DNA of 64,000 nucleotides, from IMG/VR virus record IMGVR_UViG_3300033149_002250, positions 1,355 to 65,354 of that record. One strand, given 5' to 3'. The stretch is from a virus. Its lineage: Duplodnaviria > Caudoviricetes. A program made the translations under genes and the position numbers. This document shows, piece after piece, positions 1 through 64,000 of the stretch. The number at the start of each line of letters is the position of its first letter. The first letter of the stretch is position 1. The notes below the pieces were generated by a model that was not told the origin of the DNA, ran no database searches, and saw only the letters and a program-made list of their open reading frames with translations.

Positions 1-46611: not shown

Positions 46612-47727
46612 ATGGAAGACATACCGCAAGGTGCGAAAGTGATCCGCGACGGTCGCACGGGCAGACTCCGTGCGCGCACAGTGGATCTAGGGTGCTTGGC
46701 AACCAAGGTCATGCGCAAGGCTGCTGACGGAAAAGAGTGGTGGGCGGCCGACGTTGACTACGGCGGCGTTTATTGCAGCAGCTACGGCTACCCTGCCTAC
46801 ACAGAGATCGGGTTGGCGGTAGCTTGGCGGCTGAAAAGCGGCAAGGTTCACTGCGCACTCTATGGGGGCGAAATGAACGCCCACGCAGCCACCGACGGGG
46901 GGGCTGCTAGTACACTGATGCCTTGCGCCAGGCCCCTGTTCGACGAGCGCTACGGCGCCAAGAAGCGCAGGCAAGCGGCCCGGGAGATGGTCCGCCAAGC
47001 AAAAGCCGACTACTACAGGCTCGGGGCGGAGATAGTCGTGTGGTCGGACGGACCCAGCAGCGAAAGGAAGGTGCTGCGCCGCTATGGGGCGATGCTGATA
47101 AGGCACGCCCCGGTAGTGCGGCTTCTCTTGAATCCGGCGAAGGACCGCGCGCTGCTCGCCCTAGCCTGGAACGAAGGCGAAGTATGCGGGGCCTATGTCC
47201 GCAAGGTCCGCGCGAGCACCCTCGGAGCCATGGCGAGCCAGCGAGCTACAGCCGAAAGGCTTCTACATGGCGCCGGCGAGTATTTCGACCGGCGGATCAA
47301 TGCGCAGCGCAGGCAGGCAGCGATGAAGGCAGCGTTGGCGGCTGCCAAGCGCTTGGTGCATGCGAAAATCTCCGTGACAGCCAACAAGCAGGCTCACGCG
47401 AGGCACGATGTGAGCCTGCAAACCAGGCTCGTGCGATTCGCATGCAAACGACAGGGCATCAAGCCCCCCGCGGCCCGGAAGATCGAGTCCGGGGAGTTTG
47501 GCAAGGTGGGGCCGTGGATTGGCCGCATGTCACGCGGCCTCGTACAGCAATGGGGGCTAGTAGCTTACGTGCCCTACGGGGACTACCGAGATTTGGAGGA
47601 GTGGGAGTCTCGGCGTTACCGCGATGAGGGCCAACGCCTGATGATTCACGCGGCCCTCCACCATCCGCGAGGCCACGTCTTGCGGGTGGTGGCGGTGCCG
47701 GAACTGACCAAGAAGCTGGGGGTGTGA
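46612..47727 (+). CDS. Hypothetical protein with an internal duplication
   Basis: Two copies of a LA.AW...FD.R..A..RQAA segment; preceded by GGAGCAC. Confidence 0.6.
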   Translation: MEDIPQGAKVIRDGRTGRLRARTVDLGCLATKVMRKAADGKEWWAADVDYGGVYCSSYGYPAYTEIGLAVAWRLKSGKVHCALYGGEMNAHAATDGGAASTLMPCARPLFDERYGAKKRRQAAREMVRQAKADYYRLGAEIVVWSDGPSSERKVLRRYGAMLIRHAPVVRLLLNPAKDRALLALAWNEGEVCGAYVRKVRASTLGAMASQRATAERLLHGAGEYFDRRINAQRRQAAMKAALAAAKRLVHAKISVTANKQAHARHDVSLQTRLVRFACKRQGIKPPAARKIESGEFGKVGPWIGRMSRGLVQQWGLVAYVPYGDYRDLEEWESRRYRDEGQRLMIHAALHHPRGHVLRVVAVPELTKKLGV

Positions 47728-47728
47728 T

Positions 47729-47935
47729 ATGAACCACGGCAAGCTACCAAAGTGGATTCACATGACGGAGCCCCGCCGGTGCGATATGTGTGGCCGCCAG
47801 ATCGAATGGATGGAGCGTTGCCTTTGGTGGCCACCGCGGCAGCAAATCTACTGCCGGACGTGCGGCGGGCCGGTCTGGGAGGACTACTGCCTGGTGGTGG
47901 ACATACACGCCCCCGGCTACAGCGATGGCGACTGA
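47729..47935 (+). CDS. Small Zn-finger protein
   Basis: CDMC...CRTC. Confidence 0.55.
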   Translation: MNHGKLPKWIHMTEPRRCDMCGRQIEWMERCLWWPPRQQIYCRTCGGPVWEDYCLVVDIHAPGYSDGD

Positions 47936-48012
47936 CTGTTTTTCCGCCCGCACCGGAGCTTTTCCAGTACCGAGTCTGTGCGGGAGACTCGGCAGCAGGA
48001 GAGGAGCACAGC

Positions 48013-48477
48013 ATGAGTGCATACGTGTGCGAAAAGGCCCACATCAGGTATCTGGTGACGGCTGCCACGATGGCGAACGATGGGTTTGGCCCACTGACCT
48101 ACCACCACAGAGGCCGCATCTACACCGTGGACCCGTCGGACGTGGACGGGCTATCGCGTCTCGGCCAGATGCTGTGGGATGCAAACGTGAAAAGCGTTCG
48201 CTGCCGCTACCCCGATGCCCCCGATGATGAGTTGCCTGGTGCGCGACAGTGGCCGTTCAAGTATGGGAAACATCGGGGCTTCCGGGGTGATGTCGAGCCC
48301 GTCCAGGTGCTCAAATCTATTGCGTGCTACGAGTACCAAAGCTGTGAGGCACCAGATTGGGAGGCAAGCGAGGCATATGCGTTCTGCCAAGCTCTGCGAA
48401 CTGCCATGATCGACATGCTGCCGGGGTACGAGGCGGCCGTGTGGGGCGTCCCGCCAGAAATCGGCAACGAGGAGTGA
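48013..48477 (+). CDS. Conserved hypothetical phage protein
   Basis: GQMLWDANVKSV..RY and LKSIACYEYQSCE..DW. Confidence 0.7.
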   Translation: MSAYVCEKAHIRYLVTAATMANDGFGPLTYHHRGRIYTVDPSDVDGLSRLGQMLWDANVKSVRCRYPDAPDDELPGARQWPFKYGKHRGFRGDVEPVQVLKSIACYEYQSCEAPDWEASEAYAFCQALRTAMIDMLPGYEAAVWGVPPEIGNEE

Positions 48478-48560
48478 ACGCACCATAACTCCCGCCCGCA
48501 CCGGAAACATTTCCTGGCCGAGCCTGTGCGGGAGGCTCGGCCCAGAGATTGGACATTGCA

Positions 48561-48854
48561 ATGAATCAGTCCGACTTGAACTACGTCTCAATGCTGCGGC
48601 TGGCCGAGGCTTACGGCCACTTGCTTGCAGCCAGGGACTGGCTGTCTGGAACGAAGGATTGGGCACAGCCCAATGGGGTATCATCCCATTCGTTGGACCT
48701 GAATGCCCAAGCGAAACGGCAACTTCGCGTGCACTTGAATCGGGCAATTCTACTGATGCAGTATTTGTTCGCTCCGCCGGCGGAGCTGCGCGACGGAGTG
48801 GTAACATCTGACACTCTTTCCAAAGGAGGCCATGACTCAACCCAACATACTTGA
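48561..48854 (+). CDS. Hypothetical protein (paralog of 52502-52744)
   Basis: LA.AY.H.L..RDWL shared with its paralog. Confidence 0.6.
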   Translation: MNQSDLNYVSMLRLAEAYGHLLAARDWLSGTKDWAQPNGVSSHSLDLNAQAKRQLRVHLNRAILLMQYLFAPPAELRDGVVTSDTLSKGGHDSTQHT

Positions 48855-49014
48855 CGGCTGTCTGTGTGGCCCGCCACAGCTTCGCCCGACTATTCGGCAG
48901 GGGAGGCACGGCGGCTGCGTGCGGAATACGCGGCGGCCGAGAAAGCCTGCCGGGAGGCCCGCGAGGCGCTTAAACCGTTCGGCCAGTACGACTTTTGGCT
49001 ATTGGGAGGCAAGC

Positions 49015-49407
49015 ATGAGTAACTGCGAGGCACACATGAGCGTAAAGCAAGCCGCCGAGTGGCTGGACCATATCGTGACAGAGACTTTGGAGCGACTCGG
49101 CGATCTGCCGGAAGGGTACGGGTCTGTGAACGAGGCAAGCCTGCAAGTGATTCGGGCAGCCGAACGGGAGTGGCCCGAATGCTGGCTCCTCAGCATCAAC
49201 GGGCCGCCAGACGATCCAGACAGGATTTACTGGCGGCATAGGGGCGAGCCCGTCTATACGTGCGGGGCCGACTGGGTACTACCCCGCCAACCCATCGGGA
49301 TTGCGGAGGCCGTCCTGCGTTTCCGTCACAACCCAACTTTGGCAGCAGCCGAGGAGAATTGGCGGCGGCTCGAAGAGATGGGCGGAATCCGCCTGTTCTG
49401 GAGCTAG
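49015..49407 (+). CDS. Hypothetical protein
   Basis: ATG after GGAGG. Confidence 0.55.
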   Translation: MSNCEAHMSVKQAAEWLDHIVTETLERLGDLPEGYGSVNEASLQVIRAAEREWPECWLLSINGPPDDPDRIYWRHRGEPVYTCGADWVLPRQPIGIAEAVLRFRHNPTLAAAEENWRRLEEMGGIRLFWS

Positions 49408-49485
49408 CGAACCCAATGCCGCCCGCGCCGGCTATCATCACGTCGGCGGCGCGCGGGGCCGCCGGCCATAGTGGAGGGACGAGCA

Positions 49486-49710
49486 ATGACGAAACGGGCT
49501 ATAAGGGCCAGGATGGTGGTGTTTGCCCCGGAACTTCTTGCGGCGTGCAAGGCTCTGCTGGAAGAACACCGCCTGTTTCCGGTCAACGGCGGATGGCGGT
49601 GTCCATTCTGTGCGGTCGAAGCGCCGGGCGTAGTGGGGTTTCCCCACGCGGAGCAATGCCCGGTAGTGCGGGCAAGGGAGGTAATCCGTAAGGTCGAAGG
49701 TCGGCAGTAA
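49486..49710 (+). CDS. Hypothetical Zn-binding protein
   Basis: APELLAACK and CPFC..H...C. Confidence 0.6.
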   Translation: MTKRAIRARMVVFAPELLAACKALLEEHRLFPVNGGWRCPFCAVEAPGVVGFPHAEQCPVVRAREVIRKVEGRQ

Positions 49711-49731
49711 CCTACCGCGGAGGGCGAGCAA

Positions 49732-50025
49732 ATGCTTTACCGAATCAAAAACAGCCGTTTGGTGCGCTTTGTTGCCGACGGCACACTTTGTGGCCACGAG
49801 TTGCAGGCCGTCTGGGCGCAGCTCAAGCCCGGCGACTTGGTGGCTGTCGGCGAATACCTGGACGAGAACCTGTTTACGCTGCCGCGTCCGGGTTGTATTT
49901 TCAGGACGCGCCATCGCCTACCAGAGGGGCCTTGGCGGCTGGAACGGACCAAAGCCCACCGCGTGGAATCCGTGGGACGGGTCTATCGTGTAGAGGAGCG
50001 TTTTTATCGGTTCCTCCCCATCTGA
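49732..50025 (+). CDS. Hypothetical protein
   Basis: ORF with an RBS. Confidence 0.55.
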   Translation: MLYRIKNSRLVRFVADGTLCGHELQAVWAQLKPGDLVAVGEYLDENLFTLPRPGCIFRTRHRLPEGPWRLERTKAHRVESVGRVYRVEERFYRFLPI

Positions 50026-50102
50026 GTACCCCCCGCCCAGGCGGACTAAACCTGTCGGCGTGGCCTGGGACGCGCCGACACGCCACGAAAAAGGAGTCGC
50101 AA

Positions 50103-50333
50103 ATGAACAGAGTTGTAACTACGGCGCGTGCAATCCTGGGCAACGGCAGATGCGCGATCATGGGGTACGATGCTCGCGGCAATATGCTGGTAGGCGTAGT
50201 CTGCAAGCCAAAAAGGATAAGCGCTTGGCTTAATTCCCGCGACCCGCAGGGCGACCTGCGACGTTGCCAGCAAAAATTAGGCCAAACAGAACGCGATTGC
50301 TCGATCGGAGAAAGAAATGGCCACGCAGGTTGA
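50103..50333 (+). CDS. Hypothetical protein
   Basis: ATG after AAGGAG. Confidence 0.5.
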   Translation: MNRVVTTARAILGNGRCAIMGYDARGNMLVGVVCKPKRISAWLNSRDPQGDLRRCQQKLGQTERDCSIGERNGHAG

Positions 50334-50625
50334 GCACTTAGCCCAGTCCATTGCCGACGCAGTAATTCGGCTGGTGCGTGCAAAACAAGCACAGGAGGCC
50401 GCCACCGAGGATTTGCGCCGCGCGGTTTGGGGATGGTATCAGCGGCGCTGTCGCCGAAGAGAGCCGGTTGGCATTTGCTGCACAATCGAGCTGGACATTG
50501 ACGACCTGAACGGCCGGTATGCCGTTGCCTGCGAGTGGAACGCTGGCTACAACGGATTCCGCCGCGTCAGAGTAAGCAAGGTTGAGAGCTACGATCCTAG
50601 TGAAATCGGCATCGGCGTTGACTGA
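50317..50625 (+). CDS. Hypothetical protein
   Basis: ORF with an RBS. Confidence 0.55.
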   Translation: MATQVEHLAQSIADAVIRLVRAKQAQEAATEDLRRAVWGWYQRRCRRREPVGICCTIELDIDDLNGRYAVACEWNAGYNGFRRVRVSKVESYDPSEIGIGVD

Positions 50626-50732
50626 AACACGGGAGTTATGCTAAGCGGCCCATGGACGCCGCGCCCCCGCTCGGTGCGGGGCCGAGTTAGGGGGCGCGGT
50701 GGCCTTTTGCCGCCCACGAAAGGGAGCACGAC

Positions 50733-50921
50733 ATGGCATACCGCCAACGACACTGCGGCCACTGCCACACCTGTGGCACCAAGCTAAAGCCTTGCCTTGA
50801 CGGGGAAGAGTGGTGCCCGAAATGTCAAGCTTACAGGCGCTACCCTTCGCACGGCTGGTCGTGGCGTGCTTGTAGCTCTCAAGACGAGGTATGTCCGCCG
50901 CTTCACAGCGGCAAACGGTAG
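50733..50921 (+). CDS. Small Zn-ribbon protein
   Basis: CHTC...CPKC; preceded by GGAGCAC. Confidence 0.55.
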   Translation: MAYRQRHCGHCHTCGTKLKPCLDGEEWCPKCQAYRRYPSHGWSWRACSSQDEVCPPLHSGKR

Positions 50922-50995
50922 CCGACTCACACCGTCGCGCCCCGCCCGGTGTGGGGCTGGGCCTGGGGCGCGGCGGGCTTTCAGAAGGTGCTATC

Positions 50996-51229
50996 ATGCA
51001 GCTTCGAGTCTGGAGCGTAACGGCCCCATGGCCGATTGTCTGCGCAAGTTGCCACAAGGGAATCGTGTGCTTGCCATACGATTCTCAGCTGCCCGAAACG
51101 GTGAATCATCAGCGGGCAATCGAAGCACTCTGCAAGGCATTCGGCCTGTGGCACGAGTGCTTTCAACCTCCCGCCACCCCATTCAGTCGGGTTACTTCCG
51201 ATTCGGAGGGCACAGACAATGACCGATGA
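50996..51229 (+). CDS. Hypothetical protein
   Basis: ATG after AAGGTG. Confidence 0.4.
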   Translation: MQLRVWSVTAPWPIVCASCHKGIVCLPYDSQLPETVNHQRAIEALCKAFGLWHECFQPPATPFSRVTSDSEGTDNDR

Positions 51230-51374
51230 TCCGGGAATAGTCGTTCGCTGGAAAAGCGTTGGTTGGGCAGATGCGATTCTGGCCGCGATAGTCCGAGAAA
51301 GCGCGGGCGGGTAGCGGCCGGCAACTCTAGCTCGCATCAAACCTTGACTCCCGCCTGCACCTAGAAAGGAGCGT

Positions 51375-51566
51375 ATGATGATGTCACTCGGGACTCTACA
51401 AATTCGGGAGCGCAGCGATGGCCGATTCAGCTGGTCCTTCGAGGCGTTCGTGAACGATGAACGTCAATTGGTCTTTGGCATTGCGCCCAGTTGGCACGCG
51501 GCGCTGGAGGAAGGCACAGCCAGGCAAGCCGCCATTAAAGGAGAAACCCATGAAAACCAATCCTAA
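51375..51566 (+). CDS. Hypothetical protein
   Basis: AAGGAG RBS. Confidence 0.55.
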   Translation: MMMSLGTLQIRERSDGRFSWSFEAFVNDERQLVFGIAPSWHAALEEGTARQAAIKGETHENQS

Positions 51567-51864
51567 CAAGTGGGAGCAGCAGGCAATCGACACAGCCCCA
51601 CAGGGGACGTGGGGTTTGGTGGTGACACCTTGGGCCGCCCCCCGAGTGTGCGGCGTGGCGGCCGATTGGGGCCAAGCGAGCCGGTACGTGTGGCACTACA
51701 CGGCCGGGGGCTGGCGGCTCACCGACAAACAGGTAGCGGACTTCCGCCACTCCAAGCGGGCAGCCCTGGCCGCAGAGGTGCGAGAAGCGATCCGCCGAGC
51801 CGGAGGCGACCAGCAGGCGGAATCCATCGACGAGATCGTGGATCGAGCTTGGGAGTTTCAGTGA
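51550..51864 (+). CDS. Hypothetical protein
   Basis: AAGGAG RBS. Confidence 0.55.
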   Translation: MKTNPNKWEQQAIDTAPQGTWGLVVTPWAAPRVCGVAADWGQASRYVWHYTAGGWRLTDKQVADFRHSKRAALAAEVREAIRRAGGDQQAESIDEIVDRAWEFQ

Positions 51865-51883
51865 CCTACGCAAGGAGTTTGTT

Positions 51884-52201
51884 GTGACCGGACTTACTTT
51901 CGAGTGCTCTGTGCGAAGTTGCGATGCCAAGGCTACGTGCGACTTCCATGGCACGCCTTTGTGTGCCCACCACCGCAAACGGGCGCAATTGGTCCGATGC
52001 GGAGCCGTCCGAATTAACAGGGCCGGCAGGAAGGTCGGGCTTATTCTTGGTGATTTTGTGGCGGTTCGCCCTACTGCCGTGCAATGGCGCAGTGCACCCG
52101 CAAAGATCAGACAACTCGAAGGGCAACCCCACCCCGTCACAGGCGAGACGCTGCGCCATGCCCTCACACTGGACGGAGTGTGGGCGCGATGGTGGGAGTG
52201 A
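51884..52201 (+). CDS. Hypothetical protein
   Basis: AAGGAG RBS; Cys/His-rich N-terminus. Confidence 0.5.
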   Translation: MTGLTFECSVRSCDAKATCDFHGTPLCAHHRKRAQLVRCGAVRINRAGRKVGLILGDFVAVRPTAVQWRSAPAKIRQLEGQPHPVTGETLRHALTLDGVWARWWE

Positions 52202-52218
52202 GAAGAAAGGAGAATCGC

Positions 52219-52407
52219 ATGAGGAGATGGCGAGTAAAGCTGGTGCTATACCAGCCAGAGCGAGAGCCCTGGACGGAGGTAAGAACGATTGATGCCGCCA
52301 CCAAACATGGCGCCCGGCGGCTGGCCTTCGAGGATGCCCGGATGGCGAACCTCTGGGTGAAACGCATCGTGTACGTCGAGCCCGCGAGCCGGCGGAGGCT
52401 TAAGTGA
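52219..52407 (+). CDS. Hypothetical protein
   Basis: AAGGAG RBS. Confidence 0.55.
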   Translation: MRRWRVKLVLYQPEREPWTEVRTIDAATKHGARRLAFEDARMANLWVKRIVYVEPASRRRLK

Positions 52408-52501
52408 AGGCTTGCGCACACTGTAGATGTTTCGTCCGCCCGCACCGGCTACAATCACGTCGGCGGTGTGCGGGACCGCCGGCAAAGCGGAGGATACTAC
52501 C

Positions 52502-52744
52502 GTGGATGAAAGACGCTTACTCAATCTGGCGCATGCTTACGCGCACGTGTTGCTCAGCCGGGATTGGCTGACAGAGCAGGACCGTTTGACCGAAACCGCC
52601 AGGAAGCAGGTCAAGGCGCACTTGGAGAAAGCCGCTCACCTGATGGAAGCGGTATTCACGCCACCGCCGGAATTGCAGGGTACGGTTGAAATAATCCCTT
52701 GCGAGTCCAGCGAGGCAGCCACCAGCCAGTTGGGGAATGAGTAA
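52502..52744 (+). CDS. Hypothetical protein (paralog of 48561-48854)
   Basis: GTG start after GGAGG; similar to the upstream paralog. Confidence 0.6.
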   Translation: MDERRLLNLAHAYAHVLLSRDWLTEQDRLTETARKQVKAHLEKAAHLMEAVFTPPPELQGTVEIIPCESSEAATSQLGNE

Positions 52745-53022
52745 TGAAATTGCGAGAAAAACTCAGTCGCGTGGTAGAGCATGGGGAGACACTGCGGTTT
52801 CGCGGTGTGGAGTTATTCCGCTTGACCGAAAGACGGGAATGGTTCGACCACCGGGGAAATCGGCATACCGCCGAGCATGGCGCCGTTTTCTGGCGGTGGG
52901 TTGGAGAGTCGGGCGACCAAGGCTCGCTGATTCCAAGTTGGCACCCAGAGCGATTTGACGCAACGGCACTCGTTCGGGTGCTGTTTCGCAATCGGCGATA
53001 CTTTCTGGGGGGAAGCAAATGA
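52744..53022 (+). CDS. Hypothetical protein
   Basis: Coupled ORF. Confidence 0.5.
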   Translation: MKLREKLSRVVEHGETLRFRGVELFRLTERREWFDHRGNRHTAEHGAVFWRWVGESGDQGSLIPSWHPERFDATALVRVLFRNRRYFLGGSK

Positions 53023-53099
53023 GCAATCAGCCAGCCGCCCGCGCCGGCTATCATCACGTCGGCGGTGTGCGGGACCGCCGGCCAGTGGAGGATAACCAA

Positions 53100-53552
53100 G
53101 TGCAAGAAGCTCTCGACCAGCTGATGTATGGGCTACAGGAAGCCAAGGCCCAACTGTACTGCCACGTAGAGGCTTTCAAGGCAGCGAGCAATCCCGTGGA
53201 GGCCGTGCAGGAACACTCGGCGAAAGCCCTGCACGCCCATCACCTTCTCCAGGAGCTTTCGGCAGTCGAGGAGTCTTTAGCTCACCTGGGGCTTGACGGC
53301 AAGTACGACCTCATCGGCGAAATGCTGGTTCGCACGGCGCAAACTGCGTCGTATCGGCTTGAAGTTTCCAGCGCCTATATGCCGATACACCCCGAACCTC
53401 AGAGCGCGTGCTGCGCTTTAGCCAGATTCCAGGCGCAGCAATCGTTCACCAGGATCATGCGGAAGCTGGCCGAGACGTGGGAACGGGTGGCCCGTGGAGA
53501 GCTTGAGGAAGAAAAGCTCCGCGAGGACGCCAGGGATGCCCTGCGATACTGA
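53100..53552 (+). CDS. Hypothetical helical protein
   Basis: GTG start after GGAGG. Confidence 0.55.
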   Translation: MQEALDQLMYGLQEAKAQLYCHVEAFKAASNPVEAVQEHSAKALHAHHLLQELSAVEESLAHLGLDGKYDLIGEMLVRTAQTASYRLEVSSAYMPIHPEPQSACCALARFQAQQSFTRIMRKLAETWERVARGELEEEKLREDARDALRY

Positions 53553-53569
53553 GGGAGCCATCAGAGGCG

Positions 53570-53598
53570 TTGACCTCGTTACACGACTGTGCTACCAT
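53570..53598 (+). promoter_or_regulatory. Candidate sigma70 promoter for the operon ending in the serine recombinase
   Basis: TTGACC-17 bp-TACCAT with an extended -10 TG. Confidence 0.55.
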
Positions 53599-53739
53599 GT
53601 AGCAACCAGTCGCTAGGGGCCATCGCCAACGCCCTGCTGACCTGCCCCGGCAGGGCCAGCCAGCGGCGGCGGAGCGGATTCTGCGGTTTTGTGCTCCGGC
53701 CGCCCCCGCCCGCCGTCCGCTGGCTCGATTCTCGGTGCC

Positions 53740-54048
53740 ATGCTATACGAAAAGCACTCCCGGATACTGGGTTTCCGAGCAGTCGAGGACTGGTGGCAGG
53801 TGGTGATCTACATTGCCCGGCCAGACGAGGACGGAGTGCTGCGCTGGCAGGTGTATGAGGTAGTGGGGCCGAATCACTCTAGAGAGCCAAGCTACCCTGA
53901 CACAAAACAGGGGCGGGAGTGGCTGGAAGATACCGCCAGGCGATTCGGTATTCCAGCAGACACGCACGTGCGCGAAGGTGACACCATGGTGGAGGCAGAC
54001 CGCCGGCGCACCATCAGCATCATTGCAAACTGGGGAGTCCAACCATGA
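53740..54048 (+). CDS. Hypothetical protein
   Basis: ORF coupled to the next gene. Confidence 0.5.
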   Translation: MLYEKHSRILGFRAVEDWWQVVIYIARPDEDGVLRWQVYEVVGPNHSREPSYPDTKQGREWLEDTARRFGIPADTHVREGDTMVEADRRRTISIIANWGVQP

Positions 54049-54428
54049 CCGATAGAGGGCGAGCGAAGGCGTGCAGGCTGGTGTTCAGCATGGCGCACAG
54101 ACGGGGCATGAAGGCTGGCCAAGCCTGCCGGCCCAGGCCCGTGAAAATGCAAGCCACCGCCGACCCTTGGGACCCACAAGCAGCAGTAATTGACGAGTGG
54201 GACGAGCCGGAGGGGGCCTGCGGTTTTGCGTGGGTGGTGCTGCCGCCAGGGTGGCTGACCGATTGGCTTCTTGAGACCGGGTTGGGCACGGAAACCAACC
54301 AAGGGGTCGTGCTGCCGGTGCCCTTCTTTGGGCAGTCGTATGAGCGCAAATTGGCATACGCGCGGACGGTGGCACGCTACCTGACTAAGTTGAGGATTCC
54401 GGCAAGGGTAATCGCCTGCCGGGATTGA
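54045..54428 (+). CDS. Conserved hypothetical phage protein
   Basis: EGACGFAWV...QSYERK.AYA motif. Confidence 0.65.
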   Translation: MTDRGRAKACRLVFSMAHRRGMKAGQACRPRPVKMQATADPWDPQAAVIDEWDEPEGACGFAWVVLPPGWLTDWLLETGLGTETNQGVVLPVPFFGQSYERKLAYARTVARYLTKLRIPARVIACRD

Positions 54429-54456
54429 TACCGCTTGCGGCGAGGAGGAGCACTCA

Positions 54457-55269
54457 ATGACTGTTCGCAACGGCACTCCGCTGTGCTACATTTACGTGCG
54501 GGTTTCCCACGCCAAGGGCTTTGAGTCCGTAGAGACGCAGGCCAAGGAGGACAAGAGCTTGCAAGCCCAGGCCGCTCGCTGTCTGGCCTATTACGAGAGC
54601 CGGGTAAAACACAAGGAGGTCGAGCTATACCCGGAGGTAATCGTTGAGCCACGTGTCTCCGCCAGAGAGACTCCGCTACGGAAGCGTCCAAAGGGCAAAT
54701 GGCTCAACTCCGTTCTGCGCCACGGCGACCACGTGATCTTCGCTTACTTCGACAGGTCTGTTCGGCAGCTACGAGATTGGGCTAACCTGCTACCAGAGTG
54801 GCAGGCCAGGGGAATCAACATCCACTTTGTTGATCTCGACATCGACCTCTCCACCCCCCAGGGGCAGATGATCGCCAACATCATGGCCTCCGTCGCCCAA
54901 TGGGAAAGCGACCAGCGCAGCGAACGATGCAAAGCCGTGGCTGCCTGGCTCAAAGCAAACGGCCGATGCTACGGCCCGACGCGACGGCCAGGCTACAAGG
55001 TGATCGGGCCGAAGGGGAATCGCCGGGTGGTTCACGACCACTCGCAGTTCCCGATCCTGCGGAAGATTGAGAGACTTCGCCATCAGGGTCTCAGCTGGGA
55101 GAAGATCAGCCAGATCGTGGAGAGCCAAGAGTGCAAAAAGCGAGGCGCGCAGTTCAGCCCCAGTGCCTTCTTTAAGCGCACTTGGACTCCGTGGCGGTGT
55201 CAAGCCGCGTACCGCAACTGGCAGGAGATCAAACGGGAGTTGGGCATCGAGGAGGATGCCGCCAGCTAA
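54457..55269 (+). CDS. Serine recombinase (resolvase/invertase family)
   Basis: YVRVS catalytic motif, SLQAQ, VSA, RPKG, FDRSVR and DLSTPQGQM..IMASVAQWE. Confidence 0.9.
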   Translation: MTVRNGTPLCYIYVRVSHAKGFESVETQAKEDKSLQAQAARCLAYYESRVKHKEVELYPEVIVEPRVSARETPLRKRPKGKWLNSVLRHGDHVIFAYFDRSVRQLRDWANLLPEWQARGINIHFVDLDIDLSTPQGQMIANIMASVAQWESDQRSERCKAVAAWLKANGRCYGPTRRPGYKVIGPKGNRRVVHDHSQFPILRKIERLRHQGLSWEKISQIVESQECKKRGAQFSPSAFFKRTWTPWRCQAAYRNWQEIKRELGIEEDAAS

Positions 55270-55604
55270 TCCTCACCGTTGCCCTCCCAAACCGTCCCAA
55301 AAGGAGTCGCCTTGGTGAACAGCTGCGGCGGCGCCCATTCCTGGGACGTATCCCCGACCCACCTGGCCCGATGGGTCTCCTCGTCCCAGGTGGCCCTGAT
55401 CTCGGCGGTCGCTTTGGCGATTTCCTCTGGCGTCGGGAGGTAAGGCACCGAGGAAAACCGCAGCTTGATGCCGTGTTTGGCGAGCACGCTAAAGATCAGC
55501 TTGGGGGACCGCCTGGTTTTCTTTGAAATCGTCGTCACCGGGACGCCCGCCTTGTAATACTCGCAAATCTTGGCGGCCTCCCTTTTCGTCAGCCGCTTTG
55601 CCAT
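55266..55604 (-). CDS. HTH domain protein
   Basis: ICEYYKAGVPVTTISKKTRRS..IFSVL. Confidence 0.65.
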   Translation of the reverse strand: MAKRLTKREAAKICEYYKAGVPVTTISKKTRRSPKLIFSVLAKHGIKLRFSSVPYLPTPEEIAKATAEIRATWDEETHRARWVGDTSQEWAPPQLFTKATPFGTVWEGNGED

Positions 55605-55619
55605 CCTTGCTTTCCGACT

Positions 55620-55832
55620 TTACCATTCGCCGGAGTGAAAGCGATCCCCGTGGTACTGGATGTCGTGGACAACCGCCGGCTCCCGGTTGTGCTCGCGCAC
55701 GGGGGGCAGCTCATCAGGGTCGCCAGAACACTCGGCGCAGATTACGGCCATCCGGCCGCTCGGCATCCGGCGCGGAACAGGAAAGGGGATCAACTCCCCA
55801 CACATTTCACATCGCCGTGGTTGACGTTTCAT
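55620..55832 (-). CDS. Small Zn-finger protein
   Basis: CEMC...CAEC, a DksA/TraR-like spacing. Confidence 0.55.
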   Translation of the reverse strand: MKRQPRRCEMCGELIPFPVPRRMPSGRMAVICAECSGDPDELPPVREHNREPAVVHDIQYHGDRFHSGEW

Positions 55833-56557
55833 GTCAGTCGCTCCTCGGCCTTTCGCCAACTTGCCCAATTGCAGTGCAACACCAATGCCCCGTCTCGTAG
55901 CCTGTCGAAAACCGGATGGGTTAGCCTGTCGCTCGCTTCCGTGGCGTTGGCGACGTTGATGCTGACCCAGATCGGCTTGAGTCTGCCATACCTGTAGTCC
56001 ACCAAGTCGTAGAGTAGTGTGGCCTGCCATGGAGTCAGCGTCCCTTGCGGTGGAGCAGGGTCGCTGAGAATCAACACCGGGGCCTGCTGGTATGGTGCCA
56101 GCAGCCGCGTCTCCATGCCGTGGTTGATACCATCCCGCAGCGACCTGAACAGGGACGCTCCGGTAGCACGCAGCACCCGGAAGCCGTGCGCAAAGATCGC
56201 CTCGTGCGCCAGGCCGACCAGCAGGTGATCCTTGCCGGTGCCGGTTGGCCCAAACAGGATCAGGTTTTGGCCACGCTTGACCTTCTCGGCCATCGCCTTT
56301 TTGTACTGGGCGATCTTCTCAAGTACCCGCTTCTGGGCTACAGTAGTGGCCTGAAAGTTCTCCAGCCGGCACTTGCTGTACCGCCGGCCTGCGTCCTCAA
56401 TGAGCCGCATCCACCATCGCGCGGTCTCGGCGCGGCGTTCTTCCTCTCGCTCGGCTGCCAGCTTGGCCGCTCGGTCGCCAGCGGCTTCGGCACGCTGGCA
56501 AACGCGGTCAATTGCCTCGGCTATGGCTGCTGGCAGTTTAGGTGGTGTCTTCGTCAT
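55829..56557 (-). CDS. DnaC/IstB-like helicase loader ATPase
   Basis: LILFGPTGTGKDHL, VLILSD, LVDYRY and DRLR. Confidence 0.85.
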   Translation of the reverse strand: MTKTPPKLPAAIAEAIDRVCQRAEAAGDRAAKLAAEREEERRAETARWWMRLIEDAGRRYSKCRLENFQATTVAQKRVLEKIAQYKKAMAEKVKRGQNLILFGPTGTGKDHLLVGLAHEAIFAHGFRVLRATGASLFRSLRDGINHGMETRLLAPYQQAPVLILSDPAPPQGTLTPWQATLLYDLVDYRYGRLKPIWVSINVANATEASDRLTHPVFDRLRDGALVLHCNWASWRKAEERLT

Positions 56558-56561
56558 CGCA

Positions 56562-57245
56562 CTACCATTCCCCTGCGTCGTCTGGGTGCCGCTGCCCATT
56601 GCTGGCGCCAGGTGTGAAGGGCTTCGGCGGCGCGATGCACCCTTGGTATCCATTCCCTATTGAGTACGAAACGGCCTGCGGAAATCTGGACCCGTGCCGT
56701 CGCAACAGGATGCCGATCTGCTTCTCCGGCCATTTGTACGCCTTGTGAATCCTGCGGCGGTACTCCATCCACAACGCGATAGCTTCCCTGATCGCCTCGT
56801 TGTCGCAGCCCGCCGGGAAATCTATCTCGTCCCATCTGATCTCCACGGCCCGCCCCGCATCCTGTGCTTTCTGCTTGGTCTTGATACCCGGGTTGCCGCC
56901 CTTTCGCCCCGCTGTTGCACATCGCCGCCGGCGCTTCTCCCGTTTGCCAATCTCTGTGCTGTAGAATGTCCCGTCCTCTGCTTGCTGCACCATACCCACG
57001 CCTTGCAGTTCCGCCATGGCGGCCCTGATGTCGTCCAGCGAGGACTGGAGCATGGCCGCCAGTCTTACGGTCGTAATGCGTCTGCCGTCAGGCAGCAGCA
57101 GTTTGCCTGGCTCCGGGCTGTCCCGGAAGATGCACAGCAGGTCAATCCAGAGCCCCCTGGCCGCCAGAGACACGTTGCGAAGCGATGACATTTCCAGCCA
57201 CTCCCGGTGACGAATGCCGAGCGTACCTGCCACCAGCCTGCTCAT
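56562..57245 (-). CDS. Phage replication initiator-like protein
   Basis: SLAARGLWIDLLC...ELQGVG winged-helix, GRKGGNP and C-terminal WMEYR..SIGNGYQG; upstream of the DnaC-like gene. Confidence 0.7.
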   Translation of the reverse strand: MSRLVAGTLGIRHREWLEMSSLRNVSLAARGLWIDLLCIFRDSPEPGKLLLPDGRRITTVRLAAMLQSSLDDIRAAMAELQGVGMVQQAEDGTFYSTEIGKREKRRRRCATAGRKGGNPGIKTKQKAQDAGRAVEIRWDEIDFPAGCDNEAIREAIALWMEYRRRIHKAYKWPEKQIGILLRRHGSRFPQAVSYSIGNGYQGCIAPPKPFTPGASNGQRHPDDAGEW

Positions 57246-57275
57246 CTGCCGTGCCTCCGTGCGCCTCCCTGCTCA

Positions 57276-58679
57276 TTATAACAGGTCGCACACGATCTGC
57301 TCATCGTCGCTGGCCTCCGCCGTTAGAATCACGACGCCGGTGCTCTTGGCAACCTCGGCCACCTCCTTTCGGTTTACCGGATCGAGCGATTCCCACGCTT
57401 CCTGGGGGACCGCCACCAGTCCGCCCTTGCCCACTTGGGTGGCCGCGATCTCCAAGGCAATGCGCCACCTTTCCCCAGGCGACAACTCTGCAAAGGGCTC
57501 TGCCCCCCGATCCGTGTCGCAGACCAGCACGCCATCCTCGACGCGCAGCTTGGACGTGACCTTCGCCACCCAGTCAGAGAGGATGCTGTCGGTCGCCTTG
57601 GCGGACCCCCGCAGCATTTCTGCCTGACGCAGCCTGTCGTCTGCGGCAGAGAGCAGCTTGTCCGCTACCTCCAGGTTGTGCCGGGCCTCCTCGCGGCTGA
57701 TGGCAAGCTCGTGTTCGCGCTTGGCTCTTTCGACCCGCTCGGTGGCCGCGGCAAGCTCCGCGTCGGTCGGACCTTCCGGGATGTCGCCAAGCACCTGCTC
57801 CAGTTCAGCCATCTCCCTTTCGGCCTGTTCTGCCGCGTGTAGGTCGGACTCAAGCTCAACAAGCCGTGCGCGCTCAGCCTTTAGGCTGGCTTCGAGTTGG
57901 GCGATTCGCTCGCGGCTCTCGACCACCCGTTGGCGAATGTCCACAGCAGCCTTCGAGGTCTGTTTCAGGGAGTCCAATCGTCGGGCTGCCTCCTCTGCTT
58001 GGGCGGCACGCTTTTCGGCCTGCTGTCTTTTGACCTCTAGCTCGCGGCGGGCGAGCAGTGCGTTTGAGAGTTCCTGCTCGGCCTCCTTGGGAGAGGGGCC
58101 GCTCCCGATCTCCTCCGGCAGCCTTTCCTTCACTGCGACGGCTTGGGCTTTGAAGTCGCGGGCCGCCGTCTCGTGCTGCCTGGCCGCGGCCTCTAGCTCC
58201 CGCTTGAGTCTGGCTGCCATCGACACCAGATCGCCGTGCCTGGCAGCAATCGGCAGCAGTTCCTCCAAGTCGTACCCTGGCGGCACTATCGGCTCAAACT
58301 CCTTGGCTTCGCCGGCAGCCCCGGCCAACTGGAGCAGAGCCTTGACTCGCACCCTGTTTGCGGCCGACTCGTCTTTCAGCCCAGGATCGACCAGCTGAGT
58401 GATGTCCAGTTTCCCTTCAAGCGTCTGGACCTCGGCTTCCCCGGTGCGCCGCATGCTGCGGCCGATGGTAAGCCTTACACCCACGCCCTCCACCTTCCCT
58501 TTTTTGGCGTGATCTCGCACTGGTGGCCGACCCCGCTTGGAGACAGCCGCTTCGACTGCCTCCAGCGCATGGCTTTTGCCGACCCCGTTACGGCCCCGCA
58601 ACACGACCACGCCGGCGTCGGGAAGGGGGATCATCAGGTGTTCAACTGGCCCGACGTTTTCTAGGTTGATTTCTCGCAT
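57276..58679 (-). CDS. Rad50/SbcC/SMC-like ABC ATPase with coiled-coil
   Basis: Walker A GRNGVGKS, a long coiled-coil, signature LSPGE and QEAWESLD (degenerate Walker B / D-loop). Confidence 0.8.
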   Translation of the reverse strand: MREINLENVGPVEHLMIPLPDAGVVVLRGRNGVGKSHALEAVEAAVSKRGRPPVRDHAKKGKVEGVGVRLTIGRSMRRTGEAEVQTLEGKLDITQLVDPGLKDESAANRVRVKALLQLAGAAGEAKEFEPIVPPGYDLEELLPIAARHGDLVSMAARLKRELEAAARQHETAARDFKAQAVAVKERLPEEIGSGPSPKEAEQELSNALLARRELEVKRQQAEKRAAQAEEAARRLDSLKQTSKAAVDIRQRVVESRERIAQLEASLKAERARLVELESDLHAAEQAEREMAELEQVLGDIPEGPTDAELAAATERVERAKREHELAISREEARHNLEVADKLLSAADDRLRQAEMLRGSAKATDSILSDWVAKVTSKLRVEDGVLVCDTDRGAEPFAELSPGERWRIALEIAATQVGKGGLVAVPQEAWESLDPVNRKEVAEVAKSTGVVILTAEASDDEQIVCDLL

Positions 58680-58689
58680 CGTTTCTCTC

Positions 58690-58858
58690 CTTGCGCTCGC
58701 TCGGGAGCCAGCCGTGGGGCGCATCCCCGTCGCCGGCCGGCCTCGGTCAACCAAACCTGCGCTCCCCTGGGAGCGTGCCGGTGAGCCCACCTGCCGCACA
58801 CGTCGTGCATCGCCCTTGTGCCTGCGCTCCCCTGGGAGCGTGCCGGTGAGCCCACCTG
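58690..58858 (-). CRISPR. CRISPR-like mini-array: two identical 38-bp repeats, one degenerate terminal repeat and two spacers (27 and 28 bp)
   Basis: Repeat CAGGTGGGCTCACCGGCACGCTCCCAGGGGAGCGCAGG at 58821-58858 and 58756-58793, with a 25/38 degenerate copy at 58690-58727. Internal hairpin CGCTCCC/GGGAGCG; period 65-66 bp. Confidence 0.7.
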
Positions 58859-58859
58859 G

Positions 58860-59040
58860 GCAAGACTTAACTCCTTTCTGTCACTGAGGTTGCGACAGCT
58901 CCGCAGCCCCTCAAGCCGGCACTCCCGGAAGGCCCGGGGGCTGTCCCGTGTGGGAATATCCCCGGCTCTTCGCAGCGTTCCTGGACCGTGCCGCCGCGCT
59001 GGGCATTGCGGCCGTGTCCGGCTTCGGCCTGGCAGTGGCC
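58860..59040 (-). ncRNA. Candidate tracrRNA/scaffold region with an anti-repeat at 58910-58926
   Basis: Minus-strand GGGA-GUGCCGG-CU-UGAG can pair with repeat CUCA-CCGGCAC-GC-UCCC (15 bp, two 2-nt bulges). Boundaries are unknown. Confidence 0.5.
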
Positions 59041-59041
59041 G

Positions 59042-59722
59042 TTATAGCACCTTTTCTAATTCGGCACGAAGCTCATGCAGTACCCGAATTGTTTCGTCGC
59101 TGTCGTCCAGCATGCCAGTACGGACAAGCAGAATCAACTGCCGTGCATGAAAGGTAGCCGGCATTCCCGACAGCTTGGGCACCGCTTCGATCTGCTCGTC
59201 CGTAAGGACCGCGCCAGCCAAATGGTCCAAGCCACGTTTCAGCGGTACTGGCGTGCCGTTCTTCGCCACGGCGACCCTGCCTTCGGCCAGTGCCTTTATG
59301 TCGCTTGGCCGCATACACAGCGCCAAGGCGACGCTCTTGACCGCCACGCGGTACTTCTTCGCCAGGATTAGGCACCGCGTCTTGTCCTGCTTCGTAAGAG
59401 ACCTGCCGTGGGCTGCATTGAGCCGCATCGCATCCAGCAGCAACTCGCGGTCACTGGGATACTCGCGCAGCTCAACGGCAACGATGGGGTTGTCACCAAA
59501 CTCTCGCTTGTAGGCTCGATAGCGATGAAAGCCATCGACAATTCTCTTGCTCCTTGCCTCAGCAATAATCGGCGGCAGGCTGGCGCCCCCGCGGATCGCA
59601 TCGCACAAATTGGCCACGTGCTGACTGTCCACAGTCTGCCTGGGATACAAGTCCCAGTCAAGGACCAGTTCACTCAGCGGCAGCTGGGCAAGCCTTACTT
59701 TCGGCGACGCGATCTTCGCCAT
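59042..59722 (-). CDS. ParB/Srx N-terminal (CTPase-like) domain protein
   Basis: LYPR, LPPII, IVDGFHRYRA (GxxR patch) and LNAAHG.SLT..DK, followed by a possible HTH. Confidence 0.85.
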   Translation of the reverse strand: MAKIASPKVRLAQLPLSELVLDWDLYPRQTVDSQHVANLCDAIRGGASLPPIIAEARSKRIVDGFHRYRAYKREFGDNPIVAVELREYPSDRELLLDAMRLNAAHGRSLTKQDKTRCLILAKKYRVAVKSVALALCMRPSDIKALAEGRVAVAKNGTPVPLKRGLDHLAGAVLTDEQIEAVPKLSGMPATFHARQLILLVRTGMLDDSDETIRVLHELRAELEKVL

Positions 59723-60923
59723 TGGGCAGCTCCTTTCCTGTGATGAAGGACAACCCTTGGCCGTGGGCCTTGTGCTGTAACTGGGTCACGAAGGTGTGCC
59801 AGGGAAAGCCATTCCGGCGGGGCTCGGTGTCCAGCCAGACGATCCCAGCGAATCCGTTACGCTTGGCATAGCCGACCACTTGGGCCGACAATTGGTGTGC
59901 CGCCGTGTCCATGCGGCGGCGGTACTTCTCGGCAAGCGACTTGAACCGGCTGCGCAGCTTGCCGCGGACCTCCATCTTGGCGTCCTCGCTCAGTCGCCGC
60001 AGCCGCCGCTGGTGCTCACGCTGCCACCTGGCAACGTGATCGGCATTGATGGTCCAGAGCTTATTCTGTTTGGCGTTCACCGCCTGTAGCAGACAATCCT
60101 CGCCAGGCATTACGAACAACAAGCCCCGGCTGCCGTCCGGCTGCCCATCACGTGGAAGCCACAGACACATCTTGCAGAGCAACCTGCCGACCTTGCCGAT
60201 ACCTGGCCGGTGGTCGCCGCTGGAGCCCTTTTGTTCATACAAAGCCACCTCGGCCCGCAATGCTTCGCCTGCCAACAGTTTCTCGAAGGCAGCTAGCTGT
60301 CTGCGGTAATCGTGGCCGCCACGCAGCCTCAGATGCACCTGCCGCCCGGCCAGCCGGATACGCACCACCGGCCGCCCCTGTTCGTCCCGCAAAGCCCGCC
60401 AGTCCTTCGCGCGAATGGGAAGCACCGCCCGGTCGTAGCGGAAGTTCGGCACAGACTCGTTGCCGAGCCAGATGACGTTGTACCGCCGTTTGCGCCAGCG
60501 GCCCTCAACTGCGTGCAACACGGCACAAACCGTGGACGGCTCCAGTTCCGGGCACAACTTGCGGGCTTCGGGGTAAAGGTACACAGCCGGGGCCTTCGGC
60601 AGTTTTTCCATTTCCGGTGTGCGCACCACGTCTGCCTTCGCCAGCTGAGTTATGGCCCAGTTGCTCAACCGGACGGTCGCCCGCCAAGCGGCCTTTAGCC
60701 AGTCGCGCAGCTCCGACCACTCGCAGTCCGTCGGCCCCGCCACCGGAATAGTTACGGCCCGCAACACGTAGCGGTCCTTCCAGCAGGTGGCACACATCAC
60801 ATCGCCAGACGGCAGGCGATGCCAGCCGGGCGGCAGCCGCTTCGCCTGGGTCGTTTTGCCGCAGCCCGCGCACACGTACTCACGCTCCTCCGCTGCCATG
60901 GCATTGCCCTCCTGCTCACTCAT
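59670..60923 (-). CDS. Nuclease-dead TnpB/Cas12f-like RNA-guided DNA-binding protein with an N-terminal Zn finger
   Basis: C-terminal HQLSAQVVGYAKRNGFAGIVW and FPWHTFVTQLQHKAHGQGLSF align by eye with the TnpB/Cas12 RuvC region. The RuvC-I Asp position reads LFVMPG; the TNB Zn finger and RuvC-III are absent. Confidence 0.65.
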   Translation of the reverse strand: MSEQEGNAMAAEEREYVCAGCGKTTQAKRLPPGWHRLPSGDVMCATCWKDRYVLRAVTIPVAGPTDCEWSELRDWLKAAWRATVRLSNWAITQLAKADVVRTPEMEKLPKAPAVYLYPEARKLCPELEPSTVCAVLHAVEGRWRKRRYNVIWLGNESVPNFRYDRAVLPIRAKDWRALRDEQGRPVVRIRLAGRQVHLRLRGGHDYRRQLAAFEKLLAGEALRAEVALYEQKGSSGDHRPGIGKVGRLLCKMCLWLPRDGQPDGSRGLLFVMPGEDCLLQAVNAKQNKLWTINADHVARWQREHQRRLRRLSEDAKMEVRGKLRSRFKSLAEKYRRRMDTAAHQLSAQVVGYAKRNGFAGIVWLDTEPRRNGFPWHTFVTQLQHKAHGQGLSFITGKELPNGEDRVAESKACPAAAE

Positions 60924-61521
60924 CGTCCTGCTTCGGGATCGGCTCCCAGTCCGGGCACCAGTCCATGCTTCTCCTGAGTTGGAGCCATCGGTTTATGCAT
61001 AGCTCTGATCCTTCTGGTGTGTCGCGCATGCAGAGCCGGAAGTAAGGGCGCTCGCACCGCACCGCTTTCTCGGCGTCCGGGTCGCCCCACCAATGGGCGC
61101 AAGTGCGGCACTCATTCTCGTGGCCCAAGAGGCCCTGGACCTCCAGGAGAGCACCCCCGTACCCTTTGTCCAGCGGCCACTCGCTCGGCTCCTGCGGACA
61201 GCATGGCACGGCCCTATCGTCGATGTAGGCCGCCGCCAGAGGTTTGCCCTGCCCAGTGTAAACCTCGTCGAAGTAAAACCCATGCTCACGCAGCCATGAT
61301 TCGACTCGCGCCGCAAGTTGCTGCGTCGTCTCGTCGGACTCGCTGGCCTCTGGGTTGCACCGGACGGTGAAGATCACCACGCGGGCCATCTTCGACAATT
61401 TATGCGTGAAGTCAACCGCCCCAGGCAGCGGTTTGCCGATGTGGTCAATGCCACGCCAATGATCGAACTCAGCGAGCACGCCGTCCAGATCAACGCAGAC
61501 GGTTTTTTTCATTTCATCCAT
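60916..61521 (-). CDS. HAD-superfamily phosphatase with a Cys-rich C-terminus
   Basis: VCVDLDGVL (DxD), FTVR, GKP and YIDDRA; start reassigned to MDEMKK. Confidence 0.8.
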   Translation of the reverse strand: MDEMKKTVCVDLDGVLAEFDHWRGIDHIGKPLPGAVDFTHKLSKMARVVIFTVRCNPEASESDETTQQLAARVESWLREHGFYFDEVYTGQGKPLAAAYIDDRAVPCCPQEPSEWPLDKGYGGALLEVQGLLGHENECRTCAHWWGDPDAEKAVRCERPYFRLCMRDTPEGSELCINRWLQLRRSMDWCPDWEPIPKQDDE

Positions 61522-61569
61522 CGGTATTTGCCCCCATGGTGCCGATTGTCTTTCGGGCTCTTCCGTCAA

Positions 61570-61632
61570 TGTTCCACGTGAAACATTCGCCTGTGTTTCA
61601 CGTGAAACGGCACCTGTGTTCCACGTGAAACG
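61570..61632. promoter_or_regulatory. parS: Three tandem parS centromere sites
   Basis: TGTTCCACGTGAAACA (61570-61585), TGTTTCACGTGAAACG (61594-61609) and TGTTCCACGTGAAACG (61617-61632) match the bacterial consensus TGTTNCACGTGAAACA. Confidence 0.9.
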
Positions 61633-61636
61633 GCGA

Positions 61637-62361
61637 CTACGTTTCATCCCTTTCTTCCCAGCTACTGCGGGCTGGCTGCTCCAATCGCTCCAGCGTCGCT
61701 CGTGTCGCTTCAAGCGACCGAAGGACGCTGCCGAGGGTCTGTGTCACGTGGTCTATGGCAGCGACGTAACCGCCCATGTCCATCGCTCTGGCTATCACGC
61801 CTACAGCCTCGCCGATTGGCCCTAGCTCCCACCGGTCCGTAATTCGCACGCCCGAGGCTTGCTCAAACCTACCTACAACCCGCTGTAGATTTCGCAGGCG
61901 GTGCTGGACCTCGTGTAGCTGCATCGCTTTTTGGGCGTCCTCGGCGCACTTGTCTCGCTCCTGTTGGAGCAGCCGCTCGTGTTCCTCCATGGTAATCACA
62001 TTCTCGGCCAGCCGCCTTGCGATTGCTGCCATAAACTCCCAGGATAGCGGCGCTGTCGTCAGTCTCGGTGCGCGTTTGGCAATGCGTGTGCCGCGGCCAT
62101 CGCACTCAATCAGCCCCCACTTCTCTGGCACTTCGGCCGGATGGATAACGCCCTTGGGGGCGGCCACATACCAGTAGAGACAATACTTGAGAATCGCCTC
62201 TGCTTTGGCAGGCTCGGCCAGTTCCTGTTGCCAGTCGGAACGCGACACCTTGATTTCCACGCCATGCCAACCTGCGGCAGGACAACATACGCGGGCCACG
62301 GCCAGCGGCGCTTGAGCATCTGGAAGATTTTTTGTTCCGTCAGTGATATCGCTTTGCTCAC
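61637..62361 (-). pseudogene. MmcB-like PD-(D/E)XK nuclease, frameshifted and apparently internally deleted near 62270
   Basis: The N-terminus (MSKAIS...YVVLPQV) and the core (HGVEIKVSRSDW..EL..P.K..YWYVAAP) are in different frames, and the expected intervening AD-containing segment is missing. Confidence 0.6.
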
Positions 62362-62390
62362 TGCTTCCGCTCCCTGAGCTAGATCACCTT

Positions 62391-62963
62391 CTACATGCGC
62401 TTTCCGCCGTGTCTGTACTCCCGCTTCTCATTGAAGTCCATTTTCGCCCGAATCGCCCCCTCTAAGTCCCAGCCCCGCGCGGCACAAGCGTCGGCGATGC
62501 GGATAACGCAGTCGGCCAATTCTTCCTCCACGCAAGTGAATGGCGGAATGGCCTCGCTGGGCGGATTGCCATGCCGCAAGGCTTCCAAGGCTTCCGACAA
62601 TTCCGAGTGCATCAGGGCGATCAGTTCGCCGTCGCTACGGTCTCTGTCCCACCAGCCTTTGGCTGTGGCTGTTTCGTGGGCTCGGCGTATGATGGCCTCA
62701 AGAGCAAGCTCGGCACAGTCAAGCTCGGCCACCCCTCCCATGGCATCCTCTGCCCGGCTCAATTCGTTCCTAAGCAACCTGATGGCTTGGCCCGGCCAGC
62801 GTTGCTTCAACTCCTCGACAGGTGACTGCGAGAGTCTTTCGACTTGCAAGCCCGCACGCAGTCGCCGCCTTGACTTCGTTTGTTCCTCGATTGCCACCCA
62901 CACCTTCCCGAGCATCGCGCAGTGCTGCGGATTGGAGATCGTTTGCAGCATTTTCCATTCCAC
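62391..62963 (-). CDS. MazG-like nucleotide pyrophosphohydrolase
   Basis: LMHSELSEALEA, EEELADCVIRI and KMDFNEKR..RHGGK. Confidence 0.85.
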   Translation of the reverse strand: MEWKMLQTISNPQHCAMLGKVWVAIEEQTKSRRRLRAGLQVERLSQSPVEELKQRWPGQAIRLLRNELSRAEDAMGGVAELDCAELALEAIIRRAHETATAKGWWDRDRSDGELIALMHSELSEALEALRHGNPPSEAIPPFTCVEEELADCVIRIADACAARGWDLEGAIRAKMDFNEKREYRHGGKRM

Positions 62964-62981
62964 CGCCTTCTCCTTTCTGGG

Positions 62982-63359
62982 TCAGTCTTTGATGAAGGGA
63001 TTGGTAGCAAAGGGTCTGTGATGCCAAGCGACCTCGTTGCGCCACCAGACGTAAACACCCGAAAAGCCGCGTATCCAAATTGACTCCATCATGCGTCGCT
63101 TGGGGGGCAGCCATCCCTTCGGCAGTGGCAGATTGTCTGGCACTTCATCCGTAAGCAGTTGCCGGTCAACTTTGAGCTTGAATTGGACCCACCCGCAGTC
63201 GGTTAACGGCGAGCCTGGGCCGACCGTCTCCAAAGGTAGGTCTTCAACGTATTCCGCGCCGCAGCGATAGCAATAGTGCCCGAGCGCGGCTTCGCGCGCA
63301 ACAAGATCACAGACGAGCCTTACCAAAAGCGTGTCATGGCGTTTGCAATGTTTTGACAT
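62982..63359 (-). CDS. Hypothetical protein
   Basis: ORF with a GAGG RBS. Confidence 0.5.
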   Translation of the reverse strand: MSKHCKRHDTLLVRLVCDLVAREAALGHYCYRCGAEYVEDLPLETVGPGSPLTDCGWVQFKLKVDRQLLTDEVPDNLPLPKGWLPPKRRMMESIWIRGFSGVYVWWRNEVAWHHRPFATNPFIKD

Positions 63360-63386
63360 CTGCTCTGCCTCTCTGTGGGCTCAAAA

Positions 63387-63501
63387 GCCCCGGCCGGGAT
63401 TTGAACCCGGTTGATTGGCCTTAAGCGCCAAGGAGCCGCCAACCACCTTCTTCCGCAGTTCGCCTGCCTCACCAAGCTACTTTGCGGACGCGCAAGGGGG
63501 C
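63387..63501 (-). ncRNA. Degenerate tRNA or tRNA-like RNA
   Basis: Perfect T-arm CCGGG-TTCAAAT-CCCGG followed by CCGGGGC, which pairs with 5' GCCCC; the interior is not a canonical cloverleaf. Confidence 0.4.
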
Positions 63502-63508
63502 CTAGGTG

Positions 63509-63799
63509 CTACAGTTGACATCCGTCTTGCATGGTGAACAAGATGCGGCTTGCCTCCTCCACTTCCTTGTGGATATATTCCAGACTCGCCAGCACTGATG
63601 CGCAAGGGTCCGGTGGCGGGTTTTGCGCCACTGGCTCGTTGATTGGTTTCAAGACCGGCCTAAACTGGTCTCGAACGACACGCGCCAGTGATGTGAGACC
63701 TCTGGCAGCCACCATAAGTCTCTCGCATCGGGCCACGATCCCGTTTTCGTCACGCTGCGTCAGCGCCCGCACCTTTGGTCCGATCTTCACGCTATTCAT
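63509..63799 (-). CDS. Hypothetical protein
   Basis: AAGGAG RBS. Confidence 0.55.
   Translation of the reverse strand: MNSVKIGPKVRALTQRDENGIVARCERLMVAARGLTSLARVVRDQFRPVLKPINEPVAQNPPPDPCASVLASLEYIHKEVEEASRILFTMQDGCQL

Positions 63800-64000: not shown

Follow-up and report, generated by a model that had tools for sequence, protein, structure and literature searches.

A phage-borne, nuclease-dead Cas12f-like protein with a conserved scaffold RNA, short guide arrays and an optional ParB-like partner

The window analysed here is a stretch of 64,000 nucleotides from a complete virus record of 65,354 bp with direct terminal repeats. A first-pass annotation had listed a series of genes, palindromes and repeats near the right end of the window, and each of these elements was located at the position it had been given. 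A second scaffold RNA followed by an array, at 5217–5571, was absent from that annotation. The features are as follows.

57276..58682, minus strand: SMC/Rad50-like ATPase gene (AAA_23, 2.6e-6; phrog_1499, 7e-12; NCBIfam ASRP, 1e-6)
58690..58858, minus strand: array A, composed of a repeat (58821-58858), a 27-nt spacer, a repeat (58756-58793), a 28-nt spacer and a degenerate repeat (58690-58727)
58859..58938, minus strand: tail of scaffold A, with a hairpin, a proposed anti-repeat (about 58910-58926) and a short leader, delineated from the locus alignment and the sequence view
58939..59047, minus strand: scaffold (tracr-like) RNA, copy A (covariance model R1, 73.7 bits, E 4e-19)
59042..59722, minus strand: gene for a ParB-like protein of 226 aa (phrog_1033, 5.4e-10; Pfam ParB_N, 0.0077, below cut-off)
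59670..60923, minus strand: nuclease-dead Cas12f-like effector, a 417-aa ORF (assigned by Cas12f fold, profiles and lost catalytic residues)
about 60916-61521: HAD-like gene (phrog_1238, E 1.1e-12)
61570-61584, 61594-61608 and 61617-61631, no strand assigned: three parS-like palindromes, TGTTCCACGTGAAAC, TGTTTCACGTGAAAC and TGTTCCACGTGAAAC
5217..5461, minus strand: tail of scaffold B and array B, with 31-nt repeats at 5382-5412, 5313-5343, 5265-5295 and 5217-5247
5462..5571, minus strand: scaffold RNA, copy B (R1, 45.8 bits, E 4e-11), 53 kb from the effector

The effector, called as 409 aa in the protein collection, gave an AF2 model with a pLDDT of 90.8. Foldseek matched this model to AsCas12f (8j12_A) at E 2.8e-18, and VIA gave Z values of 24.8 to AsCas12f 8dzj_A over residues 44–400, 22.8 to dCas12f 9n9c_A (rmsd 5.1, 320 aligned), 16.6 to TnpB and 12–16 to Cas12m and Cas12k. 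The comparison of structures thus placed the protein with Cas12f. The PADLOC Cas12f model recognized it at 2.4e-11. Against PDB sequences, the profile of the effector family reached OsCas12f at 2.9e-11 and 9n9c at 4.8e-5; since the similarity to the latter is weaker than to the active Cas12f, a separate loss of activity is probable. The family has 875 representatives; it occurs in phages and in Planctomycetota and Acidobacteriota MAGs. Among 41 family sequences, the RuvC-I column never held an Asp and the RuvC-II column held a Glu only once. Beyond this second column 33–67 residues remain, with a CxxC in none of the 41, and the effector ends ahead of the zinc finger and RuvC-III, both of which are absent. 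An N-terminal CxxC...CxxC zinc ribbon is an addition, the Cas12f alignment starting only at residue ~44. These observations support a truncated, nuclease-dead protein of the Cas12f/TnpB type, and bear out the dead TnpB/Cas12 effector announced by the first-pass annotation.

A conserved, covarying structured element of about 110 nt precedes the guides. In the phage genome the R1 model found two copies and no more, copy B having been left out of model building. It matched 36 of 49 sources, each time directly after the effector or ParB, and was present in all six MAG loci; ten of the 13 sources without a match had less than 200 nt of sequence after the effector. In the structure alignment, which was fitted to the model and so favours pairing, 80.5% of the cells were paired compared to 61.6% in shuffles (none of 500 equally high), and 17 of 19 pairs showed double changes. 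No Rfam family matched this RNA. In the tail of scaffold A, the hairpin occupies the place of the first repeat in other loci. The tracrRNA and anti-repeat that had been proposed fared unequally: the scaffold RNA is conserved, but pairing of the anti-repeat was at chance level, 169 of 300 shuffled repeats forming as good a duplex in this G+C-rich DNA. The anti-repeat is for this reason merely plausible.

The repeat-spacer array reported beside the effector was recovered. Array A holds two identical 38-nt repeats and a third that is 66% identical, with start-to-start distances of 65 and 66 nt, and 0 of 100 shuffles gave a match in the control search. The degenerate repeat extends into the ribosome-binding site of the next gene. 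Array B has spacers of 38, 17 and 17 nt, and its four repeats matched at three mismatches or fewer (0 in 100 shuffles). Its last repeat runs up to the beginning of a gene for an excisionase-like HTH protein (TIGR01764, E 6.3e-4, below cut-off). The repeats of both arrays have the 3′ end CGCAGG in common. Arrays of 36–39-nt repeats begin 100–130 nt past the effector in 14 related loci, and past an intervening ParB gene in the window and in loci L009 and L040, so that 17 of the 38 loci scanned bear an array. The array-less loci show the scaffold, then one repeat-like hairpin and unique sequence. The order effector, scaffold, array is conserved over 34–77% protein identity, in phages and MAGs, which supports a genuine guide-RNA apparatus shared throughout the effector family. 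No cas1/cas2-like gene recurs beside the effector across the related loci, in line with the earlier statement that none was recognizable in the window. The conserved linkage of effector, parB and array expected at the outset held in part: the homologous array of L009 has seven repeats and spacers different from those of the window, but ParB was found in only three of 22 well-flanked loci. No spacer target was found among the related loci examined. A comparison with 401 Planctomycetota genomes returned chance-level G+C-rich matches only. In IMG/VR two window spacers had no match, and two spacers of L009 matched only their own array.

We propose that the phage carries a CRISPR-derived, non-cutting, RNA-guided DNA-binding system, probably used for silencing, with ParB as a modular accessory; taken as a whole, this is a reading that we hold to be probable. 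In this model, the truncated Cas12f relative, devoid of a RuvC active site, would be loaded with guides from the scaffold RNA of ~110 nt and the repeat-guide units that follow it. The phage has two such guide loci, one beside the effector and the other 53 kb away, each heading an operon for early functions or for replication. Most likely, the complex attaches to DNA that matches the guide and prevents this DNA from being expressed or replicated. By analogy with Cas12m, TldR and VIPR, it is probably directed against the host or a competing mobile element. The chances that ParB acts at the DNA site found by the guide appear to us about even. The data show the fold, the missing catalytic residues, the conserved RNA, the arrays and the patterns of linkage, whereas DNA binding, silencing, the kind of target and any cooperation of effector and ParB are inferred.

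The ParB-like ORF overlaps that of the effector by 53 nt. A ParB/Srx N-domain is followed by a helical domain of the DNA-binding type, and the AF2 model (pLDDT 94.4) matched pNOB8 ParB-N (5.8e-7), B. subtilis ParB-CDP 6sdk (2e-6), Noc and KorB 8qa9 in Foldseek. A DGFHR motif, invariant in the family, aligned to GERRWRA of M. xanthus ParB. The predicted structure is a real ParB/Noc/KorB-like fold. The gene was present within the effector-guide cluster in five non-redundant loci (the window, L009, L019, L040 and L049), in three gene orders with gaps below 100 nt. The ParB-linked effectors were scattered over the effector tree, with four changes in a quick search that was not run to completion. 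ParB proteins from the window, L009 and L019 group in one clade nested in Vipr-linked ParBs. Of 62 other phage loci with the same ParB family, 41 have it next to a Vipr homologue, and 28 of these 41 have GGYNN arrays. The working link between effector and ParB suggested in the first-pass annotation is therefore only partly borne out: five loci, three gene orders and the usual place of the family beside Vipr speak for it, whereas three of 22 effector loci in one direction and 0 of 62 ParB loci (effector or its scaffold RNA) in the other speak against it.

It is quite possible, though we would not bet on it, that the effector-guide module alone forms a CRISPRi-like roadblock and that ParB is merely a neighbour, an early gene common in these phages, beside which the cassette tends to lie or to be inherited. 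Of the 22 effector loci that include 1.5 kb or more of downstream sequence, 19 lack ParB, as do all six MAG loci, and the effector therefore works without ParB in most lineages; the ParB family is also present in 62 further viral loci that lack the effector. ParB is an optional partner outside the minimal system. However, the linkage persists through three gene orders with tight spacing, in three loci ParB separates the effector from its own scaffold RNA, and ParB is the sole recurrent neighbour family of the effector in the related loci. The pairing of the family with Vipr, an unrelated RNA-guided binder, is hard to ascribe to position alone.

A more specific role for ParB, hypothetical and rather unlikely, is that the dead effector would load a ParB clamp at a site specified by the RNA, from which ParB would spread and silence the flanking DNA. 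KorB and P1 ParB silence flanking DNA from their own sites. The linkage in five loci and three gene orders agrees with such a role, and the ParB model resembles clamps that depend on CTP (ParB-CDP, Noc, KorB), the alignments covering about 200–238 columns; in its nucleotide-binding box, G64 and R67 are invariant. Yet the first Arg of this box is a His in all family members, and in length the protein falls short of chromosomal ParB, with no C-terminal dimerisation domain identified.

The position of the arrays raises another possibility, in which the guides, or the terminal repeat together with the adjoining gene start, aim the effector at the early and replication operons of the phage itself as a timing switch. 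Arrays A and B both lie in operon 5′ leaders, each closing with a degenerate repeat that directly adjoins the ribosome-binding site or start of the following gene. As far as the accessible text of PMC13472631 goes, control of nearby genes is reported or proposed for TldR and CRISPR-linked dCas12f. Such self-regulation seems improbable, as the window spacers matched the phage's own genome at chance level only (best 18/27 and 19/28) and the six different spacers of L009 better suit changing outside targets.

The palindromes could suggest a programmable centromere or tether, whereby guides would bring ParB to the host chromosome or the phage episome with the help of the three parS-like sites. They are located upstream of the effector, at a distance of 650 bp, in a phage with a ParB-like gene, and one of them is an exact TGTTNCACGTGAAACA (reversed control 0), which we take to be the chromosomal parS consensus. 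Among the related loci examined, however, the cluster was found only in the window phage and was missing even in a 77%-identical relative; L104 had a single unrelated site. The idea is weakened by the lack of a ParA-type ATPase in the phage genome, most members of the effector family have no ParB, and the record, with its direct terminal repeats, bears no sign of a plasmid-prophage life style. We regard this reading as very improbable. The SMC/Rad50-like ATPase heads replication genes (replisome organiser, DnaC-like loader) and was found by tblastn in L019 only among the related loci, there 3 kb upstream of the effector. The parS-like sites, the HAD-like gene and this ATPase, earlier listed alongside the system, do not recur around the effector in the related loci; they are neighbours and not conserved components.

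A reading of the repeats as iterons bound by a protein, or as terminators, with an effector that uses no RNA guide, is hardly credible. Although the repeats adjoin replication genes and form hairpins, effector, scaffold and array keep their order over 34–77% protein identity, in phages as well as in MAGs; compensatory changes occur in the scaffold, and the effector model has the entire Cas12f RNA-binding architecture.

Our preferred reading, a non-cutting RNA-guided binder, can be set beside known systems. The type V-F Cas12f nucleases (AsCas12f 8j12/7wju/8dzj, OsCas12f 9nzq) are the best structural and sequence relatives of the window effector, with about the same size and likewise a helper RNA between effector and array. 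They differ from it in that the window effector has its catalytic Asp and Glu replaced, lacks the zinc finger and RuvC-III and carries the extra N-terminal zinc ribbon, and in that the repeat of most members of its family is a self-closing hairpin directly after the scaffold. TldR, Cas12m and Cas12k are likewise RuvC-dead TnpB/Cas12 derivatives with RNA-guided DNA binding; Cas12k acts via partner proteins, and Cas12m and Cas12k are larger than the window effector (Z 12–16). The latter is structurally nearer to Cas12f than to TnpB (Z 24.8 compared to 16.6). Some of these derivatives are located in prophages (PMC13622181, accessible part). Unlike the window system, TldRs descend directly from TnpB and use single omega-RNA guides and no arrays.

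The natural dCas12f proteins of Bacteroidota comprise sigma-E-linked activators and a cluster of CRISPR-linked dCas12f that is mentioned in passing (Hoffmann et al., Nature 2026, PMC13472631, accessible text). They share with the window effector a Cas12f fold (PDB 9n9c) and a C-terminal truncation removing part of RuvC, a guide RNA that covariation revealed upstream of the arrays, and short arrays without adaptation genes (PMC13472631). In contrast to the sigma-E-linked proteins, the window effector has no adjoining sigma factor, ParB being its only recurrent neighbour, and its family resides in phages and in Planctomycetota and Acidobacteriota MAGs. The accessible text of PMC13472631 contains no occurrence of ParB.

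TIGR-TasA, nuclease-less, is operonised with a parB-like gene, the arrays lying upstream, downstream or between both genes (Faure et al., Science 2025, PMC12045711, as accessible). It is likewise a phage RNA-guided DNA binder with a ParB-like gene (tasParB) and the same pattern of array placement, the two ParB genes being likened by description; unlike the window effector, Tas proteins contain a Nop domain, and their arrays are of the dual-repeat type (PMC12045711). VIPR is a newly described silencing system; its loci, according to the accessible parts of two preprints (10.64898/2026.04.26.720920; 10.64898/2026.10.15.759431), consist of vipr, an accessory vap gene and guide arrays (GGYNN vrRNA arrays) and silence transcription, vap1 being required in SUSP1. 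They are likewise phage-borne, nuclease-free and RNA-guided. The guide protein of the window is Cas12f-derived and not a RAMP, and the window holds no Vipr homologue and no GGYNN run. The SUSP1 vipr-vap1 segment spans only 1,114 bp, so the tested Vap1 is smaller than, and not the equivalent of, the 226-aa ParB of the window; in the same parts of the preprints the word ParB is absent and no Vap is called ParB. In 41 of 62 loci the ParB-like family nevertheless takes the place of the accessory gene next to Vipr homologues, and its presence in both the dead-Cas12f cluster and VIPR hints at a shared route to shutting down chosen DNA.

The source record of the window is complete (65,354 bp, with direct terminal repeats and a completeness of 100), and the window, with a G+C content of about 0.6, represents nearly all of it. 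The effector locus sat among early and replication genes that form a leftward block. In minus-strand order, a MazG-like pyrophosphatase was followed by a 220-aa protein (phrog_14517), three parS-like palindromes, a HAD-like gene, the 417-aa effector, the ParB-like gene, a 183-nt spacer region with the repeats, an SMC/Rad50-like ATPase, a replisome organiser and a DnaC-like loader. The first-pass annotation had described a dead Cas12f-like effector with a ParB, a tracrRNA and a small CRISPR array, flanked by parS sites and the ATPase, and every element that it named was found where it had been placed. The elements considered first are the following:

59670-60923, minus strand, effector (417 aa)
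59042-59722, minus strand, ParB-like gene (226 aa)
58939-59047, minus strand, scaffold RNA, copy A
58690-58858, minus strand, guide array A

Against Pfam, the effector matched OrfB_IS605 alone, below threshold (E 0.046). Its family amounted to 99 clusters at 90% identity among the candidates scored and to 875 representatives at 50% identity (344 with E <= 1e-30), and no precomputed Pfam domain was present among the members listed. TnpB/Cas12-like motifs had been noticed in 59670-60923, and structure comparison of this product with Cas12f and TnpB returned a Cas12f fold. The AlphaFold2 model, built on an alignment of 41 family members, reached a pLDDT of 90.8 and a pTM of 0.82. In a Foldseek search of the PDB, 76 chains scored at E <= 1e-3 and Cas12f structures ranked first (AsCas12f 8j12_A, E 2.8e-18, TM 0.59). 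VIA gave a Z of 24.8 with AsCas12f 8dzj_A (rmsd 6.0, 334 residues aligned) and of 22.8 with the natural dCas12f 9n9c (rmsd 5.1, 320 residues), compared to 16.6 with TnpB and 16.4 with Cas12k. Profile searches pointed the same way: the family profile matched the PDB sequences of OsCas12f (9nzq_A, 2.9e-11), AsCas12f (3e-7) and dCas12f (4.8e-5), and the PADLOC Cas12f model matched the effector at 2.4e-11; the NCBIfam guided_TnpB model gave 5.7e-6, well under its cut-off. By these structure and profile matches the effector has the WED, REC and RuvC-fold architecture of Cas12f/TnpB, and the evidence that it is a Cas12f relative is strong. The N-terminal 43 residues or so are an extra part compared to Cas12f, and two CxxC pairs were present there in 35 of the 41 members.

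The residues expected at the nuclease centre were lost. HMMER aligned the RuvC-I Asp of OsCas12f (GVDMG) with Met264 of the window effector, the family consensus being Arg, and the RuvC-II Glu (MEDL) with Leu356. Over the 41 aligned members, none had Asp in the RuvC-I column (22 had Arg), and a single one had Glu in the RuvC-II column (24 had Asp). The zinc finger and RuvC-III are absent, because only 33-67 residues remain after the RuvC-II column, none of these tails with a CxxC. Judged from these columns the effector is predicted to be nuclease-dead, and the missing catalytic triad of the first-pass annotation was borne out: Asp and Glu are replaced and the third motif is gone.

Related effector loci were retrieved from viral (10), metagenomic (44) and MAG (6) sources. 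A repeat scan of 38 loci showed 17 with arrays of 36-39-nt repeats and a period of 65-75 nt, leaving out the repeat matches in L042, L043 and L052, which were irregular or located elsewhere. The arrays began 100-130 nt past the effector stop, or past the intervening ParB gene. Array A consisted of two identical 38-nt repeats and a third copy, 66% identical, at the same spacing; no match of this kind was seen in any of 100 shuffled sequences. The closest relative, locus L009, whose effector is 77% identical, possessed seven repeats and six differing spacers. Every first repeat was preceded by a conserved stretch of about 110 nt, in which RNAalifold found a first hairpin with compensatory changes in four of five pairs. 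A covariance model of this scaffold was made from 17 sequences, with three further helices placed by eye. It matched 36 of 49 sources, always on the strand of the effector and directly past the effector or the ParB gene; ten of the 13 misses had less than 200 nt downstream of the effector. All six MAG loci were matched as well. In 40 scaffold matches 80.5% of the cells were paired, compared to 61.6% in column shuffles (none of 500 as high) and 31-42% when the partners were slid, and 17 of 19 pairs showed double changes, figures which are favoured by the fitting of the alignment to the model. Rfam had no family for the scaffold or the arrays in the window. The guide RNA apparatus is a family trait. 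Reading the array repeats as iterons was rejected, as the effector-scaffold-array order is kept and the scaffold shows compensatory changes.

Other forms of the guide locus were present. Where no array had been detected, the scaffold preceded a solitary repeat-like hairpin and then unique sequence, an arrangement that amounts to a natural single guide. At L049:944-1270 and L059:7284-7650, the scaffold was followed by many copies of the last ten or so nucleotides of the repeat, for example GTGCTTCGGG, with 15-25 nt of unique sequence after each; these two loci are half-repeat guide arrays. Close behind the single-guide locus of a Bryobacteraceae MAG (L058), about 150-230 nt past position 7319, a tRNA-like gene was recognised by eye, suggesting a position of this effector at the boundary of an integrated element.

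The scaffold model had a second match in the window (45.8 bits, E 4e-11). This copy B was not among the sequences used for the model, and its helices differed from those of copy A by compensatory changes. It was followed by an array of four 31-nt repeats with 0-3 mismatches, an arrangement seen in none of 100 shuffles:

5462-5571, minus strand, scaffold RNA, copy B
5382-5412, minus strand, array B, first repeat
5313-5343, minus strand, array B, second repeat
5265-5295, minus strand, array B, third repeat
5217-5247, minus strand, array B, fourth repeat

The spacers of array B measured 38, 17 and 17 nt, and its repeats shared the CGCAGG 3' end of those of array A. With a second scaffold and array in the same phage, one effector seems to be served by two guide loci. 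The second locus (5217-5571) lay 53 kb away from the effector and headed an operon that contains an excisionase-like HTH gene, an ORF resembling CsrA by eye (4810-5019), and YqaJ-like and RecT-like genes. Second, distant scaffold matches were also visible at L005:7578-7687 and L042:11418-11530, so that additional guide loci for one effector may be frequent among family members. Both window arrays ended against a gene: the degenerate repeat of array A extended into the RBS of the SMC-like ATPase gene (58661-58727) and the last repeat of array B to the start codon of the HTH gene (5189-5247), whose excisionase-like match was below threshold. A "guide" following the final repeat would consequently be the 5' end of the next gene itself; it may be a self-directed regulatory guide, or merely the end of the array.

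The anti-repeat of the first-pass annotation is putative. In the window and in L009, a hairpin replaces the first hairpin-repeat, and its 3' arm shows partial complementarity to the repeat of the array. The pairing of scaffold tail and repeat did not exceed that of shuffled repeats in the window (RNAduplex, 169 of 300 as good for array A and 58 of 300 for array B); only L009 stood out, with 2 of 300. An anti-repeat in the window is plausible on this complementarity.

Searches for spacer targets returned self matches or chance-level ones. The seven guide-like segments of arrays A and B gave nothing else against the whole phage genome, and blastn-short of the array regions of 22 loci against all sequences retrieved revealed no cross-targeting. 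Array A had only short G+C-rich matches in 401 Planctomycetota genomes, the best at 80% over 55 nt. Exact 20-mers of two window spacers had no match in IMG/VR; two L009 spacers recovered their own array alone, which indicates that the scan works. For the single guides of two MAGs, searched each against its own genome, one gave a 17/20 match that did not extend (chance level) and the other only itself. As no target was found, the biological role rests on analogy.

The 226-aa ParB-like protein was modelled with a pLDDT of 94.4. Foldseek matched it to pNOB8 ParB-N, B. subtilis ParB-CDP (6sdk), Noc (7nfu) and KorB (8qa9), with E values of 6e-7 to 4e-5 over about 200-238 columns and TM of 0.38-0.48. 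These fold matches correspond to a ParB/Srx N-terminal fold followed by a putative helical DNA-binding domain. The family (51 clusters) has an invariant D-G-F-H-R motif, then Y/x-R/x-A; DGFHR aligned to the nucleotide box GERRWRA of M. xanthus ParB (E 0.013), His replacing the first Arg. ParB relatives lay inside the effector-guide cluster at five non-redundant loci (L012 and L062 being the same contig as L009). The order was effector, ParB, scaffold, array in the window, L009 and L040; effector, scaffold, array, ParB in L019; and effector, scaffold, half-repeats, ParB and a second scaffold in L049. When the ORFs of 49 loci were clustered all against all, leaving out shadow ORFs of the effector, ParB was the sole neighbour family common to at least four loci. 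It is not an obligatory partner, however: among the 22 non-redundant effector loci that extend 1.5 kb or more downstream, 3 had ParB. The two remaining ParB loci are on short contigs, and since short contigs without ParB are uninformative, that sample is biased. The conserved linkage of effector, array and parB with variable spacers that had been envisaged stood for the effector and its array, as in the six spacers of the closest relative, and failed for ParB as a constant partner. In a quick effector tree, the ParB-linked rows required four changes and clustered like shuffled labels (176 of 500 as low). In a FastTree of 58 ParBs, the window, L009 and L019 formed a clade with a support of 95, with L040 near and L049 distant; here the effector-linked label required three changes, a value reached by 1 of 500 shuffles. 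The predicted complex of effector and ParB scored 0.00 in a run without controls, which speaks neither for nor against binding.

Elsewhere, this ParB family had a different companion. Scanning IMG/VR with the ParB alignment returned 63 loci. One is the L009 contig; in the other 62 (L063-L124), neither the effector nor the scaffold RNA was present within 5 kb of ParB. A gene of about 190-230 aa adjoined ParB on the same strand in 41 of the 62. This common neighbour had no Pfam match and only phrog_4652 (function unknown) in PHROGs; its profile matched the PDB chain "SUSP1 Vipr protein" at E 4.8e-23. Within 2.5 kb, 29 of the 62 loci had one or more stretches of at least six GGYNN units, and 28 combined these with the Vipr-like neighbour; the arrays were located between or around the ParB and Vipr genes. 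By gene and array content, these are VIPR systems, and the pairing with a Vipr homologue in 41 loci places the ParB-like protein in the position of the VIPR accessory gene. The closest relatives of the effector-linked ParBs (L063, L065 and L066) were Vipr-linked. In the window phage genome, tblastn of nine Vipr-like neighbours gave no match and runs of six or more GGYNN were absent. Against GenBank phages, a Vipr-like query found two phages and tblastn of the ParB none. On one viral contig (L010), a Vipr-like ORF and a member of the dead-Cas12f family lay about 3 kb from each other (2446-3090 and 5962-6804); a single phage here carries two different RNA-guided systems.

At its core, the window system is very probably a nuclease-dead DNA binder derived from Cas12f and predicted to be RNA-guided, which is served by two guide loci and has a defined scaffold RNA. 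The simplest reading of the ParB-like gene, to which we would give an even chance, is that of a modular accessory shared with VIPR. Loading and spreading of a putative ParB clamp would be an attractive mechanism, and a rather improbable one. We propose tentatively, and with more doubt than belief, that the ParB-like family is a plug-in silencing accessory of unrelated nuclease-free RNA-guided DNA binders, with RNA-programmed clamp loading in place of parS. The family occurs with Vipr in the majority of loci and with this dead Cas12f in five or more, and a ParB-like gene is also found with TIGR-TasA. The guide complex would locate a site and pass it to the ParB-type nucleotide-dependent clamp, which would then spread or condense the DNA and shut down the targeted rival element. 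To our knowledge, ParB clamps load only at their own DNA sites.

The three palindromes at 61570-61631, spaced by 23-24 nt, include one exact TGTTNCACGTGAAACA, which we take to be the chromosomal parS consensus. Among 137 loci compared, such a cluster occurred in the window phage only (L104 had one unrelated site), and the 10-kb locus of the 77%-identical relative was devoid of these palindromes. A ParA-type ATPase was not detected in the window phage, in a search in which the control genomes all scored. The parS cluster was rejected as a part of the system on its absence from related loci and the lack of this ATPase. The palindromes are unrelated to the conserved effector module; they may recruit the host ParB, or bind the phage ParB-like protein. 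The other flanking genes did not recur either: the HAD-like gene, the 220-aa protein, the replisome organiser and the DnaC-like gene had no tblastn counterpart next to the effector elsewhere, an SMC-like ATPase was present in L019 only, 3 kb upstream, and the gene after the L009 array encodes a trypsin-like peptidase. The flank of parS sites, HAD and ATPase drawn in the first-pass annotation is not a conserved part of the system. The centromere idea is unlikely.

The shared accessory remains the simplest reading, and it concerns a large, unnamed family of phage and bacterial dead Cas12f with a well-defined helper RNA, a subset of which has a ParB-like partner from a family usually accompanying VIPR, a different RNA-guided silencer. 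If this partner acts at guide-specified sites, ParB-type spreading or compaction would have a natural start at any chosen sequence. This would give a reason for the repeated acquisition of ParB-like genes by unrelated phage guide systems, and a programmable long-range silencer of compact size (about 410 + 226 residues). ParB aside, the family contributes a defined scaffold RNA, forms with one guide and with several, and the case of a phage in which one effector has two separate guide loci.

Nuclease-dead derivatives of Cas12f and TnpB are known to serve as RNA-guided repressors or activators. Type V-F Cas12f shares with the window system its architecture, an adjacent CRISPR array and a conserved structured RNA, but has the intact RuvC triad and the target-nucleic-acid-binding zinc finger that the window effector lacks. 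TldR is TnpB-derived, with a single omega-RNA guide overlapping the 3' end of the gene and no CRISPR array, whereas the window system has arrays and is nearer to Cas12f than to TnpB; single-guide members do exist in the effector family. The dead Cas12f proteins linked to sigma-E, as presented in the available part of PMC13472631, are in an operon with an ECF-type sigma factor bearing a C-terminal extension; the neighbours of the window effector are HAD-like, ParB-like and SMC-like genes instead, ParB alone being recurrent. In the same partial source, dead Cas12f proteins that lie near CRISPR arrays and have covarying guide RNAs are mentioned as a "distinct cluster", comparable here by its description only. 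The available part of a TnpB/Cas12 survey (PMC10691335) reports that Cas12f and several V-U groups include large branches that are inactivated. ParB does not appear in the available text of either. A literature search over texts available in part gave no dead Cas12f or TnpB with a ParB, and the supplements (vap classes, tasParB, the V-U groups of PMC10691335) may list such cases. VIPR, as far as the accessible preprint texts go (10.64898/2026.04.26.720920; 10.64898/2026.10.15.759431), is a phage-borne, RNA-guided system silencing transcription, in which vipr is typically combined with guide arrays and an accessory gene (vap); phage SUSP1 requires vap1 for protection against a satellite. The word ParB does not occur in these portions, and the SUSP1 vipr-vap1 segment is given as only 1,114 bp, so that its Vap1 is smaller than, and different from, the window ParB. 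The RAMP-like Vipr protein and its GGYNN arrays distinguish VIPR from the window phage, which has neither. In TIGR-Tas, according to the available part of PMC12045711, the nuclease-less tasA is operonised with a parB-like gene, and the arrays lie upstream, downstream or between.

What the first reader, a model, noticed from the sequence alone, without database searches (positions are those of the whole stretch)
58690..58858. Two-spacer CRISPR mini-array with no adaptation genes
Seen: two identical 38-bp hairpin-forming repeats and a distal degenerate repeat (25/38). The polarity matches minus-strand transcription. Spacers in RNA sense are CACAAGGGCGATGCACGACGTGTGCGG and TTTGGTTGACCGAGGCCGGCCGGCGACG. 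The degenerate repeat runs into the RBS of the SMC-like gene. Standard CRISPR finders may miss an array this short.
Basis: partly seen in the sequence, partly recalled or inferred. Interest (0 to 1): 0.8.

Follow-up and report, generated by a model that had tools for sequence, protein, structure and literature searches.

The report
Phage dead-Cas12f guide-RNA mini-array
The two repeats and their degenerate third copy are a real, very short CRISPR-type guide array that belongs to a miniature Cas12f-like protein encoded just upstream in this phage, a protein that has lost its DNA-cutting site and so most likely binds chosen DNA without cutting it.

Summary
Observation confirmed. Window 58756-58793 and 58821-58858 are identical 38-nt repeats. 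58690-58727 is an in-phase 25/38 copy, the only such near-match in the 65-kb genome. The two spacers are unrelated.

Interpretation supported, but the array is not an orphan. The 417-aa ORF at 59670-60923 (-) belongs to a large unannotated family. Its profile hits Cas12f in PDB (E 1e-11). Its AF2 model (pLDDT 90.8) superposes on AsCas12f (Foldseek E 3e-18). No member has an acidic residue at the RuvC-I position, and the protein stops before RuvC-III. Between it and the array lie a ParB-like gene and a conserved structured RNA. A covariance model built only from distant relatives finds that RNA at 58939-59047 (E 2e-13). An anti-repeat follows it.

All ten related phage loci have the same gene and scaffold. 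Eight have regular repeat arrays on the same strand. The closest relative (77% aa identity) has a related repeat and six different spacers. Cas1, Cas2, Cas4 and TnpA are absent. No spacer target was found. A second scaffold and array lies at 5217-5571.

Most likely this is the guide array of a phage RNA-guided DNA-binding (silencing) system. This scan has noted such systems on other DNA. Papers mention array-linked dCas12f only briefly.

The parts
58821..58858 (-). Repeat 1, first in the direction of transcription. 38 nt as seen; probably 36 nt by homology with L006.
58794..58820 (-). Spacer 1 (27 nt).
   Evidence: No other copy in the window at up to 3 mismatches. Best non-self match in the genome is 18/27, equal to the shuffle level.
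58756..58793 (-). Repeat 2, identical to repeat 1.
58728..58755 (-). Spacer 2 (28 nt).
   Evidence: Best non-self match is 19/28, equal to the shuffle level.
58690..58727 (-). Degenerate terminal repeat (25/38). Its last base overlaps the RBS of the next gene.
   Evidence: the only position with 24 or more of 38 matches among 130,634 tested.
58859..58901 (-). Linker between the anti-repeat and the first repeat. It holds a hairpin that L006 has at the same place with a different sequence.
   Evidence: My reading of the alignment; not tested statistically.
58902..58938 (-). Anti-repeat. It can pair with nearly the whole repeat (27 bp by RNAduplex).
   Evidence: The homologous L006 segment pairs at -43.1 kcal/mol, against -29.0 +/- 3.6 for shuffles (0 of 500 reach it). 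The window's duplex (-37.5) is not better than shuffles (240 of 500). Two compensatory changes between the window and L006 were read by hand.
58939..59047 (-). Conserved structured scaffold RNA (tracrRNA-like or omega-RNA-like core). It starts at the stop codon of the ParB-like gene.
   Evidence: Covariance model R1 was built from L007-L015 only. It hits here over its full length with 56.2 bits, E 2.3e-13. RNAalifold on 11 loci gives 19 pairs, 16 of them with compensatory changes. The first 110 nt are 105/112 identical to L006.
59042..59722 (-). ParB-like (DGxHR-type ParB/Srx N-terminal domain) gene, inserted between the effector and the scaffold. It overlaps the effector gene by 53 nt.
   Evidence: phrog_1033 E 5.4e-10. 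Pfam ParB_N scores only E 0.0077, below the cut-off. Homologues sit beside the effector in only 2 of 10 related loci, L006 and L007.
59670..60923 (-). Nuclease-dead, C-terminally truncated Cas12f-like effector with an N-terminal CxxC...CxxC zinc finger (417 aa; the public gene call starts 8 codons later).
57276..58679 (-). AAA_23 / SbcC-like ATPase gene directly downstream. It is probably co-transcribed but is not a conserved part of the system.
   Evidence: It is not found after the arrays of relatives. Its own relatives L003 and L004 have no repeats and no effector.
5462..5571 (-). Second copy of the scaffold RNA.
   Evidence: R1 hit with 34.9 bits, E 1.5e-7 over 219 kb searched; E 6.8e-10 on a local search.
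5217..5413 (-). Second array. Four 32-nt repeats (5382-5413, 5313-5344, 5265-5296, 5217-5248) with spacers of 37, 16 and 16 nt. It shares only the 3' end (GCGCAGG type) with the first array.

Best explanation
The three repeats and two spacers are the guide array of a phage-encoded, type-V-like RNA-guided system.

Shown:
- The effector at 59670-60923 has a Cas12f fold.
- It lacks the RuvC-I acidic residue, has Leu at the RuvC-II position, and ends before RuvC-III and the TNB zinc ribbon.
- It is under strong purifying selection.
- A conserved structured scaffold RNA sits immediately upstream of the array on the same strand, followed by an anti-repeat.
- The order gene, scaffold, array recurs in related phages with different spacers.

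Inferred:
- The minus strand is transcribed through the scaffold and array, possibly from the effector/ParB-like operon.
- The scaffold/anti-repeat pairs with each repeat.
- The duplex is trimmed, by host RNases or otherwise, to give guides made of the repeat's 3' part plus about 20-30 nt of spacer.
- The dead Cas12f-like protein loads these guides and binds complementary DNA next to a short TAM without cutting it.
- Binding blocks transcription or replication of the target, as in CRISPRi.
- Spacers do not match the phage's own genome and differ between relatives, so the targets are probably host genes or rival mobile elements.
For: Array
- The array is real and more than chance would give.

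Effector
- A profile of 52 family members hits Cas12f chains in PDB: 9nzq_A at 1.4e-11, 9i8y_A at 9e-9 over profile positions 61-397, and the 'nuclease-deactivated Cas12f' 9n9c at 1.5e-5.
- The AF2 model has pLDDT 90.8 and pTM 0.84.
- The top Foldseek hits are all Cas12f: 8j12_A at E 3.2e-18 with TMq 0.59 over 386 columns, and dCas12f 9n9c at 6.3e-16. TnpB 8h1j is weaker at 2e-9.
- NCBIfam guided_TnpB scores E 5.7e-6, below its cut-off.
- At the column aligned to the RuvC-I Asp, 0 of 52 members have D or E (R in 29; M in this protein). At the RuvC-II position this protein has L.
- Only 33-46 residues follow the FPW motif in 7 of 9 sampled members.
- dN/dS against L006 is 0.08 over 389 codons.
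- The family is large: 875 clusters at 50% identity with E<=1e-3, and 344 with E<=1e-30.

Scaffold RNA
- It is present in 11 of 11 loci aligned, with 16 of 19 predicted pairs showing compensatory change.
- The leave-out covariance model finds it in the window at E 2.3e-13 and in L006 at E 7.5e-13. It finds nothing at E<=1 in the control locus L003.

Arrays in relatives
- 8 of 10 related loci have 2-7 repeats of 33-40 nt with a 64-75 nt period, directly after the scaffold and on the effector's strand. The other two have runs of short repeats there.
- L006 has 6 good repeats plus 1 degenerate repeat and 6 spacers unlike the window's.
- Its terminal repeats decay at the same distal end as in the window.

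Anti-repeat
- It is significant in L006 (0 of 500 shuffles reach it) and has the same architecture at the homologous place in the window.

Other
- There is no Cas1, Cas2, Cas4 or Y1 transposase in the complete genome.
- One effector gene serves two scaffold-array modules.
Against: - No protospacer was found for any spacer. The window's two spacers were compared with its own genome. 22 spacers of six phages were compared with all six whole records at 80% identity or more, and their 5'-anchored seeds were compared with shuffles. Cultured phages and plasmids gave nothing convincing: best E 0.04-1, and no hit spans a whole spacer.
- No TAM is known.
- There is no expression or processing evidence of any kind.
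- No sigma-70-type promoter was found in 58300-59400.
- The window's own repeat:anti-repeat duplex is no better than shuffles of this G+C-rich sequence (240 of 500).
- The repeat hairpin is no better than shuffles in the transcribed sense.
- 'Nuclease-dead' rests on alignment and on the truncation, not on an assay. Most family members keep D at the RuvC-II position (32 of 52), and a conserved Asp lies 4 residues after the RuvC-I column (31 of 52). A rearranged active site is therefore not formally excluded for the family.
- With only two spacers and a decayed third repeat, this particular array could be in decline.
Confidence: 0.78

Rival explanations
1. The array is a decaying remnant. The effector-scaffold system works, perhaps through the second module at 5217-5571 or a single guide, but this two-spacer array is no longer used.
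For: There are only two spacers and a 25/38 terminal repeat, whereas the closest relative keeps six spacers. A second scaffold-array module exists.
Against: The two full repeats are 100% identical. The adjacent scaffold is 105/112 identical to that of a phage whose effector is only 77% identical, which argues for selection on this module. Degenerate terminal repeats are normal in active arrays (general knowledge).
Confidence: 0.1
2. It is a host-dependent mini-array or RNA decoy. The phage array mimics a host CRISPR repeat and either borrows host Cas proteins against rival phages or soaks them up (RNA anti-CRISPR).
Against: The exact 23-nt repeat core and a degenerate two-copy pattern gave 0 hits in one genome for each of 185,579 species. 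There were 0 related hits in metagenome contigs; the single hit, L005, is an unrelated 41-nt tandem repeat. There were 0 hits in viral contigs. These scans need exact matches, so a diverged host repeat could be missed. A cognate effector and a tracr-like RNA are encoded in cis and co-vary with the repeat.
Confidence: 0.04
3. The repeats are protein-binding sites: parS-like sites for the upstream ParB-like protein, origin iterons, or operators of the downstream ATPase / replisome-organiser / DnaC module.
For: The repeats lie between a ParB-like gene and a replication module. This was my leading guess.
Against: In relatives the repeat arrays follow the Cas12f-like gene and its scaffold RNA whatever the flanking genes. 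ParB-like homologues are present in only 2 of 10 loci, and the ATPase follows the array in 0 of 10. ATPase relatives without the effector have no repeats. Repeat sequences change completely between loci but keep a similar length (24-40 nt), a mostly 64-75 nt period and a shared 3' end.
Confidence: 0.03

Closest known systems
CRISPR-array-associated nuclease-dead Cas12f cluster noted by Hoffmann et al., Nature 2026 (PMC13472631; passages and Extended Data legends read)
   Same: Both have a dCas12f with a C-terminal truncation removing part of RuvC, encoded near CRISPR arrays, with a covarying guide-RNA scaffold in the intergenic region upstream of the array. Transcriptional repression is proposed for that cluster.
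   Different: That cluster is described in one sentence and one figure, for bacterial loci whose guides sometimes target efflux promoters. Here the system is in a complete phage genome, the effector has an N-terminal zinc finger, a ParB-like gene sits inside the locus, there are two scaffold-array modules, and no targets are known. I could not tell whether this family is that cluster, because figures and supplements are not available.
Type V-F CRISPR-Cas12f nucleases (AsCas12f 8J12/7WJU/8DZJ, OsCas12f 9NZQ, SpCas12f1 9I8Y)
   Same: They are the best structural and profile matches. They share the miniature size and the tracrRNA with an anti-repeat lying between the cas gene and the array.
   Different: Sequence identity is 13-16%. 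The RuvC-I Asp is absent, RuvC-II is Leu here, and RuvC-III and the TNB domain are missing. There is no cas1, cas2 or cas4.
dCas12f-sigmaE RNA-guided transcription activators (PMC13472631; PDB 9N9C)
   Same: Both are nuclease-dead, truncated Cas12f derivatives that bind DNA by an RNA guide. 9n9c is a strong structural match (E 6e-16).
   Different: No sigma-factor gene was found among the 9 neighbouring ORFs scanned. Those systems use single chimeric guides and no tracrRNA. Here there is a repeat-spacer array plus an anti-repeat.
TldR, TnpB-like nuclease-dead repressors, some prophage-borne (10.1101/2023.11.30.569447 and PMC13622181; passages read)
   Same: Both are truncated, dead RuvC proteins carried by (pro)phages, and both are likely to work by steric repression.
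   Different: TldRs derive from TnpB and use one fixed guide at the 3' end of an omega-type RNA next to the gene. This protein is closer to Cas12f than to TnpB and has multi-spacer arrays that differ between relatives.
Inactivated type V / V-U subtypes with adaptation-less CRISPR-like arrays, and Cas12m (Altae-Tran et al., PNAS 2023, PMC10691335; passages read)
   Same: The census reports Cas12f and V-U branches with altered or lost catalytic sites, CRISPR associations 'largely lacking the adaptation module', and silencing without cleavage by Cas12m.
   Different: No phage-borne family with this architecture is described in the passages I read.

Membership tests
CRISPR array | Two or more near-identical direct repeats of about 23-55 nt, separated by unique spacers of similar length | tested here: met
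   Two identical 38-nt repeats plus one 25/38 copy. The spacers are 27 and 28 nt and are unlike each other.
CRISPR array | Spacer content differs between related genomes while the repeat is kept | tested here: met
   L006 has a related repeat (28 of 38 positions identical, read) and six spacers with only chance-level similarity to the window's. Only one close relative was available.
CRISPR array | A linked cas gene | tested here: met
   A Cas12f-like gene ends 0.8 kb upstream on the same strand. The gene-scaffold-array order is kept in 8 of 10 related loci.
CRISPR array | Spacers match foreign protospacers flanked by a PAM | tested here: inconclusive
   No match was found in the own genome, in five related phage records, in INPHARED or in PLSDB. 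The exact sequence of spacer 1 is absent from IMG/VR. Host genomes could not be searched.
CRISPR array | Transcribed and processed into crRNAs | not testable with these tools
   No RNA run holds the stretch.
Type V-F CRISPR-Cas12f nuclease system | Effector with the Cas12f fold | tested here: met
   Foldseek E 3.2e-18 and TMq 0.59 to 8j12_A. Profile E 1.4e-11 to 9nzq_A.
Type V-F CRISPR-Cas12f nuclease system | Intact RuvC D-E-D triad and a C-terminal TNB zinc ribbon | tested here: not met
   The RuvC-I column holds no D or E in 0 of 52 members (M here). The RuvC-II position is L here. The protein ends 45 residues after the FPW motif.
Type V-F CRISPR-Cas12f nuclease system | tracrRNA with an anti-repeat | tested here: inconclusive
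   The scaffold RNA is strongly supported. The anti-repeat is significant in L006 (0 of 500 shuffles) but not in the window itself (240 of 500).
Type V-F CRISPR-Cas12f nuclease system | Adaptation genes cas1, cas2 and cas4 (usual in V-F1; recalled) | tested here: not met
   PF01867, PF09827 and PF01930 give 0 matches at E<=1 in the complete genome, and the control genomes respond.
dCas12f-sigmaE systems | Adjacent rpoE (sigma-E) gene with a C-terminal extension | tested here: not met
   No sigma-factor family was found among the 9 neighbouring ORFs scanned with Pfam and PHROGs. The rest of the genome was not scanned for sigma factors.
TldR / IS200-IS605 TnpB-omegaRNA | TnpA or transposon ends, and a single guide at the 3' end of an RNA overlapping the gene's end | tested here: not met
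   There is no Y1 transposase in the genome. The scaffold is separated from the gene by a ParB-like gene and is followed by a multi-spacer array.
Cas-less viral mini-array using host Cas | Repeat matches a host CRISPR repeat, and there is no effector in the virus | tested here: not met
   There were 0 hits for the repeat core in genome contigs (exact patterns only). An effector is present in the phage.
parS / iteron / operator repeats | Repeats travel with the gene of the binding protein | tested here: not met
   A ParB-like gene is present in 2 of 10 related loci with arrays. The ATPase is downstream in 0 of 10.

The most novel reading that the evidence does not exclude
In this clade (window, L006, L007) the dead Cas12f-like protein and the ParB-like protein encoded inside the same locus work together. 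The guides from the mini-array would deliver a ParB/Srx-type NTPase or nuclease domain to RNA-specified DNA sites, an RNA-programmed substitute for parS, to condense, silence or mark host or rival-phage DNA. More broadly, the family would be a widespread phage-specific class of RNA-guided DNA-binding devices whose arrays can shrink to repeats of 8-12 nt.
Probability: 0.1. Interest if true: 0.9.

Novelty: new variant of a known kind. Interest (0 to 1): 0.62.

Why it matters
The finding shows that a two-spacer array, which automatic CRISPR finders would probably skip, marks a complete RNA-guided module in a phage. The module has a dead miniature Cas12f-type protein, a helper RNA and two guide arrays.

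The protein family is large (875 clusters at 50% identity). It escapes the Pfam and NCBIfam thresholds. In the ten loci I could fetch it lies in viral contigs.

If these systems silence host genes or rival elements by binding alone, they are a common and so far uncharacterised way for phages to reprogram cells or compete. They would also be a source of very compact programmable DNA binders (about 400 aa).

The architecture bears on how guide RNAs evolved between single omega-type RNAs and split tracrRNA/crRNA pairs. Here the scaffold and anti-repeat sit upstream on the same strand. In some relatives the repeats are self-paired hairpins, and in others they are ultra-short.

Tried and rejected
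Protein-binding-site reading (parS, iterons, operator). This was my first favourite (stated). I rejected it after the comparative data.

Small ORFs across the array (64 aa at 58661-58855; a 38-aa TTG ORF behind an AAAGGAG, read). There were no Pfam or PHROG hits. The 65/66-nt period puts the repeats in different frames, and the relative has other spacers. Rejected.

Rfam scan of 57000-60500 at E<=10. It gave 5 chance-level hits and no CRISPR or tracr family.

Repeat searches:
- Full repeat and 23-nt core: 0 hits in viral contigs, 0 in genome contigs and 0 in metagenome contigs.
- Degenerate two-copy pattern: 0 hits in genomes and 1 in metagenomes (L005), which is an unrelated 41-nt tandem repeat.
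- These scans need exact matches.

Spacer targets. Nothing was found.
- A 29/32 match to a Gordonia phage tail gene includes 4 nt of repeat and has E = 1.
- A 24/25 match of part of one L013 spacer to Lentisphaerae phage WC36-1 has E = 0.5.
- I treat both as chance.

RNAduplex of the repeat against the whole scaffold was uninformative, because long loops are allowed and the sequence is G+C-rich. I redid it on the 80 nt after the scaffold core.

Single-sequence searches of the effector were negative or sub-threshold. PDB phmmer gave nothing below E 0.83. The best Pfam hit was OrfB_IS605 at E 0.046. Only the family profile and the fold search gave clear answers.

Homodimer prediction of the effector gave no verdict. 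It is evidence neither for nor against.

Expression. No RNA holder is listed. One DNA run holds a 0.14 share of the sampled words. Laid on the window, it shows a few exact pieces plus an L006-like contig that ends about 83 nt beyond window position 58912, before reaching the array. It is not informative about the array.

Tools and data that were not available:
- Supplements of PMC10691335 and figures of PMC13472631, which may list this family, could not be seen.
- The claim that no paper describes this phage family rests on searches and on the passages read only.

Full report
1. Observation

The window is bases 1355-65354 of a 65,354-bp viral record with direct terminal repeats, rated 100% complete. 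I found an exact 89-bp terminal repeat.

At 58756-58793 and 58821-58858 there are two identical 38-nt direct repeats. A third copy at 58690-58727 matches 25/38. Start-to-start spacing is 66 and 65 nt. No other copy exists at up to 3 mismatches, and none is expected by chance.

I slid the repeat over all 130,634 positions of the genome. The 25/38 copy is the only position with 24 or more matches apart from the perfect copies, and it is in phase. The degenerate repeat is therefore real.

The two spacers (27 and 28 nt) are unrelated. The downstream ATPase gene starts at ATG 58679 behind GGAGAG at 58685-58690, so the degenerate repeat does touch its RBS.

The repeat folds, but in the transcribed sense no better than shuffles (43 of 200).

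2. First leads and dead ends

The neighbours on the minus strand are, in order:
- a 417-aa ORF with no family hit;
- a ParB-like ORF;
- the array;
- an AAA_23 ATPase;
- a replisome organiser;
- a DnaC-like loader.

This made binding sites (parS or iterons) a fair guess at first.

Exact scans for the repeat found nothing in viral contigs, in one genome for each of 185,579 species, or in metagenome contigs. The single hit of a degenerate pattern is an unrelated tandem repeat. Distant relatives of the ATPase gene have no repeats upstream.

I took that as a lead and tested it.

3. The 417-aa protein is a Cas12f-like protein without a complete RuvC site

On its own the protein gives only sub-threshold hits: OrfB_IS605 at E 0.046 and guided_TnpB at E 5.7e-6. 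It nevertheless has a large family:
- 99 proteins at E<=1e-3 among the 8000 candidates scored;
- 875 clusters at 50% identity in an exhaustive search, 344 of them at E<=1e-30;
- almost all are about 400 aa long and carry an N-terminal CxxC...CxxC motif.

A profile of 52 members hits Cas12f chains in the PDB: 9nzq_A at 1.4e-11, 9i8y_A at 9e-9 over nearly the full length, and the 'nuclease-deactivated Cas12f' 9n9c at 1.5e-5.

An AlphaFold2 model built with that alignment has pLDDT 90.8 and pTM 0.84. Its best Foldseek matches are all Cas12f: AsCas12f 8j12_A at E 3.2e-18 with TMq 0.59 over 386 columns, OsCas12f, SpCas12f1, and dCas12f 9n9c at 6.3e-16. TnpB is weaker, at 2e-9.

In the HMM alignments the RuvC-I Asp falls on a column with no acidic residue in any of the 52 members (R in 29; M272 here). 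The RuvC-II Glu falls on L364 here (D in 32 of 52). The protein ends 45 residues after the FPW motif, before any TNB ribbon or RuvC-III.

dN/dS against the closest relative is 0.08. The gene is therefore maintained by selection, yet it cannot have the canonical active site.

4. A conserved helper RNA and arrays travel with the gene

Ten viral loci encode relatives of the effector: L006 at 77% identity, and L007-L015 at 34-42%.

In every locus a stretch of about 110 nt follows the gene. In L006 and in the window it follows the ParB-like gene instead. This stretch aligns across all 11 sequences. RNAalifold predicts 19 pairs, 16 of them with compensatory changes.

I built a covariance model from L007-L015 only. 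It finds:
- the window's copy at 58939-59047 (-), full length, 56.2 bits, E 2.3e-13;
- L006's copy at E 7.5e-13;
- nothing at E<=1 in the control locus L003.

Directly after this scaffold, on the same strand, 8 of 10 loci carry 2-7 repeats of 33-40 nt with a 64-75 nt period. The other two, and parts of L009 and L010, carry long runs of 8-12-nt repeats.

Repeat sequences differ between loci but share their 3' end. In L007, L008 and L011 the whole repeat is a strong hairpin (z about -5.3 to -6.0).

The flanking genes are not conserved. The ATPase follows the array in 0 of 10 loci, and a ParB-like gene is present in 2 of 10. The repeats therefore belong to the effector and its RNA, not to the replication genes.

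L006 has a repeat that is identical to the window's at 28 of 38 positions (read). It has six good copies plus a degenerate one at the distal end, and six spacers of 19-30 nt whose similarity to the window's two is at chance level.

The scaffold core is 105/112 identical between the two phages. That is more conserved than the protein.

6. Anti-repeat

In the window and in L006 the scaffold core is followed by about 40 nt that can pair with nearly the whole repeat.

For L006 the duplex is -43.1 kcal/mol, against -29.0 +/- 3.6 for shuffles (0 of 500 reach it).

For the window the homologous segment (58902-58938) gives -37.5, which this G+C-rich sequence also reaches when shuffled (240 of 500).

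Reading the two duplexes side by side, two of the four differences in the anti-repeat are matched by complementary changes in the repeat. This is my hand count from then on only two sequences, so it is modest evidence.

7. What is absent

The complete genome has no Cas1, Cas2, Cas4 or Y1 transposase, and the control genomes respond to the same searches. It has one effector gene only.

No sigma-70-type promoter or intrinsic terminator is seen in 58300-59400. The array may therefore be read from upstream and into the ATPase gene. This is inference.

8. Targets

None was found.
- The window's spacers have no match in its own genome beyond shuffle level.
- 22 spacers from six phages have no match at 80% identity or more in any of the six whole records. 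The only exception is a duplicated spacer inside the L008 array.
- 5'-anchored seeds do not exceed shuffles.
- Cultured-phage and plasmid collections give nothing convincing.
- Host genomes could not be searched.

The guides thus do not look like self-regulators that act through full-length pairing. Host or rival-element targets are the inference left.

9. Mechanism proposed

Shown:
- the anatomy of the locus;
- the Cas12f fold;
- the loss of the catalytic site;
- selection on the gene;
- the conserved RNA;
- co-occurrence of gene, scaffold and array;
- spacer turnover between relatives.

Inferred:
- transcription of the scaffold and array on the minus strand;
- pairing of the anti-repeat with the repeats, followed by trimming;
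- loading of the guides on the dead Cas12f-like protein;
- TAM-dependent binding of complementary DNA without cleavage;
- block of transcription or replication of the target.

10. Comparison with what is known

The nearest description is one sentence and an Extended Data figure in Hoffmann et al. (Nature 2026, PMC13472631; passages read). They describe a distinct cluster of dCas12f near CRISPR arrays, with covarying guide scaffolds upstream of the arrays.

Altae-Tran et al. (PNAS 2023, PMC10691335; passages read) report Cas12f and V-U branches with lost catalytic sites, and arrays without adaptation modules.

TldRs and dCas12f-sigmaE share the dead, truncated design. They use single guides and have other partner genes.

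None of the passages I read, and none of searches, mention a phage family with this architecture or a ParB-like partner. Figures and supplements were not visible.

Within this scan, similar phage dCas12f modules have already been noted on other DNA: 25 notes in at least 20 genomes. Some of those have ultra-short repeats like those I saw in L009, L010, L014 and L015.

I therefore class the finding as a new variant of a known kind.

11. Noticed on the way

The same covariance model finds a second scaffold in the window at 5462-5571 (-) (E 1.5e-7). It is followed by four 32-nt repeats with spacers of 37, 16 and 16 nt. That array ends at the start of a small HTH ORF, upstream of a csrA-like gene.

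Noticed in passing
window 5217-5571 (-): A second scaffold RNA lies at 5462-5571 (R1 hit, 34.9 bits, E 1.5e-7). It is followed by four 32-nt repeats with spacers of 37, 16 and 16 nt. These repeats share only their 3' end with the repeat of the array under study. The last repeat abuts the RBS and TTG start of a small Xis/AlpA-like HTH ORF. My naming of that ORF comes from its sequence and no family search was run. No self-targets were found.
   Followed up: partly
window 4810-5019 (-): A 69-aa ORF whose sequence reads like CsrA (recognised by eye, not searched) lies just downstream of the second array and the HTH ORF. One published TldR clade is csrA-associated, which may be coincidence.
   Followed up: no
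L009:7190-7560, L010:7600-8140, L014:7320-8530, L015:7400-8460: In these relatives the scaffold is followed by hundreds of bases in which a motif of 8-12 nt recurs every 15-50 nt. The motif equals the 3' end of the long repeat (for example the GCTTCGG/GCCTCGG type). This looks like guide arrays with ultra-short repeats that no CRISPR finder would call.
   Followed up: partly
L007:7366-7475, L008:7374-7705, L011:7307-7559: In these loci each 36-37-nt repeat is a near-perfect hairpin on its own (z -5.3 to -6.0), and no separate anti-repeat lies between the scaffold and the array. The window and L006 instead have a separate anti-repeat. The family may therefore hold both fused and split guide designs.
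   Followed up: partly
L008:7482-7520 and 7631-7669: Two spacers of one array are identical over 36 of 39 nt. This is a duplicated repeat-spacer unit (149-nt duplication).
   Followed up: no
window 59042-59722 (-); L006:4024-4686; L007:7556-8176: A ParB-like gene with a DGFHR motif sits inside or right after the module in three of eleven loci. In L007 it follows the array instead of preceding the scaffold.
   Followed up: partly
window 54457-55269 (+): A serine recombinase/invertase (Pfam Resolvase E 8e-24) lies beside the replication module. It may indicate a temperate lifestyle or an invertible segment.
   Followed up: no

Follow-up and report, generated by a model that had tools for sequence, protein, structure and literature searches.

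A phage genome carries a very short repeat array, and the DNA directly upstream of that array, read on the minus strand, can pair with the array's repeat. The locus thus raises the question of whether this DNA encodes a tracrRNA or part of a natural single-guide RNA, and for which protein. The window analysed here, a single stretch of 64,000 nt, covers nearly all of a phage record that is 65,354 bp long, complete and bounded by direct terminal repeats. On its minus strand, a HAD-like gene (60916-61713) is followed by the gene of the candidate effector (59670-60923), a ParB-like gene, a 360-nt gap and an ATPase gene.

The effector protein and array 1

The genes and the array at the locus are these:

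59670-60923, minus strand: effector, 417 amino acids, Cas12f-like by profile and fold, with an N-terminal zinc ribbon, predicted to be nuclease-dead
59042-59722, minus strand: ParB-like gene (PHROG 1033, ParB-like, 5e-10; weak Pfam ParB_N match), between the effector gene and scaffold 1
58690-58858, minus strand: array 1, with repeat 58821-58858, spacer 58794-58820, repeat 58756-58793, spacer 58728-58755 and degenerate repeat 58690-58727
57276-58679, minus strand: AAA_23/SbcC-like ATPase gene, directly after array 1, with its ATG at 58677-58679

Pfam and PHROG searches with the effector gave no match. A profile of 119 homologues compared with the PDB matched Cas12f (9nzq_A, E = 6.4e-15), AsCas12f (2e-11) and, in its N-terminal part only, the entry 9n9c, 'nuclease-deactivated Cas12f' (2e-10). 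We also modelled the protein with AlphaFold (AF2; pLDDT 92.5), and Foldseek returned AsCas12f (8j12_A) as the best match (E = 6e-18, TM 0.58), with other Cas12f, Cas12k and TnpB chains at lower ranks, the PDB titles including 8h1j, 8exa and 9jfo ('LaTranC'). Profile and Foldseek comparisons therefore both place the effector in the Cas12f/TnpB fold (WED-REC-RuvC). In the HMM alignment with OsCas12f, methionine stands at the RuvC-I Asp (GVDMG) and leucine at the RuvC-II Glu (MEDL), the residues that we take to be the catalytic RuvC motifs of the Cas12f reference (9nzq/OsCas12f). The family consensus at these two columns is R and D, and the same alignment stops before RuvC-III and the TNB zinc finger, so that neither the complete RuvC D-E-D triad nor the TNB zinc finger that go with DNA cleavage is present. 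The effector is a phage-borne Cas12f-type protein that, from its sequence and model, is predicted not to cut. Because its profile match to 9n9c is weaker than that to the active Cas12f 9nzq, its family looks like a dead lineage apart from the dCas12f-sigmaE proteins. The gene is present in a single copy in the phage. Its relatives form 875 representative clusters at E <= 0.001, mostly viral and with no match to a Pfam model. Our literature search found no experimental work on this family and no publication describing a dead Cas12f of a phage together with a tracrRNA, an array and ParB.

Array 1 consists of two exact 38-nt repeats and a third copy at 66% identity, separated by spacers of 27 and 28 nt. 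None of 100 shuffled controls gave two matches, and arrays lie beside the effector in related loci as well, with six to seven repeats in the closest relative (L003) and four to nine in L005, L006, L007 and L012. Array 1 is real, though tiny. The spacers of the window and of L003 had no match elsewhere in the window or in the compared loci, five phage spacers and two post-array stretches had none at up to two changes in the first 18 nt, and 22-nt parts of both array-1 spacers had no exact match in viral_contigs.

L003 is the sole close relative. It is another phage contig with the same gene order and an effector 77-80% identical, and its array has five near-identical and one or two degenerate repeats with a period of 64-66 and spacers unrelated to those of the window. 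Searches for further close relatives with the effector protein, the protein pair, the ParB pair and a 24-nt scaffold word found the L003 contig only, and effector homologues occurred in 2 of 401 Planctomycetota genomes, neither of them close. More distant phage relatives (35-39% identity) carry four to nine repeats with a period of 71-75, starting 120-200 nt after the effector gene, and three of the four MAG loci have two to four repeats. These distant phage loci have no ParB gene between effector and array; a ParB-like gene occupies that interval in the window and L003 only. ParB was considered as a family-wide partner of the effector and was rejected, as none was seen beside the effector in L006 or L012.

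A conserved structured RNA beside the effector

Between the ParB-like gene and array 1 lie 183 nt, which we divide as follows:

58934-59041, minus strand: scaffold core 1, about 108 nt, its first base directly after the stop codon of the ParB-like gene
59037-59041 with 59025-59029, minus strand: stem 1, with loop 59030-59036
59016-59021 with 58980-58986, minus strand: stem 2, followed by an AACGC junction and the motif GGGGAUAU
58960-58965 with 58934-58939, minus strand: closing stem
58952-58955 with 58944-58947, minus strand: hairpin
58902-58933, minus strand: anti-repeat 1, 32 nt, starting directly after the closing stem; its duplex with the repeat has -36.0 kcal/mol
58859-58901, minus strand: linker from anti-repeat 1 to repeat 1, 43 nt, poorly conserved; it contains a local hairpin and GAGTTAAG, which is conserved

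Scaffold core 1 differs from its counterpart in L003 at 4 of 110 columns (96% identical), in a pair of phages whose proteins are 77-80% identical. The linker hairpin lies at about the same place in L003, its register shifted as judged by eye. In distant loci the same set of motifs recurs 3' of the effector, namely GGCC-loop-GGCC, a long stem 2, AACGC, GGGGAUAU, the hairpin and the closing stem. RNAalifold on 12 such sequences gave 18 pairs, 15 of them with a compensatory change, and from this alignment we built a covariance model, R1. The model found 16 matches, comprising all 12 training sequences and four copies outside the training set, and every locus whose sequence continued beyond the effector gene had at least one copy adjoining that gene. 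On scaffold 1 it scored 101 bits (E = 8e-24). In the R1 alignment, which was fitted to the model so that its pairing counts lean towards the model, 94.2% of cells were paired and 17 of 18 pairs showed a compensatory change, a result reached by none of 500 shuffles; slid controls had at most 55% of cells paired. The original prediction had proposed a covariance model of homologous loci as a check, and this check turned up a conserved structured RNA beside homologous effectors and next to the array. Rfam returned nothing at gathering level in the window and noise alone at E up to 10. Judged from these alignments, the 183-nt interval that separates the ParB-like gene from the array holds a conserved structured RNA.

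On another reading, the gap has no part in guiding and is a leader or 5' UTR with protein-binding repeats, for instance sites for the ParB-like protein, or an attenuator for the ATPase gene. Array 1 does lie between co-oriented genes, the GGAGAG ribosome site of the ATPase gene comes right after its degenerate last repeat, a second array in this phage likewise abuts an HTH_17 gene, and the window repeats contain small palindromes. However, the same RNA is also present 3' of the effector gene in phages where neither a ParB nor an ATPase gene occupies that place, and in L006 the module is located between the terminase and portal genes. The periodicity of repeats and unrelated spacers in L003 and the other relatives is CRISPR-like, and the effector has a Cas12f fold. 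We therefore consider a leader without guide function most improbable.

Pairing between anti-repeat and repeat

The stretch had drawn attention because 58910-58926 on the minus strand appeared complementary to the centre of the repeat. This complementarity is present: read from 58926 to 58910, the minus strand is GGGAG TGCCGG ct TGAG and the repeat centre is CTCA CCGGCA cg CTCCC, which gives 5 + 6 + 4 = 15 pairs with one 2-nt bulge per strand. The predicted distance of about 50 nt to the first repeat on the same strand also agrees with what we find, the site ending 51 nt before 58858. The pairing thus stands as predicted, whereas the coordinates take in only the middle of a longer anti-repeat, 58902-58933. 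Several of the anti-repeat:repeat pairs are G-U, so the pairing exists only in the minus-strand RNA.

We compared the strength of this pairing with chance. The best 30-mer duplex with the repeat in the 183-nt gap (58912-58941) has -35.9 kcal/mol, and an equal or better duplex occurred in 90 of 692 genomic 183-nt tiles and in 89 of 300 dinucleotide shuffles when each was scanned as a whole. In this GC-rich phage, anti-repeat complementarity by itself is not above chance. With the position fixed to the 32 nt after the closing stem, 68 of 7878 genomic 32-mers paired as well, a figure that is somewhat generous since the fixed window was chosen after the best duplex had been seen.

Thermodynamic folding gave a similar picture. 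The original prediction had proposed RNAcofold of the region with the repeat; for scaffold plus crRNA the helix was not chosen in this window, and RNAfold of the continuous window transcript likewise preferred other pairings. In L003 both programs used the helix, and in the second module described below it was partly used. Folding z-scores were ordinary (-1.51, -0.13 and -1.63), and, between the window phage and the L003 phage, cognate duplexes were only 1-3 kcal/mol more stable than swapped ones. A 7-bp hairpin in the minimum-free-energy (MFE) fold of the window, CAGCCCC/GGGGCUG, was rejected as a conserved structure because its 3' strand is missing in L003. As these tests do not single out the helix, the case for it rests on comparison and not on energy.

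Comparison with L003 indicated that the pairing is kept. RNAalifold on the two sequences paired 58916-58933 with 58826-58846 of repeat 1, and CUGC at 58972-58975 with GCAG of the repeat. Between the window and L003, the 16-pair anti-repeat:repeat helix shows two compensatory and three wobble changes and no broken pair; together with CUGC:GCAG, all 20 of 20 pairs are kept and six vary, two on both sides (C-G to U-A and G-C to A-U) and four by wobble. As read from the alignments, a competing hairpin within the repeat loses one pair in L003 that is not compensated. The covariation of the anti-repeat is based on these two sequences, window and L003, and a shuffle control at n = 2 was powerless (129/500), so we simulated neutral drift instead, with transitions and transversions in the observed numbers assigned to random positions. 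The resulting duplex matched the stability of that of L003 (-32.4) in 47 of 4000 trials, and in 74 of 4000 when the anti-repeat alone was mutated. Conservation of the pairing in homologues, on which the prediction had been staked, is thus borne out in the sole close homologue by compensatory changes, with two sequences compared and a whole-gap scan at chance level.

A second module elsewhere in the phage provided another pair of anti-repeat and repeat:

5457-5565, minus strand: scaffold core 2, a paralogue of scaffold 1 (R1 match 5446-5573, 67.3 bits, E = 2.8e-15)
5425-5456, minus strand: anti-repeat 2, -34.0 kcal/mol with its own repeat, about 23 pairs, several of them G-U
5413-5424, minus strand: linker before array 2, 12 nt; scaffold 2 to array 2 is 44 nt
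5217-5412, minus strand: array 2, four 31-nt repeats at 5382-5412, 5313-5343, 5265-5295 and 5217-5247
5037-5207, minus strand: HTH_17 (excisionase/MerR-type) gene, directly after array 2 (Pfam HTH_17, 3e-9)

Scaffold 2 was absent from the R1 training set, and its closing stem differs from that of scaffold 1 by a compensatory G->A/C->T pair. The spacers of array 2 are 38, 17 and 17 nt long and its repeat sequence is unlike that of array 1. The MFE fold of the module reproduced stem 1, stem 2, the closing stem and the hairpin, and paired the anti-repeat with the repeat in cis. At the fixed position, 34 of 7878 genomic 32-mers were as good as anti-repeat 2. The register is the same in both modules: the anti-repeat begins to pair immediately after the closing stem, and its first partner base lies about 5-6 nt from the 3' end of the repeat. 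Swapping the pairs between modules gave -25.1 and -31.9 kcal/mol, the latter for anti-repeat 2 with repeat 1, which is nearly as good as with its own repeat; specificity between the repeat/anti-repeat pairs of the two modules is partial.

The distant relatives place the anti-repeat in a wider architecture. In L005, L006, L007, L012 and L018, repeat 1 starts at the position that the closing-stem 3' strand occupies in the window: the first 6-7 nt of repeat 1 are that strand, pair with the strand before GAUAU and covary with it. The repeats of these relatives form hairpins, with complementary 5' and 3' arms; the window anti-repeat occupies the place of the 5' arm, and the window repeats keep the partner arm only. 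Separately, the stem-1 loop is complementary to the 3' end of the repeat in five of seven loci, and the two change together (CUGC:GCAG, CCGC:GCGG and UCGCAA:UUGCGA). A third test of the architecture, in L016, where a separate stretch follows the closing stem, gave a weak signal (39/1428 and 479/7996). In L015 there are three scaffold copies and no regular array.

These observations bear on a reading in which the scaffold is real and the anti-repeat is a decayed 'repeat 0', its complementarity merely inherited from a palindromic repeat and without a pairing function; the scaffold would then meet crRNAs through other contacts, such as that of the stem-1 loop with GCAG. Such descent would agree with the five relatives having repeat 1 exactly at the closing-stem 3' strand and the anti-repeat, with the complementary arms of their hairpin repeats, with the somewhat repeat-like beginning and end of the segment (by eye), and with both the chance-level scan of the gap and the MFE folds of the window that leave the helix unused. 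However, mere decay fits poorly with window/L003 substitutions that keep all 16 pairs, two of them by double change, an outcome that random substitution rarely matched; nor does it account for a segment whose 3' end is not conserved in L003 while its pairing part is, or for an unrelated anti-repeat/repeat pair in the same register in module 2. We consider decay without function unlikely.

A probable guide-RNA scaffold with an anti-repeat

We estimate a probability of roughly 0.7 that the 183 nt are the guide-RNA scaffold, with an anti-repeat, of a phage nuclease-dead Cas12f-type effector, co-linear with the array. The proposal that the stretch is a tracrRNA or natural single guide thereby gains support from the Cas12f-like effector, the conserved RNA, the compensatory changes in L003 and the second cognate module. 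Its proposed place between effector and array holds in that the scaffold and anti-repeat (58902-59041) precede the array, whereas a ParB-like gene intervenes between the effector and the scaffold. Computation supports the effector fold, the lost catalytic residues, the conservation and covariation of the RNA, and the cognate complementarity in two modules; transcription, processing, the use of cis or trans pairing, DNA binding and targets are what we infer from these.

The minus-strand RNA would run from the core of about 108 nt through the 32-nt anti-repeat and the 43-nt linker into the array. The anti-repeat could pair with almost all of the repeat, leaving out about 5 nt at its end (GCAGG), and this end could pair with scaffold CUGC, either in the stem-1 loop (59032-59035) or after the AACGC junction (58972-58975). 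Since scaffold and array are co-linear, a primary transcript could adopt the fold of a natural single guide that carries spacer 1, and the same anti-repeat, released or not, could pair in trans with later repeats in the manner of a tracrRNA. The loaded effector would then bind complementary DNA without cutting it, and the second module (5217-5565) would supply the same single effector gene product with further guides. Promoter and terminator consensus scans of the minus strand around both modules gave no match; with scaffold, anti-repeat and array on one strand and no such match between them, it is plausible from the sequence that they are transcribed as one continuous RNA and that this RNA folds into a single guide with the first spacer.

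These arrangements can be set beside known systems. In TnpB omegaRNAs and TranC, scaffold and then guide lie on one transcript, and the effector has the same fold. TranC proteins are reportedly transposon-CRISPR intermediates in which one RNA was functionally split into tracrRNA and crRNA. Unlike TnpB and omegaRNA of IS200/IS605 elements, the phage has several spacers between repeats and an effector predicted to be dead, and searches for a Y1 transposase (Y1_Tnp) gave no match anywhere in the phage.

Type V-F1 Cas12f systems (SpCas12f1, AsCas12f and Un1Cas12f1) are described, in the part of the source available, as having a 156-nt tracrRNA, a repeat:anti-repeat stem and a guide 3' of the repeat, with a core of stem 1 and a pseudoknot next to the guide (PMC12255294). 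The window resembles them in its small effector of the same fold and in a helper RNA adjoining the array; scaffold plus anti-repeat come to about 140 nt here, with a comparable repeat:anti-repeat stem and a guide 3' of the repeat, and the complementarity between the stem-1 loop and GCAG is a candidate counterpart of the stem 1/pseudoknot core outlined there (PMC12255294). Unlike V-F1, the phage effector lacks the RuvC acids and the TNB/RuvC-III region, Cas1 gave no match anywhere in the phage, the scaffold immediately precedes a co-linear array, which would permit a cis single guide, two modules with different repeats accompany one effector, and a ParB-like gene lies between effector and scaffold.

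Nuclease-dead relatives of Cas12f with a scaffold-plus-guide RNA are known from dCas12f-sigmaE RNA-guided transcription (Hoffmann et al.), where the text available to us reports single guides, mentions that no tracrRNA was found, and gives the authors' proposal that a dual guide collapsed back into a single one (PMC13472631; PDB 9n9c). Unlike those systems, the phage has regular arrays and an anti-repeat, and sigma-70 region 2 (Sigma70_r2) gave no match anywhere in it. According to the sections available of Altae-Tran et al. 2023, a scenario for inactivated Cas12f and V-U* branches is that the array was minimised and a half repeat fused to the tracrRNA (PMC10691335). The window resembles the branches described there in the loss of RuvC-III together with activity, in mini-arrays near a tracrRNA, and in the carriage of small type V variants by phages and plasmids (PMC10691335). 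The locus would fit between the Cas12f tracrRNA, the dCas12f single guide and the tracrRNA-repeat fusion. Phage single-guide RNAs against Cas9, as far as the accessible text describes them, join crRNA-like and tracrRNA-like parts and hijack the host Cas9 (10.64898/2026.06.01.729453); the window phage, unlike those, carries its own effector. Cas12r of Thermus phages was considered and set aside as another family, because the available text describes it as an active 564-aa nuclease with no tracrRNA (10.64898/2026.04.20.719267).

The precedent of dCas12f-sigmaE lends itself to a stricter reading, in which the unit of scaffold, anti-repeat, linker, repeat 1 and spacer 1 is alone loaded, in cis, and later units go unused or act free of the scaffold. 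Single guides of that kind, with no tracrRNA in the text seen (PMC13472631), would be in keeping with it, as would the shared strand of all parts and the lack of a promoter or terminator match from scaffold to array, the 12 nt that separate anti-repeat 2 from repeat 1 of its array together with the MFE fold that pairs them in cis, and the three scaffold copies of L015 that have no regular arrays. However, L003 keeps its near-identical and degenerate repeats with different spacers and array 2 has four, and the maintenance of such multi-repeat arrays is hard to explain if the first unit alone works; moreover, every repeat carries the same complementarity. Exclusive use of the first unit therefore seems doubtful to us.

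The preferred reading, a scaffold with an anti-repeat that serves the array, can be carried one step further. Transcripts with scaffold, anti-repeat and array might be living intermediates of the split from omegaRNA to tracrRNA:crRNA, in which one RNA acts in cis for spacer 1 and in trans for later spacers and two modules load one dead Cas12f; we hold this extension to be improbable as a whole. If it were true, the phage could direct the effector to two separately controlled sets of DNA targets, and in the lineage of the window the effector may act with the ParB-like protein, which would amount to RNA-guided recruitment of a ParB-type DNA clamp. Both Cas12f tracrRNAs and single guides of dead Cas12f have been described, and conversion between them has been argued mostly from trees. 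Here, one protein family would show the steps side by side: a scaffold joined to repeat 1 (L005, L006 and L012), then a separate anti-repeat before an array with repeats that no longer contain that arm (the window, twice), and further on several scaffold copies without arrays (L015). Having these steps in one family would make the question of cis or trans pairing directly testable with a 2-kb construct. A compact natural DNA binder of 417 aa, as predicted, with a defined guide scaffold would also be of practical interest.

Two smaller observations concern the DNA around the second module. A -10-like TAGAAT at 5599-5604 was seen by eye and fails the rule of the scan. A mechanical 178-aa frame crosses scaffold 2 and array 2; the HTH_17 match covers its residues 123-168 and fits a TTG start at 5205-5207, and the real gene is the last 56 residues only.

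A probable second guide module and the genes after the arrays

The window holds a second putative guide module, which lies about 53 kb from the gene for the effector (a Cas12f-like protein, predicted to be nuclease-dead) and is built on a 31-nt repeat, present in four copies, whose sequence is unlike that of the array 1 repeat. The features at the two array ends and around this module are as follows.

58677–58727: last repeat of array 1 and start of the next gene (SbcC-like ATPase)
5205–5247: last repeat of array 2 and start of the next gene (HTH_17)
5217–5565, minus strand: second module, with scaffold, anti-repeat and four-repeat array
4810–5019, minus strand: CsrA-family gene (Pfam, 4e-15)
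5599–5604, minus strand: −10-like TAGAAT, found by eye
5037–5573, minus strand: mechanical open frame of 178 aa, spanning scaffold 2 and array 2

In both arrays, the last repeat directly adjoins the ribosome site and initiation codon of the following gene. A 'guide' taken from beyond that repeat would therefore consist of the opening stretch of this gene's own mRNA or DNA. The CsrA-family gene sits directly 3′ of the HTH_17 gene.

The TAGAAT lies approximately 35 nt upstream of scaffold 2, and by eye its accompanying −35 is poor (TTGTGC, 16-nt spacer); it fell below the rule of our consensus promoter scan. Each period of the array 2 repeats (69, 48 and 48 nt) is divisible by three. A family match within the 178-aa frame was confined to residues 123–168 (HTH_17), and automated gene prediction could wrongly list an Arg/His-rich repeat protein at this site.

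Gene order in related loci

A ParB-like gene separates effector and scaffold both in the window and in its sole close relative, L003.

Window 59042–59722: ParB-like gene
L003 4006–4689: ParB-like gene

This gene order is confined to these two loci; the neighbourhoods of the more distant L006 and L012 do not show it. The effector–scaffold–array module of L006 is flanked by the gene for the terminase large subunit on one side and the portal gene on the other. L015, a MAG contig labelled Saccharibacteria, has one effector gene followed downstream by three scaffold copies.

L015 3056–3203, 3488–3618 and 4255–4383: scaffold copies

No regular repeat array accompanied these copies, and the layout may be a multi-single-guide one. 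L005, a phage contig, begins with an 18-nt unit repeated in tandem roughly 25 times (1–540), just upstream of its effector gene.

Distribution of the effector family

The family of the effector protein, P0001, comprised 875 representative clusters (E ≤ 0.001), but of the 401 Planctomycetota genomes sampled, no more than 2 carried a homologue. Phages seem to be its main home, because the Atlas clusters nearest to P0001 are mostly viral.

Follow-up and report, generated by a model that had tools for sequence, protein, structure and literature searches.

What use has a phage for a CRISPR effector that has probably lost the ability to cut? The question is raised by a gene on the minus strand at 59670..60923 of the 64,000-nucleotide stretch of DNA analyzed here (the window), which makes up nearly all of a complete 65-kb phage (65,354-bp record). 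The open reading frame encodes 417 aa from its first ATG, but translation probably begins at Met9 (60899), as in the database gene call, which gives a protein of 409 aa. An earlier note, made from the letters of the DNA, had read the product as a truncated, catalytically dead RuvC effector with an added N-terminal zinc finger. Every string that it quoted is present in the translation, and the frame is real: because it has 99 homologues of ~400 aa, and because a profile search with the family retrieves 742 representative clusters (50% identity) at E ≤ 1e-30, it is not a chance reading frame. We refer to its product as a nuclease-dead, C-terminally shortened Cas12f-like protein. No Pfam annotation exists for the family, and no relatives were found among 50,697 GenBank phage genomes; its members occur in phage genomes and in MAGs labelled Planctomycetota or Acidobacteriota. 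Eighteen related loci (L001–L018) were collected by a search with a 15-sequence alignment. The window contains no Rfam family and no tRNA detected by ARAGORN. Among the sequencing runs, no RNA run is listed with the sequence, and one DNA run carries a small share of it.

The assignment to Cas12f rests on both profile and structure. A profile of 51 family members matches OsCas12f (9nzq_A, 4.5e-11), 9i8y_A (8.2e-8), and AsCas12f (1.2e-7) in the PDB, followed by a partial match to a natural dCas12f (9n9c_A, 1.5e-5) and by TnpB (ISFba1, 8iaz_A, 0.014), whereas a search with the single sequence returns chance matches only (E ≥ 0.83). The AF2 model of the protein has a pLDDT of 90.8; its ordered chain stops near residue 396, and residues 407–417 fall below a pLDDT of 50. 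With this model, Foldseek retrieves AsCas12f (8j12_A) at 3.9e-17 and dCas12f at 2e-15. The earlier note had proposed a structure-based comparison with Cas12f, TnpB, Cas12k, and Cas12m; when run with VIA, this comparison gave Cas12f as the best match (AsCas12f 8dzj_A, Z 24.4, rmsd 5.0 over 337 aligned residues), above TnpB (8h1j_A, Z 16.9), Cas12k (Z 16.0), and Cas12m (Z 12.5). The natural dCas12f 9n9c_A scores Z 22.6, with its whole chain (1–365) aligned to model residues 46–396. The protein has the WED-REC-RuvC core fold of the Cas12f/TnpB superfamily together with significant profile similarity, and it is a Cas12f/TnpB-type effector as the earlier note had supposed.

Within this fold, the active site is gone. 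The strings that the earlier note took for the RuvC-I and RuvC-II positions, LFVMPGEDCLL (residues 269–279) and GIVWLD (residues 360–365), are both present and fall within the motif remnants delimited by HMM alignment to OsCas12f 9nzq_A, namely residues 268–282 (60078..60122, minus strand) for motif I and residues 358–366 (59826..59852, minus strand) for motif II. The catalytic columns within these strings needed correction. In the profile alignment to OsCas12f, the position of the lost RuvC-I aspartate is occupied by Met272, not by the Asp of "GED", and that of the RuvC-II glutamate by Leu364, directly before Asp365. Across 241 relatives, the RuvC-I column never holds Asp and holds Glu twice and Arg 129 times; the RuvC-II column holds Asp in 156 sequences, Asn in 26, and Glu in 9. 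The chain stops before any residue that could correspond to RuvC position III. Profile alignment and column counts together bear out the absence of the Asp-Glu-Asp catalytic triad from the window protein.

The C-terminal truncation is a property of the whole family. The Arg-rich helix noted earlier is confirmed at residues 295–317, corresponding to helix H295-317 of the model, and the WxxFxxQLxxKA helix, WHTFVTQLQHKA, occupies residues 375–386, with the chain ending soon after. The family profile stops where residue 374 of the 433 residues of OsCas12f aligns, and the median tail beyond Trp375 is 37 aa. No match to the TNB zinc finger (PF07282) appears at E ≤ 0.1. Among 142 further representatives, a single one exceeds 480 aa (580 aa), and its tail is of low complexity; a search for longer or fused forms (>730 aa) found none, which is weak evidence by itself. 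A TNB or RuvC-III segment is absent from every member examined.

If the effector does not cut, the next question is whether it has the means to be guided. A conserved, structured noncoding RNA of ~115 nt lies at 58930..59044 (minus strand; covariance model score 97.8 bits), starting at the stop codon of a ParB-like gene (59042..59722, minus strand) that separates it from the effector gene. The covariance model, built from nine loci, matches 19 of 19 sources (the window and the 18 related loci), always downstream of the effector gene and on the same strand; 10 of the matched loci lie outside the building set and are recovered at E 1e-10 to 1e-17. The RNA also adjoins the gene in three further genomic copies, and it is the only invariant partner of the effector gene. 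A second copy sits ~54 kb away from the effector gene at 5453..5568 (minus strand; 52.1 bits, E 1.7e-10). RNAalifold finds compensatory change in 11 of 16 pairs of the alignment. With the alignment fitted to the model, 18 of 22 pairs show compensatory change, a value reached by none of 500 shuffles, and 88.5% of paired cells are complementary compared with 34–46% when the partners are slid. The helices covary, which indicates selection on the transcript. We call this element a scaffold RNA. It is tracrRNA-like, and we refrain from naming it a tracrRNA, which would have to pair with the repeats: duplexes between the scaffold RNA and the repeats have z-scores from −2.65 to +0.82, most loci do no better than shuffles, and the anti-repeat energies are therefore not clear enough to justify the name.

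Downstream of the scaffold RNA, repeat finding identified a CRISPR-like mini-array (array 1) at 58690..58858 (minus strand). It consists of two identical 38-nt hairpin repeats and one degenerate repeat (66% identity), separated by spacers of 27 and 28 nt, and the degenerate repeat extends into the ribosome-binding site belonging to the following gene (ATG at 58679). The intervening stretch at 58859..58929 (minus strand) aligns with the first repeat hairpins of L002–L014 and may carry a first guide. The second scaffold RNA is likewise accompanied by an array (array 2; 5217..5413, minus strand), in which spacers of 37, 16, and 16 nt separate four 32-nt repeats; it stops just before the ribosome-binding site of a small HTH_17 gene (E 3.6e-10) that starts with TTG. 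The window phage has two such units of scaffold RNA and array, and a related phage has four. A repeat–spacer array thus stands beside the effector gene, the arrangement that characterizes type V systems. Repeat families of at least two copies follow the scaffold RNA in the window and in 10 of the 18 related loci (L001–L008, L014, and L017), that of L017 being a weak, two-copy family and that of L004 consisting of irregular short repeats. Among the other loci, six have a single hairpin, and L009 and L010 have irregular short repeats; single-guide forms exist among the MAG loci. Array periods are mostly 65–75 nt (about 54 nt in L004), and spacers are mostly unique. The repeat sequences vary among loci yet fold as hairpins. 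Spacers turn over even between close relatives: L001, the closest with ~80% protein identity, has the repeat type of the window and none of its spacers.

The targets of these spacers were sought in several collections. Of 37 spacers and array-end stretches, one matches outside its own array: a spacer of L014 is identical over 37 of 37 nt to a stretch inside an ORF on the same contig. Such a perfect self-match would be tolerable for a non-cutting effector. Comparison with PHROG assigned no function to the L014 genes, including the protospacer ORF. The window spacers have no match in the 65,354 bases of their own phage, in 10 related viral contigs, or in eight MAG loci. In the 50,697 GenBank phage records, array 1 matches nothing, and array 2 gives two weak matches at E 0.08 that we read as chance. 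Against 401 Planctomycetota genomes, array 1 gives six imperfect matches only, all 77–93% identical GC-rich stretches over the degenerate repeat and likewise read as chance. The single guides of L015, L016, L018, and a further locus (G192) gave no convincing match in four bacterial genomes by BLAST, which would miss short guides. The L008 module is flanked by an imperfect direct repeat of 28 nt, which was considered as a protospacer and proved to be a hairpin-like element instead.

On balance, the protein probably binds DNA at RNA-guided sites and leaves it uncut, acting in a CRISPRi-like manner, with the phage carrying it as the effector of a minimal type V-like system that lacks adaptation genes. 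Neither cas1 (PF01867) nor cas2 (PF09827) was detected in the one complete 65,354-bp phage record, and the controls were positive; both genes are also missing from many type V subtypes, according to the accessible text of PMC10691335. That the protein binds DNA without cutting, as the earlier note suggested, is still something that we infer, and the conserved guide-like RNA and the arrays beside the gene add much weight to it. The protein has kept the Cas12f WED, REC, and RuvC-core fold while losing the RuvC-I Asp, the RuvC-II Glu (in the window protein), the TNB finger, and RuvC-III, and has gained a zinc ribbon. On this proposal, the effector would assemble with the ~115-nt scaffold RNA and with hairpin-repeat–spacer units from adjacent or dispersed arrays; the complex would locate complementary double-stranded DNA and remain bound to it without cutting, so that transcription or replication would be blocked at that site. 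Most likely, the phage would use this to silence rival mobile elements or to tune genes of its own or of the host.

The zinc ribbon and the neighboring genes invite another reading, that of an RNA-guided recruiter whose ribbon docks a partner (the ParB-like protein, an SMC-like ATPase, a sigma factor, or a recombinase) at the guided site. The finger, whose addition at the N terminus the earlier note had recognized, is formed by Cys18, Cys21, Cys44, and Cys47 (60783..60872, minus strand) in the strings CAGC and CATC, within a ribbon spanning residues ~14–48. Cys occupies the four columns in 208–219 of 241 relatives, pLDDT is 95–97 across residues 11–50, and the finger lies outside every core alignment to Cas12f, dCas12f, TnpB, and Cas12k, all of which begin at model residues 46–53. 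It is a conserved, family-specific addition to the Cas12f core, as a docking module would be. A role in dimerization had also been suggested; the two-copy complex prediction, with scores of 0.01 and 0.06, speaks neither for nor against a homodimer. The surroundings of the window module fit recruitment as well. The effector gene is flanked by a HAD-like gene and the ParB-like gene (PHROG 1033 at 5.4e-10; Pfam ParB_N at 0.0077, below its cut-off), an AAA_23/SMC-like ATPase gene adjoins the array, and three tandem 23-bp palindrome-bearing repeats also lie in the vicinity of the module. In L007, a sigma-like gene follows the array. There is precedent in natural dCas12f, which recruits sigma-E (main text of PMC13472631), and in Cas12k, which recruits a transposase (as outlined in PMC11656645). 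Against this, no neighboring protein is conserved across the loci. BLASTP recovers the ParB-like gene in just two of the 18 loci, L001 and L002, which makes it context and not a conserved partner. The 10 neighbors scanned in eight loci are mixed (a resolvase, an excisionase-like protein, a serine integrase, a major head protein, the sigma-like protein of L007, one PHROG of no known function, and four without a match), an operonic rpoE partner is absent beside the window effector gene, and the sole invariant partner is the RNA. We regard recruitment as unlikely to be the main function.

It is more improbable still that the protein is a nuclease whose active site has been rearranged from other conserved acidic residues. 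Candidates for such a site exist: Asp295, Asp314, and Glu318 are conserved in 208, 216, and 196 of 241 sequences, respectively, Asp is frequent at the RuvC-II position, and the accessible text of PMC10691335 describes rearranged, presumably active sites in several branches of TnpB. The segment bearing RuvC-III and TNB is nevertheless missing from all members examined, the RuvC-I position is commonly Arg and never Asp, positions I and II of the window protein are occupied by Met and Leu, and the L014 spacer perfectly matches its own contig. Least probable of all is a decoy or anti-CRISPR-like factor that sequesters guide RNAs belonging to a Cas12f system of the host, in the manner of phage-carried CRISPR components known to disturb host systems (PMC11656645, in its accessible part), or a reading of the repeats as centromere-like DNA sites, which the position of the window array directly after the ParB-like gene might suggest. 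Both were rejected since the phage provides its own conserved RNA and arrays beside the gene in 19 of 19 sources, the RNA helices covary, arrays also follow the gene in loci without a ParB-like gene, and the repeats differ among loci while remaining hairpins.

As a non-cutting, RNA-guided DNA binder, the protein would join several known systems, of which natural dCas12f is the most similar. Natural, truncated dCas12f proteins use guide RNAs to bind DNA, and one cluster of them is located close to CRISPR arrays, upstream of which covariation revealed the guide RNAs (Hoffmann et al., Nature 2026, PMC13472631, main text). The sigma-E-associated and array-associated dCas12f proteins (9n9c, 9n9m) share with the present family the Cas12f fold, the loss of part of the RuvC site through C-terminal truncation, and, as the main text of PMC13472631 describes, a scaffold-plus-guide RNA encoded beside the gene. 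Judged by that same text, the present family differs in having no rpoE partner, in carrying the extra N-terminal zinc ribbon, and in occurring in phage genomes and in MAGs labelled Planctomycetota or Acidobacteriota instead of in Bacteroidota. Its profile is also nearer to active OsCas12f (4.5e-11) than to dCas12f 9n9c (1.5e-5, partial). The array-associated dCas12f cluster and the present family may overlap. The active V-F nucleases AsCas12f, OsCas12f, and Un1Cas12f1 are, as a group, the best structural and profile matches and, as here, have a noncoding RNA between effector gene and array. They possess the D-E-D triad, the TNB zinc finger, and RuvC-III, whereas the present family is without all three; in addition, the phage has no cas1 or cas2, and its repeats are self-folding hairpins.

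More distant parallels share the mode of action. Cas12m retains a full-length RuvC domain altered by substitutions. Interference by binding alone, the mode proposed here, is the mode of Cas12m, which matches our model only at Z 12.5. It blocks transcription without cutting, has an inactivated RuvC-like domain, and occurs on mobile elements (accessible text of PMC11656645). TldRs are likewise truncated, nuclease-dead TnpB/Cas12 relatives with an adjacent guide RNA for which steric repression has been proposed, and some are prophage-encoded; they derive directly from TnpB and use one fixed guide to a neighboring or host promoter (as far as described in the accessible parts of 10.1101/2023.11.30.569447 and 10.64898/2026.09.22.753285). 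Here, in contrast, Cas12f ranks above TnpB (Z 24 versus 17), multi-spacer arrays are present, and a search of four genomes turned up no promoter target. Cas12r is a phage-encoded type V system usable against rival mobile elements, and it differs from the present nuclease-dead family in being an active nuclease, as stated in the accessible text of 10.64898/2026.04.20.719267. The literature searched yielded no description of a phage-borne zinc-ribbon dCas12f family; the supplements of PMC13472631 and PMC10691335 may list it among V-U or inactivated branches.

Natural RNA-guided regulators among the nuclease-dead relatives of Cas12 and TnpB (TldR, sigma-E dCas12f, Cas12m, and Cas12k) have been recognized only recently. 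To these, the present family adds one that is phage-borne, very diverse, and equipped with its own covarying scaffold RNA. The occurrence of both single-guide and multi-spacer forms bears on how systems of tracrRNA plus array collapse into single guides, and a protein of ~400 aa with a scaffold of ~150 nt is small enough to be of interest as a candidate programmable DNA binder. A further question is what the phages of Planctomycetota and Acidobacteriota would silence with this system. A broader, tentative reading, which we think rather doubtful, is that the family represents a large, phage-specific class of RNA-guided DNA binders, a natural "phage CRISPRi," in which scaffold RNAs and arrays dispersed over the phage genome and serving as leaders of early operons tie the guides to early transcription, and the ribbon couples the effector to a clamp- or condensin-like partner (ParB-like or SMC-like) or to RNA polymerase. 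If true, phages would be able to silence, compact, or exclude rival DNA or host loci in a programmed way and without breakage.

The effector, a Cas12f/TnpB-fold protein of 417 aa, is encoded on the minus strand at 59670..60923, with the public gene call beginning at Met9. A Pfam match to OrfB_IS605 (residues 292-357) falls below threshold at E 0.046, and a PHROGs scan gave no significant match. A word-indexed search returned 99 relatives, nearly all of them 385-440 aa long, all named "hypothetical protein" and none carrying a precomputed Pfam domain. When a profile built from 51 of these proteins was searched against 1.84 billion cluster representatives, the number of proteins found was 1406 at an E cut-off of 0.001, falling to 1055 at 1e-10 and 742 at 1e-30; family forms longer than 730 aa were looked for and not found. 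Judged by these sequence searches, the effector belongs to a real and large family. No relative was found by tblastn in 50,697 deposited phage records, and the gene is rare in bacterial genomes, occurring in 4 of 201 Bryobacterales (fragmented in two of the four) and 2 of 401 Planctomycetota. One chromosomal copy (G048:C1:1716595-1723941, loci L063, L065, and L067) is broken into three pieces across ~7 kb, probably the remains of a prophage copy in decay; next to its last piece, the scaffold RNA described below can still be detected.

Among solved chains, the family profile matches OsCas12f (9nzq_A, 4.5e-11), 9i8y_A (8.2e-8), AsCas12f (1.2e-7), and the natural dCas12f 9n9c_A (1.5e-5), with TnpB chains weaker. 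An AlphaFold2 model of the effector, built on the alignment, is confident (pLDDT 90.8, pTM 0.84), and Foldseek places AsCas12f at the top (3.9e-17), followed by dCas12f (2e-15), Cas12k (5.9e-10), and TnpB (2e-9). The structural alignment called for by the earlier note was run with VIA-align and ranks Cas12f best (AsCas12f 8dzj_A, Z 24.4) and then dCas12f (9n9c_A, Z 22.6, its full chain 1-365 aligning over model residues 46-396), with TnpB 8h1j_A (Z 16.9), Cas12k (Z 16.0), and Cas12m (Z 12.5) lower. An ESM Atlas look-up agrees, returning TnpB/Cas12f-like clusters, many of them viral, as well as 365-aa Bacteroidota clusters. The core alignments to Cas12f, dCas12f, TnpB, and Cas12k start at model residues 46-53, outside which sits the extra N-terminal finger that the note had proposed (Cys18/Cys21 and Cys44/Cys47). 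Each of its four Cys positions is kept in 208-219 of 241 family sequences, and its segment is modeled at pLDDT 95-97; on the predicted structure, the finger is an addition to a Cas12f-type core.

The other sequence motifs quoted in the note are all present as well: LFVMPGEDCLL (residues 269-279), an Arg-rich helix (295-317), GIVWLD (360-365), and WHTFVTQLQHKA (375-386). In an HMM alignment to OsCas12f, the catalytic Asp of 'GVDMG' falls opposite Met272 of the effector and the catalytic Glu of 'MED' opposite Leu364. Column counts from the alignment of 241 family sequences give Asp in 0, Glu in 2, and Arg in 129 at the first position, and Glu in 9, Asp in 156, and Asn in 26 at the second, in keeping with the suggestion of a catalytically dead RuvC domain. 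The proposed truncation is likewise borne out: the family profile stops opposite OsCas12f residue 374 of 433, so the TNB finger and RuvC-III have no counterpart in the family, and the tail beyond Trp375 has a median length of 37 aa. In the lone family representative of 580 aa, the extension is low-complexity only. Well-conserved acidic residues in the same alignment (Asp295, Asp314, and Glu318) could serve a rearranged active site, to which we give a small probability; as read from the aligned residues, the active site of the effector is gone.

Beyond the ParB-like gene (59042..59722, minus strand), a gap of ~360 nt on its 3' side holds array 1 (58690..58858), all on the effector's strand, with 38-nt repeats (two identical and one degenerate) recurring every 65-66 nt around spacers of 27 and 28 nt. 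Array 2 (5217-5413, four repeats) accompanies a second scaffold RNA (5453-5568) far from the effector gene. Both arrays terminate at the RBS of the next gene, which encodes an AAA_23/SMC-like ATPase after array 1 (57276-58799, likely start ATG at 58679) and an HTH_17 protein, followed by a YqaJ-like exonuclease gene, after array 2. Eighteen related loci were compared, 10 on viral contigs and 8 on MAG contigs whose labels are Planctomycetota, Bryobacterales, and, for one, Saccharibacteria. Among them, direct-repeat families of at least two copies lie 3' of the effector gene in L001-L008, L014, and L017, with periods mostly of 65-75 nt (~54 nt in L004). The repeat sequence varies by locus, but every repeat forms a hairpin, its 3' arm running up to the spacer. 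Array content turns over, since the repeat type is common to the window and L001 and none of their spacers are. Spacers are mostly unique; a near-duplicate pair within one L003 array (9482-9520 and 9631-9669, 36 of 39 nt identical) indicates that family arrays also grow by unit duplication.

Aligning the stretch from gene to array revealed a conserved element of ~115 nt, the scaffold RNA (58930..59044, minus strand), in which RNAalifold finds compensatory change in 11 of 16 pairs. Neither this RNA nor the arrays feature in the note. A covariance model trained on 9 loci matches 19 of 19 sources, including 10 loci outside its training set (E 1e-10 to 1e-17), always directly downstream of the effector and on the same strand, and the RNA also adjoins three more chromosomal effector copies. 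In an alignment of 23 hits, itself fitted to the covariance model, both sides have changed in 18 of 22 pairs, and the paired share of cells is 88.5%, versus 65.6% after shuffling (the observed value was reached in 0 of 500) and 34-46% with partners slid. At the MAG loci, a lone hairpin and what is presumed to be a single guide come after the scaffold RNA. At L013 (9215-9548), the effector, scaffold RNA, and single hairpin-guide lie ~140 nt from a tRNA-Val gene, an arrangement resembling, by analogy, the edge of an integrated prophage. The related phage contig G004 (the record of L004; 46.6 kb, 96% complete) carries four scaffold RNA copies (4900-5020, 20543-20663, 28098-28216, and 43468-43586); short repeats come after each copy, and a single copy adjoins the effector gene.

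The virus record from which the window is taken (bases 1355-65354) is complete at 65,354 bp, has direct terminal repeats, and includes a portal gene; cas1 and cas2 were sought in this record and not found. The effector gene is set within a replication module (HAD-like, effector, ParB-like, SMC-like ATPase, replisome organiser, and DnaC-like loader). Protein neighbors are not conserved across loci, and hence the gene, RNA, and repeats form a self-contained unit. In L007 the array is followed by a sigma-factor-like gene (9979-10842); in L008 the gene ahead of the effector encodes a serine integrase or invertase (7224-7916). Two genes upstream of the effector, the gap ahead of the HAD-like gene contains three tandem 23-bp units (61570-61634), each with a 15-16-nt palindrome-bearing core that we take to resemble the bacterial chromosomal parS consensus; with the SMC-like ATPase and ParB-like genes, these palindromic repeats make up a partition- or condensin-like set in the phage replication module. 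Elsewhere, ~20 copies of a 7-nt unit (alternatively read as 35 nt x 3.6) occupy 39599-39738, in the divergent region separating the leftward and rightward gene arms.

A single match came from testing 37 spacers or array-end stretches: L014 spacer 1 is identical over 37 nt to a site within an ORF 7.7 kb away on the same contig. The window arrays gave no significant match in their own genome, related contigs, GenBank phages, or (array 1 only) Planctomycetota genomes, array 2 showing two weak matches to GenBank phages (E 0.08), and single guides searched in four bacterial genomes gave no convincing match. Because the nucleic-acid-binding core of Cas12f is kept, the RNA linkage holds family-wide, and the behavior of dCas12f, TldR, and Cas12m is known, we infer that the effector is an RNA-guided, non-cutting DNA binder. 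From RNA loading onward, the scaffold RNA and hairpin-spacer units would load onto the effector, which would then bind DNA under RNA guidance and leave it uncut. Precedents for such a binder are truncated dCas12f (PMC13472631), TldR (10.64898/2026.09.22.753285), and Cas12m (PMC11656645).

The kind of system is already known. Hoffmann et al. (PMC13472631) mention a truncated dCas12f cluster near CRISPR arrays in Bacteroidota, and Altae-Tran et al. (PMC10691335) note inactivated Cas12f and V-U branches. The present family may overlap with a named group; its combination of features is not described in the accessible parts of the literature on dCas12f, TldR, Cas12m, and inactivated Cas12f branches. 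That combination comprises a phage-borne family of such size, with an added zinc ribbon, its own scaffold RNA, dispersed guide loci, and hosts other than Bacteroidota and Firmicutes.
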